Shown one piece after another: positions 1 to 64,000 of a stretch of DNA of 64,000 nt; within the stretch, counting starts at the first letter, position 1, and the number at the start of each line of letters is the position of its first letter. This DNA comes from Mobula hypostoma (lineage: Eukaryota). Below the pieces are notes generated by a model. The model was not told the DNA's origin. It saw nothing but the letters and a program-made list of their open reading frames with translations, and searched no databases. The translations under genes were made by a program, and so were the position numbers. The DNA lies in contig NC_086108.1 in assembly GCF_963921235.1 (NCBI RefSeq), positions 12,462,001 through 12,526,000 on the forward strand, read 5' to 3'.

Positions 1-319
1 AGTTCAAAGTTCAAAGTGAATTTACTATTGAAGTACATATACATTATACAACCTTGAGATTCGTCACTTTACAGGCAGCCACACCACAGCTCTCTGTTTA
101 GGTGGATGGGCCTTGAATCTGCCTCTCCTCTGCTCCAACTTTGCTCTGTTCCTCTTGCCATGACTTGGCCCGAATACGTCTGGACCTCACCCTGACTTTG
201 CCTCGCACCCTTACACTTTGACCCCGGACTCAGCCTCACTTTCGCTCACCTCTTCATTGTTTGTTATAATCCTTTGCCGTGATTTTTTTGCAGAAAAGGT
301 GTTATTAATAATTTACTTG

Positions 320-835
320 CAAACACGAGCAAGTCTGCAGATGTTGGAAATCCAGAGCAACACACAAAATGCTGGAGGAACTCAGCAGGTCAGGCAGCAT
401 CTAAGAAAAAGAGTAAACAGTCAACATTTTGGGCCGAGACCCTTCCTCAGGACTGAGAAGAAAGGGGGAAGATGCCTGAGTATAAAGGTGGGGAGAAGAG
501 AAAGAGGTTATCTGGAAGGTGATAGGGGAAGCCAGTTGGGTGGGAAATGTAGAGGGCTGGAGAGGAAAGAATCTGATAGGAAAGGAAAGTGGACAATAGG
601 AGAAAGGGAAGAAGTGGGGCCTAGTGGAAAGTAATAGGCAGGTGAGAAGATGTGAAAAGTCAGAGTGGGGAATAGAAGAAGGGGGATGAGGGGATTTTTT
701 CACCAGAAGGAGAAATCGATATTCATGCCATCAGGTTGGAGTTTCCCCAGACAGAAGTATAAGGTGCTGATCATCCACCCTGCAAGTGGCCTCACCTTGG
801 CACAAGAGGAGGCCATGGACCAACATGTCGGAAGT
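320..835 (-). mobile_element. Penelope-like element (PLE) terminal/pseudo-LTR fragment with decayed hammerhead motif at ~418-455
   Basis: Shares the 'caacacacaaaatgctggaggaactcagcaggtcaggcagcatc...gggccgagacccttcctcaggactg' block and purine-rich tract with copies at 16630, 35310 and 47610; the last is contiguous with GIY-YIG coding remnants. Confidence 0.7.
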
Positions 836-882
836 ACTTAGTTGTATTCCTTGTCTTGTTATCCTCCAGTAGTAGTGCTCAC

Positions 883-1020
883 CTTCAGCTGAGCAATCTT
901 AAACCAGAATTCTGGCCAATGGTAAAATTTTGAGGGATCCAAAGTGTTTTGATTTGAAATTCCATTCACTGTCTGTGGTTCTGGGTGTGTTGGCTTTTGC
1001 TCCTGAGTTTTCACATATCC
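883..1020 (-). CDS. Putative internal coding exon of an unidentified host gene (GYVKTQEQKPTHPEPQTVNGISNQNTLDPSKFYHWPEFWFKIAQLK)
   Basis: Non-repetitive island; acceptor ctctcctcAG, donor AAG|GTGAGC; 138 nt, open, phase 0-0. Confidence 0.5.
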
Positions 1021-2010
1021 CTGAGGAGAGGACCATTGTGGTCCTCAAATGACTTAGCACATCACATAGAAATTAAATAAATAGATTTTCTGCCCTGCTA
1101 TCAATACACAATCTGACAGAAAAATCAGATTGGTTCTGGTATGTTCATCACAGGAGCGTTCTGTCCTGCTGATGTCAGCTGACCTCCTGTCATCTGCAAC
1201 CATCTAATGCAGTTCCTCCACTGGAGTCAGAGCTCAAACCTTTCAGGGTGTTCATACTCAGCCTAATCCCTTGTAGGTTACGTTGAGCAATGGGTGATGC
1301 CTGTGCCTGGCAAGCCAAGAAGTTCAAATATTCAAGATTCAAAGTACATTTATTATTAAAGTATGTATGCAGTACACAGCCCTGAGATCCGTCTTCCCAC
1401 AGACAGCCACCAAACAAAGAAAATCATGGACCTGTTCAAAGAGAAACATCAAACACCCAATGCACAAGCAAATCATGCAAACTGCAAAAATGAGTGGAAA
1501 ACACAGAATGTAAAATATTAAACAATAGCTTAGATCATTTAGCGCTGCGTCATTTGTTGACTGAAAGCTGCAGCCAGTCCACCCCGACCAAAATCACACA
1601 CAACAGCAGCAAAAAAAGAAGTAACCAGAAACCAGAAACACATCATAACAGAGCCCAATCCACAAACTGTGTCGATTAAACTTTGCTCAACACCCAAGGC
1701 TCCAGCACCATCCTCAATCAGCATCAAACAAGAGGGAGACAGCACAGTTAAATGCAGGCAGAGAGCACTTAACACCTGCTTGCTTTCTGCTCCCAACCTC
1801 AATTTTGCATGATGGATTAATCAGCGAGATTGGTGAGAAACAGAGTTGATCATGGGCTCACACTCCATCTTCAGTGGCCACAAACTCCACTCTAAATCTC
1901 AACAAACTCCCTCAGAGACAACAAAAAGCCTGATCACTCAATTGGCGCTAAACACACCATCAAATTGTAGATCACAGGTTCCAATGCAGCACAATCATAC
2001 TGAAAAGAAG

Positions 2011-4745
2011 AAGACCATAATACCATAAGGTATAGGAGCAGAATTATTCCATTTGGCCCATCGAGACCACCATTTTATCATGGCTGATCTAATTTTCCTC
2101 TCAGCACAAATAACCTGCCTTCGCCCCATATCCCTTCATGTCCCAACCAATCAAGAATCTATCAGCCTCTGCCTTAAATATACAGTGCATAAAGACTTGA
2201 CCTCTACCACTGCCTATAGCAAAGAATTCCACAGGTTCTTCATTCTCTGGCTGAAGAAATTCCTCTTCACCTCCGGTCTCAAAGGCCATTCCTCTATTCT
2301 GAGGCTGTGTCCTCTGGTGTTAGGCTCTCCCATCATCGGAAACATCTTCTCCACATCCACTCTATGAAGGCCTTTCACCATTCGAAAGATTTCAATAAGG
2401 TCACCCCTCATTCTTCTGAACTCTAGTGAATACAGTCCAAAGCCATCAAACACTCTTCATATGATAAACCATTCAATCCCAAAATAATTTTTATGATCAT
2501 CCTTTGAACCCTTTCCTGCTTCAGCACATTCTTTGTTTTTTTGTATTTTCTCTCCATTTAGAAGATAGTCAACCCTTTCATTTCTTCTATCAAAGTGCAC
2601 GAGCACATGCTTCACAACTCTGTATTCCATCTGCCACTTCTTTGCCCATTCTTCTAATCTGTCTAGGTCCTTCTGTAGCCTCTCTGTTTCCACAAAACTA
2701 CCTGCCCTTCTATCTTCATATCGTCTGCAAACATTGCAACAAAGCCATCAATTTCATCATCCAAATCATTGACATATAACATAAAAAGAATCAATTCCAG
2801 CACAGACTCCTGGGGAACAGCACTAGTCACCGGCAGCCAGCCAGAAAAGGCTCCCTTTATTCCCACTCTTTGCCTCCTGGCAATTAGGCACTGATTTATC
2901 CATGCTGGGACCTTTCCTGTAATATCATGGGCTCATAGCTTGTTAAGCAGTCTCATGTGTGGCACCTTGTCAAAGGCCTTCTGAAAATCCAAGTACACAA
3001 CATCCACTGATTCCCCTTTGTCTATTCTGTTTGTTATTTCTTCAAAGAATTCCAACAGATTTGTCAGGCAAGATTTTCCCTCTAGGAAACCATGCTGACT
3101 ATGGCCTATTTTATCATGTGCCTCCAAGACTTCATCTGAATAATCGACTCCAATATTTTCCCAACCACTGAGGTCAGACTAACTGGTCTATAGTTTCATT
3201 TCTTCTGCCTCTTTCCCTTCTTGAAGATTGGAGTGACATTTGCAATTTTCCAGTCTTCCAGATGATTGATTCTTGAAAGATCATTATTAATGCCTCTACA
3301 ATTCTTCAGCAAACTCTTTCAGAACTCTTGGGTGTACACCATCTGATCCAGGTGACTTACCTTCCTTCAAACCTTTCAGTTTCCTAAGCACCTTCTCCCT
3401 AGTAACTTCACACACTTCATGAACCCTGACATCTGGAACTTCCACCATAGCTAGTGTCTTCCACAGTGAAGAATGATGCAAAATACTTATTCAGTTCATC
3501 CGCCATTTCATTGCCCCCCATTGCTACCTCTCCAGCATTGTTTTCCAGTGGTCTGATATCCACTCTCGCCCCTCTTTTACATTTTATGGATCTGAAGTGT
3601 GAGGGGATACTGGAGTGCCCCGATGAACTGTTTGAAGTGAGACAGAGAGAGACATTCATCATTGATGCTTTGTTTGGAAAGGAGAGAGAGAGACGAAGAT
3701 TAACGGTTGGACTGTCACTTTAAGGCATTGGAAGTAACTTTGGATTTCTACTGAGTTTGGAGTTGGAGACAGCACCGAGCAGCTCGAAGGTTGCTATGGT
3801 GACCAAAGGCAGATCGTTGATGTTACTTTCAAGGACTTGTCACCTGCTTGCACTCCTTTACAGACAAAGGAGAGAGGGACTCTTTGAATGACAGGTGATG
3901 TTCAGCCTGGTGAAATAAATGAGAGGTCAGATGATACAGACCTCAGACACATGATCCAGACACTGTATGAGCATTGTTGTGCCCGCAGAAAAAGTGGGTT
4001 TTGGAGGATCGATCAGGTGGATTGATCCAAATTGCTATTCCATCGGTGAAGAAGGGGTTGACTGGTAGGGAGCTGTCTATGTGTCCACCCTTGCCTGGGT
4101 GATAGCTCCACCACAGAAGACCGGGCCCCCTGGTTAAAGTCACAATTGATGACTTGTAAAGGATTTCGGAGGACGACGAGAAGAGGAATGGTATCAGCTC
4201 ACCTAAGCACTCAACTCACTCTCTCTCTCTCTCCATCACTACTCAACTAAATACCACAAACTGAACTGAACTGAACTTTACTCAACATCGTAAGACTGTA
4301 TCTTTTAACCCCTAGACTTAAAGAAGCTTGGAGTTACTAATAAATATTATTAGTTGTTAGCAATACGAGACTCCAAAGTGTTTTCCATCTCTGCTGGTTT
4401 CTTAACCCCTGTCACGGGGTACGTGACAGAAGAAACATTTGGTATCCTCTTTAATATTATTGGCTAGTTTAATTTCATATTCCTTCCTTGCCTTCTTAAT
4501 GACTTTTTAGTTGGCCTTTAAAAACCTCCAATCCTCTAACTTCCCAATAATTTTTGATATATTATATGCCCTCTCTTGGGCTTTTATGTTGGATTCGACT
4601 ACTCTTGTTAGTCACGCTTGTGTCATCTTTCCTTTAGAATACATCATCCTCTTTGGGATGGATAGATCCTGTGCCAAATTGCTTCAAGAGATTCCAGCCA
4701 TTGCTGCTCTGCCGTCATCTCTGCCAGTATTCTTTTCCAAACAAT
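2011..4745 (-). mobile_element. Degenerate CR1 LINE (ORF2 RT region to 3' tail), interrupted by a solo LTR
   Basis: ORF fragments 'QHGFLEGKSCLTNLLEFFEE...VYLDFQKAFDKVPH', 'KSPGSDGVHPRVLKE', 'MFADDMKI'; accataa-type tail at ~2011. Confidence 0.9.
3598..4428 (+). mobile_element. Solo LTR (TG...CA, 831 bp) with 4-bp TSD GAAG
   Basis: tctGAAG|TGTGAGG...CGTGACA|GAAGaaac; CR1 sequence is continuous across it; 3' end matches the element at 52062-52880. Confidence 0.8.
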
Positions 4746-4915
4746 TGAAGTAAAAGAAGTAGTTTTGTGAACTGTCTGCAGGATGTCACCTTTGCTCATG
4801 TTTTTTACTGGTGCCATCTACTTCAGCCCTCTCCTCTTCACAGTATGGTAATCCAGCAATCCCAGCAAGATGGGCCAGGGCAGTGATACAGCTATCCAGG
4901 TGCAGATTTAAGTAC

Positions 4916-4965
4916 CTTTACAGTCAGGAAGCAGAATGAGAGGGAGATGATGCTCTGTGGGATAT
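4916..4965 (-). CDS. Putative coding exon (xIPQSIISLSFCFLTVK), splices in frame to 883-1020
   Basis: Acceptor ttttcaattttcaAG, donor AAG|GTACTT; 50 nt, phase 1 to 0, matching the phase-0 exon downstream. Confidence 0.4.
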
Positions 4966-5068
4966 CTTGAAAATTGAAAAGAGGAATAAAAACAAATATT
5001 AGTACAAATCCAGGTACTTAAAATATCATTCAGGCCCCCAATGAAGGGTAGCGTCCCAAAAACTTCAC

Positions 5069-5205
5069 ACAGTCCTGATGAAGGATCTCATCACAAAACA
5101 TCGACTGTTTATTCACTTCCATAGATGCTGCCTGGCCTGCTGAGTTCCTCCAGCATTTTTGTGGGTGATACTCTGGATTTCCAGCGTCTGCAGAATATTT
5201 TGTGT
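5069..5205 (+). mobile_element. Short PLE-terminus fragment with decayed hammerhead (cagtc CTGATGA aggatctcatcac AAAAC ATC gactg)
   Basis: Reverse complement of the 42059-42157 family; GAAAC/GTC core mutated. Confidence 0.65.
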
Positions 5206-5433
5206 TTATGATTTGTGGTAGAAATTTGGTGATGACTCTGAGCACCAACACTCATTAAACAATTCTAATCTCCACACCAGCTTTTCAAAAAAGGTGAAAA
5301 TCATCTGGAAATGCAGAGGTGTCAGGGCAATGTATTAAAGTATTCAGCACAGGGACCCACTCATCCAGTGTGGGAGAATCTTGGCGCAGGGCTCAGTTCA
5401 GGGATCCACTCATTCATTGTAAGTGGATTTCAC

Positions 5434-5571
5434 CCATCACTTGAGATGCTGTGGCCGATTGCCGATGCAGTATGTTGTGTAATGGGCCTTGTGCAGAGTG
5501 AATGATGAGTTGCAGTGTGGGCCATAGCATGGAGAGAGAGGTATGGCGTGGCGTGCAGTGTAGTTGTACAC
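5434..5571 (-). CDS. Possible exon of the same minus-strand gene (reading frame ambiguous)
   Basis: Good acceptor cctttaacctttgtcAG; candidate donor G|GTGAAA gives 138 nt phase 1-1 that joins exon 4916-4965; alternatively a terminal exon VYNYTARHAIPLSPCYGPHC...HLK*. Confidence 0.3.
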
Positions 5572-5798
5572 CTGACAAAGGTTAAAGGTGAGGTGTGTTA
5601 ACCTGCGTTCATGGTCAATAGCCCCTCTGTCATAATTTCACTCAGAAACGTTCTTCAGCATGATCCTACTCAGCTAAAGATGAACTTGGAGCTCATCACA
5701 TCTGAGAAATGATGCTATACAATGAAATTTCTAATCTACTTTATCTGAATTACCTCGACTCTATGTTCCGTTCTTGTGAACAAGTAATTTTACCTTAC

Positions 5799-5882
5799 CC
5801 AACCATCTCTTTAAAATCTGGCATAAGCCAGTCTTGGGAGGTTCCACCGTCAGAGGTGGGATGGAAGCTGAACTGAACCAGG
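5799..5882 (-). CDS. Possible exon (xWFSSASIPPLTVEPPKTGLCQILKRWLG)
   Basis: Strong donor TGG|GTAAGG, weak acceptor catcactcAG; 84 nt phase 1-1. Confidence 0.25.
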
Positions 5883-6061
5883 CTGAGTGATGCCATCATT
5901 AAGTTAGACCCTCTGGAGTTTCTTTATTTCATGGTCAGCACAGAACAAGCCCTTTGGCCCTTCGAGCTGCACCACCCAGCAAACCAACTTCTTAACACGA
6001 GCCTATTACAATGACCAATTAACCTGCAAACTCATGAAAATGATTCCATGATTGAAAGGCT

Positions 6062-6985
6062 TGAATTGAATTGAATTGACTTTATTTCTTACATCCTTCA
6101 TAGACATGAGGACTAAAAATCTTTACGTTACGTCTCCGTCTAAATGTGCGATATGCAATTTATAGTAATTTATAATAAATATTATGTACAACAGGATAGT
6201 CAATATAGCATAGAAATACAATAGTGTTGGCGTGAGTTAATCAGTCTGATGGCCTGGTGGAAGAAGCTGTCCCTGAGCCTCATAGTCCTAGCTTTTATGC
6301 TGTGGTACCGTTTCCCAGGTGGTAGCAGCTGGAACAGTTTGTGGTTGGGGTGACTCGGGTCCCTAATGATCCTTCAGGCTCTTTTTACACACCTGTCTTT
6401 GTAAATGTTCTGAATAGTGGGAAGTTCACAACTACAGATGCGCTGGGCTGTCCACACCACTCTCTGCAGAGTCCTGCGATTAAGGGAGGTACAGTTCCCA
6501 TACCAGGCAGTGATGCAGCCAGTCAGGATGCTCTCAACTGTGCCCCTGTAGAAAGTTCTTAGTATCTGGGGGCCCACACCAAACTTCTTCAACCGTCTGA
6601 GGTGAAAGAAGCGTTTCGTTCACCACACAGCCATATGTACAAATCACGTGAGATCCTTGGTGATGTGTATGCCGAGGAATTTAAAGCTGTTCACCCTCTC
6701 TACCCCAGATCCATTGACGTCAATGAGGGTTAGCCTGTCTCCATTCCTCCTGTAATCCACAACTAGCTACTTTGTTTCTGTGACATTGAGGAAGAGGTTG
6801 TTTCCTTGACACCATTGTGTCAGGTAGGCTGCCTCATTATTATTTGAGATTAGGTCAATCAATGTAGTATCGTCAGCAAATTTAATTAGCAGATTGGGGC
6901 TGTGGGTGACAACACAGTCATGTGTATACAGGGAGTAAAGGAGGGGACAGTACACAGCCCTGAGGGACCTGTGTTGAGGGTCAGG
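6062..6985 (-). mobile_element. Rex1/Babar-type LINE 3' fragment, (caatt)n tail
   Basis: 'PLLYSLYTHDCV...LIKFADDTTLI', 'FYRGTVESILTGCITAWYGNC'. Confidence 0.85.
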
Positions 6986-7004
6986 GGCCCTTGTCATACA
7001 CAGA

Positions 7005-7770
7005 GGGTTTGATGGCTCTGGGCCTTCATTCAGAAGAATGAGGGGTGACCTCATTGAAAACTATTGAATGGTGAAAGGCCTTGATAGAGTGGATGTGGAG
7101 AAGATGTTTCCTATGGTGGAAGTGTCTAAGACCAGAGGACTCAGCCTCAGTATACAGGAGATAAAGAGGAATTTCTTGAGCTAGAGTGTGGTGAATCTGT
7201 AGAATTCATTGCCACAAGCAGCTGTGGAGGCCAAGTCTTTCTGTATATTTAAGGTAGAGGTTGATAGATTCTTGATTGGTCGGGGCATGAAGGGATATGG
7301 GAGAAAGGCAGGAGATTGGGGCTGAGAGGAAAATTAGATCAGTCATGATGAAAAGGCGGAGCAGACTCGATAAGACAAATGGCCTAATTCTTCTCCTGTA
7401 TCTCATGGTCTCATAGTCTAAGCTAGTAGGTCTTTTAAGCAACCAGAGCACCCATAAGACCATAAGACATTGGAGCATAATTAGACCAGTTGACTGATTT
7501 ATTATCCCTCTCAAGCCCATTCCCCTGCCTTCTCCTGGTGATCTTTGATGACCTGACTAGTCAAGAAACTAGGAACCTCTACTTTAAAAATACTCAATAA
7601 TTTGGCCTCCATAGGCGTTGGTGGCAATGAATTTCACAAATTCAACACCCTCTGGCTAAAGAAGTTCCTCCTTACCTCCATTCTAAATGGACATCCCTGG
7701 ATTCTGAGGCTGTGGCCTCTGGTCTCAGACTGCCCCACCAGAGGAAACATTCCCTCCACATCCATCTGGA
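7005..7770. mobile_element. Two CR1 3'-end fragments (plus ~7005-7415, minus ~7450-7770)
   Basis: 'FRRMRGDLIE..TRGHSLRI..RRNFFSQRV' remnants and tail repeats. Confidence 0.8.
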
Positions 7771-8524
7771 GAAAACCCACGCAGTCATGAGGAGAACAGA
7801 CAATCTCCTTACAGATGGCAGCAGAATTGAACTCCAAACTCCAGAGAGCACTACACTGCCACAGTGTAGTGCTAACCACTACACTAACCATGTTGCCCAA
7901 TTGCATGAGTCATATAGAAGTCTGATTAGCAGATGTGTGTTGGCATTGCCACCCTCAGCTCTTCCAGCCACCCATCCGTACTGCCTTCTGTCTTTAAGAA
8001 GGGATGGAGGCAGAAGAAAAGAAATTATAAGCCGGTTTCCCTGACTTCAGTATTTGTAAGGTGTTGGAGTCCATAATTAAGGATGAAGTTTCAGAGTAAC
8101 TTGGAAGCACATGATAAAATAGACCAAAGTCAGCATGGTTTGCTTGAGGGAGTGGTGCCTCAGAAAGGCAGTGTCAATTATCAAAGACTTCCAGCACCCA
8201 GGGCATGCCCTTTTCTCACTGTCACCATCGGGCAGGAGGTACAGAAGCCTGAAGGTGCATACTCAGTGATTCAGGAACAGCTTCTTCCCCTCTGCCATCC
8301 AATTCCTAAATGCACATTGAACCCTTGAACACTACATCACTTTTTTAGTCTATATTTTTTTGTTTTATGCACGATTTTTAATTTATTCAATATACATTTT
8401 CTGTAATTGATTTACTTACTTATTATTATTATTTTTCTTGTATATGTATTGCATTGAACTGCTACTGCTACGTTAACAAATTTCATGACACATACCAGTG
8501 ATAATAAACTTGTTTCTGATTCTG

Positions 8525-9608
8525 AGGGTCAATCTTGCCTGACAAATCAGTAGGAATTCTTTGAAGAAATAACAAGCAGGATAGACAAAGAAGAATCGAT
8601 TGATGTTGTTCACTTGGAATTTAAGAAGGCCTTTGATAAGGTGCCACACACAAGGCTGCTTGACAAGATAAGAGCCCATGGCATTTCAGGAAAGATTCTA
8701 GCATGGATCGAGTATCAGCTGATGGCAGGAAGCAAAGAGTGAGGATAAAGGAGGACTTTCCTGGTTGGCTGCTGGTGACTAATGGTTTTCTAGAGGGGTC
8801 TCTGTTAGGACCACCTTTTCCATGTTATATGTCAATGATATGGATGTTGGAATTGATGGCTTTGTGGCCAAGCTTGCAGATGATACAAAGATAGGTGAAG
8901 GGGCAGATATTGAGGAAGCAAAGTGTCTGCAGAAGAGCTTACACAGACTGGAAGAATGGGCAAAGAAGTGGTAGATGGAATATAGTGCAGGGAAGTGTAT
9001 GGTCATGCACTTTGGTCGAAGGACTGAGAAAAAAATTCAGAAATCAGAGGTACAAAGGGATTTGGGAGTGGTAGTCCTCATGCAGGATTCCCAAAAGGTT
9101 AGTTTACAGGTTGAGTCAGTGGTGAGGAAGGCAAATGCAATGTTAGCATTCCTTTCAAAAGGACTGAAATATAAAATCAAGGATATAATGTTAAGGCTTT
9201 TTTTAAGGTATTGGTCAGACCATATTTGAAGTATTGTGAGAAAAGACATGCTGGCATTGGAGGGGATTCAAATCAGGTTCACAAAAATTATCCTGGGAAA
9301 GAAAGGGTTAACATTTGAGGACCTTTTGATATCTCTGGACCTGTACTTACTGGAGTTTAGAAGAATGAGAGGGCATCTCACTGAAACCTATCAAATATTG
9401 AAAGGCCTCAATAAGGTGGATGTGAAGAAGATAATTCCTATAGTGGGGGAGTCTAGGACCTGATGGCACAGACTCAGAATACAAGGATATCCTTCAGAAC
9501 AGAGATGAAGAGGAATATCTTTAGCCACAGGCTGATGTATCTGTGGAATTGATTCCCATGGATAGCTGTAGAAGTCAAGTTATGGGGTATACTTAAAGCA
9601 GACTAGAT
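8525..9608 (+). mobile_element. Old CR1 LINE (RT to 3' region); resumes at ~12297-12370 and ~12655-12735 after nested insertions
   Basis: 'FKKAFDKVPH', 'MEYSAGKCMVMHFG', 'EFRRMRGHLTETYQIL' fragments. Confidence 0.85.
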
Positions 9609-12290
9609 ATAGAAACATAGAAACATAGAAAATAGGTGCAGGAGTAGGCCATTCGGCCCTTCAAGCCTGCACCGCCATTTATTATGATCATGGCTGATCA
9701 TCCAACTCAGAACCCCGCCCCAACCTTCCCTCCATACCCCCTGACCCCCGTAGCCACAAGGGCCATATCTAACTCCCTCTTAAATATAGCCAATGAACTG
9801 GCCTCAACTGTTTCCTGTGGCAGAGAATTCCACAGATTCACCACTCTCTGTGTGAAGAAGTTTTTCCTAATCTCGGTCCTAAAAGGCTTCCACTCTATCC
9901 TCAAACTGTGGCCTCTCGTTCTGGACTTCCACAACATCGGGAACAATCTTCCTGCATGTAGCCTGTCCAATCCCTTTAGGATCTTATACGTTTCAATCAG
10001 ATCCCCCCTCAATCTTCTAAATTCCAACGAGTACAAGCCCAGTTCATCCAGTCTTTCTTCATATGAAAGTCCTGCCATCCCAGGAATCAATCCGGTGAAC
10101 CTTCTTTGTACTCCCTCTATGGCAAGGATGTCTTTCCTCAGATTAGGGGACCAAAACTGCACACAATACTCCAGGTGTGGTCTCACCAAGGCCTTGTACA
10201 ACTGCAGTAGTACCTCCCTGCTCCTGTACTCGAATCCTCTTGCTATAAATGCCAGCATACCATTCGCCTTTTTCACCGCCTGCTGTACCTGCATGCCCAC
10301 TTTCAATGACTGGTGTATAATGACACCCAGGTTTCATTGCACTTCCCCTTTTCCTAATCGGCCACCATTCAGATAATAATCTGTTTTCCTGTTTTTGCCA
10401 CCAAAGTGGATAACTTCACATTTATCCACATTAAATTGCATCTGCCATGAATTTGCCCACTCACCCAACCTATCCAAGTCACCCTGCATCCTCTTAGCAT
10501 CCTCCTCACGGCTAACACTGCCACCCAGCTTCGTGTCATCCGCAAACTTGGAGATGCTGCATTTAATTCCCTCATCCAAGTCATTAATATATATTGTAAA
10601 CAACTGGGGTCCCAGCACTGAGCCTTGCGGTACCCCACTGGTCACCGCCTGCCATTCTGAAAAGGTCCCGTTTATTCCCACTCTTTGCTTCCTGTCTGCT
10701 AACCAATTCTCCACCCACACCAATACCTTACCCCCAATACCGTGTGCTTTAAGTTTGCACACTAATCTCCTGTGTGGGACCTTGTCAATAGCCTTTTGAA
10801 AATCCAAATATACTACATCCACTGGTTCTCCCCTATCCACTCTACTAGTTACATCCTCAAAAAATTCTATGAGATTCGTCAGACATGATTTTCCTTTCAC
10901 AAATCCATGCTGACTTTGTCCGATCATTTCACTGCTTTCCAAATGTGCTGTTATCACATCCTTGATAACTGACTCCAGCAGTTTCCCCACCACCGACGTT
11001 AGGCTAACTGGTCTATAATTCCCCAGTTTCTCTCTCCCTCCTTTTTTAAAAAGTGGAGTTACATTAGCCACCCTCCAATCCTCAGGAACTAGTCCAGAAT
11101 CTAACGAGTTTTGAAAAATTATCACTAATGCATCCGCTATTTCTTGGGCTACTTCCTTAAGCACTCTAGGATGCAGACCATCTGGCCCTGGGGATTTATC
11201 CGCCTTCAATCCCTTCAATTTACCTAACACCACATCCCTACTAACATGTATTTCGCTCAGTTCCTCCATCTCACTGGACCCTCTGTCCCCTACTATTTCT
11301 GGAAGATTATTTATGTCCTCCTTAGTGAAGACAGAACCAAAGTAGTTATTCAATTGGTCTGCCATGTCCTTGCTCCCCATAATCAATTCACCTGTTTCTG
11401 TCTGCAGGGGACCTACATTTGTCTTTACCAGTCTTTTCCTTTTTACATATCTATAAAAGCTTTTACAGTCCATTTTTATGTTCCCTGCCAGTTTTCTCTC
11501 ATAATCTTTTTTCCCCTTCCTAATTAAGCACTTTGTCCTCCTCTGCTGAACTCTGAATTTCTCCCAGTCCTCAGGTGAGCCACTTTCTCTGGCTAATTTG
11601 TATGCTTCTTCTTTGGAATTGATACTATCCCTAATTTCTCTTGTCAGCCACGGGTGCACTACCTTCCTTGATTTATTCTTTTGCCAAACTGGGATGAACA
11701 ATTGTTGTAGTTCATCCATGCAACCTTTAAATGCTTGCCATTGCATATCCACCATCAATCCTTTAAGTGTCATTTGCCAGTCTATCTTAGCTAATTCACG
11801 TCTTATACCTTCAAAGTTACCCCTCTTTAAGTTCAGAACCTTTGTTTCTGAATTAACTATGTCACTCTCCATCTTAATGAAGAATTCCACCATATTATGG
11901 TCACTCTTACCCAAGGGGCCTCTCACGACAAGATTGCTAATTAACCCTCCTTATTGCTCAAAACCCAGTCCAGAATAGCCTGCTCTCTAGTTGGTTCCTC
12001 GACATGTTGGTTCAAAAAACCATCCCGCATACATTCCAAGAAATCCTCTTCCTCAGCACCTTTACCAATTTGGTTCACCCAATCTACATGTAGATTGAAG
12101 TCACCCATTATAACTGCTGTTCCTTTATTGCACACATTTCTAATTTCCTGTTTAATACCATCTCCGACCTCACTACTACTGTTAGGTGGCCTGTACACAA
12201 CTCCCACCAGCGTCTTCTGCCCCTTAGTGTTATGCAGCTCTACCCATATCGATTCCACATCTTCCCGGCTTATGTCCTTCCTTTCTATTC
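9609..12290 (-). mobile_element. Young 5'-truncated CR1 LINE; near-intact ORF2 (endonuclease C-terminal part + RT) broken by two frameshifts
   Basis: ORFs 11941-12258 (VYRPPN, IMGDFN), 10334-11926 (530 aa, GVPQGSVLGP, KFADDTKL) and 9707-10306; tail (ttctatgt)n at 9609-9630. Confidence 0.95.
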
Positions 12291-12369
12291 CTTACTATTT
12301 CTTAATTGGTGAGGACATCAAACGTTACAGGGTGAAGACAAGAAAATGGGGTTGAGAGGGGTAATAAAT

Positions 12370-12655
12370 GGAGTGGAAAGATTGCGTAGTAGTTAGTACA
12401 AAGCTTAACAATACAGGCGACTTGGGTTTAATTCTCCCAATTATCTGTAATTCTCCACATGACTGTGTGGGTTTCCTCTGGGGGGTACTCCGGTTTCCTC
12501 CCATGGCCAAAGAAGACATAAAGGTTAACAGGTTAATTAATTATTATAAATTGTCCCGTGATTAAGCTAGAGTTAAATTGGGGCAACACTGGGCAATGCG
12601 GCTCGAAGGGCCAGAAGGGCCTATTCCATGCTGTATCTCCTAAATAAATAAATAG
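12370..12655 (+). mobile_element. tRNA-derived V-SINE-like element
   Basis: Decayed tRNA head, V-domain-like 'gtgggtttcctctggggg tactccggtttcctccca', (taaa)n tail; related copy at ~47055-47265. Confidence 0.65.
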
Positions 12656-13229
12656 ATAATCAGTTCTGATGGAGTGTCAGATCAGACTGGATGGGCTGAA
12701 TGGCGTAATTCTGTGGCTGTGGTCTCACGGTCATGGTCAAATAGGGCCATTCTGAGGCTGCACCCCATTATCAGGACATTCGCTGAACAGGTGTGAATGA
12801 GTGCTGAACTATGCCTGTCTTGTGAGAAGTTGGTCAGCAAATTCCTGTATGTTGCTGTACTATTCTTACAATTCAGTCAGGAACCTACAGCCCCAGGTAG
12901 AATTGTACTAATTTGAAGTCGCTGGGATCAAATACTTTTCCCAGGACCACAAGGACCAAAGTTCAAAGTTCAAAGTAGACTTATTATCAGACTACATATA
13001 CTGTATGTCACCATGTACAACTCTGAGATTTATATTCCTGCGGGCATACTCAATAAATCTATAGAATAGTAACTATAACAGGATCAGTGAAAGATCAACC
13101 AGAGTGCAGAAGACAACAAACTGAGCAAATGCAAATATAAATAAATAGCAATAAATAATGAGAACATGCGTCTATGAGATAAAAAGTTCTTAAAGGAAGA
13201 TCATTTGTTGTGGAAATATTTCAATGGAT

Positions 13230-13790
13230 GAAGTTGCATAAAATATTGGTGAGGCTTTATTTAGAGTATTGTGTTCAGTTCTGATCACAGTCCTAAAGCA
13301 AAGATGTAAATAAGGTTGAAAGAGTAGAGAAAAAAATACAAGGATTTTGCCAATTCTGGAGGGCCTGATTTATAAGGAAAGATTGAATAGGTATTCCTTG
13401 GAATATAGAAGATTGAGAGAAGATTTGACAGAGGTATACAAAATTATGAGATGTATCGATAGGGTAAATGGCTTTTTCCACTGAGGTTAAGTGAGACACA
13501 ACTAGAGGTCATCAGTTAAGAGTGAAAGATGAAAAGTTTAAGGGGAACATTGAGGGGAAACTTCTTCACTCAGAGTGTAGTGTGAGTGTGGAACCAGCTG
13601 CCAGCGCAAGTGGTGCATGCGAGCTTAATTTCGACATTTAGGGTATGTTTGGATAGGTACATGGATGGTAGCTGTAAGGAGGACTATGGTCCCAGTGCAG
13701 GTTGATGTGAGTAAGCATTTTTAAAGGTTTGGCATGGACCAGGTGAGATGAAGGCCTGTTTCTGTGCTGTACTTTTCTCTGATTATGACT
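13230..13790 (+). mobile_element. CR1 LINE 3' fragment
   Basis: 'agattgagaagagatttgacagaggtatacaaaattatg...cttcttcactcagagtgtag' CR1 C-terminal and 3' UTR pattern. Confidence 0.8.
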
Positions 13791-14136
13791 CTTATCTTGC
13801 TGTTGAGTGAAGTGAAGATAATGAAACAAAGGTTGGGAAGATGGAGATGGAAGAGCGAGTTTTGGGAGTAACAGAATAAATCCAGTACTGATATTCCTAA
13901 TGTATAACTGAGGGAACAGCAGCTTATCTAGGCTTGGATCTAGGAAAATGTCTGACAAGAGTCAGGGAAGGGACTGTGAGAGATGATTGATACATTATCT
14001 GTGCTTTGTACACAGCCATTGATACAGCGCAGAGCTAGACTGCCATTATCCACAAACTAAAGCTTCCCCCAATTGTGAAAACTTCTGATGTCAAATCTCC
14101 ATGGTGTATCCCAGAATGATCTAGAAAGATCTAGCA

Positions 14137-14999
14137 CAGGGGTTCCCAATCTATCTTATGTCATGGAGCTAAAGATGGCACCAGAGGGCAGCTTCTTCCA
14201 GTTCATCCACAAAACAGTTTAATTTCTTCTCTTTAGTGCCTTTGTTTTCCTTTTCAAGGTGGGTGGGGTCCTGTCAGAGTCCGTGATTTATGGCCACACT
14301 CCAACTACTGTTCCTCACAGCGATGGGTTTCCACTCTCGGAGCTCTGAGCAGTCTAGTGTTTTCAATATCTCCAGGAGTGGCTTGGAAGATGTGCATCTT
14401 TGGAGTGCAGCCCTGTGGATAACCTGATTCCCCACCAGTGTCGCTGACTGAAGTGCGTGGGAGAATGAAACATCAAGACAGCAATGTGTATTGTTGCTGA
14501 GATAAGCAGAGCTGCAGACTGTAACATGAAAACAGTGAGCAGTTGGCTTTCCCTTTCAGGAGTGATACCTCTCTCTCTCTCTCTCTCTCTCTTTCTTTCT
14601 CATTAGGGTGTGTGTGAGAGTGAGAGAGAGCCTGTAGAATATTGAAGTGTTGAGATGGACTGTGGGTTTTTTTGATGGACTCTAGATAGTTGTCTCTTTG
14701 AGGGCTTTGCTATTGCTTGTATGACAGGTGGGGAGGGGGGGCTGTCAGTGTTTTTGGCAAAGCAGGTGGGGGGAGGGTAGGGGGGGTGCTTGATGCTGCT
14801 CATGTGTGAGAGGGGGAGTGGATGCTTTCGGGTTCTAATGTTCTTCTGTCATTCATTCTTTTGGTTTTCTTCTGTTTTGTGGACGTCTGCAAAGAGTAAG
14901 AATTTCAGGTATACTATACACATTCTCTAGTATTAATTTGAACCACTGAACCATTGAACCACTACCGAGGAGTCTGTGGGCACCAGTTGGGAACCCTTG
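14137..14999. mobile_element. hAT-type MITE with 8-bp TSD ATCTAGCA, carrying a ~790-bp retroposon insertion (14170-14962)
   Basis: ATCTAGCA|CAGGGGTTCCCAA...TTGGGAACCCTTG|ATCTAGCA; uninterrupted 81-bp relative at 48879-48959. Confidence 0.85.
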
Positions 15000-15509
15000 A
15001 TCTAGCAAGAAGAATGGATGCCTCAGGTTGTACAGATGGATGGGTCATTTGTTGCTGTGGAGTCACTCGAGCCCAGATCTTAGACAGCAGCCAGCTGCCT
15101 TCCTTGGAAAGCCTTGGCGATTTGTGCATTAATATTGCTCCCCAAGATCTTTCTGGATTTATTGAAAAGTTTGCCTCTTGTTATATTGGCATTTGAGCTT
15201 GTGACCTTGGCCATTCAGTAACAAGTAACCACTCCAAACCAAAACACTTCACCTTCAATTCCTAACACTGATGCTCAGCTCTCCATTCTAAGCTTATAAT
15301 GATTCTACGTTAGCTTATGCTAGGAAAATACCTTGAGCATTTAATCAATATAATCAGAATCAGATTCAGAATCAGAATCAATATGATCGTCAATAGCAAC
15401 TTTCACTGGACAGGAAATTACCAGTGCTGTTTCTGCAACTCTCCCTGGGAAACAGAAAGGAAATTTGAACTGAGCTTTAGTGAGTCGGTGAATCAACAAG
15501 GAGGATAAG

Positions 15510-15895
15510 ACAATAAGACCATAAGATATAAGAGCAGAATTAGGCCATTTGGCCTATCGTGTCTGCTCCATCTTTCATCATGGCTGATCCATTTCCCTCT
15601 CTGCACCAATATCCTGCTCTCTCCCTGTATCTCTTCATGCCCTGACTAATCAAGAACCTGTCAACCTCCACCTTAAATATGCCCAATGACTTGGCCTCCA
15701 CAGCAACGAATTGCACAGATTCACCTCCTTTTGGCTAAAGAAATTCCTCCCCATCTCTGTTCTAAACAGACACCCCTCTATTCTGAGGCTACATCCTCTG
15801 GTCTAGACTCCCCCACCACAGGAAACATCTTCCCATATCCACTCCATTGAGGTCTTTCAACATTTGATAGGTTTCAGTGAGAACCTCCCTCATTA
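15510..15895 (-). mobile_element. CR1 3' end
   Basis: accataag tail repeats plus CR1 3' UTR. Confidence 0.8.
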
Positions 15896-16629
15896 TTCCA
15901 GCACAAATCAATACAGCAGAGGCACATCACACCTAACACAGGTAACGACTCCGGGACACGGTGAGGCATCTCTTTTGAACGCTTTCCCCCAGGATGAGGC
16001 TAAGGACCTCCAGGTCATGCTTTGCTGTCATTGCGGGTACAGAAGTCTAAAGGCACACGCTCAGCGATTCAGAAACAGCTCCTTCCCCTCGACAGTCCAA
16101 TTTCTGAATGGACAATGAGCACTACCTCACTATTTTTTTGTTTCTATTTTTGCACTACTTATTGAATTTAACTATGTATATATAATTACTGCAGTCGCAG
16201 CTTGTTCTCTCTATTATGCATTTGACTGTACTACAGCCACGAGCCAACAAATTGGATGCCATATGCCGGCGATATGAAGCTGATTCTGATTTTGAATCTG
16301 AAGGATTCTCTCCCATGTAAATGGTTCCTCCAGAAGCAGATCAGTTCATTTTACCTCGTCAAACCCCCAGCTCCAATGTAACATGGGAGTGCATTCATCA
16401 TTTGAAGTATGTTACCACAATGACTCAAAGGTTATGAATTCTTTGGGGTTAACTATGCCTCCAGGAAATCATTCATCAATCCCTTTGAAACTAGCTGCTG
16501 CTCTCTGCCTAGAGAACGATCTGAGACAGCAAGGTTTGATGAGACCTATAACATTTAAATTAGCTGACTCTCTAAGCACAAACTATATCATTGCAGAGTG
16601 CTGACTAGATTCATCATTTAATTTCAACA

Positions 16630-17075
16630 AAGTCTGAATATGCTGGAGATCCAGAGCAACACACATACCAAATGCTGGAGGAACTCAGCAAGCCAGGCAG
16701 CATCTATGGAGGGAAATAACCAGTCAACGTGTTGGGCCGAAACCCTCTTCAGGACTTCTTCTTCAAGGCGCCAGAATAGCTAAACTGGGGGAGGGGAAGG
16801 AGGCTGGCTAGATGCAGATAGGTGAAGGCAGGTCGGTGGGAAGAGTCAAGGGCTGGAGAAGAAGCAACCTGTGAGGAGAGGACAGTGGACCACAGGAGAA
16901 TGGGAAAGAGGAGCAGACCCAGGTGGAGGTGATAGACAGGTGAGAAGAGGTAAAAGGTCAGAGTGGGGAATAGAGGGGAAGAAGGAATTGATCATCATGC
17001 CATCAGTTTGGAGTCCACCCAGTCAGAATACAAGGTGCTGCTCCTCCACCCTGAGGGAAGCCTCATCTTGGCACA
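16630..17075 (-). mobile_element. PLE terminal fragment with decayed hammerhead (~16721-16756)
   Basis: Same family as 320-835. Confidence 0.7.
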
Positions 17076-17249
17076 ATCAAAATCAGATAGATGACGCAAT
17101 CGGCAATCGCCTCTGATCTGGGCCGACATTTACGTGCCGGGCGGCACCTAATTAATTAGCTTGTTTATTTCGGCTTTTTTTCTTAAAGATGTGCTGGGTG
17201 CATTCCGGCCACCGCTGTATTCTTCGCGGCCCGGAAGCTGGGGACCACT

Positions 17250-17882
17250 AAATTATATGTCACTTGTAAGTCAATAGCATCATAACATTTTAAGTAACGT
17301 TTGGATATTAAACAGACAGCGCATATTTTCCTGGTATGAACATATAAAATCATTGCAACGCACCAATACCTGTATCGCTGAGTCAGTGGGAGCCCTGGGC
17401 TTGTTTTCCTGCAACAAGACGGTCCTATCGAGGAGTGATGGGAGACAGCGATACTCGAAGGGGGTTCCTTATGTCCAGTCTATTCCACAATTTAGTTTTC
17501 GTTGCATTCATTGCTGAAAACTCTGCTTCGCAGAAAAATGTTGGAAATGGAAGCAACGTTTTCAGTGCTTCCATTGCTATCTCAGGATATTTAGCCTTGA
17601 CTTTGATCCAGAATGCCGGCAGAGATGTTATGTCAAGCATACTTTTCGGCTCGCCATAATTTGCAAGCTCGAGGAGTTGATCTTTTTCCCACGCTGACAT
17701 GGATGTTTCATCAGGGACATTCACAAATGGGTCACTGACCCATTCCTTTGCACGTCTTGGGTCACTGAGGACCTCGTGTGCGTTAAAATTCAACAGTGCA
17801 TGACAGGGAATGAGGAAAGGTGCAGCTGACTCATATTGCCAAATCATATCGTTTCCTTGCGGCCCGGTGGTTGGGGACCACT
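17250..17882 (-). mobile_element. Internally deleted hAT (Buster/Charlie/SPIN-like) transposon; transposase C-terminal dimerisation-domain remnant
   Basis: ORF 17425-17847 'WVSDPF...FWIKVKAKYPEIA..ALKTLLPFPT..CEAEFSAMNATKTKL.NRLD'; terminus 'ggttggggaccact' at ~17869-17882; a second CpG-rich hAT-type end at ~17075-17250. Confidence 0.85.
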
Positions 17883-18104
17883 CTTAGCATGAAGAGAGAC
17901 CAATCAGGATTGTCGCTCTCCCTCTCCTTCTACCGCTGAAAAAAAATCTATTTCTGGGATATTGTATATAATTTCCGGGCGTCAGGGAGCCACTATCGAT
18001 ATGCGGGAGACTCCCGGAACTTCAGAGAGTGGTGGATTGTCTGCCATCAAACGCTCCTCATATGATAAGCCTTTTTGTGTAGGCCATACACAGTGATTAG
18101 TAGG

Positions 18105-18826
18105 ACATAGGGGAGTGCAGTAGAACAAAGGGATCAGGGAATACAGGTCCATAATTCATTGAAGTGTCATCACAAGTAGATAGTGTCATAAAGAAAACTT
18201 TTGGCACATTGGCCTTCATAAATCAAAGTTCAGAGTACAGGAGATGAAATGTTATGTTGAAGTTGTATAAGACATTAGTGAGCCTAATTCAGAGTGTTGC
18301 GTGTAGTTTTGGTTACCTACCTACAGGAAAGATGTAAATAAGATTGAAAGAGTACAGAGAAAATTTACAAGGGTGTTGCCGGGTCTGGAGGACATGAGTC
18401 ATATGGAAGGATTGAACAGGTTAGGACTTAATTTCTTGGAGCATCGAAGATTGAGAGGAGATTTGATAGAGGTACACAAAATTATGAGGACTATAAAAAG
18501 GGAAAATGCAAGCAGGCTTTTTCCACTGAGGTTGGGTGGGACTACAACCAGAGATCATGGGTTGAGAGTGTGAAAGTAAAAAGTTTAAAGGGAACATGAG
18601 GGGAAACCTCTTCACTCAGGGTGGTGAGCATGTGGGACGAGCTGCAGGCGCAAGTGGTGCATGAAAGCTCAACTTCAACGTTTAAGAGAAGTTTATATAG
18701 GTACACGGTTGGTAGGGGTACAGAGGGCTGTGGTCCCATTGCAGGTTGATGGGAGTAGGCTGTTTAAATGCATCGGCACAGACTAGATGGGTCAAAGGGC
18801 CTGTTTCTGTTCTGTACTTTTCTATA
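18105..18826 (+). mobile_element. CR1 LINE 3' fragment
   Basis: 'MLPGLEDMSH..LEHRRLRGDLIEVHKIM'. Confidence 0.85.
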
Positions 18827-19379
18827 ACCATTTGCTGGCACATCCAACAATGCTTGTAACTCCAAGCATGTGAGTATATCTGTAAGACATTCTGTGAGAT
18901 GTGATAAACCGTTCAGTACTATCTGTGCCTTCACAGAATTACTTCGTATCTTATTTAATAACTTTTCTTATACACATCGATAAAGGTAAGCTCTTTAAAG
19001 TCTGCAACTTCAGTGTGGGATTGCAATCGAAATCACATCTTACTTGATGTCAAATATTATCACCTGGTTCCCAGAGGGACTCTATCTAGATTCTAAAGAT
19101 ATAATTTTGCTTGCTGTGACATATGGTATCAAATTGAAACTTGCACACTTAATACTGGTTAGAAGTAATGAAAATGTGAGTGGTGGAGATCACGACTGAA
19201 CTGAGGCAAGTGTGGAAACAAATCAAACAGCTCAAAGAGTTGGTTCAGAGAATGCTCACAATAAGACCAACATAAGTTGGCTGAAATCTCTTTATTAAAT
19301 GTTCAACAGGTCCAATTTTGGAAATTAATCAGGGGATCTAAAGGTTCAGAAGGCAAAAGAATTTCCAAAATGATCCTAC

Positions 19380-19700
19380 CACTAAACATATCTTTACTCC
19401 CCTCCTCCCTCTGCTTTCCATAAAGATCACTCCATCTACTAATCTCCCTCCTGCCCATTCACTTCCCTTCATTCCTTCCAGGTGAGCCTCGCGTCACCTG
19501 TGGACCTGCTGGGGTTAACTATTGTGTCCGGTACTCCTGATATGGCCTCCTCTTTATTGGTGAGAACCGTCGTAAATTGGAGGACCGCTTCGTCAAGCAC
19601 CTCCACACCATATGCAACAGGCGAGACTTCCTGGTGGCCAAAAATTTTAATTCTGATTCCCATTTCCATTCTGGCATGTCGGTCCATTGCCTCCTATGTG
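19380..19700 (+). mobile_element. Penelope-like GIY-YIG endonuclease remnant
   Basis: Translates YGLLFIGENRRKLEDRFVKHL...VAKNFNSDSHFHSGMSV (YIGET-like motif). Confidence 0.75.
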
Positions 19701-19804
19701 CAGCAGCTTTGTACTGTGGTGGACCTCTGACCATGGGTTTCTAGGATAGTCCTAGGAATGAGGATTACCAGTCGAAGGTTAGACCAGGGAACCTGAGGTA
19801 TTGA

Positions 19805-20301
19805 ATGCACCAACTACATACATCTGGTTGAGAACTTGCTTAATGCATACAAAAGCATGAAGTGCAACATGTCACTAAAGATTCATTTTCTGCATTCCTA
19901 TTTAGAGTCCCTCCATGCAAATCTCGGCGCTGTCAGTGACGAAGCTGATGAAAGTTTCATCAGGACATTGTGGTCGTGGAGAAACAGTATCAGGGCAACT
20001 GGAATCCATCAAAGCTGGCTGATTATTGTTGGACACTTAAGTGAGAAGTCTCAGACACTGAGTGCAAATGAAAATCATCAACAAAATATTTTTAGCTTAG
20101 TTGAACTTATTTTTAACAAAGCATCAACACCGTTCTGCAATGAAACGCATTATATTTAATAAAAGTTAATTTCTTGTTTCTCCAAATTCCTACATGATAC
20201 CAGCAGTCTGAAATTATATTTGTGTTTAGTTTCAATTGGTCTATCAATAAACAAAAAAATTCTGAGGAAGCAGAACTTTTGAAAAACTTTGTTGTCCAGT
20301 G
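19805..20301 (+). mobile_element. Chapaev3-like DNA transposon, transposase C-terminus plus right end
   Basis: 'MKCNMSLKIHFLHSYL...NLGAVSDE'; terminus ttgttgtccagtg; family assignment from recalled motif. Confidence 0.65.
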
Positions 20302-20669
20302 TCATGGGTCAGGAACTCACCGTAAAGGTCTATTGTACGTACATAACCTGTGTTAAAGGTTACGTACATGGCAGCGCCTCTACTTCCTGATGTGTTTCTA
20401 TTTGTTCCTGGTTCTGATGACATGCAACAATATGGAGCACTAACTTATTTTCATGTTCCACAGATCTACCTGACTGAATGCCTCCGGAACTTTGTTTATT
20501 GCAGACTTCTAATATCTGCAGACTTTTAACACACACAAAGGGTCTCAGCCCAAAAGGTCGACCATTTATTCATTTTCATAGCTGCTGCCTGACCTGCTGA
20601 GTTCCTCCAGCATCTTATGTGTGTTGCTTTGGATTTCCAGCATCGGCAGAATCTCTTGTGCTTATCAAC

Positions 20670-22105
20670 ATATTGATGCAGCTACAAAGAAGGTACAACA
20701 ATGGCTATAGTTCATTAGGAGTCTGAGTCAAAAGCAGTCTACAAGGGTACCATGGAGAGCATTCTAACCGGCTGCATCATCATCTGGTGTGAGTGCGGGT
20801 GGGGGGTGCTACTGCAGAGAGCTGTAAGTTTAGTCAGCTCTATCATGTGTACTAGCCTCCATAGTATCCAGGACATCATCAAGGAGCGACGTCTCAGGAA
20901 AGCGGCATCCGTCATTAAGAACCCCCATCACCCAGGACATGCCCTTTTCTCATTGCTACTATCAGGAAGGAGGTACAGGAGCCTGGAAGCACAGACTCAG
21001 GGATTCAGGGACAGCTTCTTACCTCTGCCAACAGATTTCCGAATGGACGTTGAACCCACGAACACTACCTCACTACTTCTTTATTTCTATTTTCACACTA
21101 CTTACTTAATTTAACTATTTTACTGTATATATTCTTACTGTAATTCTCTGTGCTTTTTTATTATTCTACATTGCATTGCCGCAACATCCACAAATTTCAC
21201 AACATTGCCAGTGATATAAAACCTGATTCAGATTCTGATCTGCAGCCCTGTTTCTTCTATTCCCTTAAAATCCAGCATTTCTATTGTGAAACATTCCCTG
21301 CACCTGAATAACACAGTACTTTTCAGATTCTTCAAGTTTTACTTTTATTTTTTGCTGGTTTCCTTTGATGTCTAAGATAAGTATGCATCTTAAAATTGGT
21401 GGTTAGTATCAATATTTAGAAATCTTCACAACACATAAATATAAAATAATTTCAGATTTCAACATGTAATGTTCCTGTCAGGCACCCAGCATGCTAATTT
21501 TCCTAAATTACCAGCTCTTTATAAACAACAGCTCACCCTATTTTGTAAATAGAATTACCTCTGAATAATTGTTGAAGTATTTTCTCATCGCTGAGTTTTG
21601 ATTTCCTTATGCACATTTGTCGGAGGAGAAGCGTCTCTAATCTGCTTACCAGAGTCAAATCAGAATCAGAATCTAGTTTAATATCATCGACATATGTCAT
21701 GAAATTCATTGTCTTTGTGGCAGCAGAACAATGCAATACATGATAACATAGAAAAAACTGTGAATTACAGTAAGAACGTATATAATAATTAGTTAAATTA
21801 AATAAGTGGTGCAAAAAATAGAAGCAAAAAAATAGTGAGATACTGTTCATAGGTTCCATTCAGAAATCAGATGGCAAAATGGAAGAAGCTGAGGTGTGTG
21901 TCTTCAGACCCCCATACCTCCTCCCTGTTGGTAGCAATGAGATCAAGGCATGACCTGGATGATGGAGGTCCTTAATAATGGATGCCGTCTTTTTGAGGCA
22001 TCGCTCCTTGCGGATGTCCCGGATACAACGGAGGCTAGTTCCCATAATAGAGCTAACCAACTTCACAACCCTCTGCAGCTTATTTCAATCCTGCACAGTA
22101 GCACC
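20670..22105. mobile_element. Two Rex1/Babar-type LINE 3' fragments (plus 20670-21238, minus 21657-22105), (ctgatt)n tails
   Basis: 'MESILTGCI..W', 'KAASVIKNPHHPGHALFSLL.SGRRYRSL'. Confidence 0.8.
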
Positions 22106-22312
22106 CCCCACCCCCCCACCACTAGCAGACAATTTTTAAATAGTTTTTGCAGCTGAAATGTGGAACTTTACAAGCAAATACTTCCCCAATATTTTGTTTT
22201 CAGTTAGTTATGGAGACAAACACTCAATGGCCACTTTATTGGAAACTTCCTGTATCTAATAAAGTGGGCATTGAGTCTACGTCCATGGTCTTCTGTTGTT
22301 GTAATTTATCCG

Positions 22313-23145
22313 AAGGTTCAAAGATTCAAAGTACATTTATTTATCAAATTATGCTTGCAGTATGCAATCCTGAGATTCACCTTCCCACACAAAACAAAGA
22401 AACACTATGGACCCCATTCAAAGAAAAATCAAACCCCCAATGGACAAAAGAAAGAACAAATCGCTCAAATGGTGAAAACTGCAAGTGAAAAGCACAGAGC
22501 ATAAAACATCAAACCACAAAGTCATCGAAACAGTCCGGGAATGTTCAGTTCAATCTAGCACTGTGTCACTTGCTGACTGCAGGACGCAGAGCCAGTCTGC
22601 CCCCGATCAAAATCACACAAAATAGCAATTAAAGAAAGGAGCACCCAGAAAACAGAAACACATCCTAATGTGAACTAAATGTCCAGTCCACAAACCACAT
22701 CAACTAACCTCACCCAAAACCCAAGACTCCAGAACCATCCTCTGTGAGCAGAAAGTGAGACATAGAGACTGGTCACTCACAAGCTGATGGAGCTGAGCAC
22801 CCATACAACTTCCGCTTCCTCTTTGATTTCAATATTCCTTTACACTGTAATTGGCAAGATTGGTAAGAGATGGAGTCGATCATGGGCTTGCGCCCCATCT
22901 CCAGCCTTCTTGGCTTCCTGACCATACACTTTGCTCAAAACCTCACCGAACTATCTCAGGGACAGGAAAGTACCAGATTGCTCAATCGGCCTGAAAGCAC
23001 CAGCAAACTGTAGGTCACAGGCTCCAATAGAAGCAGGATCATATGTGACAGAAGAAGAAGAAGAAGTAAAAGAAAAAACAGTTAGTTTCATTAACTGTCT
23101 GAAGATCATCACCTTTGGTTGAGTTGTTCGATGGTGCCATCTTCT
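22313..23145 (-). mobile_element. Non-autonomous retroposon inserted in a Tc1-like element (Tc1 pieces ~22220-22312 and ~23146-23225)
   Basis: ttgaatct tail and aagatggcacc head; flanks match the 27682-28214 family in reverse. Confidence 0.6.
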
Positions 23146-23327
23146 TCCATTTCATGGTTCAACGTGTTGTCGTATTGTGTATTCAGAGATGCTCTTCTGC
23201 ATACTACTGTTGTAATGTGCGGTCATAAGACCATAAGACTATAAAACCATAAGATGCAGGAACAGAATTAGGTATTCTCCACCATTCCACCATGGCTGAT
23301 TTATTATCTATCTCATAGAGTCAACGT

Positions 23328-23634
23328 GTTGGCGCATGGCCAAGTGGTTAAGGCGTCAGTCTAGTGATCTGAAGGTCGCTAGTTCAAGCCTCAGCTGAGG
23401 CAGGGTGTTGTGTCCTTGAGCAAGTCACTTTACCACACATTGCTCTGCGACGACACCAGTGCCAAGCTGTAACGGCCCTAGTGCCCTTCCCTTGGACAAC
23501 ATCGGCAGCACGGAGAGGGGAAACTTGCAGCATGGGTAACTGTCGGTCTTCCATACAACCTTGCCCAGGCCTGCTCCTTGGAAACCTTCCAAGGCGCAAA
23601 TCCATGGTCTCATGAGACTAACGGATGCCTATAA
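23328..23634 (+). mobile_element. tRNA-derived SINE with CORE-like centre and RTE-like tail
   Basis: A box TGGCCAAGTGG, B box-like AGTTCAAGCC, 'gtgtccttgagcaagtcactt', tail 'gagactaacggatgcctat'; second copy at 53630-53955 (minus). Confidence 0.8.
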
Positions 23635-25384
23635 AGAGTTACAGAAAAGTACAGCACAGACATAGGACCTTTGACTCACCTGGTCTGTGCTGAATGGTTT
23701 AAGCTGCCTAGTCCCATCGTCCTGCACTGGGACTATAGCCCTCCATGCCCCTACTAACCATTTACCTATCCAAACTTCTCTCAAACATTGAAACCAAGCT
23801 CACATGCACCACTTGCGCTGGCAGCTTGTTCCACACACTCACCTCCCTCTGAGTGAAGAAGATTTTCCTCAAGTTCCCCTCTTAACCCCATTCTTGAGAG
23901 ATTGAGCTGCCAAGAGTTTGCACTGGACAAAATATGGAGCTATTTTTGCGTTTTCTGTAAATATTGGCTTTTTTCTATTTTGTTATTTTCACTAATTTTT
24001 GTAATTTTGATTTTTGACACACCTAATAAATGCACTTGTACTATAGTGCGAAATGACTCCGGCCATTTTTTCTTCAGTCATAATGATATTCCTCAACAAT
24101 ATGTCCAAGGTGGAATTTCGACTCTCCCCCTGCCTCTCCTCTATCCTCGATCAAAGCTGACTTTCTCTGAACTACTTGGAAAGATAAGAAGTTGCAATGA
24201 GGTCTCCCTCTCTCTCATGAGATCTCCCAATGTCACCTGCGGTTTTGGGAGTAATGTTAGGTGGGCATGAATGAGTGAGGAGTGAGGAGAGGAGAGAAGG
24301 GGATAGCGATGAATTTGGAAATAATTCTCACATGTGGACGGCAGGGAATGGTTTAAGGGGAACAGAAGGATGAAGGTGATGAGTTGGGACCGAGTGTGAA
24401 AAGCCAAGAGTGAAGCAAGAGCAAAGACCCTTGTTCTCTGCTGTGAAGGTGTGACCACAGGGACAACACTGTGTTGGTTTTACTTCATGCTCTCCCTGAA
24501 GTTCCTGTTCCCATTGAGGATTTTTGGTCCAACAGGAACTTCCTCTCAGCCTCTGCACCAATCTGTACCAGGTTGGTTGCCCAAAGACCAAAGAGCTTAA
24601 CTTAGCATCGGCATCACCCTGAATAATGTTGTCTCTGCCACTCAGTCTGGTGGGGGCTTCAGCAGTCAAGGGCAGAGATTGTCTGGCCATGAGGAAAGGT
24701 AAGAGATGCAAAGTGTTCCTGTGTGGCCCCAACTCCAGCCTCTGTCCTCTTTCTCTGCCAGCATTCCTCTGCCCAATCTCACCACTGCATCTACTCCCTC
24801 CCTATGGCTTCTCGACAGCAGTGCACTTCCTTCTGGGTTCCACCACCCCACCACCCCACCACCCCGCCATTTCCACTCTCATTGTTAGAATTAAGACCAT
24901 AAGACATTGGAGCAGAATTAGGCCATTCAGCATTGAGTTTGCTCTGCTATGTAATCATGGCTGATCCATTTTCCTCTCAACCCCATTCTCCTGCCTTCTC
25001 CCTGTATTTAAACTGTCCAGATAGTGAGAACCTCTGTGACTGAACCTGATCTCAATTCCATCCAAATTCTGGCAGGTTTCTCTGGATACTAGGACCACAG
25101 AGGTAAGTCTGGGGAAACTGAGTGGACAGGATCCTGAGCTGCCAGTGTTCAACTGATGCCTCTCCACAAGGCAATCATAAATAAATAAATAAAACAATAG
25201 CACTGGAGACAGAACAATGAAGTCTCTCCTGGCTAAGTCCTGGGATGAGAAGATTGTCCTATCAAATAATTTAAATTGGTTGGGTCTGTTTACTTTAGTT
25301 TAGAACATTGATTAGTTTTGAGGCAATGATAGTGGAACAATTAATCTCTGTGTACCTTGTGTGGTCCCTGCCCTACAACAGTTC

Positions 25385-26550
25385 AGAGGGAGGCGCACTG
25401 CCATAGGGCAGTACAGAAGAAACTATGCATCTCTGTGCAAAGGGAGCCATGCACTGCCCCAGGACAGTTCAGAGGGAGCCGTGTATCTGTGTGTAGAGGG
25501 AACTGCACATTACCTCAGGGCAGTTCAGAGGGAGCCGTGTATCTGTGTGTAGAGGGAACTGCATATTACCTCAGGGCAGTGCAGAGGGAGCCGTGTATCT
25601 GTGTGTAGAGGGAACTGCACATTACCTCAGGGCAGTGCAGAGGGAGCCGTGTATCTGTGTGTAGAGGGAACTGCACATTACCTCAGGGCAGTGCAGAGGG
25701 AGCCGTGTATCTGTGTGTAGAGGGAACTGCACATTACCTCAGGGCAGTGCAGAGGGAGCCGTGTATCTGTGTGTAGAGGGAACTGCACATTACCTCAGGG
25801 CAGTGCAGAGGGAGCCGTGTATCTGTGTGTAGAGGGAACTGCACATTACCTCAGGGCAGTGCAGAGGGAGCCGTGTATCTGTGTGTAGAGGGAACTGCAC
25901 ATTACCTCAGGGCAGTGCAGAGGGAGCCGTGTATCTGTGTGTAGAGGGAACTGCACATTACCTCAGGGCAGTGCAGAGGGAGCCGTGTATCTGTGTGTAG
26001 AGGGAACTGCACATTACCTCAGGGCAGTGCAGAGGGAGCCGCGTATCTGTGTGTAGAGGGAACTGCACATTACCTCAGGGCAGTGCAGAGGGAGCCGTGT
26101 ATCTGTGTGTAGAGGGAACTGCACATTACCTCAGGGCAGTGCAGAGGGAGCCGTGTATCTGTGTGTAGAGGGAACTGCACATTACCTCAGGGCAGTGCAG
26201 AGGGAGCCGTGTATCTGTGTGTAGAGGGAACTGCACATTACCTCAGGGCAGTGCAGAGGGAGCCGTGTATCTGTGTGTAGAGGGAACTGCACATTACCTC
26301 AGGGCAGTGCAGAGGGAGCCGTGTATCTGTGTGTAGAGGGAACTGCACATTACCTCAGGGCAGTGCAGAGGGAGCCATGTATCTGTGTGTAGAGGGAACT
26401 GCACATTACCTCAGGGCAGTGCAGAGGGAGCCGTGTATCTGTGTGTAGAGGGAACTGCACATTACCTCAGGGCAGTGCAGAGGGAGCCGTGTATCTCTGT
26501 GCAGAGGGAACTGCTCTGCCTTAGGGCAGAACAGAAGGAGCCGTGTATCA
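25385..26550. repeat. 56-bp minisatellite, about 20 copies
   Basis: Unit agggagccgtgtatctgtgtgtagagggaactgcacattacctcagggcagtgcag; near-identical core, degenerate edges. Confidence 0.97.
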
Positions 26551-27681
26551 ATAATGCACCATGTCATGCAATTGCTGCTTGTTCTTGCTGTGGCTTTCCC
26601 AACACTTTCCATTGTTAAGACTTTTGGACCCTTGGGTCAGTTCCTTTTGTCTCTGAGAAAACAAATTTTGTTCATCTTCTTTCATTCGGAATTGCAGATT
26701 TTAATATTTAGTGTAATTGTCTCAGGAATCCTTTGATATTGTGACATTTCATTGTCACAGCTGCTCTCAGTGTTGAAGATTTTCCTGACGTCTCATTCTG
26801 AGCCTTCCATATCTCATCCCCCTTTGTAAAATAAACCATGTTGGAAGCTTAATGGAATGAAAATGAGTTTGGGTTTTTCTGACAAGCAAGTCTTCATTTT
26901 CATTCTCATGCATCTGTCTGTATTAAATATTGTTCTCTGTGGAGATATTTTAAAAGACTCTGCTGAATTCAGTCATCTGAGTCTTGATTTGCAGTCTCAC
27001 AGTCAGCCTCGGTGAGCATTGACATCTTGCTGCTCATTCTTGCTGCACAGAGTCAATTAGATTGTGCGGTGGTTGAGAAATTATCATTAACCATTATACT
27101 TCCATGCGAATGTGCAGCTCCGCTCCTCCACTTGAAATCTCTTCCCTTGTCACACAGCCCAAAGACTGTCCCATAAGGAAACAGAAGCATTCTGCACGAA
27201 GGAGCACCAGCTCATAATTTGCCCTACAACATGGAGTGGGTCCTGCTTACTCCAAGAGTCACAGAACCAGGAGTTAAGGAAGATGGGAAAAATTTTAGTG
27301 CTGCACCCTGAGTCAACAAATGACACGGTGCTAGATTGAACTGAACTGAGCTGAACCGAACATTCTTGCACTGTCTCGATGACTTTGTGGTTGATGTTTT
27401 ATATTCTGCATTTTTGCTCATTTTCAAGCAATTTGCGTGATTAGTTCTCTTTTTTTAAAGAGTTGAGAGCCTGATGTTTTTTCCCTTTGAACAGGTTCCA
27501 TGGTTTTCTTTGTTTCCTGGCTGTCTGTGGGAAGACAAATCTCAGGGTTGTATACTGCATGTATATTTCATTAAATAACTGACCTTTGAATATTTGAATC
27601 ATTTTTTTCTCCACTGCAGGGTGGCCTGAGAATAAAACAAAAACTGTATGATTTCTATTCCAAATCTGCTCAAGTTACTTA

Positions 27682-28214
27682 CACTCCCCAGTGGCCACTT
27701 TATTAAGTACACCTCTACACCAGCTCATTAATATAAATATCTAATCAACCAATCACATGGCAGGAACTCAATGCATAAAAGCATGCAGACATGGTCAAGA
27801 GGATCAAGAGGTTCATTTGTTATCAGACCAAATATCAGAAAATGTGATTTAAGTGACTTTGACTGCGGAAAAGTGTTGCTGCCAGCAATTGATTATTGGG
27901 TTTCAGATTATTGGGATTTTCACATAGAACATTTTCTAGAATTCAAAAAAAACACATTGAGTGAGTGGTAGTTCTGTGAGAGAAAATACCATGTGAATGA
28001 GAGCAGTCAGAGAAACATGGCCAGACTGGTTCAAGATGACAGGAAAACAACAGCAACTCAAGAAATCACACATTACAACTGTGGTGTTCAGAAAAGCAAC
28101 TCTGAATGCATTGATGTTTGACATGGATAGGCTACAGCAGCTGAAGACCATGCACATACACTTGGTGGTCACTTTATTAGGTATAGGAGGCTCCTAATAA
28201 CTGACCACTGAATA
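27682..28214. mobile_element. Tc1/mariner-type non-autonomous element
   Basis: TA-flanked; TIR-like 'cagtggccactttatta' / 'cctaataactgaccactg'. Confidence 0.7.
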
Positions 28215-28524
28215 TATTTCCTTCAGAATAAAATAATTTGGAGCCTCATCCAAAAGCCTTATGTACTGTTTTGGCCTTTGGGCCGAAATTCCTCCAATCA
28301 CAAATAAAAACACAAACCAAAACGAGAAACTATTGGAGGTAATCTGCAGGTCAACAAGCCTCAGTGGGGAAGAAGCAGAGTCAATGAGGTGAACGGGAGA
28401 CACCTTCGGAGAGACGTGATGGTGTAAGTGAGCCCTGGTCAACAATAAGAAGGGAACACTGAGATTAAAGGAGCAGATAGAAGTCCCATTGGAGAGAGGG
28501 ACACCGCCTCAGGGTAGATGTTCA

Positions 28525-28995
28525 GAATTAGAATCGCAATCAGAATTAGGTTTAATATCACTGGCATATGTTGTGAAATTTGTTGTCTTTGTGGTAGCAG
28601 TACAATACAATACCTAATTTGATAAAAGGAATTACAGTAAGTATATATACAAAATAGTTACATCAAGTAAGTAGTCCAAAAATAGAAAAAAAAGTAGTGA
28701 GGTAGTGTTCATGGGTTCACTGTCCAATCAAAAAATCAGATGACAGAGGGGAAGAATCTGTTCCTGAATCATTAAGTGTATGCCTTCTGGCTCCTGTACC
28801 TCCTTCCTGATGGTAGCAATGAGAACAAAGCATGATCTGGGTGATGGGGTCCTTAATAATCGATGCCAATTTTTAGATGCATCGCTCTTTCAAGATGTCC
28901 TGGACACTATGGAGGCCAGTGCCCATGATGGAGATGAACCTATGTTTGCAACTTCCTGCATTTCTGTAGCTTATTTTCATCCTGTGCAGTAGCCT
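28525..28995 (-). mobile_element. Rex1/Babar-type LINE 3' fragment
   Basis: Homologous to 21657-22105. Confidence 0.75.
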
Positions 28996-29136
28996 CCACC
29001 ACTCCCCCACCCCAACCAGACTGGATACTGCCTCAGCTACAGGTAGTACAGCAGTTTCTATTTCTATTTCAGATCTCTAGAAGTTTTGTTGAACCCTGAT
29101 CAGGTGATTTGTTTCGGTCCCCAGTGGTAAATAGGC

Positions 29137-30628
29137 AATAGACAATAGACAATAGGTGCAGAAGTAGACCATTCGGCCCTTCGAGCCTGCACCGCCATTC
29201 TGAGATCATGGCTGATCATCTACTATCAATACCCAGTTCCTGCCTTGTCCCCATAACCCTTGATTCCCCTATCCATAAGATACCTATCTAGCTCCTTCTG
29301 GAAAGCATCCAGAGAATTGGCCTCCACTGCCTTCTGAGGCAGCGCGTTCCACACCTCTACAACTCTCTGGGAGAAGAAGTTCCTCCTCAACTCTGTCCTA
29401 AATGACCTACCCCTTATTCTTAAACCATGCCCTCTGGTACTGGTCTCTCCCAGCATCTGGAACATATTTCCTGCCTCTATCTTGCCCAATCCCTTAATAA
29501 TCTTATATGTCTCGATCAGATCCCCCCTCAATCTCCTTAATTCCAGCGTGTACAAGCCCAGTCTCTCTAACCTCTCTGCGTAAGACAGTCCGAACATCCC
29601 AGGAATTAACCTAGTGAACCTACGCTGCACCTCCTCCACAGCCAGGATGTCCTTCCTTAACCCTGGAAACCAAAACTGCACACAATACTCCAGGTGTGGT
29701 CTCAACAGTGCCCTGTACAAATGCAAAAGGGTTTCCTTGCTCTTGTACTCAATTCTCTTTGTAATAAAGGCCAACATTCCATTAGCCTTCTTCACTGCCT
29801 GCTGCACTTGCTCATTCACCTTCAGAGACTGATGAACAAGTGCTCCTAGATCTCTTTGTATTTCTCCCTTACCTAACTCCACACTGTTCAGATAATAATC
29901 TGCCTTCCTGTTCTTGCTCCCAAAGTGAATAACCTCACACTTATTCACATTAAATGCCATCTGCCAAGTTTCTGCCCACTCACCCAGCCTATCCAAGTCA
30001 CCTTGAATTCTCCTAACATCCTCATCACATGTTACACTGCCACCTGGCTTAGTATCATCAGCAAATTTGCTGATGTTAGTCACAATGCCTTCCTCTAAAT
30101 CATTGAAGTAAATCGTAAACAGCTGTGGTCCCAATACCAAGCCCTGTGGCACCCCACTAGTCACCACCTGCCATTCCGAGAAACACCCATTCACTGCTAC
30201 CCTTTGCTTTCTATCTGCTAACCAGTTTTCTATCCATGTCAATATCCTCCCCCAATGCCATGAGCTCTGATTTTACCTGCCAATCTCCTATGTGGTACCT
30301 TATCGAATGCCTTCTGAAAGTCAAGGTACACCACATCCATTGGATCTCCTGCGTCTGTCTTCCTGGTTACATCCTCGAAAACCTCCAATAGATTAGTCAA
30401 GCATGATTTTCCCTTGGTAAATCCATGCTGGCTCGGCCCAATCCTATCACTGCTATCAAGATATGCTGCTATTTCATCTTTAATAATGGACTCTAGCATT
30501 TTCCCCACTACTGATGTTAGGCTAACAGGGCAATAGTTCTCTGTTTTCTCCCTCCCTCCTTTCTTAAAAAGTGGGATAACATTAGCCATTCGCCAATCCT
30601 CAGGAACTGATCCTGAATCTAAGGAACA
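29137..30628 (-). mobile_element. Young 5'-truncated CR1 LINE (RT to 3' end), one frameshift, (ctattgt)n tail
   Basis: ORFs 30239-30589 and 29226-30242 (338 aa, GVPQG, KFADDTK). Confidence 0.95.
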
Positions 30629-30732
30629 TTAGTAAAGTCACAGGAATTATCACAGAAACCCAGAAAATGGGTTCAATTGGTCTTTCATGTGATTAAACCA
30701 ATATACAAGTTATTTTGGAAACACACTTGCCT

Positions 30733-31777
30733 CAGGGCTCCCCAGGGCTGTGTGCTCAGTCCACTGTTGTTCACTCTGCTGACCTATGACTGTGCTGCAA
30801 CACACAGCTCGAACCACATCATCAAGTTCGCCGATGACACGACCGTGGTGGGTCTCATCAGCAAGAACGATGAGTCAGCATACAGAGAGGAGGTGCAGCG
30901 GCTAACGGACTGGTGCAGAGCAAACAACCTGTCTCTGAATGTGAACAAAACAAAAGAGATGGTTGTTGACTTCAGGAGGACACAGAACGACCACTGTCCG
31001 CTGAACATCGACGACTCCTCCATAAAGATCGTTATGAGTACCAAATTTCTTGGTGTTCACCTGGTGGAGAATCTCACCTGGTCCCTCAACACCAGCTCCA
31101 TAGCAAAGAAAGCCCAGCAGCGTCTCTACTTTCTGCGAAGGCTGAGAAAAGTCCATCTCCCACCCACCCATCCTCACCACATTCTACAGAGGTTGTATCG
31201 AGAGCATCCTGAGCAGCTGCATCACTACCTGGTTCGGAAATTGCACCATCTCGGATCGCAGGACCCTGCAGCGGATAGTGAGGTCAGCTGAGAAGATCAT
31301 CGGGGTCTCTGTTCCCGCCATTACAGACGTTTGCACCACACGCTGCATCCAAAAAGCAAACAGTATTATGAAGGACCTCACGCACACTTCATATAAACTC
31401 TCCTCCCTCTAGCCATCTGGCAAAAGGCACCAACGCATTCGGGCTCTCACGACCAGAATATGTAACAGTTTCTTCCCCTAAGCCATCAGACTCCTCAATA
31501 CCCAGAGCCTGAACTGACACCAACCTACTACCCTCTACTGTGCTTATTGTCTTGTTTATTATTTATTGTAATGCCTGCACTGTTTTGTGCACTTTATGCA
31601 GTCTTGGGTAAGTCTGTAGTCTAATGTAGTTTTTGTGTTGTTTTACATAGTTCAGTGTAGTTTTTGTATTGTTTCATGTAGCACCATGGTCCTGAAAAAC
31701 ATTGTCTCGTTTTTACTGTGTACTGTACCAGCAGTTATGGTCGAAATGACAAAAAAAAATGACTTGACTTGACTTGT
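30733..31777 (+). mobile_element. Young Rex1/Babar-type LINE 3' part, (ttgac)n tail
   Basis: '[19 protein letters not shown]...IIKFADDTTVVGLI...NVNKTKEMVVDFRR...KKAQQRLYFLRRL'. Confidence 0.9.
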
Positions 31778-31849
31778 TTCTGCGGTATTCTATGGGACAT
31801 GTTGGAATGGTGTGGAATCAGAAGAAGATAGTTCCAGTGAAACTGCTGT

Positions 31850-32765
31850 ATTACCTGGTAGCGACATCCTTCAGACAGTTCGTGAATCTACTTCTTTCCC
31901 TTCTTTTATGCCTTCTTTTTCTTTCAAATGTGGTTCTGCTACTGTTGTAGCCTGCAATCTACATTTTGGTGGTGTGTTATCAGGTTAATTGAGCGATCTG
32001 ACACTCTGCTGTTTCCAAGGTTGTTCAGGCAGGTTTTGAGAAAATTATGTGGCCTCAAGGCCAAGAAACCTGGAAATGACATGAGCCCATGATTGACTCT
32101 ATTTCTCACCAATCTTACTGATTAAAGCATTGAGAAAGATTGAACATCATTGAGAATGAGAGAAGGTGGCGATCGGGTGTTCAGCACTGTTTACCTGTGT
32201 TTAATTGGTCTCTCTCTCCCTCTCACTTGCTGCTCCTGGGGGAAGGTGTCTGAGTGTGATGGTCTCTCTCTCCCTCTCACCCACTGCTCTCAGAGGAAGG
32301 TCCCTGTATTTGAATGGTCTCTCTCTCACCCTTTCACTCTGGGAATGAGTGCCAGAGGACTGGGTCTTGGGCAAGGTTTAATTGATGCAGTTTGTAGATT
32401 GGACTCTGTCATTCAGATTATGATGAATTCCTGCTTTCTGCTTGCTCCTTTTTTTTTGTGTGAACTGGATCCGTGTCCCGAGTTAATGATCATCACAGTG
32501 TTACATTGAACTGAACTGAGCTGGACTGAATATGCCTGGGCTCTTATAGTTTGGTGTTTTATATTCTGTGGGTTTTTTTTTTTGCTTGTCTTTTTACCAT
32601 TTGTGTATTTTTTGTGCATTGAGGGTTTGCTGTTTTCCTTTGAACAGGTTGGTTCCATGATTTTTCTTCGTTACGTGGCGGTCTGTGGGGAAGACAAATC
32701 TCAAATTTGTACACTGCATATATACTTTGATAATAAATGTACTTTGAATCTTGAATCTTTGAATC
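31850..32765 (+). mobile_element. Non-autonomous ~0.9-kb retroposon, (ttgaatct)n tail
   Basis: Collinear with 38205-39297 and 49250-49995; no ORF. Confidence 0.7.
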
Positions 32766-33476
32766 TAGTCCTGAGCTCAGAGGATGATGAAAGAGCCCTT
32801 GTCCCAGGTATTTACAATGTCAATGAGTAGCTGCAGCCTTCTAAACATGCCTAAATTTGCAGAGTCTGTAACACTGCCCACTCATATCCACGCATGAGCA
32901 AAACTGTCAGAATTCATTCTGGACATTCAGTAGTGAATAGGTTGAAGCAACAATGTCTGATTCATCCTCAAGCAGATATGATTTGGGAACCAAACAATAG
33001 GGTTCAAAAATGCAGCTTTATTGGTAATCCAATGTGACACTAAAGCATGGCTAATGGAATCCAGTTTCAAATTATATTTGAGTTTTCCACACTCTGCTGT
33101 GTCATGGCTCTTTCCTTTGCTACATATTTTAAAGTTTTTTTATATCACTACACAATGGTCGAGTTTGAAGCAATAACCATCTTTCTCCCCTCTCGAATAA
33201 AGACATTTAGTTGAACTGTTGACTGGTGCAGATAGGAGTGAGCGAGGCCATTCCAGGACCATGGACAGCTCTTGAAAGTCATGTCAACGCCCCTCCCTGC
33301 TCCACGGTCCAGGCACTTTTTTGACATCCAAATCATGAACTACCTTCGTCCAGAGGGTGCAATTGCAGATGTTTTTCCTATGCTCAACCTTTCACTGCTG
33401 GTACTGAACATCTTTCAGAAAAAAGCAAAATTCTTTGTCATTAAACGACAATAGCAGATGTTACCTACAGACTGCG

Positions 33477-33712
33477 ATGACAAGCCTGGGTGTCACTGAC
33501 TATAGGCAGAGCAGTACAGGCGTGGTCCTGACAGCTCCATTAGTACTTGGTGACCACAGGCAGAGAGAGATATAGACATGACAAGCCTGAGAGTTATTGA
33601 CTACAAGCAGAGCAGTACAGGTGTGGTCCTGACAGATCCAACAGTACTTTATGACTGCAGGCAGAGGGAGATAGCTATAGAAATGACAGGCCAAGGAGTT
33701 CCTGACTACAGG
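33477..33712. repeat. Degenerate ~101-105-bp tandem repeat, about 2.3 copies
   Basis: 'atgacaagcctg...gcagagcagtacaggYgtggtcctgacag' starts at 33477, 33578 and 33683. Confidence 0.8.
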
Positions 33713-34180
33713 TGAATGTTTTCAGACAGAATCAGAAGCCACCATGATTGACTTGGAAATCCTCAGACATAGATGCTTGCCAGACAAAATGACTCCCCTC
33801 TCTCTTAGAGAAAAGGCTCACTCCTCCAGTAGCGATGAGATTTTGCCTTGTGCCTTTCTCTTGCTTCCAATCCTTCCAGGAGCCAGCATGATGACCAGGC
33901 AGTTCACAAAAGGCAAGCTTCAGACCAGGTCTCACAGTGAACACCATGGTCTCTAACACCCCTGAAAGGTTACGGGGGAAGGCCGGGAACTGGGGTTGAG
34001 GAGGAGATTTTTAAAAAGGGATCAGCCATGATTGAATGGTGGAGCAGACTCGATGGGCCAGGTGGCCTAATTCTGCTCCTATGTCTTATGGTTTTCTGGG
34101 TATGGTGATCTCTCCACACAGTTGCTCATGATCACAGGTGCTTGTTGATCAAATCTCTGGGCTGTATATGGTGACTTTTA

Positions 34181-37153
34181 AGTACTCTGCAAAAGTCTTA
34201 GGGATATATATATAGCTAAGACTTTTGCACAGTACTGTAGTAATTTTATGTTTTACACTGTACTTGTTATATAGGGGCTGTGCACATTCCTGATTTGATG
34301 GAGATGGACGTGAGAAGCATGGAGGAACATCTGGAGAAACTTCTGAAATGCCTGGTTCGCTGCCGCTGCTACTGTGCAACGAGAATCTCTGGAGGGGAAG
34401 CCCCCAAATCCTCGGGTTTGCCTATTGCCTGTTTCCGGGACCGGGGTCAAAGCACTCGGCAGAGATGGTGCTCGGTGCTCAGTGTCGGAGGGCTGGTCGT
34501 AGGCTCAAAGTTTTCGGACGGACTCAGAGTCGAACTGCGGTCGGGTGTTTCCAGGATGCTGCATTGGCAAGTTTGCGGCACTGGAAGCTCATGGCAGGGA
34601 GACTTTTTCCCTTCAACTGTCTGGGTGAGGTGATGGGACTTTCGAGAGACTTTGAGATTTTTTTTTACTGTGCCCATGGTCTGTTCTTCATCAAACTACG
34701 GTTTTGCTTTGCACTTTTGTAACTATATGTTATAATTATGTGGTTTTTGTCAGTTTTTTAAAGTCTTGGTTTATCTTGTGTTTCTGTGATATCATTCTGG
34801 AGGAACAAATTGTATCATTTCTTAATGCATGCATTACTAAATGACAATAAAAGAGGACTGCGTGTCCTCATAATCTAATCTAATCTAATCTAATCTAATC
34901 CACTGCTGTTACAAAAAAATCATGACATTTGAGTGCTGATGAATCTGATTCTGATTTGAGTCACTATTGTAGACTAACAGTGGGAAGAGTGGGCAGGGAG
35001 AACAGAATCATAGTATGGAAAAAGGAAAGGGAGAGGACAGTGAGCTGGAAGCACCAGAGACATTCTGTAACGATCTATAAGCTAATTGTTTGGAATTAAA
35101 TGACCTTGCTTTGCGTCTAATGGCTAGGTGTGTCTGCACCCACATCACCTCCCCACCCCAATCTGCCCCTGACACTCCTTCTCTGTCACCTGTCCCACAC
35201 CTTTCAGGTGGCTCTCCACCCTTGTCATTCCCAACATTGTATGCTCTCGCCAGATTTGCAGACTCGCTCTCTGCTCCATGTTGACAAATAGAGTACCGTG
35301 CAAAAGTCAAAGCAACACACACAAAATGCTGGAGGAACTCAGCAGGTCAGGCAGCATCTATGGAAATGAATATACAGTCAATGGTTCAAGCCGAGACCGT
35401 TCTTCAGTACTGAGAAGGAAGGAGTTAGATGTTTGAACAAAAAGGTGGGAGGAGAGGTGGAAGGTGATAGGTGATGGGAAGGTGGGTGGGAAAAGCTGGA
35501 GAAGAAGGAATCTGATGAGAGGGGAGAGTGGGAAATGGGAGAAGGGGAAGGAGGAGAGACCCCAGAGGAAGTAATGGGCAGGTGAGAAGAAGTAAAAGGT
35601 CAGAGTGCAAAATAATGAAAGGAGGTGGAATTTGTTTACTGGAAGGATAAATCGGTATTGCCGCCAGGTTGGAGGGTACGTCGACAGAATATAAGAAGTT
35701 GCTCCTCCACCCTGAGGATGGCCTCACCGTGGCACAAAAGGAGGCCATGGACTGAAATGTCAGAGCGGGAATGGGAATGAGAATTAAAATGTCAGTTTAC
35801 CGGGAAGTCCTGCTTGTGGCAAATGGTGTGGAAATACTCGAGAAAGCTGGATCCACTGCAGTTTGCCTATCGTCACATTGGTCAACTGCAGAAGCAATCT
35901 CAATGGCTCTTCACACAGTCTTAAACCATCTGGACAACACAAACACCTATGTCAGGATGCTGTTCATTGACTATACCTCGGCATTTAACACCATCATTCA
36001 CACAATCCTGATTGGTAAGTTACAGAACCTGGGCCCCTGTACCTCCCACTGTAATTGGATCCTTGACTTCCTAAATGGAAGACCACAATCTGTGCAGATT
36101 GGTGATAACATCTCCTCCTCGCTGACGATCAACACTGGCACACATCAGGGGTGTGTGCTTAGCCCACTGCTCTACTCCCTCTATAGCCATGATTGTGTGG
36201 CTAGGCATAGCTCAAATATCATCTATAAATTTGCTGATGATACAACCATTGTTGGTAGAATCTCAGGTAGTGACGAGAGGGCGTACAGGAGTGAGATATA
36301 CCAACTAGTGGAGTGATGTCACAGCAACAACCTAGCACTCAATGTCAGTAAGATGAAAGAGCTGATTGTGGACTTCAGGAAGGGTAAGACAAAGGAACAC
36401 ATACCAATCCTCACAGAGGGATCAGAAGTGGAGAGAGCGAGCAGTTTTAAGTTCCTGGGCATCAAGATCTCTGAGGACCTAACCTAGTCCCAATGTAGCT
36501 ATAAAGGAGGCAAGACAATGACTATACTTCATTAGGAGTTTGAAGAGATTTGGTATGTCAACAAATACAATCAAAACCTTCTATAGATGTACCATGGAGA
36601 GCATTCTGACAGGCTGCACCACTGTCTGGTATGGAGGGGTGCAGAGGGGCTACTGCACAGGACTGAAAGAAGCTGCAGAGGGTCGTAAATTTAGTCCGTT
36701 CCATCTTGGGTACTAGCCTACAAAGTACCCATGGCACCTTCAAGGAGCAGTGTCTCAGAAAGGCAGCGTCCATTATTAAGAACCTCCAGCACCCAGGGCA
36801 TGCCCTTTTCTCACTGTCATCATCAGGTAGGAGGTACAGAAGCCTGAAGGCACACACTCAGTGATTCAGGAACAGCTTCTTCCCCTCTGCCATCCGATTC
36901 CTAAATGGGCATTGAACCCTTGGACACTACCTCACTTCTTTAATATATATTATTTCTGTTTTAGCACAATTTTAAATCTATTCAATATACATATAGTGTA
37001 GTTTATTTATTTATTTTCCCTCTTCTAGATTATGTATTGCATTGAACTGCTGCTGCTAAGTTAACAAATTTCACAACACATGCCAGTGATAAAAAACCTG
37101 ATTCTGATTCTGATTCTATCTATATGTGCCCGAGGCTTTTGCACAGTACTGTA
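34181..37153. mobile_element. Tc1-type composite element with hairpin ends, interrupted by a retroposon (~34265-34900), a PLE (35310-35845) and a Rex-type LINE (35853-37115)
   Basis: TIR motif 'gtactgtgcaaaagtcttag' in both orientations at 34183-34236, and split at 35291-35308 / 37125-37153; internal part recurs at 45240-45585. Confidence 0.55.
35853..37115 (+). mobile_element. Rex1/Babar-type LINE (RT to 3' end), (ctgatt)n tail
   Basis: '[17 protein letters not shown]...[17 protein letters not shown]...[10 protein letters not shown]'. Confidence 0.9.
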
Positions 37154-38204
37154 TGAACTTTGAGAATAAATTTACTTTGAACTTTGAACTTTGAATTGCA
37201 GAATTTTGAAGTTGAAGCCCTTTGTTGAACCAAGACCCAATTCGTTCAGCTGAAACATGACAGAGGAGAGAGCGAGAAAGAACTGGCTAGGCTAATGGGT
37301 GGAGGGGAGGGGGGGAGTTGGTGGAGGTGGGTTGGTTTCCGCAGAAGATGCGAAAAATGATGGAAAAGAATGACCGGGTGGAAAAAAGCATTCAGCAACT
37401 GTTCAATAATTTCAGTCTTACAGCTTATCCAAAGGCTTAATTACTGCGTTTGTAACCAGCTCAGAGAAAGTTTAGTCATCCATTCTTATAACAGGTCAAA
37501 TTTATCTCCATAATATTCACCCAAGTGGAAAAGCATGGGAATATTAAATCAAAAGATTAACCCAAATTATATGTAATTCCATAGCACAAAAATAATTGTT
37601 CAATGATCTATGATGGCTGCATTTGGCAACTAAAGTGATCATTTCTTCATCAATGCTTTCTGAAATTACCTGCAGTAACAGGTTGATATTGAACAGGATG
37701 GGGTAATTTTAGTTCAGCTGTGCCTTGCTGATAGCCTGTTTTCAATCAATGCCAGGCAAGTCCCGTCACTCCACACCTATCTTCCTCCTACATCTTAGTC
37801 CAAATTTCTAATGTTAGCCATCCCTTGACATTAGCTGCAAACTCATTCCATTCGTCAATATTCAAGGTCAAAAGTGTGTTTGAACAGAATTATTACTTAC
37901 TTGAAAGTAAATATGTGCAGGATCAAAAAAGCAATGAATTTGTCCTTAAATCATAACCTAAATAGGCATATCTGTGAGAAAACTATGTTGAGGCTCTTTA
38001 CAGGAGATGAAAGAGCTTGTCCAGGAGCTGTCATGATGTGGTGTGTCCAGAGATATGTGCTGCTATCTTGACTGACTTTTCGATGTGTTCAGTAGGCAAT
38101 GAGTGGCAAAGCCTCCATTAGGAACATGAACACTCACGGATGTTCCTTTTGGGGATGTTTCTGACCTGCTTTTGGCCAGTTCTGGTTCCATGGCGCCAGC
38201 AAAC

Positions 38205-39297
38205 GATGTGACCAAAGATGACATCCAGCAGACAGTTCACAAAACTGCTTCCTTTGTTTCTTTTACTCCTTCTTATTTCAGATATGATTCTGCTACTATT
38301 GGAGCCTGTGATTTACATTTTGATGGTGTGTTTTTGGGCCAATTGAGCGATCTGGTGTTTTTCTGTCTCCGAGGGAGTTCGGAGAGATTTTGAGCAGAGT
38401 GTGTGGCCTGGAGACAGGGCACGAGCCCGCAAGCGACTCCATTTCTCACCGATCTTTCTGATGAAGGGGCCCTTGTCCCAGGTATTTACAACATCCATGA
38501 GCAGCTGTAGCCTTCTGAACATGCCTAAATTTACAAAGAGTCTGTAACACCCCTCATTCACACCTAAGCATGAACAAAACTGTCAGAATTCACCCTGGAC
38601 ATTCATCAGTGAATAAGTTGAAGCAACAATGTCTGGTTCATCCTCAGGCAGAGCAAGATTGAAATCAATGAGGATGAGAGTGGGAGATACAAGTATCAAC
38701 ACCACCTGCTTGCGTGTGATCAGTCTCTGTCTCTCTCACTCTTGCTCGCTGCTCCCAGAGGAAGGCGTCTATGTTTGACCAGTTTCTCACTCTCTTGTTA
38801 TTCCCAGAGGAAAGTGCCTGAGTTTGACTGGCATCTCTCTCTCCCTCTCACTCGATGCTGTGGGAGGTTAGTACTGGAGTCTTGGGACTTGGGCAAGGTT
38901 TAATTGGTGCGGTTTGTAGATTACATTCTGTAGTTCACGTCATGATGTGTTTCTGATTCCTGGTTGCTCCTTCCTTAATGCTGTTTTGTGCAATTTTGAT
39001 CGGGGCAGACTGGTTCTGCGGTCTGAAGCCAACAAACCACACAGTGCTAGATTGAACTGAACTGAACATTCTTGGACTGTTTTGATGACTTTGTGGTTTG
39101 ATGGTTTATATTCTGAGTTTTTTGCTCATTTTTTGCCATTTGCATGATCTGGATTTTTTTGCGCATTGTGGCTTTGATATTTTTCTCTGAATGGGTTCTA
39201 TGGTGTTTCTTTGTTTGGTGGCTGCCTGCGGGAAGACGAATCTCAGGGTTGTATATTGCACTCATACTTTGATAATAAGTATGCTTTGAATCTTGAA
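38205..39297 (+). mobile_element. Non-autonomous retroposon carrying a ~190-bp insert (38460-38652) duplicated from 32780-32975
   Basis: Collinear with 31850-32765 except for the insert. Confidence 0.65.
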
Positions 39298-40404
39298 TGA
39301 TGGGACATGCTAAGAGCTTGGTGCCATGATGAGACACGCTGGATGACCAGAACTCCAGATGGGACAGAATGTTGAGCACAGGCTGAGTTCATGGTTGCTC
39401 TGCTCTTGGCAGGATGGGATTAAGCTGGAGAGGGTGCAGCCAAACCTCACAAGGAGGATGCCAGGATGGGAGGGCTTGACTTATAAGGGAAGGCTGGATA
39501 GCTGGGACTGCTTTCCCTGGACTACAGGAAGCCAAAGAGTTCATACAATCAAGAGTGGCATAGATATGGAGAATGGTCACAGTTTCACCCAGATTATGGG
39601 AGTGTAAGATTGATGAGCATCCATTCAAGGTGAGAAAGGAAAGATTCAAAAAGAACCCGAGGGCAACTTTTTCACACAGAAAATGTTGGGCACATGGAAT
39701 AAGCCAGCAGAGGAAGGTGTAGAGGTGGGCACAACTAGAATATTTAAAAGACATTTAGACAGGCACGTGGACAGGAAAGGATTAGAGTCAGAATCAGGTT
39801 TATTATCATTGACATATATCGAGAAATTTGTCACTGCGCAGCAGCAGTACAGTGCCATACTAAAAATAAGTTACAATAGTAAGTATGTAGTGCAAGAAGA
39901 GAGGAAACAGCAAGAAACTGCCCATGGGTTCAATGACTGCTCATAAATCTGATTGCAGATGGGAAGAAGCTGTTCATGAAATATTGTGTGTGACTCTTCA
40001 GGCCCCTGCATCCCCTCCCTGATGGCAGTTTGAACTGTAGAAAATGGGACTAGTTTAGGTGCACAATCTGGCCTGGTTCAGTGCAGTGTGAAATAACATA
40101 CAGAACATATGTCAATCATATGATACCCTCCACTCCACCATTACATACCATCACTCCACTTTCTATACTCTCACTCAACCATTATATACTCACTATTCTA
40201 TATACTCTCATTTCACTGTTATATACCCTTACTACACCATTCTATATTTCACTCTATCATTATATATCCTCACAAACCATTATATACACTCACTCCACCA
40301 TTCTATACCCTCACTCCATTATTATATACCCTTACCATTATATACGCTTCACAATTATTTACATCATTCCATCATTATATACCCTTCAAGATTATTTACC
40401 GTTC

Positions 40405-41530
40405 AAGATGGATTTCAGCAAGGCATTTGATAAGGTACCCCATGCAAGGCTTACTGAGAATGTAGGGAGGGATGGGATCCAAAGGGACATTGCTTTGTGG
40501 AACCAGAGTTGGTTTGCCCACAGAATGCAAGGAATGGTTGCAGATGGGTCATATTCTGCATGGAGGTCAGTGACCCCTTCTCTTTGCTAATTTTATAAAT
40601 GACCTAGATGAGGACGTGGAGGGATAGGTTAGTAAATTTGCTGATGGCACAAAGGTTGGGCGTGTTGTGGATAGTGTGGAGGACCGTCAGAGGTTACAGC
40701 GGGACATTGATAGGATGCAAAACTGGGTTGAGAAGTGGCAGATGGACTTCAACCCAGGTAAGTGTGAGGTGGTTCATTTTGTTAGGTCAAATATGATGGC
40801 AGAATATAGTATTAATGGTAAGACTCCTGGTAGTGTGGAGGATCACGGATCTTGGGGTCCATGTCCATAGGACACTCAAAGCTGCTGCGCAGGTTGACTC
40901 TGTGGTTAAGAAGGCATACGGTGCATTGGCCTTCATCAACCATGGGATTGAGTTCAAGAGCCGAGAGGTAATGTTACAGCTGTATAGGATCCTGGTCAGA
41001 CCCCACTTGGAGTACTGTGCTCAGTTCTGGTCACCTCACTACAGGAAGGATGTGGAAACCATAGAAAGGGTGCAGGGAGACTTACAAGGATGTTGCCTGG
41101 ATTGGGGAGCATGCCTTATGAGAATAGGTTGAGTGAACTCGGCCTTTTCTCCTTAGAGCGGCAGAGGATGAGAGGTGACCTGAGAGAGACGTATAAGATG
41201 ATGAGAGGCACTGATCATGTTGATAATCAGAGGCTTTTTCCCAGGGCTGAAATGGCTAACAGGAGAGGGCATAGTTTTAAGGTGCTTGGAAGTAGGTACA
41301 GAGGGGATCTCAGGGGTGAGGTTTCTACGCAGAGAGTGGTGAGTGCGTGGAATGGGCTATCGACGATGGTGGTGAAGGTGGATGCGATAGGTTCTTTTAA
41401 GAGTCTCCTGGACAGGTACAGGAAGCTTAGAAAAATAGAGGTCTATTGGTAACTCTAAGTAATTTCTAAAGTGAGTACATGTTTGGCACAGGATTGTGGA
41501 CTGAAGGGCCTGTATTGTTCTATGTTTCTA
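40405..41530 (+). mobile_element. CR1 LINE (RT to 3' end)
   Basis: 'MDFSKAFDKVPH', 'LVRPHLEYCAQFWSPHYRKD', 'QRMRGDLRETYKMM'. Confidence 0.9.
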
Positions 41531-42058
41531 TTTACCTCACTCCACAATTAAATACCACCCGTCCACCATTATATACATTCACTCCATTATTCTACACCCT
41601 CACTCTATTATATACCCTCACTCCACCATATATACCCTCACTCCACCAATATATACTATCACTCCACCATTATATACCCTTCAGTACTATATACCCTCAC
41701 TCTGTCATTATAAGACCATCAGACCATAATATATAGGAGCAGAATTAGGCCATTCGGCCCATTGAGTCTGCTCCACCATTCCATGATGGCTGATCCATTT
41801 CCCTCTCAGTCCCAATCTCCTGCCTTTTCCCCGTATCCCTTCTTGCCCTGACTAATCAAGAATCTGTCAACCTCTGTCTTAAATAAACCCATCGACTTGC
41901 CTGCACAGCCACCTGTGGCAATGATTTCCACAAATTCACCACGTTCTGGCTGAAGAAATATTCTCCTCATCTCCGTTCTTAATGGACACTCCTCTGTTCT
42001 GAGGATATGACCTCTGGTCCCAGACACACCCATCATGGAAAACACCCTCTCCACATCC

Positions 42059-42157
42059 GAGCAACACACATCAAAGTTGCTGGTGAATGCAGCAGGCCAG
42101 GCAGCATCTCTAGGAAGAGGTACAGTCGACGTTTCAGGCCGAGACCCTTCGTCAGGA
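42059..42157 (-). mobile_element. 99-bp PLE-derived mini-insertion with 12-bp TSD CTCTCCACATCC
   Basis: TSD copies at 42047-42058 and 42158-42169; CR1 continuous across the insertion. Confidence 0.85.
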
Positions 42158-42159
42158 CT
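42124..42159 (-). ncRNA. Minimal type I hammerhead ribozyme motif (intact core)
   Basis: 5'-AGUC CUGACGA AGG GUCUCGG CCU GAAAC GUC GACU-3': stem I AGUC/GACU, CUGANGA, stem II AGG/CCU, GAAA, palindromic ACGU stem III, GUC cleavage triplet. Confidence 0.8.
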
Positions 42160-42568
42160 CTCCACATCCACTCTATCCAGGCCTTTCAACATTGAATCGC
42201 TTTCAATGGGATCCCCCTCATTCTTCTAAATTCCATTAAGTACAGGCCCAGAGCCGTCCAATGCTCCACATATGGTAACTCTTTCATTCCAGGGACCATT
42301 CTAATGAACCTCCTCTGACCTCACTCCTACGTCAGCAGATACAAGGGGCTCAAAACAGCTCACAATACTCCACGTGAGGCCTTGTCTGTGCTTCATAATG
42401 CCTCAACATTACTTCTTTGCTATTTTATTCTTGTCTTCTCGAAATGAATGCTAACATCATATTTGCTTTCCTCACCACCAACACAACCTGCAAATTAACC
42501 TTTAGGAAATCCTGTATGAGTAGTCCCAAGTTCCTTTGCACCTCAGGTTTTTGAAATTTTCTCTCCAC

Positions 42569-42772
42569 TTCAAAATTTGCTTTGTTGTTCCTTTTTGTGC
42601 CATGTGGCATTTTTTGATGTTTCCTCAGCATTTGTCTGTTTTTTACGAGGCCAGATAGCTAGCTTGATGCTCAACCCAGCACAGATGGAAAACGTGCAAG
42701 GGGCCGGTCGGATTCAAACCCGGGACCATTCGCCTAAAAGTCCATTGCTGATGCCACTACACCACCAGGCAG
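42569..42772 (-). mobile_element. tRNA-derived SINE
   Basis: A box TGGTGTAGTGG and B box GGTTTGAATCC on the minus strand; inserted in CR1. Confidence 0.75.
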
Positions 42773-42852
42773 CATTTAGAAAATAGTCTATGCTTTTACT
42801 TCTTTTATCAAAGTGCATTACCATGCACTTCCTGACACTGTATTCCATCTGC

Positions 42853-43440
42853 TGTGGGTCAAATAGCTGTTGTGATGCGTCTAGTGTGGTAGTATAGTGG
42901 GTAGCGCTTGTCACTCTCACTTTCAGCTTCCAGCACTGGCTAGCAGTTTCACGAAAAGGAAAGCTGAAGGTGTAAGTCTCTCCCTGCCAGTACATAGCCT
43001 CTCCAACAGCAAGCCTCATGTGGTGCCTCCTTGCTGGCGACACATGGAAACTGAACTCCTTTCGGACTCGGGCTGAACTGCAGAGTATGGGGAGGAGGTC
43101 TGGCCCCTGCACGTAGCACACAGGCCCATCAGTGAACCAGTTCCCCAGCTATTGGTAACTAGCCCCACTGCCTTGAGGGCAGTCTCGGGTGAGAAGAAGA
43201 CCACGGGAGTAAACTCAGACAGAAAATCCAGAGTGAAGCTCTTAAGGCAGTTGGACATCACTGACCATCCTTCCGGCAGCTCCGGCTGCCAAACTGGTGC
43301 CAAATACATTGGTTCACTTTTTTTTGGACTACACTGGTGAGGCTGAGAGGAGGATCTTAATGACTGGGCATCCCAGGATCTCCATATGTTTCACCCAGGC
43401 TTGAACTCCTTTGTTCTTCAAGACAGAAAGATGCCATCAC
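42853..43440 (+). mobile_element. Non-autonomous RTE-like retroelement (5' UTR + 3' tail, no ORF)
   Basis: Interrupts CR1 with imperfect duplication tattccatctgc / cattctacctgc; 3' part resembles the tail of the SINE at 23328; RTE assignment is inference. Confidence 0.6.
42875..43082 (+). ncRNA. HDV-like self-cleaving ribozyme motif
   Basis: P1 AUGCGUC(42875)/GACACAU(43039); P2 UGUGGU(43019)/ACUGCA(43077); P3 GCC/GGC with L3 UCCUUGCU; P1.1 CC/GG(43046); P4 hairpin 43048-43072; J4/2 CUGA with candidate catalytic C at 43073. Confidence 0.75.
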
Positions 43441-45919
43441 CATTCTACCTGCCACTTCTTTACCCATTCTCCTACTCTGCCTCAATCCTTCTGTAGCTTC
43501 TCCACTTCCTCAACGTTACCTGGCCCTGCATCTACCTTCGTATCATCTGAAAACTTGGCTGCAAAGCCATCAAATCCATCATCCAAATCATTGACACGTA
43601 ACATGAAAAGAAGTGACCCCATCACAGACCCCTGTGGAACAACACTAGTCACCACAGCTAAACTGAAAAGGTTCACTTTATTCCCACCTTTAGCCTCCTG
43701 CCAATTAGCCAATGCTCTATCCTTGCTAGTATCTTTCCTGTAATACCATGACCTCTTAACTTATTAAGCAGTCTCATGTGTGGCACCTTGTCAAAGGCCT
43801 TCTGATAATCCAAGTACACAACCTCCACCAATTCTCCTTTGTCCAGCCTGTTCGTTATTTCTTCAAAGAATTCCAACAGATTTGTCAGGCAAGATTTTTC
43901 CTTGAGGAAACCATACTGATCGTGACTTATTTTATCATCTGCCTCCAAGTACCCTGAAATCATACCCTTAGCAATCGATTCCAACATCTTCCCAACCACT
44001 GAGGTCAGGCTAACTAGGGTATAATTTCTTTTCTTCTGCCTCACTTCTTTTTGGAAAGTGGAGTGATAGTTACAATTTTCCAGTCCTCTGGAACCATGCC
44101 AGAATCTATTGATTCCCGAAAGATCATTACTAACGCCTCCATAACCTCTTCCACCACCTCTTTCAGAAAACTGGGGTGTAGACAATCTGGTCCAGGTGAC
44201 TTATCTACCTATCAGTTTCCCAAGAACCTTCTCTCTAGTAATGGCAACTTCACTCACTTCTGTCTCCTGACACTAAAAAATCCTTCATACTGCTGGTATC
44301 TTCCACAGCAAAGAGTGATGCAAGATACTTAATCGGTTTGTCCACCATTTCCTTGTCTTATTACTACCAATCCAGGACTATTGTATCTTCTCCCTATTAT
44401 ATATGATTCACAATATTATACCCTTCACTGCTATATACCCTCACTTCATCATTATATACCATTCACCAGCATATGCTCCAACATCCTATACGCTTCACTA
44501 TTATATACCATCATTATTACATACCCTTCAGCACTACATACCCTCAACTACTAAGAGCGCCTAGTGTAGACAGGTGGGAGGAGGGAAGAATTTCTATACT
44601 GCTGGACCTTCTACAGAGAACAGTTTACAAGAAGATAAATGGCGGGGTGGGGAAGGATCAGATAAGGTTGGCCTGAGACTGGAATGGACTTCTTCAATGT
44701 TGTGAACAGATATGAAAGATGCTCTTTCTTTTAAAGTAAGATAACATCTGTGTACAATCTGTTACTGATGTCTTTTATGTCAGCAGAAAGCAGGACCAAA
44801 ATATCAATCAATAATTCTTAATATTTATAAATGAATGTAATATTGTGATAGACAGGCTATGAAATGTCAGCTGATGCAGCAATCTCTCCGTTTATTGAGT
44901 GTTTCAATTACCTGTGGCTTTGGCAATCGAACGGCGCTGATATAATGCACAGTGAGCAAGTTTGAAAGAACATTGTGACATTGGGACCCTAAAGATTTTG
45001 CAAGGTTGTACCTATCAAACCACTCCCTGGCTGGGCAAGTCTGAGATGATGTGGACACTGCTATATAATTTCTCCAACCCTTCAACTGTTCCATTTCTGA
45101 CCACTATTTCCTGAGTTATCGTTAAACCCAGCACAGACCCATGGTTCTGTCCTGGGCCCAACATACTGAGGCAATCACAAACAAGGCATACCAAAGTTCA
45201 AAGTTCAAAGTAAGTTTTATTCTCAATTTACAGGTAACAACCCTGATTCTGATACGGGTCTCGATTGTGGACTGAGAGTGGGAAAGGGGCAGGGAGGGAG
45301 CAAAAGGGGGACATTCTGTAATGATCAATAAACCAATTGTTTGGAATCAAATGATCTTGCCAGGCGTCTCAGGAATGGGTGGGTCTGCACCCGCACCACC
45401 CCCTCCCCAACTCGCCCCTGTCCCACACCCTGCCCATGGCACTCCACCCTCACCATTCCCAAAATCATTTGCTCCCACCAGATTTACAAACTCACTCTCT
45501 GCTCAACATTGACAGATACAGAGCTATGCAAAAGTTTAAGACACCCTAGCTATACATACTGCATGTGCCTAAGACTTTTGCACAATTCTCTGTGCCTTTG
45601 GATAATCTTGCTGCTACAAATCATCAGATTTCATGTCAGATAAGAGAGTGATAATAAACCTGACTTTGATTCTGAATAAACCTAATAAATATTGATGTTG
45701 TTTGCAGGTCAGGATTTTACGCAGATCTTCATTTTGATGGGCCATTAGTACAAGGGCAGTGATGGAACGTCATGCAGCAGCTATGGTAAAACTGAAAGGA
45801 TTACTTGGATTAGGGCTGATCCCACTTCTGCTCACAGAATTTACAAGGTTGCTTGTCTGCAGTTGCTCACCTCATTAGCTACCATTCAATTCTCTCAGGA
45901 ACGTAGCCCGTATGAAACT

Positions 45920-46040
45920 TCCCGATGCAGGGTGTCGACTTGAAATGTTGACCATTCCTTTCCCCCACCCCATATTCCCCCACGGATGTTGCCAATCCTC
46001 CAGCAGTTTGCTTTTCAGTGTTTGCAGACTCTTGCATCTC
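45920..46040 (+). mobile_element. PLE-terminus fragment of a second subfamily with decayed hammerhead
   Basis: 'cccgatgcagggtgtcgacttgaaatgttgac...ctccagcagtttg'. Confidence 0.45.
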
Positions 46041-46094
46041 CATTAAATGTCCTTGCTTTATTTGAGATTGAGAAGCTACTGTGACCAACATTAC

Positions 46095-46290
46095 TGACCG
46101 TGTGAGGAGTTGTCATTGTTGTAATGCGGAAAACACTGCAGCAGAAACACGCACAGCAAGAGGTCACAAAGAACACTGTGATCATGACCCAATAATCTGC
46201 TTTAATTGGACTGATTGAGGATTAAATCTTGGACTCAGGACAGGATGAACTTTAAAAGGGAGCAGATGGGGTCCTGGGTAACCTTCTCAA
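46095..46290 (-). mobile_element. Ancient DeuSINE (Deu-domain, AmnSINE1/SacSINE1-like) remnant
   Basis: 'tgtaatgcggaaaacactgcagc...gcacagcaag...cacaaa...tgtgatcatgacccaataatctg...tgattgaggattaaatcttgg...caggac' matches the recalled reverse complement of the Deu domain. Confidence 0.6.
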
Positions 46291-46599
46291 TGATGCATGA
46301 GCCTCTGACAGAGATTCCTGGGTCATTTGTCATCCATTCCTTCCAGATGTTTAAATCTGAAGCTGGACTTGGCTGGAAGTGAGAGGGTCTCAGAAAATGT
46401 TCTACCGATGATTGTATTTCCTCCCTGTCCATAAATGTTAACAACTTGATCTCTTGGTGCAAGTGTAAACTTTGTAAACACTCTTACAAAGGGAGATCTA
46501 TCGTAAACCAGTTTACTCCGACACAAAGAATTTAAAAACTGAATTATTAAAATCCAATGCAAACTTAACGAACTATCTTAATTAGGAATTTTTAATTAT

Positions 46600-46995
46600 A
46601 GAATCATAGTCATAGAAAAGTACAGCACAGAAACAGGCCCTTTGGCCCATCTAGTCCATGCTGAACCATTTAAGCTGCCTACTCCCATCCACCTGCACCT
46701 GAAACACAGCCCTCTACACCCCTCCTATCCATGTCCCTATCCAAACTTCTCTTAAATATTGAAATCGAGCTTGCATGCACCACTTGTGACAGAAGAAGTT
46801 TCCCCTCATGTTCCCCTTAAAAGTTTAACATTTTTTCTACCTAAACCCATGACCTCTAGTTGTAGTCCCTCCCAACCTCAGTGGAAAAAGCCTGCTTGGA
46901 TTTACCCTATCCATGCCCTCAAAATTTTGTATACCTCCATCAAATCTCCTCTCAAACTTGTTCAGACTAAAGAATAAAGTCTTAACCTATTCAGT
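46600..46995 (-). mobile_element. CR1 3' end
   Basis: Same subfamily as 13230-13790 and 23635-23890. Confidence 0.8.
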
Positions 46996-47609
46996 TTTAA
47001 GCAAGCCGTCATTGAATCAATGAATATCAAAACATGTTAGAAATCTGAGGCAAAGCCACGGCAGCACGGTAGTGTTTTCAGTACCAGCGATCCGGGTTCA
47101 GTTCCCACTGCTGCCTATAAGGAGTCTGTACGTTCTCCCTGTAACCGCGTGGATTTCCTCCAGGTGCTCCTGTTTCCTCCCACAGTCCAAAGATGTTCCG
47201 GTTGGTAGGTTAATTGGTCATTGTAAATTGTCCTGAGATTTGGCTAGGATTAAATCGGCCGTTTGGTATGTCAGATCCTTCATGTTTGGTTGGAATGTCA
47301 CTCCCTGGGACAGCAGCAATGAGCACAATCTGGTCGTCCATCTCTTCATGAACTGTGCATTTGTGAAGAAAGGATGTGGGGTCCTTAATGAGATTCATCC
47401 TGTGCACCTGCTCTCCGGTCTACAGCTGTTCCCGGGGACTCACAGAGAAGGACATTACGTGCTGTTGGAAGATCACCAAATGGTGAAAGTTGCTCTATGA
47501 CCTGTCTGAAATTTTTTTTGGTCTTCGAGCACATCAAGATGTCTGTAAAGGAACACTGCCAGCTGGCATATATGGGCTGTTGGAGTACATCTTAAACATG
47601 GGAGGTCCT

Positions 47610-48685
47610 ACAGACACTGGAAATCCAGAGCAACACACACACAATGCTGGAGGAAGTCAGCAGGTCAAGCAGCATTTATGGAAATTAATAAACAGTTGGC
47701 GTTTAGGATCAATATCCTTGTTCATGCCTGGAAAAGAAGGGGGAAAATGCCAGAATAAATAGGTGGGGGGGAGGGCAAAGAGGTAAGCTAGAAGGTGTTA
47801 GATAAAGGTGGAGGATAGGGAAAGGCTAAGGACTGGAGAGGAAAGTGGACCATGGGAGAAAGGGATAGAGGAGGGGACCCAGGAGGAGGTGATAGGCAGG
47901 TAAGAAGAGGTAAGAGACTAAATGGAGAATGGCGGGGGGGACATATTTTTACCGGAAGGAGAAATCGATATTCATGCCATCAGGTAGGAGGCTACCCAGA
48001 CAGAATATAAGGTGTTGCTCCTCCACCATTATGGTGGCCTCATCTTGTTACGAGTGGAGGCCAAGGACTGACATGTCGGAATGGGAATGGGAATCGGGAT
48101 TAAACTGCTTGGCCAGCGAGAAGACCCGCTTTTGGGAAATGGAGAGGAGGTGCTCAACGAAGCAGCCCCCCAATTTATGATGGGTCTCACCAGTGTAGAA
48201 GAGGACACTTTGGGAGCACCAGACATAATAGGGGACCCCAGCACATTCGCGGATGAAGCGTTGCCTCATCTGGAAGGACTGTTAGGGCCCTTAATGGAGG
48301 AGAGGGAGAAGGTGAATGGGCAGGTGTAGCATTTTGGCCACTTGCAGGAATAAGTATCAGGACGAAGATTACTGGGGAGGGATGAATGGACAAGGGAATC
48401 ATGGAGGGAGTGATTCCTGTGGGAAGTGGAGAGAAAGGGGAAGATAAAGATATGTTTGGTTGTACGATCCCTTTAGAGATGGCGGAGGTTGCAGAGGATG
48501 ATAGGGGTGGTAGGTGAGGACAAGAGGAACTCCATCATTGTTAAAGCAGCGAGAAAATGGGGTGAGTGTGGATGTTCAGAAAATGGAGGAGATGCGAGTG
48601 AAGACAGCATCAATAGTGGAGAGAGGGAAACCTCATTCTTTGAAGAAGGAGTACATCTCTGATGTCGTGGAAAGGAAAGCTGGGG
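47610..48685 (-). mobile_element. Penelope-like element: GIY-YIG region plus terminal repeat
   Basis: 'VPYYVWCSQSVLFYTGETHHKLGGCFVEHL...LAKQFNPDSHSHSDMSVLGL'. Confidence 0.8.
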
Positions 48686-48878
48686 ACAGATGCAAGAGTT
48701 CATGCTGAGGGAATCTCAAAAGCTCAGTACAGCCACAACAGAAACTATAGAGAAAGACTAGTCCAGGGTACTGCTTCCCCTGGTCTCTAAAGAGCTGGTC
48801 CCAGTGAAAGACTCTCAAGACTCATGATTTGTGCCCCAAAGAGACCACCGGAGTGGCAATGGTGCTAATACTGTAGAT

Positions 48879-48959
48879 CTGGGGTTCCCAACCTGCTGCC
48901 CATGGACCCTTTGGTTAATGGTAATGCTCCATGACATAACAAAGGCTTTGGAATCCCTG
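48879..48959. mobile_element. 81-bp hAT-type MITE, 8-bp TSD CTGTAGAT/CTGCAGAC
   Basis: TIRs ctggggttccca / tggaatccctg; shares 'ttatgtcatggagc' with the 14137 element (opposite orientation). Confidence 0.75.
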
Positions 48960-49249
48960 CTGCAGACCCCTGACACGATGAATGTCAAGAGATTGAGCAG
49001 TGATTTTTGTATTGCTTCGGTGCATCTTCCTTGTGAATAAATTTTATATTTGAAATTTACAAAGATGTTCTTGGAGCAGGATCTGGAGATAAATACAGTC
49101 TGAGGATGCGGATAAAGTCAACGTCTTCTCCCCTACTGGAGTTTGAGGTCAGACTGAGGGAATGACTGCTGGAAGGAAGGCATTTATCATGCTGAACAGC
49201 TTTCTTCCCTACAGAAAACAGGCCTTGGTTTGATGTCTTCTATCACATC

Positions 49250-49995
49250 AAGATGGCGCTTGGGTACAAAACTCCTTCGGTTAACTTCTGGATAAATTAT
49301 GAAACCATTTGTTTCACTTCTTCTACTTCTTTTATATCTGTATTTCATCTTGACTATGTTTCTGGGACTGTTAGAGCCTGCAATTTCCAGACTGGAGAGC
49401 AACTGAGCGATCCAGTGCTTTGCTGTCTCTGAGAAGATTCCGAGAAGCAGCGAGCGCGAACCTCGATGTGAAGAAACCACGAGACAGGGTGCGAGCTGAC
49501 TCTGTTTTTGCCCATTAAAGCTTCCGTTATTCACTGATTAAAGCAGTGATGAAGCCTGAACTATCAAGGCGCCTGTGAAGGGCAAGTACCAGTGGTCTTC
49601 TGCTGCTGGTGGGATCGCTCTGCTGTCAAAGAGGAAGCCTATGTAGCCTATCACTGTGACCAAAGTCTCTCCCTTTCAATAGTGCTGGTGAACGTTACCG
49701 AGGTTTCTACGTATGGATTTTGGCCTATGGACTGTGGACCCTTTTTTCAGTCTTATAGTTTTTATATTCTGTGTTTTGCCCTTCTTTCTTGTCTTTTTGT
49801 GTGTGTCGGCGGGGGGTGGATTTGGGGCTGGTTATTATGGCATTTCGTGCAGTGGGGAAGGGCTTGGGGGGGTTGATGATGATCTTGGTGATTAGATGTG
49901 TCTCTCTGAACTGACTTCCATTGTTTTTCTTGGTTTCATGGTTTCTGGAGAAGATTCTCAGAGTTGTATACTTTGATAATAGCTGAACCTTTGAA
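49250..49995 (+). mobile_element. Non-autonomous retroposon (aagatggcg head, ttgaacct-type tail)
   Basis: Same architecture as 14170-14962 and 31850-32765. Confidence 0.65.
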
Positions 49996-50464
49996 AGTGG
50001 TCACGTCATTTTCAATATAGGTTCTCCTCTAACTCCACCTACAAGTTTGCAGATAATAGTAAGCCACATCTCAAAGCTCAAAGTAAATTTTATTATCCAA
50101 GTACAGTACATATATATCACCATCTACAACCCTGAGATTTATTTTCCCGTGGGCATATTCAATAAATCTGTAGAATAGTAACCATAACAGAATCAATGAA
50201 AGACAACCCAATTACAGCATTTAACCAGAGTGCAGAAGACAACAACCTGTGCAAATACAAAATCAAGAAATAATAAATGAATAAATATTATGTATCAAGA
50301 ACATGAGATGAAGAATCCTCTCAAATAATGATTAGTCAGAGTACAGGAAGGAGATGGAGAGTTTAGTGACACGTTGTCGTGGCAACAATCTCTCTCAATG
50401 TCAACAAAAGAGCTGGTCATTGACTTTAAAAAGGAGGCCCATGCTCCGGTCTGCATGTGGGCAT

Positions 50465-50890
50465 GTCCGATGTATCAGTATTACAGCGGAGGAAAGGGAA
50501 TTACAGAGGCATGAAAGAGGAGCAGGCCAAAGTTGATTGGAAAGGGACACTAGCAGGGATGATGGCAGAGCAGCCATGCCTGGAGTTTCTGGGGCAATGT
50601 GGAAGATTAGCAGGGATGATGGCAGGGCAGCCATGGCTGGAGTTTCTGGGGCAATGTGGAAGATGCAGGATAGACACATCACAAAGATGAAGAAGTATTC
50701 TAAAGGGGGAATGAGGCTACTGGAGCTGACAAGAGAAGTCAAAGACAGCATAAATGGAAAAGAGTGGGCCTATAACATCACAAAAATTACTGGGAAATTA
50801 GAAGATTGGGAAGCTTTTAAAAACTAACAGAAAGCAACTGAAAAAAACCAAAAGGGGAGAAAAGATGAAATATGAAGGTAAACTAGCCAA
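50465..50890 (+). mobile_element. CR1 ORF2 fragment containing a 57-bp tandem duplication (50551-50662)
   Basis: 'KGNYRGMKEEQAKVDW'; duplicated 'tagcagggatgatggcag...gcaatgtggaaga'. Confidence 0.7.
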
Positions 50891-51289
50891 AACCTGCTGA
50901 CTGCTGGTACACCACAGGGATGTGTACTCTTTACACCCTTGACTGTGCCTCTGCCAATGCCAACAACTCCATCATCAAATTTGCAGACGACACCACAGTG
51001 ACTGGATTAATTAGAAATAACAATGAAACAGCACAGAGGGAGGAGGTGCAGCAACTCTCTGAATGGTGCAATAACCATAACCTTTCACTCAACATGAGAA
51101 AAAAACTAAGAAATTATTATTGACTTCAGGAAATCACGAGGTATGAACAAGCTCCACATAAACGGAGAAGCAGTGGAAAGAGTTTTCTTTTAATTTTAGA
51201 GTTGTTTAGTTTTAATTCAGTTTCAACTTAGATGACATTCTAAATAACTTAGATGTTATTTTAAATTTAGTTATTGAGTTTTTCGTACC

Positions 51290-53552
51290 CACTTGCTTCA
51301 AGCAAGCTTCAGTCATACCAGTGCCCAAGAACGTGGTGAACTTCCTCAATGACTATCACCCAGTAGCACTTACATCCACAGTGATGAAGCGTTTTGAGAG
51401 CAGGTGATGAAACATCAACTCCTGCCTAAGATCCACTCGAATTTGCCTACCGGAGAAATAAGTTCACAGTAGATGTCATCTCATTGGTTCTTGACTCAAT
51501 CCAGGAACATCGGACAGCAAAGATCCACACATCAGGATTCCTTTATTAACTACAGCTCAGCATTCAATATCATCATCCCTTCAAAGCTAAGCAATAAGCT
51601 GCTAGACCTTGTCATCAAAGCCTCCTCGTGCAATTGGAAACTTGGTTTCCTCACCTGCAGACCCCAGTCAGTTCAGATTGGCAACAACATCTCCTCCACA
51701 AACCTTATCAGCACAGGTGCACCACAGGGCTGTGTGTTTAGCCCCCTGCTCTACTCACTTTGAACTTACGACTGTGTGGCTAAACACAGCTCCAATGCTG
51801 ATAACACCACTATCAATGGCCGAATCAAAGGCGGAATGAAACTAAAATTCTAGCTAGAGATGTCACAATAATAACATCTCACTCAGTGTCAGCAAGACCA
51901 AGGAACTGATCATAGACTTCAGGAGGAGGAGTCTAGAGATCCATGAGCCAGTCAGGGGTGGAGATCATCAGCAACTTTAAATTCCTCACTGTTATCATCT
52001 TGGAGGAATTGTCCCTGACCCAGCACATAAGTATAATTACAAAGAAAGCCCAGCAACACATTGTGACGATATCCTGAGTTATTCATTATGGACTGTGCTT
52101 TTAAAAAGAGAGAGAGATTGTGCAGCTGTACAGCACAAAGAACTTGTTATTGAGAGAGAGAGAGAGAGAGGTGAACACTGCTCACAGTTTGTTTGGAATT
52201 TCTGTGAGGACACTGCCAGCTTCTGAGTTCCTACAGAGGGAGAAGGGAGGAGCTACTTGATGGACAGCTGGTGTTCAGCACAACAGTATTTAAACCAGCG
52301 TTATTGCTTGTTTTACAGCACACACAGATGCACTAAGGTGTGGTGAAGTTACCACTATCCTGTTCAGGTGCCCACAAGTGTGGGACTGAGGATCAATTCT
52401 GAGGGATCGATCTGTGATTATTGGTGCGTGAAAGAGCGACCCTGTGCAGTCCATCAGTGTGTCTAACCGTTGCCTGTATCGGTAGACTATCACTTGAAGA
52501 CAGTGCTCTTAAGTTGGTCAAGTTTGACTAACTTGGAAGTTTCAGAGGACAACGGGAAGAATCGACGGCATCGGTTTACTCGGACAACCACAACACCTCT
52601 GTCTCCATCACTACTCAACTTAATACCACAAACTGAACTGATTCCCTTTACCCATCATCGGAAGACTGTATCCATTTACCCCCTAGGCTTGAAGAAGTTT
52701 GGTTTTTATATTTCCATGCTTATGTATATGCATGAACTTTGCTAACCTGTTTGATTTATCTGATTTTATATGACTGCATTGCGTAGTTACTAATAAATGA
52801 GCATTAGTTAACAGCAATACCAGACTCTAAGGTGTTTTCCATTTCTGCTGGTTCTTTAACCCGTCACGGGGTACATGACAATGTCTACTTTCTTCGGAGC
52901 CTGCAGAAATTCAACACGACATATACACCTTCAACAACTTCTGTAGATGTATAGTGGAGGGTATATTGACTGCCTGCATCATACCCTGGTATGGAAACAC
53001 CAATGCTCCTGAACAGCAGTGAATACCGCTGAGTCCACCATGGGTAATGCATCTACATGAAATGCAGTCGCAGGAAAGCAGCCATCCATCATGAGACCCG
53101 CACCATACAGGACACTCTCTATTCTCACTGCTGCCATCAGGAAGAAGTTACAGGAGCCTCAGGACCCACACCACTAGGTACAGGAACAGTTATTACCCTC
53201 AATCATTAGGCTCATGAACTAAGAAGTTAACTTCACACAACTTCACTTGCCCCATCATTGAAATATTGACACAATGGATTCACTTTCATGGACTCTTCAT
53301 CTCATGTTCTTGATATTTAATGCTTATTTATTTATGTTATTATTTCTTCTTTTTGCATTTGAACAGTTTGCTATCTATTGTACTCTCTGGTTGAACCCCT
53401 AGTTGGGCAGTCTTTCATTGATTCTGTTATGGTTATTAGTCTATAGATTTGCTATGTATGCCCACAAGAAAATTAATCTCAGGGTTGTATACGTAATATA
53501 CATGTAATATGACATATATGTAATTCGATAATAAATCGACTTTGAACTTCAA
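51290..53552 (+). mobile_element. Degenerate Rex1/Babar-type LINE split by a solo LTR
   Basis: '[15 protein letters not shown]', '[16 protein letters not shown]'; ttgaact tail. Confidence 0.8.
52062..52880 (+). mobile_element. Solo LTR (TG...CA, 819 bp), related to 3598-4428
   Basis: acat|TGTGACG...CATGACA|atgt; shared 3' end 'gtgttttccatYtctgctggtt...gtcacggggtacRtgaca'. Confidence 0.8.
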
Positions 53553-53629
53553 ACCTTAGTAACTGCATTGTCAGAATGCTGTTTTGCACTAAATGGCATA
53601 GCACTGCTATTTCATTTGTCCTGACCAAT

Positions 53630-53955
53630 TACAATAAATAAATAAAGGCATTTGTTAGCCTTGCAAGACCATGGATCTGCACCTGGAAAGTCTTCACTCT
53701 CCAGGGCACAGGCCTGGGCAAGGTTGTATGGAAGACCAGAAGTTGCCCATGCTGCAAGTCTCCCCTCTCCACGACACCAATGTTGTCCAAGGGAAGGGCA
53801 TTAGGACCCATACAGCTTGGCACCAGTGTCGTCGCAGAGCGCTGTGTGATTAAGTGCCTTGCTCAAGGACACAACATGTTCCCTCAGCTGGGGCTTGAAC
53901 TCACGACCTTCAGGTAGCTAGTCCAATGCCTTAACCACTTGACCACGTGCCCACA
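53630..53955 (-). mobile_element. tRNA-derived SINE (copy of the 23328 family)
   Basis: Collinear reverse complement, with (ttta)n tail. Confidence 0.8.
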
Positions 53956-53959
53956 CAAG

Positions 53960-55752
53960 GAAGCTCTAATTAACTAAAAATCAAAGATAATACCAAAAGA
54001 TTTGTTTTCAGATGCATAAAGACTAAAATAGAGGTGAGAGTAGATATCGGACCACTGGAAAATGACCTGGGGATGTATCAGTGGGGGACAAGGAAATAGC
54101 AGATGAACTTAAAATGCATTTTGCATCAGTCTTCACTAAAGAAGATGGCAGCAGTGTGCTAGAAGTTTGAATGTCAGGAGCAAATGTGAGTGAAGTTGCT
54201 ATTAGTAAGGAGAAGATGCTTGGGAAGCTGAAAGGTCTGGAGGTAACTAAGTCGCCTGGACCAGATAGACTACATACAAGTGATCTGAAAGAGGTGGCTG
54301 AAGAAATTGTGGAGGCGTTAGCAATGATCTATCAAGAATCACTACATTCTAAAATGGTTCTGGAGGACTGGAAAATTGCAAATGTCACTCCACTCTTCAA
54401 GAGGGGTGGGAAGCAGAAGAAAAGAAAGTACAAACCAGTTAGTCTGACATCAATGGTTGGGAAGATGTTTGAGTCCATTATTAAAGACAAGGTTTTGGGG
54501 GACTTAGAGGTGCATGATAAAGTAGGCCAAAGTAAGCACTATTTCCCTAAGGAGAAATCTTGCCCGACAAATCTGTTGGAAATCTTTGTGGAAATAACAG
54601 GCAGGATAGACAAAGGAGAGTCAGTAGAGGTTGATTTTCAGAAGGTCTTTGACAAGGTGCCACACATGAGCCTGTTTAACAAGATAACAGTCTGTGGTAT
54701 TATAGGAAAGATATCACCATGGATAGAATGTTGACTGACTGTTAGGAGGAAAAGAATTGTAATAAACATAGCCTATTCTGGTTGGCTGCCAGAAACAAGT
54801 GGTGTTCTGCAGAGGTCCGTATTAGGACTGCTTCTTTTCATATTATATAGCAGGTCAATGATTTGGGTGATGGAATTGATGGCTTTGTGCTCAGGTTTGC
54901 AGACAACATGAAGATAAGGCAGGTTGTGTTGAGGAAGCAGACTGTCTGCAGGAAGACACAGTCAGATCAGGAGAATGGGTAAAGAAGTGGCAGATGGAAT
55001 ATAGTGGAGCGAAGTGGATGGTCATGCACCTTGTGGAAGGAATAAAGACGTAGAGAAAATGGGGAGAAAACTCAAAATTCAAAGGTGCAAAGGGACTTGA
55101 GAATCCTTGTGTAGGATTCCCTAAAGGTTAATTTGCAGACTGAGTCTGTGGTTGGAAGGCAAATGTAATGTTAGCATTCATTTCAAGAGGACCAGAATAT
55201 AAAAGCAATGATGTAATGCTGAGGCTTTCTAAGGCAATGGTCGGACCGCACTTGGAGTACTGCGACCAATTTTAATCCCCTTATCTAAGAAAAGATGTGC
55301 TGTCAATGGAGAGGGTCCAGAGAAAGTTCGCGAGAATGATTCCAAGAATGAAACAGTTAACCCATGAGCATCGTTTGATAGATCTAGTCCTACACTCTGT
55401 GGAGTTTAGAAGAATGATGGAGGAAACTTATTGAAAACTGTTGAATACTGAAAGGACTAGACAAATGGATGTGGAGAGGATGTTTCCTAAGGTGGTGGAA
55501 TATAGGACCAGAGGGCACAGCTTCAGAACAGAGGGACATTCATTTAGAATGGAGATGAGGAGGAATTTATTTAGCCAGAGAGTGGGGAATCTGTGGAATT
55601 AATTGCCACAGACAGCTGTGGAGGCCAAATCAGTGGGTATATTTAAAGCAGAAGTTGAGAAGTTCTTGGAGTTGAGAGGTATAAATTAGCCATGGTGGAG
55701 CAGACTCGATGGGCTGAATGGCATAATTCTGCTCCTATGTTGTATGGTCTTA
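53960..55752 (+). mobile_element. Degenerate CR1 LINE (RT to 3' end)
   Basis: ORF 54171-54734 'KSPGPDRLH...WKIANVTPLFK...DFQKVFDKVPH'. Confidence 0.9.
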
Positions 55753-55871
55753 TGGTCTACATCAATGGTGTTCAAGTTAAGAGGGCTGAAATCTTCAGGT
55801 TCCTCGATGTGAACATCATCAATAGCTTTGCCTGGTCTAACCATGTTATCTCTACAAAGGAAGCTCACCAA

Positions 55872-56120
55872 TGTGAGTATTTAATGTTTAAATAAGATTT
55901 GAGTAATCTTGTAAAAATATTGTTGTGATTAAGCATTCTTTGTTGTTTAAATAATTCATTCTGAGTTAAACGTAAAAATACGTGAATTCCATACATCATC
56001 TTGCTACCACATGATACATGCATGCCTCACCTAAAGTAAACACGAAGTTAGACCAGCATTTTTGCACTTCCATATTTTCCTTTGAATTAGTTTAATTTTT
56101 TGAAGTTATGAAACATAACA
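55872..56120. mobile_element. Short solo LTR (TG...CA, 249 bp) with 5-bp TSD ACCAA
   Basis: ctcACCAA|TGTGAG...ATAACA|ACCAAcatt inside a Rex-type LINE fragment (55753-56255). Confidence 0.8.
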
Positions 56121-56539
56121 ACCAACATTTCTAGTTCCTCAGGAGGCTAGCGAAATTTGTCATGTCCTTGTCACATCTTACTAATTTTTATTGATGCACC
56201 ATAGAAAGTATTGTGTCGGAATACATAACAGCTTGGAATAGTAACTGCTCCACATGCCCTGGGTATATAAAATAGCACATGGAAGGGGCTGGCTCTCTTC
56301 TTCCTCTGTTTAAGACATGACCATTAGGAAGGTATGCTCTGAACACACTTTCAACCAAGTATACTTGTTGAATGTACACATGTCTGTTGAGTATTGGGTT
56401 CTACAGTGTCTGGAACTTGGGGAACATGAATGTTTGGTTGAATTTTTACTGTCTGTAAATGAATGATTAATATACCTATTCGAAGCCAATGCATTTCCTG
56501 TCTCACTTGCCGGACTCACAAATCTGTTTCAACATTACA

Positions 56540-57530
56540 GACAGGACAATCTCAGGCCACATGACCTACCTCGCCATACTGGTAGCAGAGATGGCACGCG
56601 GCGGGGTAAGGGCAGCGCTGGTCGGAGTTGTCTCACAGGCTCCTCCTCTTCAGTTTCCTCCTCGGCCTCGGTGTCACAAGCTCGGGCTGTGGTATGCAGG
56701 GTGATGCCTGAACGCCTTGTAGGGCTAGAATTGCCTCTGCCCTCTCCGTTTCTGCCAGCGCCTCGGCTAACGATGACAGTGATGTCAGGTGAACGCGCTG
56801 CCAAAGGCACTCCAGCATCAGCGCCTTTACAAAGGCGTAGAGGGCAAGCTGTTCCTAGGCCGCAGGAGGGAACTGGGGGGGGTAGCCATGCAGAGTATGG
56901 TGGCGGAGATCTGCTGCAAACGCCCCGAGGCTTTCTCCCAGCTGCTGCTCAGTTCTTCCCTCATTGCTTCCTCCAATGGCCTTGCTCGAAACACTGTTCT
57001 GCTGGTGTTAGGTCGAGGAGGGGACAGAGGACAACACCCTCCAGTGCCAGGGCAAGGAGCACCGTCATCTCAGTGGGGCTCCACCCATTGTGCCTCGTGG
57101 CAAGTTTGACTTATGCCAGGTAAGGCTCCAGGCGGCTGGCACCATTGTATCTGGGGAGATACAGGGTGGACTTCGTGTGAATTGCTGAGGCCCATTGGTC
57201 TTCCTCCTGCTCCAGCGGTGTCGGTGCTGCCTGCCATGTTCCCCATCCTCCCACAAGCTGCGGCATCTTATGTTCTCCAGTGCAGGCCACGAGGGAGGTG
57301 GGTGACACACTCCACTGTTTCCCCCTGGGTTGGGGGGCATGGGCGTGCTCGCCCCATCGGGGTTCCTGGGGAAGGTGCAATGTTTGGTTCCCAGGTCCCC
57401 CCTCTAGGTCAGCGTCCCATTTTCGGGATCCCAGCCTTGGGGTGCAGGGGACGTTTACTGCTCTGTCCGTTGACTTATTCCCGGGTCTGAAGGTGCTCCA
57501 TCCAACGTCATAGCTCCTCAATCTTGCCAT
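56540..57530 (-). pseudogene. Decayed Gypsy/Ty3-type gag
   Basis: 'LPRYNGASRLEPYLA*VKLATRHNGWSPTEM..LALALEG', 'GESLGAFAADLRH...GYP', 'LALYAFVKAL', 'SLAEALAETERAEAILA', zinc knuckle CYQYGEVGHVA*DCP; stops and frameshifts. Confidence 0.8.
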
Positions 57531-57533
57531 CAA

Positions 57534-57889
57534 TTTCTACTACCAATATGATGAGCATTTGGTCCATGATGACAGGCAGGAAAAGCTCAGATAACTCAAC
57601 AGCCATTTTTATTGCAATAAACACAAAAATAGACCGGGCGTTATGACCCGGGGGGAGAACCCACTCAGTCAGACACAGACGGGGGTGGTGATAATTACAC
57701 AGTCAGGGTGACCCACAAACACACAAACAAATAAATGTATAACCCGCGCTAAAATGTGACAGTAAAAAAGCTTGAATATCCCACCACAATCCCACAAACG
57801 CATTTTAAAACAAGAACAATATATAATGTTGCTCATTAGGAGGTTATCAAACACACCACATACCGCACCCCCCCCCCCAGAGCACCACA
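57534..57889 (-). mobile_element. 5' LTR (57547-57889) and primer-binding site of the Gypsy element
   Basis: Minus strand TGTGGTG...AATAAA...CATCATA, followed by T TGGTAGTAGAA (PBS-like), then gag. Confidence 0.65.
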
Positions 57890-57899
57890 ATACTATAAA

Positions 57900-58580
57900 G
57901 ACCCTTGAGATTTGTCTACTTACAGGCAGCCACGAAACAAAGAAACCCATTAGAAACCATAAAAAAACAGACCATCAAACACCTACTGTGCAGAGGGAAA
58001 AAACAAGTTGCGCAAACAATAAAAGTGAGTAAATAACATCCAGGACTGAAGTTCAGGAAAGTGAATTCACAGCCACGAGCCAGTCGTCACTGCAGCCGGC
58101 CCAGGGGCCCGTTCGTTGCAGGCCACAAGCCTCAGTTCAGCACAGAGACAAGAAACCTTGTGGAGCAGTGAGCTGAACCGCCCCAAAAACCCAAACTTTC
58201 CAATTTGGCCCGGTGCTTAAATCAATCGAACCTCAGGACTTTCCTCACTCTCAGGCCCGGGCTCCACCTTGGTTCTGCCACTTTGAGTCACCTCCAGGTC
58301 TGCTCCAGCAAAAGCCAGATGTCGGCTCATTCCTCAATCTCGTGCCCAGGCCCCAGCGCCTCCATTTGGCACATACTCGCCACGCCACAACCGTCCTGCA
58401 CCTTCGAGACTTCCGTTCACACAGTAAAAATGCCAGGTTGTACCAAAGCTCAACTCCAAAAGGGAAGTTACAGGCTATTGGTTTACCACAGCAAATGTGA
58501 TGGATAAAGTAGTTAGTAGTTCTCTCTGTTTTGTTTGCTGCTGGCAAATAGTCGCTTCACTTCATCAGCACCATCTTAAA
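57900..58580 (-). mobile_element. Non-autonomous retroposon (related to fragment at 1-310)
   Basis: 'ccttgagatt...acttacaggcagccac' 3' region and 'gcaccatctt' head. Confidence 0.55.
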
Positions 58581-58789
58581 CAGAAAGCACTGTGTACTGT
58601 GTAATGATTTGATTTGTATAACCGTTATGCAAGACAAACTTTTCACTGCATCTTGATACATGTGACATTAATAGACCAATTCCAATTCAAATAACCATAC
58701 AAATACTTTAGACAAAGACAACAGAGATTAATATCCTGAAATTACATGAGCACATCTTGAGTTTCATTGCCTAATGGTGCTGATGCTTT

Positions 58790-59352
58790 ACAATAGTTCA
58801 ACTAAGATAAAAATGTTTCATTTGTACTCAGTGTCTGAGGCTTTTTGCTTAAGTGTCCAACAATAATCAGCCAGCATTAATGGATTCCAGTTGCCCTGAT
58901 ACCGTTTCTCCATGACCACAATGTCAGGGTGAAACCTTTCACCATGCTCGTCACTGACGGCACCAAGATTGACGGGAAGAAGTCTAAATGGGAATGCAGA
59001 AAATGAATCTTTAGTGACATGCTGCACTTCATGTTATCAACCAGCTGTACGTAGTTTGGTGCTCTGTAGTTGCCACGAAAGTTTTCAACACCATCCTTGA
59101 ATGCCTTCCATGCGATTTTCTCCGGTTCCACTGGAAATTGTTTGAATTGCCTGTCATTGATGACCTGTTTGATTCGTGGACCAACAAAAATGCCTTTCTT
59201 AATCGTGGCATCAGTTAATCTGACTAAATTATGAATTGAAATAATAAATATATGCATTTTTAATGGTGTGTAATAGGGAAATTTCATGGTGATTTTGGGT
59301 GCACAAGATACACCCAAAAGCATTCAAGAAGCAAAATCGTTGTTGTCCAGTG
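58790..59352 (-). mobile_element. Internally deleted Chapaev3-like DNA transposon
   Basis: 'IKKGIFVGPRIKQVI..EKIAWKAF..NF.GNYRA.NY..LV', 'MSLKIHFLHSHLDFFP', 'NLGAVSDEHGERFH.DI..MEKRYQG.WN..MLADYCWTL'; terminus CACTGGACAACA. Confidence 0.7.
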
Positions 59353-59771
59353 TGATTATTCTGTGTCAATGATTGTTTACTCCTGGAATATTCAGGATTG
59401 AAGATGGTGAATCTACTCATTACTGCCTGCTCGCGTCACCTAGTTCCACCTCCCAAATCTGCAGACAAATGTATCCTTTCATTATTGATGCTGGCCTAGA
59501 AATGCTGCCAAAGGAAAGATTTGAAGAGCACACAGAGACTGAACAAGATTGTTTGCTCAGGAGGGAGTATGATGGATGTTTTCTGCATAGTGTGATCGCA
59601 GTTACTGCTGAAACCCCCTTTGGCCCAGTTACTCTCTGCATACAAAAGGCAGACAGCAGCATTTGAAACAGTTAGGGACTGGTCCAGCTGGTGCAAAGTT
59701 CTGATGTATGCACACACAAATGTGCAGAGTGTCACGCGCATTCAAAACCACAACTTCTTCGGGAGTGGAGT

Positions 59772-61435
59772 TTAAGGTGGCAGCAGAGGGCGACTTCTCC
59801 TGACTCATCTGCAAAACATCTTAAATTCCTTTCTTTAATGTCTCTTATTTCCTTTTCCAGGGTGGCTGGGGTCCTGTCGAAGATCTACAGCTGCACCCAA
59901 ACTCCGGTTCTTCAAGTCAGTTGGTTCCTGCTTTTGGAGCTCGCCAGGCAGCCCAGCGTTCTCGATATCTTCAGGAACAACTTGGAAGATGCGCACCTCC
60001 GAGATGCGGCCTTGTTCAGACCGATGGACAACCAATTTCTCACCGGTATCACTAACTGAACCATCGCAGGAGATCAGAACATCATGACAGTGGGTACAGC
60101 TGTCAGAGGCCTCTGCATTGGAGTGATATCGATCTATCTATCTCCCTCTCACTCGTTTTTATTCCTCTCTCATTCTCCCTTTCTCACTCACTCTCTCTTT
60201 CTCTTTCTCACTCACATTCTCTCTCTCCCTCTCACTCATTCTCTATCTCGCTCTTTCTTCCTCTCTCTCCTTCTCTCTCATTTATTTTCTCTCTCTCTCT
60301 CTCTCTCTCTCTCCTTCTCAATGGTGGGAGAGAGTTTGCTGACGATTCTTGAGTTGGTAGGAACCAGAAATAAAAATGATGCTGCAGACTGTAACATCAA
60401 AGCAGCAAGCTGCTGGACTCGCCTCTCGCTGGAGCAGGAACGATACCTCTCGCTCCCTTGTTAGTGAGAGATAGAGAGAGCCTGTGGCATATCGAATTGT
60501 TGGGTGAGCAGTTGGTTTTGATGGATTGCAGATCATGGTCTCCCTGGGGGCTTGTGTACGGGGTCTTTTTTCGTATGTTAAATTTAAAATGGCTTCTTTG
60601 TTATGTTATACTGGGGAATGCTTCTTTGTTATGTTCAATGCTGAGAAAGTCTCTAGCTTGACATTTGCTAGGGTTAATACAGATAACAGGGAGCTATTAG
60701 CCAATGGGTGTTCATGTTATCATTTCTTCAGGTGATAATGCTGTCTCATATGACTGGGAACGGGGGGTTTTGGCGAGGAGTCGGAGGAGAGACGGGGAGG
60801 ACGGTGGACGGGGTTTTTAGCGAGGAGTCGGAGGAGAGACGAGGAGGACGGCGGAGAGACAGGGAGGACGGCGGACGTGCGAAAAGGCTCTGGTCGATCA
60901 CTCCAGGTGGTCCTGAGCCGTGAGTCGACAGGATCCGGGTGGACGTCAGGAATTTATTGAGCTCCAACGGTTGTGCACGAAGAACTTGGACTTTGATAAG
61001 TTTGGCGCCTTTTTTTTCCATTACTTCCTTTTCTGTATCGAATTTATATTAATTTCATAGACTTAGTAATATCTATAAAGTGTACTTGGTAAAACGTACT
61101 GGGTGTGCTGGCTGACGATTGATGTTTGGGATTGATTTAGGCGGCAATGGTACAGCAACCGACTCCGTGGGAAGCGTTCAGGCAGGTGCTGGGTGGGATT
61201 TCCCCTAGACATATACGAGTCAATATAACTGAGCGTTACACCTGTATAGTGGGTGGTGGGGGGGCTGGAACAAGGGGGGGGAGGAGGAGGGGGAGAGTCA
61301 GTTCTTTGCTGCTGCTGCCAGTGTGTGAGGTTCCAACGTTTCTCTGTCATTCATTCTTTGGTTTTGTCAATGTCTGTGAAGAGTAAGAATTTTAGGTTAT
61401 ATGTTGTATACACTCTCTGATATTAAATGGACCCA
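59772..61435 (+). mobile_element. Non-autonomous retroposon of the 14170-14962 family, with (ct)-rich expansion 60140-60318, split by a solo LTR
   Basis: Collinear with 14170-14962 on both sides of 60555-61240. Confidence 0.7.
60555..61240. mobile_element. Young CpG-rich solo LTR (686 bp)
   Basis: cttg|TGTACG...CGTTACA|cctg; internal direct repeat gaggagtcggaggagagacg x2. Confidence 0.75.
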
Positions 61436-62159
61436 TTTGCACACAACAATGTAGAAACAGCAAACTGTTCTACATGGAAGTGTAGACTCTCTGGACAATC
61501 GTATGTTGTAGGGGGAGCATGTGAAGCTGCCGCAGGTAATCGGGCCCTGGTGAATATTGGAGATGGCTATGGAGACTAGACATTTACGTGCATTTTCAGC
61601 CTATCACCCAGAAACCAATCAATATGGTTGGCCTCTCACCAAGAAAGATTTTAGCCGAAAAATTCCAGTCTTCCCTCCAGCACCAGACTCCCAACTAGAG
61701 CTCAGGTAGGGACAGGAAACACTCAGTCCCACTAAAGCAAGCTTTTGGACTCCAGTAAGGTCCCAAAGATCCGCGCTAACACGTCTCCACAGGGATAACA
61801 GCTGTGCAGAGCCAGCAAGCAGGCTGGCAGCACCGAGGTGCAGCTGTGCCCAACACACACACATGGTACCCAGGTACCAAGTTCCAGTCTCCTGGCACGC
61901 TGGGTGGCAAGAGGGCCGGAGACCTCAGGTACTACTGGGATTTGGATCAAATCCGGCACAGGGCACCAAAAATCCCATGACATCAAGTGACACGATTTCT
62001 GACCATGGAAATCAAGATGAAGGCAGAAAAATTAAACGGTATCTTGTACCAATCTCAATTATAGAAGAACAAGCAACACAGCAGAAATAACCATAAATTA
62101 AGAATTAATAGGGATAAACATAGGAATATTATACTCACCAGGGCAATGGATCTGAAAAA

Positions 62160-63065
62160 TTCAAAGGATTCAAAGAACATTTATTACCAAAGAGAGTATG
62201 CAGTGTACAACTCTGGATTAGAAACATAGAAACATAGAAAACCTACAGCACAATACAGACCCTTCGGCCCACAAAACTGTGCTGAACATGTCCTTACCTT
62301 AGAACTACTTAGGCTTACCCACAGCCCTCTATTTTTCTAAGCTCCATGTACCTACCCAGGAGTCTCTTAAAAGACCCTATCGTTTCCACCTCCACCACTG
62401 CCACCGGCAGCCCATTCCACGCACGATTCATCTTCTCCACAAAAAGCCATGAAACAGGAAGAAACATGGAACCGACTTGTCAAAGAAAAAAATCATCAAA
62501 CATCAATTCAACCCTCACCCATGGACAAAAAAAAATTCATGCAAACAGCAACAAAAAAATGAGAGAAAACACAGGATATAAAACATAGATCAAAAGGCAT
62601 ATTCAGTTTCTTATCTGCAGGCCACCCCGCTCAAACTAGTAACAGAAAAAGTAGCAACCAGAAAGCAGAAGCAGACCATAATATGAACTACAGAGTTCAA
62701 TCTACAAACCGCATCAATTAAATCTTGCGCCGGTACCATCCTCCGACAGCATTGAGAGATCATTTGAACGCTGGGGCCTTCACCTCAGAGCAGTGAGCAA
62801 GAGGGAGGAAAAGAGAGAGGCTGTTATATGCAGAATCCTTCTCTGGCAGCGGTGGGTGAGAAGCTGGTAGACAGCGCTGAACACTTGCTCACCCTCTATG
62901 CCCACCTCAATGATTTCAATCTTTCTTGGCGCTTCAGTCTTTGAGACTGGTGAGAGATGGAGTTGGTCATAGTCTTGTGTCCCGGCTCCTGACTTTCCGG
63001 CCCCTGTGCCATGCACTTCACTCACAGTCTTGTGGATCCCTTTAAGAAACAGCAAATTGCCAGAT
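62160..63065 (-). mobile_element. Non-autonomous retroposon interrupted by a CR1 3' end (62220-62422, (ttctatgt)n tail)
   Basis: Homologous to 22313-23145 and 1322-2010. Confidence 0.6.
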
Positions 63066-63259
63066 TGTTGGAGCTTCTGTTTGGGATTATTAAAGAATTG
63101 GCAGTAAGATAGTTGATAGATTGGCTATCATCTAAAACTGCCCAGATTCAGGGAAGTTTCCAATAGATTGGAAAGTAGTAAATATAACAGCTGTATTCAG
63201 AAACAGAAAGACAGAAAGCTGGAGACTACAAATCCATTAGATCTATATCAGTCCTGCAA

Positions 63260-64000
63260 TTCTGATTGAAAAAATCCAGAACCTGGGCCTCTATACCTTC
63301 CTCTGCAATTAGATCCTCAGCTTCTTAACCAGAAGACTACAGACTGTGCAGATTGGAAATAACATCTCCACCTTGCTGATAATCAATACTGGCACACCTC
63401 AAGGATGTGTGCTTAGCACATTGTTTTATTTTCTCTGCACTCATGATTGTAAGACACAACTATTATCGGCAGAGTTCAGATGGTGACGAGAGGATGTACA
63501 GAACGAGAAATATCAGCTAGGTGAGTGGTGTCACAGCAATAACCTTGCACTCAACATCAGTAAGGCCGAAGAACTGATTGCAGACTTCAGACAAAGTAAG
63601 ATGAGGGGATGCACATCTGTCCTCATCAACAGGTCCAGATCTGCTCACGATACTTCAAGTGAGGCCTCAGCAGTCTCTTTAGTATTGTGAGCTGTTTTTG
63701 GACCCGTTAACTAAGAAACTATGACTTTGGAGAGGGTTGAAAGGAGGTTCACAAACAACGATTGAAAGGCTTGTCATATGAGGAGCATTTGGTGGTTCTA
63801 GGGCCTCTATTCACTGGAATTCAGAAGAATGAGGGGTGACCTCATTTAAACATGTTGAATGTTGAAAGGCCTCAATAAAGTGGATCTGGAGAGGATGTCA
63901 CCTGTGACGGGGAAGTCTAAGACCCGAGGAAACAGCCTCACAGTGGAGGGGCATCCTTTTAGAACGTGAGGCAATGAAGAGGAACTTCTTTAGCCAGAGG
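63260..64000 (+). mobile_element. Rex-type RT fragment (63260-63630) and CR1 3' fragment (63680-64000)
   Basis: 'actggcacacctcaaggatgtgtgcttagc'; 'ttcagaagaatgaggggtgacctcatt...aggaacttctttagccagagg'. Confidence 0.75.

Follow-up and report, generated by a model that had tools for sequence, protein, structure and literature searches.

A 99-bp hammerhead-bearing insert in a dead LINE, best explained as the truncated end of a Penelope-like element

The 99-bp insert at 42059-42157 of the stretch analysed here (64,000 nt, referred to as the window) is very probably the 5′-truncated, tail-less 3′ end of a Penelope-like element (PLE), bearing a minimal hammerhead ribozyme motif (min-HHR) and lodged in a dead LINE. 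As the best explanation of its sequence, it would have been copied from the element's own RNA, the element being a young, very high-copy, endonuclease-bearing PLE of Neptune type, to judge from the linker of its older relatives.

Table 1. Coordinates of the insert, its motif, its target and the related copies in the window
Feature	Position	Strand	Remarks
Older copy with tail	321..833	-	478 nt without tail
Older short copy with tail	5037..5209	+	Stops at 5071, the 5′ edge of helix I, with a second, degenerate hammerhead-like unit ahead of it (5037-5068)
Older copy	16625..17078	-	424 nt without tail; a minor local rearrangement directly precedes helix I
Older short copy with tail	20538..20665	+	5′ end within the motif, at the start of helix II
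Older copy, tail-less	35311..35868	-	558 nt; extends to the end of the GIY-YIG region
Host LINE of the CR1 group, a dead fragment with the 3′ end and the C-terminal part of ORF2	41710..42570 (ends approximate)	-	
Target-site duplication, left copy (LINE sequence)	42047..42058	+	Identical 12-mers
Insert: probable 3′-terminal PLE segment, 5′-truncated at the ribozyme 5′ edge, without the optional tail of about 30 nt	42059..42157	-	
PLE terminal segment downstream of the ribozyme, up to the tail-less 3′ end	42059..42123	-	Loose contig ends before 42060-42063
Minimal type I hammerhead motif	42124..42159	-	4-bp helix I; an additional A (42148); helix II at 42147-42136
Target-site duplication, right copy	42158..42169	+	42158-42159 form the 2-nt microhomology
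Weak divergent short copy	45921..46008	+	43-54 % identical to others; nhmmer E 0.00024; starts at the motif 5′ edge
Older copy with PLE body	47608..48728	-	Tail, decayed hammerhead, pyrimidine-rich 3′ UTR, degenerate GIY-YIG endonuclease (stop 47949-47951), CX4CX2C linker

Insert, target site and hammerhead motif

The insert is enclosed by identical 12-mers whose neighbouring letters differ on both sides, making extension of the repeat impossible; with offsets of ±5 allowed at both ends, the chance of such a 12-bp repeat is about 1e-5. When the flanks were joined and compared with the other LINE copies in the window, eight of the nine non-self matches crossed the junction insert-free, and a target resembling the 12-mer was present once in all six of the matches displayed. 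A preliminary description made from the letters alone had reported a clean 99-bp insertion into CR1 with a perfect 12-bp target-site duplication (TSD), and these results bear it out. The host sequence is the C-terminal part of an ORF2 on the minus strand, frames upstream of it matching RVT_1 and Exo_endo_phos_2; from the 3′ end of the LINE we take it to be CR1 instead of L2. The best-kept LINE in the window, also of the CR1 group, lies at 9707-12291 on the minus strand with its ORF2 nearly open in three frames. The gain of 111 bp leaves a frame open across the dead LINE ORF (41806-42225), which was taken as chance.

The AG at 42159-42158, the first two letters of the motif, is compatible with both the target and the element, so that the unit measures 99-101 bp and the TSD 10-12 bp. 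Related contigs match the window to 42159 and diverge at 42160, which supports a 2-nt microhomology at the 5′ junction, as had been suggested earlier. At the priming end, the last four target letters before the insert (42055-42059) are similar to the start of the tail of the older family, and slight microhomology is possible there too.

Read on the minus strand, the motif comprises the 5′ arm of helix I (42159-42156), CUGACGA (42155-42149), GAAA (42135-42132), C42131-G42130, U42129 and C42128, followed by the predicted cut between 42128 and 42127 and by the 3′ arm of helix I (42127-42124). The core CUGANGA/GAAA/NUH is present in type I order, and the length of helix I falls within the 4-5 bp used as the min-HHR criterion. 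Helix III is represented by the palindrome ACGU alone (42132-42129; palindromic 15.2-16.2), no stable helix III being present. Strand, type, cut position and the palindromic stem III were all as first described. A min-HHR descriptor matched once in the window, at this motif, and not at all in 100 simulated windows of 64 kb with matching dinucleotide composition, whilst Rfam gave no hammerhead match in the window at the gathering score and none at E≤10. The motif accounts for 36-37 of the 99-101 nt, about a third of the insert, and the remaining 65 nt are PLE terminal segment; the earlier view of a unit consisting of little more than the ribozyme was therefore not upheld.

For helix II, the register that has four pairs and leaves an additional A behind A9 was predicted to be more stable than the alternative (-6.7 versus -5.3 kcal/mol). 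The available parts of Cervera and De la Pena (2014, PMC4209133) list among the traits of min-HHRs an additional nucleotide following A9 as well as a G10.1-C11.1 pair that is highly conserved. The closing pair of this better-supported register is G10.1-U11.1 in the present copy, and C occupies position 11.1 in five of the six older copies found in the window. Across seven copies, the dinucleotide at the 11.1 site is CA in four, TG in two (the 42059-42157 copy included) and TA in one, which has the pattern of a decayed CpG. Changes of the G10.1-U11.1 type lower ribozyme activity; a literature search on the rate effect of this one gave nothing usable. The hammerhead had been called intact, a description that the G-U at the conserved pair makes doubtful for this copy. 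Retention of CpGs and a young age had also been claimed: retention is incomplete, four of the five CpG sites in the motif being kept and one, at 11.1, lost, but older copies keep only one or two, and on this evidence the copy is younger than its neighbours.

In the predicted minimum free energy fold of the monomer, the G5-G8 region of the core pairs with ACGU, in competition with the hammerhead fold (-10.7 versus -6.7 kcal/mol). A lone min-HHR did not cleave in vitro and dimers cleaved weakly, according to the portion of PMC4209133 available. Given that there is no partner within 3.8 kb, that the competing fold is predicted and that the closing pair is G-U, inertness is expected, and the copy would most likely be an inert relic, a lone, promoter-less monomer lacking a true helix III.

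Related copies and the parent element

Six older copies, 66-75 % identical to the 42059-42157 copy, and one weak copy were found in the window. Measured from the tail-less end, the older copies are 91, 102, 424, 478, 558 and 1100 nt long and the weak copy 88 nt. Five of the six older copies have a 3′ extension of about 30 nt, which the sixth lacks, giving two kinds of 3′ end, and this extension matches the optional 30-40-bp tail at the 3′ end of PLEs (PMC11167929, as available). Four of the six extend 320-1000 nt past the motif and have that sequence in common, including a pyrimidine-rich stretch upstream of the motif, with the longest two reaching the GIY-YIG endonuclease region; the heavily truncated PLE end that had been offered as an alternative reading is thereby supported. 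Attachment to PLE bodies at varied lengths was found for four of the seven other copies; a random continuum of lengths, as foreseen for simple truncation, was not, the remaining three copies (88-102 nt, tail excluded) confirming that short units recur. The short older copies are 76-88 % identical to the long older copies, 82 % to each other and 70-71 % to the 42059-42157 copy, and since they are closer to the long copies than to that copy, the short form appears to have arisen more than once. This comparison rests on pairwise identities, as none of the five inner branches in a tree of the eight copies was supported. No convincing TSD was found for the seven other copies, two 7-mers being likely due to chance. 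The nearest other copy lies 3.8 kb from the insert on the opposite strand and the nearest on the same strand 5.5 kb away.

Two of the older copies show local peculiarities. At 16757-16770, upstream of helix I, the pyrimidine tract is swapped for a short purine stretch, resembling a local inversion with deletion. At 5037-5110 on the plus strand, a degenerate hammerhead-like unit stands directly before the 5071 motif, in head-to-tail order, the period being about 34 nt; among 5000 random tiles, 15 scored as well as the pair, which is roughly what the real copies would contribute, and a decayed ribozyme pair is possible. Elsewhere in the window, a tandem array of about 23 units with a period of 56 nt occupies 25281-26588, and inverted repeat copies at 23326-23582 and 53700-53956 (83 % alike), the head of which matches the Rfam tRNA model at 23335-23397, are probably a tRNA-derived SINE.

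The longest copy, translated with X at seven stops, had 284 protein relatives at E≤0.001, those named at the top being from stingray, skate and whale shark, which makes a cartilaginous fish the probable source of the window. Fourteen of the 284 were scanned: 11 had a GIY-YIG match at E≤0.01, mostly below the Pfam cut-off, and five (609-924 aa) had RVT_1 followed by a C-terminal GIY-YIG. Searching the window with three relatives by tblastn placed the endonuclease at 47958-48281, with CX4CX2C just upstream, and recovered the same region in the 558-nt copy. A CX2-5CXXC linker is described for Neptune and Nematis and not for Penelope and Poseidon in the available text of PMC8557442, so the CX4CX2C that precedes the endonuclease of the copy at 47.6-48.7 kb indicates that the older relatives belong to an endonuclease-bearing PLE of Neptune or Nematis type. 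Pfam searches of the degenerate PLE pieces themselves returned no family and a word-indexed protein search no match, and no full-length PLE copy is present in the window. The link between the insert and a coding PLE runs through the older copies at 66-75 % identity, the body of its own subfamily being represented by the first letters of loose contig ends (consensus agreement 0.42-0.46). A PLE endonuclease fragment without terminal repeat lies at 19361-19702 on the plus strand. Several ray and skate gene models (annotated as mucin-2, a RecQ5 isoform and uncharacterized) also end in this PLE endonuclease, and are presumably exonised or mis-annotated repeats.

Contigs from four of 23 public sequencing runs were compared with 41800-42700. 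In run X1, the summed depth over the unit, which is not a copy number, was 24-27 times that of the highest LINE bin, and the young subfamily is a very abundant repeat, found under three organism labels. Loose ends, which are mixed consensus strings with an agreement of about 0.4-0.5, were taken from the 24 of 1251 rows listed and give indirect evidence, were seen behind 42159 in 148, 108, 88 and 31 contigs of the four runs. These were short (median 14-63) and opened with common letters, AACTGAA in two runs and GACTGAA and AACAGAA in the others, as would be expected where copies run on into a repeated body. Loose ends before 42060-42063 kept a few letters of the tail and were long in the two closest runs, X1 and X5 (median 255), as would be expected of unique flanks near the 3′ end of the family. 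The letter at 42059 deviates from the loose-end consensus of the young family. Contigs at least 92 % alike gave six listed variable sites, at all of which the 42059-42157 copy has the majority letter, the largest minority in X1 being 22 %; differences within the unit were listed solely for 42100-42130, a range outside which 42136 falls. Joints from 42158-42159 to 42123, 42128, 42111 or 42091-42092, with 1-5 letters between, were seen in two runs. In X15, which we guess to be RNA although none of the runs is recorded as such, the summed depth was lower in the ribozyme bin than in the 3′ bin (ratio 0.59; 42079-42140), and in the other three runs it was higher (1.16-1.25), although contig depth cannot rank gene parts. 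Exact pattern scans gave no match in viral or metagenome contigs, collections that need not contain host DNA, so that this result carries no weight.

Insertion mechanism and rival explanations

The enzymatic steps that we infer would begin with a minimal hammerhead of putative activity, the motif of which is present in the sequence, within the terminal repeat of the PLE RNA. The GIY-YIG endonuclease would nick the plus strand after 42058 inside the dead LINE, as the TSD suggests, and reverse transcription would begin at an internal position of the RNA, some 70 nt beyond the cut site in the downstream direction, using the one of two start zones that omits the tail. The latter follows the analogy of the anole Poseidon PAc, the sole purified PLE, for which the available parts of Frangieh et al. 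(2024, PMC11167929) describe internal starts of reverse transcription on the RNA at two sites that lie slightly downstream of the hammerhead and whose spacing corresponds to the tail; the template there is mainly uncleaved RNA, and ribozyme mutants insert normally. The reverse transcriptase would then read through the uncleaved ribozyme, stop at its 5′ edge and probably join the target through the 2-nt microhomology. The insert contains the sequence to either side of the cut site in colinear order, and the 5′ junction is visible. A nick in the second strand and fill-in would yield the TSD, those of rotifer PLE insertions being 8-10 bp with microhomology joins in the parts available of PMC3846280, and one CpG would have been lost later, at C11.1. 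Single dispersed min-HHRs in genomes have likewise been attributed to truncated PLEs (PMC4209133). The target, which is not AT-rich, speaks against the truncated-end reading, as the anole enzyme prefers an ATT target (PMC11167929).

Ribozyme cleavage made neither end of the insert. Derivation of the ends from a cleavage product or circle copied into cDNA would be favoured by the presence of the motif and by one short-gap X5 joint from 42159 to the cut site at 42128, among the joints listed; it is at odds with where the ends of this copy lie, the cut site being 30 nt inside the insert with no permutation around it, and is scarcely credible. Capture of PLE cDNA or DNA as filler during break repair, or an assembly artefact, might account for the base composition of the target and the microhomology at the 5′ junction, and none of the public-run contigs listed spans the whole insert. 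Yet the duplication of 12 bp is exact, no target was lost, and the 3′ end falls within the usual end zone of the family. Moreover, a 172-nt X1 contig matches 41913-42084 across the left junction with no differences, although just 26 of its letters lie inside the insert, short of the 31-letter rule, and X1 may itself be the source of the window sequence. Among the X5 contigs listed, which are 97 % alike on the LINE flank (42224-42380 and 42351-42466), none crosses a junction, and no empty allele (joint 42058 to 42170) occurs among the 15 of 121 joints listed. Repair or artefact is very improbable. A little weight falls on the family favoured in the preliminary description, discrete, non-autonomous, SINE-like or retrozyme-like units of 100-140 bp with their own transcript, moved in trans by PLE enzymes. 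The clean TSD, the recurrence of short units (four of the eight copies in the window), the high summed depth in X1, the degenerate head-to-tail pair, and reports of non-autonomous PLE derivatives and pLTR trans-mobilisation in the literature, as far as it was available, would suit such a family. It is nevertheless improbable, as the ends vary by copy and the short copies in the window do not form one lineage, the young subfamily being represented there by one copy. Identity as a retrozyme or a SINE was rejected, the unit being single instead of tandem, ending away from the cut site and having, in either orientation, no Pol III A box or B box when compared with the consensus at 1-2 mismatches.

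A further proposal is compatible with the preferred reading of a truncated PLE end and would refine it. The three short copies, the weak 45921 copy included, stop within about 10 nt of the ribozyme 5′ edge; under a rough exponential truncation model, P was 0.005-0.05 for two of six, for a cluster chosen post hoc. Truncation could therefore be non-random, with the reverse transcriptase stalling or running off at this edge (at a folded or protein-bound structure, at the RNA 5′ end or at a splice junction at helix I) and PLE subfamilies repeatedly shedding hammerhead-plus-tail pieces of about 90-135 nt in cis, a proposal that may be entertained but is more probably wrong than right. In its favour, helix I is the start of the 42059-42157, 5071 and weak 45921 copies, the 20538 copy starts about 10 nt inside the motif and the 16649 copy is rearranged at the same edge, and joints from 42158-42159 to 42123, the outer ends of helix I, make up three of the 12 rows listed. 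In the parts available of these sources, product length tracks the RNA 5′ end in vitro (PMC11167929) and the 5′ end of helix I is where an intron of Drosophila virilis Penelope has its 3′ end (PMC4209133). On the other hand, there are only seven copies, detection was biased to those bearing the motif, and the loose ends behind 42159 are short, whereas a dominant class of unique flanks would give long ones. A splice acceptor at the edge is possible, with 17-19 pyrimidines per 20 nt before its AG in three long copies, but this appearance is not specific because the 3′ UTR is 79-81 % pyrimidine throughout and 12 other AGs score 15-18 of 20. All in all, a truncation hot spot at the ribozyme edge is a tentative proposal. 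It is unlikely, too, that the folded min-HHR, or an RNA end or splice junction at its edge, acts as a programmed stop for the PLE reverse transcriptase, which would mass-shed a ribozyme-plus-tail cassette of that size, helix I complementarity leading to fold-backs and head-to-tail pairs as the birth step of retrozymes. If true, the minimal hammerhead would be a structural boundary with a role independent of cleavage.

Comparison with known systems

SINEs can share their 3′ end with a partner LINE and are short, flanked by TSDs and of high copy number. The insert resembles such elements in all these respects, its 3′ end being that of an autonomous element, but differs from them in having no Pol III head and no fixed 5′ end and in not belonging to one lineage of short copies. 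With the animal non-LTR retrozymes it shares a non-coding sequence, a type I hammerhead and derivation from PLE terminal repeats, and solo monomers have been described (Cervera and De la Pena, 2020, PMC7229834; Li et al., bioRxiv 10.64898/2026.07.22.740005, both as available). Retrozymes, mostly of 150-450 bp (51-972 bp according to the preprint by Li et al.), are however tandem units that each contain a hammerhead and are cleaved and closed into circles at the ribozyme, whereas the present insert is a single colinear PLE end.

The closest likeness is to the min-HHRs that metazoan PLEs, the fish elements Xena, Poseidon and Neptune among them, carry in their pseudo-LTRs; in the available parts of PMC4209133 these min-HHRs are of type I with a 4-bp helix I and no true helix III, palindromic at 15.2-16.2, with an extra nucleotide between 9 and 10.1, and mostly single dispersed motifs. 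Unlike them, the present motif has a short helix II of 4 bp that contains G-U pairs and is closed by one. Cartilaginous fish were not found by a term search in one of the two supplementary files of that paper, and the literature search found no paper devoted to min-HHR motifs in this group; one chondrichthyan is included in the 2026 retrozyme survey (bioRxiv 10.64898/2026.07.22.740005), in the part available. The anole Poseidon PAc, as far as described in the accessible text of PMC11167929, is alike in having its 3′ end slightly downstream of the hammerhead, two kinds of 3′ end and a ribozyme that is copied uncleaved; it differs from the present family, known from sequence alone, whose relatives have the CX2-5CXXC linker and whose target is not AT-rich.

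The insert is thus best explained as an already published kind of relic, a truncated PLE end with a min-HHR, and not as a new mobile family. Its contribution to this kind is a PLE family, young and very abundant, that has a min-HHR and occurs in what is probably the genome of a ray. A genome with very many TSD-flanked copies provides material for counting 5′ ends relative to the cut site and the ribozyme edge, and so bears on the reason for which PLEs retain a ribozyme that is hardly active and was dispensable for insertion in vitro (PMC11167929, in the part available).

Follow-up and report, generated by a model that had tools for sequence, protein, structure and literature searches.

A decayed bipartite RTE-type element headed by a predicted large HDV-like ribozyme

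In R2 SIDEs, a 5' ribozyme is joined to the 3' end of a LINE by internal deletion, and the resulting elements are moved in trans (Eickbush and Eickbush 2012; PMC3414825). Bipartite, ORF-less RTE LINEs have also been described, e.g. RTESINE1/2, MAR4_MD, WALLSI3 and Bov-A, and the retained 5' end of these derivatives has already been linked to a ribozyme (Kojima 2018; PMC5786205). The HDV-like ribozymes found at the 5' ends of RTEs and other LINEs (Ruminski et al. 2011, via PMC6765202 and PMC5786205) and drz-Agam-2-1 (Webb et al. 2016; PMC4908430) share a nested double pseudoknot, a large J1/2 closed by P1.2 and an extended P2. They are cut at the first P1 base, and for the large drz-Agam-2-1 ribozyme P1.2 and the extended P2 were reported to accelerate the reaction (PMC4908430). 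AviRTE and related aquatic RTEs have a 5' UTR of ~0.8-0.9 kb, a single EN+RT frame of ~3.1-3.2 kb and a 3' UTR of ~40 nt, and bipartite derivatives are known there too (Suh et al. 2016; PMC4844689).

We analysed a window of 64,000 nucleotides of the Mobula hypostoma genome (the whole stretch of DNA under study, to which positions refer unless another locus is named). The insert described here is, in our judgement, probably a decayed non-coding copy in which two ends of an RTE-type LINE from the same genome, the 5' UTR start and the 3' tail, are joined, with a first 230 nt that are predicted to form a large HDV-like ribozyme, likely freeing the RNA at its own first base. Set beside the published systems, the layout of 5' ribozyme and LINE 3' end is that of the R2 SIDEs, from which the family departs in having an APE-type, RTE-like parent LINE, dispersed insertions instead of rDNA targets, thousands of copies and ~320 nt of additional 5' UTR. 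Like Kojima's bipartite LINEs, the element combines an RTE 5' end and 3' end with no small-RNA head; it differs in family and host, and in that the ribozyme fold and predicted cut site are mapped. Compared with the RTE/LINE ribozymes and drz-Agam-2-1, the P2 extension is broken by a bulged A, an abundant subfamily (A) has a 6-bp bulged P1, and activity is predicted. The parent layout resembles the one described for AviRTE, although AviRTE SINEs carry added promoter heads; six family motifs were absent from the nine supplements of PMC4844689. The same six motifs were absent from one supplement of PMC5786205.

The sequence-only reading had called the element possibly undescribed. For the family this stands in so far as we found no report of it in the literature; Repbase, Dfam and Ruminski et al. 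2011 lay outside the comparison, so that a name or listing may already exist. For the kind of element it does not, R2 SIDEs and bipartite RTE elements having been described before. The family reveals neither a new ribozyme class nor a new kind of mobile element, and offers a clean, vertebrate-scale example of the known principle that a ribozyme and a 3' tail suffice to ride RTE machinery.

A bipartite element and its parent LINE

The insert has a length of 589 nt and is flanked by an 11-nt target duplication (Table 1); the boundaries 42853..43440, as proposed from the letters alone, were accurate to within 1 nt. In an uninterrupted homolog of the host repeat at window 2624-2634 the two host halves overlap by 11 nt, and this overlap identifies the duplication. 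The host is an RT fragment of a LINE, which we take to be of CR1/L2 type, lying on the strand opposite to the element and separate from the RTE-type rows in a small RT tree. The longest ATG-initiated ORF in the element has 32 aa on the + strand and 97 aa on the - strand. As expected of bipartite non-autonomous LINEs, a target duplication and a microsatellite tail are both present. A search for a Pol III SINE head (tRNA, 5S, 7SL) gave no tRNA, no Rfam match and no B box on the + strand; the head corresponds to the 5' end of the LINE and is not derived from a small RNA.

Table 1. Positions of the element, its insertion site and the predicted ribozyme parts in the window
Feature	Position	Strand	Remark
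Left target-site duplication, 11 nt	42842..42852	+	9/11 identical to right duplication
Right target-site duplication	43442..43452	+	
Whole non-autonomous element	42853..43441	+	T42853 is a single extra base before predicted G1
Interrupted host LINE fragment (RT)	43442..44375, resumes 42773-42852	-	RVT_1, E 4.5e-10
Part from parent LINE 5' UTR	42854..43403	+	75-80% identity to heads of L122, L153, L154, L156, L161, L164
Part from LINE 3' end with decayed (ATC)n tail	43404..43441	+	80-82% match to 3' ends of L154, L155, L161, L164
P1 5' strand GTGGGTC (subfamily B/LINE form GTGTGTC)	42854..42860	+	predicted cleavage 5' of G42854
J1/2, 158 nt, closed by P1.2 stem 42866-42872 / 43004-43010	42861..43018	+	holds ATGCGTC 42875-42881
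P2 5' strand 43019-43024 and likely 4-bp extension 43014-43017 past bulged A	43014..43024	+	
P3 (GCC/GGC) and 8-nt L3 TCCTTGCT (family form TCCTCGCT)	43025..43038	+	C43029-C43030 form P1.1 5' strand
P1 3' strand GACACAT (family GACACAC) and P1.1 GG	43039..43047	+	
P4 hairpin	43051..43071	+	one A-U pair is G-C in both relatives (L172, L173)
J4/2 CTGA with predicted catalytic C43073; P2 3' strand 43077-43082; extension 43083-43086	43073..43086	+	

The proposal of a non-autonomous family, devoid of ORFs and linked to a LINE of RTE type, was borne out in that its parent LINE turned up in the same genome. We reached it by way of a junction motif and locus L108, in which the UTR continues into EN and RT remnants and which gave access to 12 more loci. 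Two pieces of this decayed LINE make up the element, ~550 nt from the start of its 5' UTR and ~38 nt from its 3' end. In L154 the LINE measures ~4.05 kb; it shares head (76-81% identity) and tail with the element, and has a 5' UTR of ~900 nt and a broken EN+RT frame that matches homolog P0001 over its full 1047 aa. The layout of L153, L160 and L161 is similar, and every parent copy that was fetched is broken. The RT piece of L154 gave 860 protein matches, the best 71% identical and many of them EN+RT proteins of ~1045 aa; the few with a named source belong to molluscs, lancelets, shrimp and fishes. Relatives encode EN and RT in a single frame of ~1045 aa. In the small RT tree, which includes no named reference RTE, the parent groups with a DUF6451-type element and apart from the host RTs; architecture, similarity and this tree together suggest the RTE-type label.

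An intact element obtained from a DUF6451 search (L061) was considered as parent and rejected, since no DNA similarity to the family was seen in any of the 34 loci compared (30 of 145 fetched, plus four longer regions). This unrelated, possibly young family is represented at L061:1760-4813 (-) by a 1018-aa EN+RT+DUF6451 element that has no stops and ends in a (GAA)n tail.

A first look at the 3.48-Gb genome gave at least 2991 candidate relatives, and the 40 that were scored are 79-84% identical to this copy. From 75 fetched loci with a full head we dropped 13 same-place duplicates, which left 62 copies for analysis. At non-CpG sites, their divergence from the majority is 8.1% (range 3.8-13.4%; this copy 5.7%), so that the family looks old; it also looks extinct. 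The 3' junction of this insertion is also covered by contigs of a second organism, with 10 differences in 224 nt, and the insertion likely predates the split from that organism. Contigs from two runs guessed to be RNA match other family copies and indicate neither transcript start nor level. The 35 copies of subfamily A share a TGATGAT junction and an (AACC)n tail and start with GGTGTC; the 17 of subfamily B, LINE heads included, retain a longer stretch of UTR, end in an (ATC)n tail and start with GTGTGTC. Ten copies were left unassigned, among them this one, which combines a B-type head and tail with a shorter junction. A tail-pattern search gave 126 matches, and all 30 that were fetched had no LINE body before the tail (18/30 were full length).

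Further observations concern the insertion site and its surroundings. A T precedes the first G in most copies (19/29 at the column of 42853), possibly as a non-templated base or a target preference. Another copy, at L117:930-1600, occupies the identical nucleotide of this host repeat family but has a different junction; compared with window 42842-43452, it probably reflects either independent insertion into a favoured site or a duplication long ago. Within the same host repeat, at window ~42560-42772, there is a further insert with a T run and a possible minus-strand B-box, which contigs skip. Just 3' of the ribozyme (window 43100-43140), the copies show many differing small deletions.

The HDV-like core and its covariation

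The core GCCTCCTTGCTGGCG at 43025, GACACAT at 43039 and GG at 43046-47 were all found where the sequence-only reading had placed them, and P4 (43051-43071), CTGA (43073-76) and ACTGCA (43077-82), the latter pairing with TGTGGT at 43019-24, were borne out as well. As in HDV-like ribozymes, P1, P1.1, P2, P3 and P4 occur in nested double-pseudoknot order, with a conserved L3 and a C in J4/2. We take the C equivalent to C43073 to be catalytic, and C43073, which is kept as C in 55/62 copies and in the distant relatives L172 and L173, is the likely catalytic base, as had been predicted. J1/2, which had been put at ~135 nt, spans 158 nt. Its closing stem P1.2 was returned by RNAalifold unprompted, with 92.4% of cells paired and two-sided change in 4/7 pairs; the likely 4-bp extension of P2 is 88% paired, with weak statistics.

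CpG decay had been invoked for most mismatches and wobbles. This account held for L3 (C at 43032 in 44/62 copies) and for T43045 (C in 41/62). It failed for P1 at 43042, where 59/62 copies have A, so that there was no ancestral GACGCAU, and for P2, where A is found at 43022 in 49/62 and at 43080 in 55/62 copies and the family form is a perfect TGTAGT/ACTACA. The core is hardly more conserved among copies than J1/2 (7.3% vs 8.3% non-CpG change), which, as expected, fits dead copies but is uninformative.

For distant relatives, we kept 80 metagenomic RTE loci, of which 37 had upstream DNA. A homologous head was present in only two of these 37, L172 (66%) and L173 (75%). With the strict descriptor of the nested pseudoknot, L172 alone was matched among the 37 5' regions; L173 was matched only with a relaxed P1. 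In L172, P2 is TAGCCAT/ATGGTTA and P3 is ACC/GGT, and a 7/7 P1 candidate lies at the apparent start, one of four candidate P1 strands in total. In L173, GGTACTC at the aligned terminus pairs with GATACT around one bulged base. Two-sided change occurred in 12/31 pairs (helices P1.2, P2, P3 and P4, with P1 weak) and in 0/500 shuffles was it as high, a statistic in which kinship can beat such shuffles and whose signal comes almost wholly from L172 and L173. Of the helices proposed for a covariation check, P2 and P4, and also P3, covary in L172 and L173; column-wise, P1 is weak (2/7 pairs, all resting on metagenome loci).

These data bear on whether the HDV-like appearance could have arisen by chance in an RTE 5' UTR. 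Rfam scans returned no ribozyme family match, even at E<=10, for which the 158-nt J1/2 may be the reason. Free folding of 42854-43082 gave an ordinary stability (z -0.28) and formed neither P1 nor P2; since free MFE folding is unable to show pseudoknots, it is uninformative for an HDV-like fold. The descriptor found exactly one core on the + strand of the 64-kb window (43025) and none on the - strand, and two cores in 30 dinucleotide shuffles of one strand (~0.07 per shuffled 64-kb strand), a rate at which an isolated chance hit is conceivable. Chance would, however, also have to produce a perfect 7-bp P1 at the very terminus in the B/LINE form, two-sided changes in five helices across relatives and the same topology in L172 and L173, and we find it scarcely credible.

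The P1 strand and the predicted cut site

In the sequence-only reading, ATGCGTC at 42875 was the 5' strand of P1, the cut lay 5' of 42875 and ~22 nt of the insertion were retained as a leader upstream of it. The motif is present at 42875, but its role as P1 partner fails, and the family data favour GTGGGTC, the first 7 nt of the element. Within this copy, both strands pair 6/7 with GACACAT at equal duplex energy (-3.6 for the 42875 strand vs -3.5 for the terminal one). The 42875 strand also reaches at least 6/7 pairs in 7/35 subfamily A copies, and its mean pairing per copy in this subfamily is 4.49/7, vs 3.97/7 (straight) or 4.2/6 (bulged) for the terminal strand. By contrast, none of the 16 scorable B copies reaches 6/7 at the 42875 strand, and GTGTGTC, with which subfamily B and the LINEs begin at their exact 5' end, pairs 7/7 Watson-Crick with GACACAC. 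Counted from the 5' end, P1 comprises 7/7 pairs in the B/LINE majority, 6/7 in this copy and 6 bp in subfamily A, whose terminal strand GGTGTC requires a bulge.

Other comparisons agreed with the terminal strand. In alignment A2 (this copy, 14/17 B copies and the two relatives; L096, L127 and L136 were omitted for deleted or decayed heads), 81.4% of cells were paired in the terminal P1 vs 58.5% in P1 at 42875, and constrained folding gave -54.8 vs -42.4 kcal/mol. The covarying P1.2 stem starts upstream of 42875, and in L173 the 42875-equivalent strand is unchanged despite a different P1 3' strand. CpG decay creates, rather than erodes, pairing at 42875: before decay the strand was by inference ACGCGTC, with 4/7 pairs to GACACAC, and decay, with two CpGs in this strand, leads towards ATGTGTC/GACACAT with 7/7 pairs, so that the strand looks good in old copies. 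Finally, copy 5' ends had been expected to pile up at 42875. With the end left free between -40 and +40 of 42853, the target duplications of all 13 callable copies (of 50 tailed ones) end at -17 to +13, and none near +22. We consider a P1 at 42875 with a retained leader very improbable; the cut is instead predicted 5' of 42854, with one base, T42853, before it.

Since copies begin at the P1 strand, their 5' ends would mark the cut, and the one-base P1 difference between the two subfamilies is a natural test of how much P1 distortion an HDV-like ribozyme tolerates. An alternative is that the ribozyme is a passenger from the LINE and that the short element, above all in subfamily A, owes its 5' end to an RNA polymerase II promoter inside the 5' UTR. 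In its favour, subfamily A spread widely despite the loss of one P1 base; L1Tc is described as carrying both a ribozyme and an internal promoter (PMC3185411) and bipartite LINEs are argued to be Pol II transcripts (PMC5786205). Against this, the A copies L005, L065 and L087 still start with the G that opens a possible bulged P1 of 6 bp, in L173 P1 is likewise 6 bp long and bulged at this position, and a promoter would need a transcription start that coincides with G1. We judge this alternative unlikely.

In the favoured reading of an element freed by its own ribozyme, the RNA would be transcribed by read-through from host DNA, and the ribozyme would fold and cleave 5' of G42854 using C43073, with the P1.2 stem and the extended P2 pinching P1 and P2 together across J1/2. 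The LINE endonuclease/RT would then recognise the retained 3' tail and copy the freed RNA in trans by target-primed reverse transcription; a role of this kind is given for RTE ribozymes in PMC6765202. As for this copy, the suggestion that it may be inactive is in line with its P1 G-A mismatch and two P2 wobbles. It keeps P3, P1.1, the C at the catalytic position and all six P2 pairs and is among 10/62 copies with an unbroken core, but single P1 mismatches have been linked to little or no cleavage (PMC3774820), and it would likely be impaired, slow or dead.

Heads of related RTEs and other repeats

At L168:400-480 and L184:50-270, a different HDV-like-looking head lies upstream of the shared UTR module (by eye with a one-pair P1.1 and a tiny P4), which suggests head swapping among related RTEs. 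A second cluster of 5' ends was seen at family positions ~277-322 (window ~43120-43165), with unrelated flanks, in 11/27 junction-motif loci, 4/13 LINE loci and 3/30 tail loci (L100, L102-L104, L106, L110-L113, L119, L121, L155, L158, L159, L162), and many metagenomic relatives are homologous only from about this border onward. RT stalling at a stable hairpin was considered as its cause and was unsupported (z -0.66 to +1.49 in 5 sequences).

Subfamily A has a bulged 6-bp P1, and L173 has an independent bulge on the opposite strand. We propose, tentatively, that large HDV-like ribozymes pinched by P1.2 might work in vivo with a bulged substrate helix, and that the ~300-nt head might be a swappable module. 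The module idea is based on related RTEs that share the UTR only downstream of the head and carry other HDV-like heads, and on the many copies that begin at the border.

Elsewhere, L064:1056-4124 (+) holds long frames of 750 and 272 aa beside an RTE fragment, which we take to resemble LTR-retroelement pol/integrase. A tRNA-like stretch at window 23335-23397 (+), just at the Rfam threshold and with an inverted repeat of it near 53700-53956, is likely a SINE head. At window 25460-26549 lies a 56-bp minisatellite of 19.5 copies with 98% matches.
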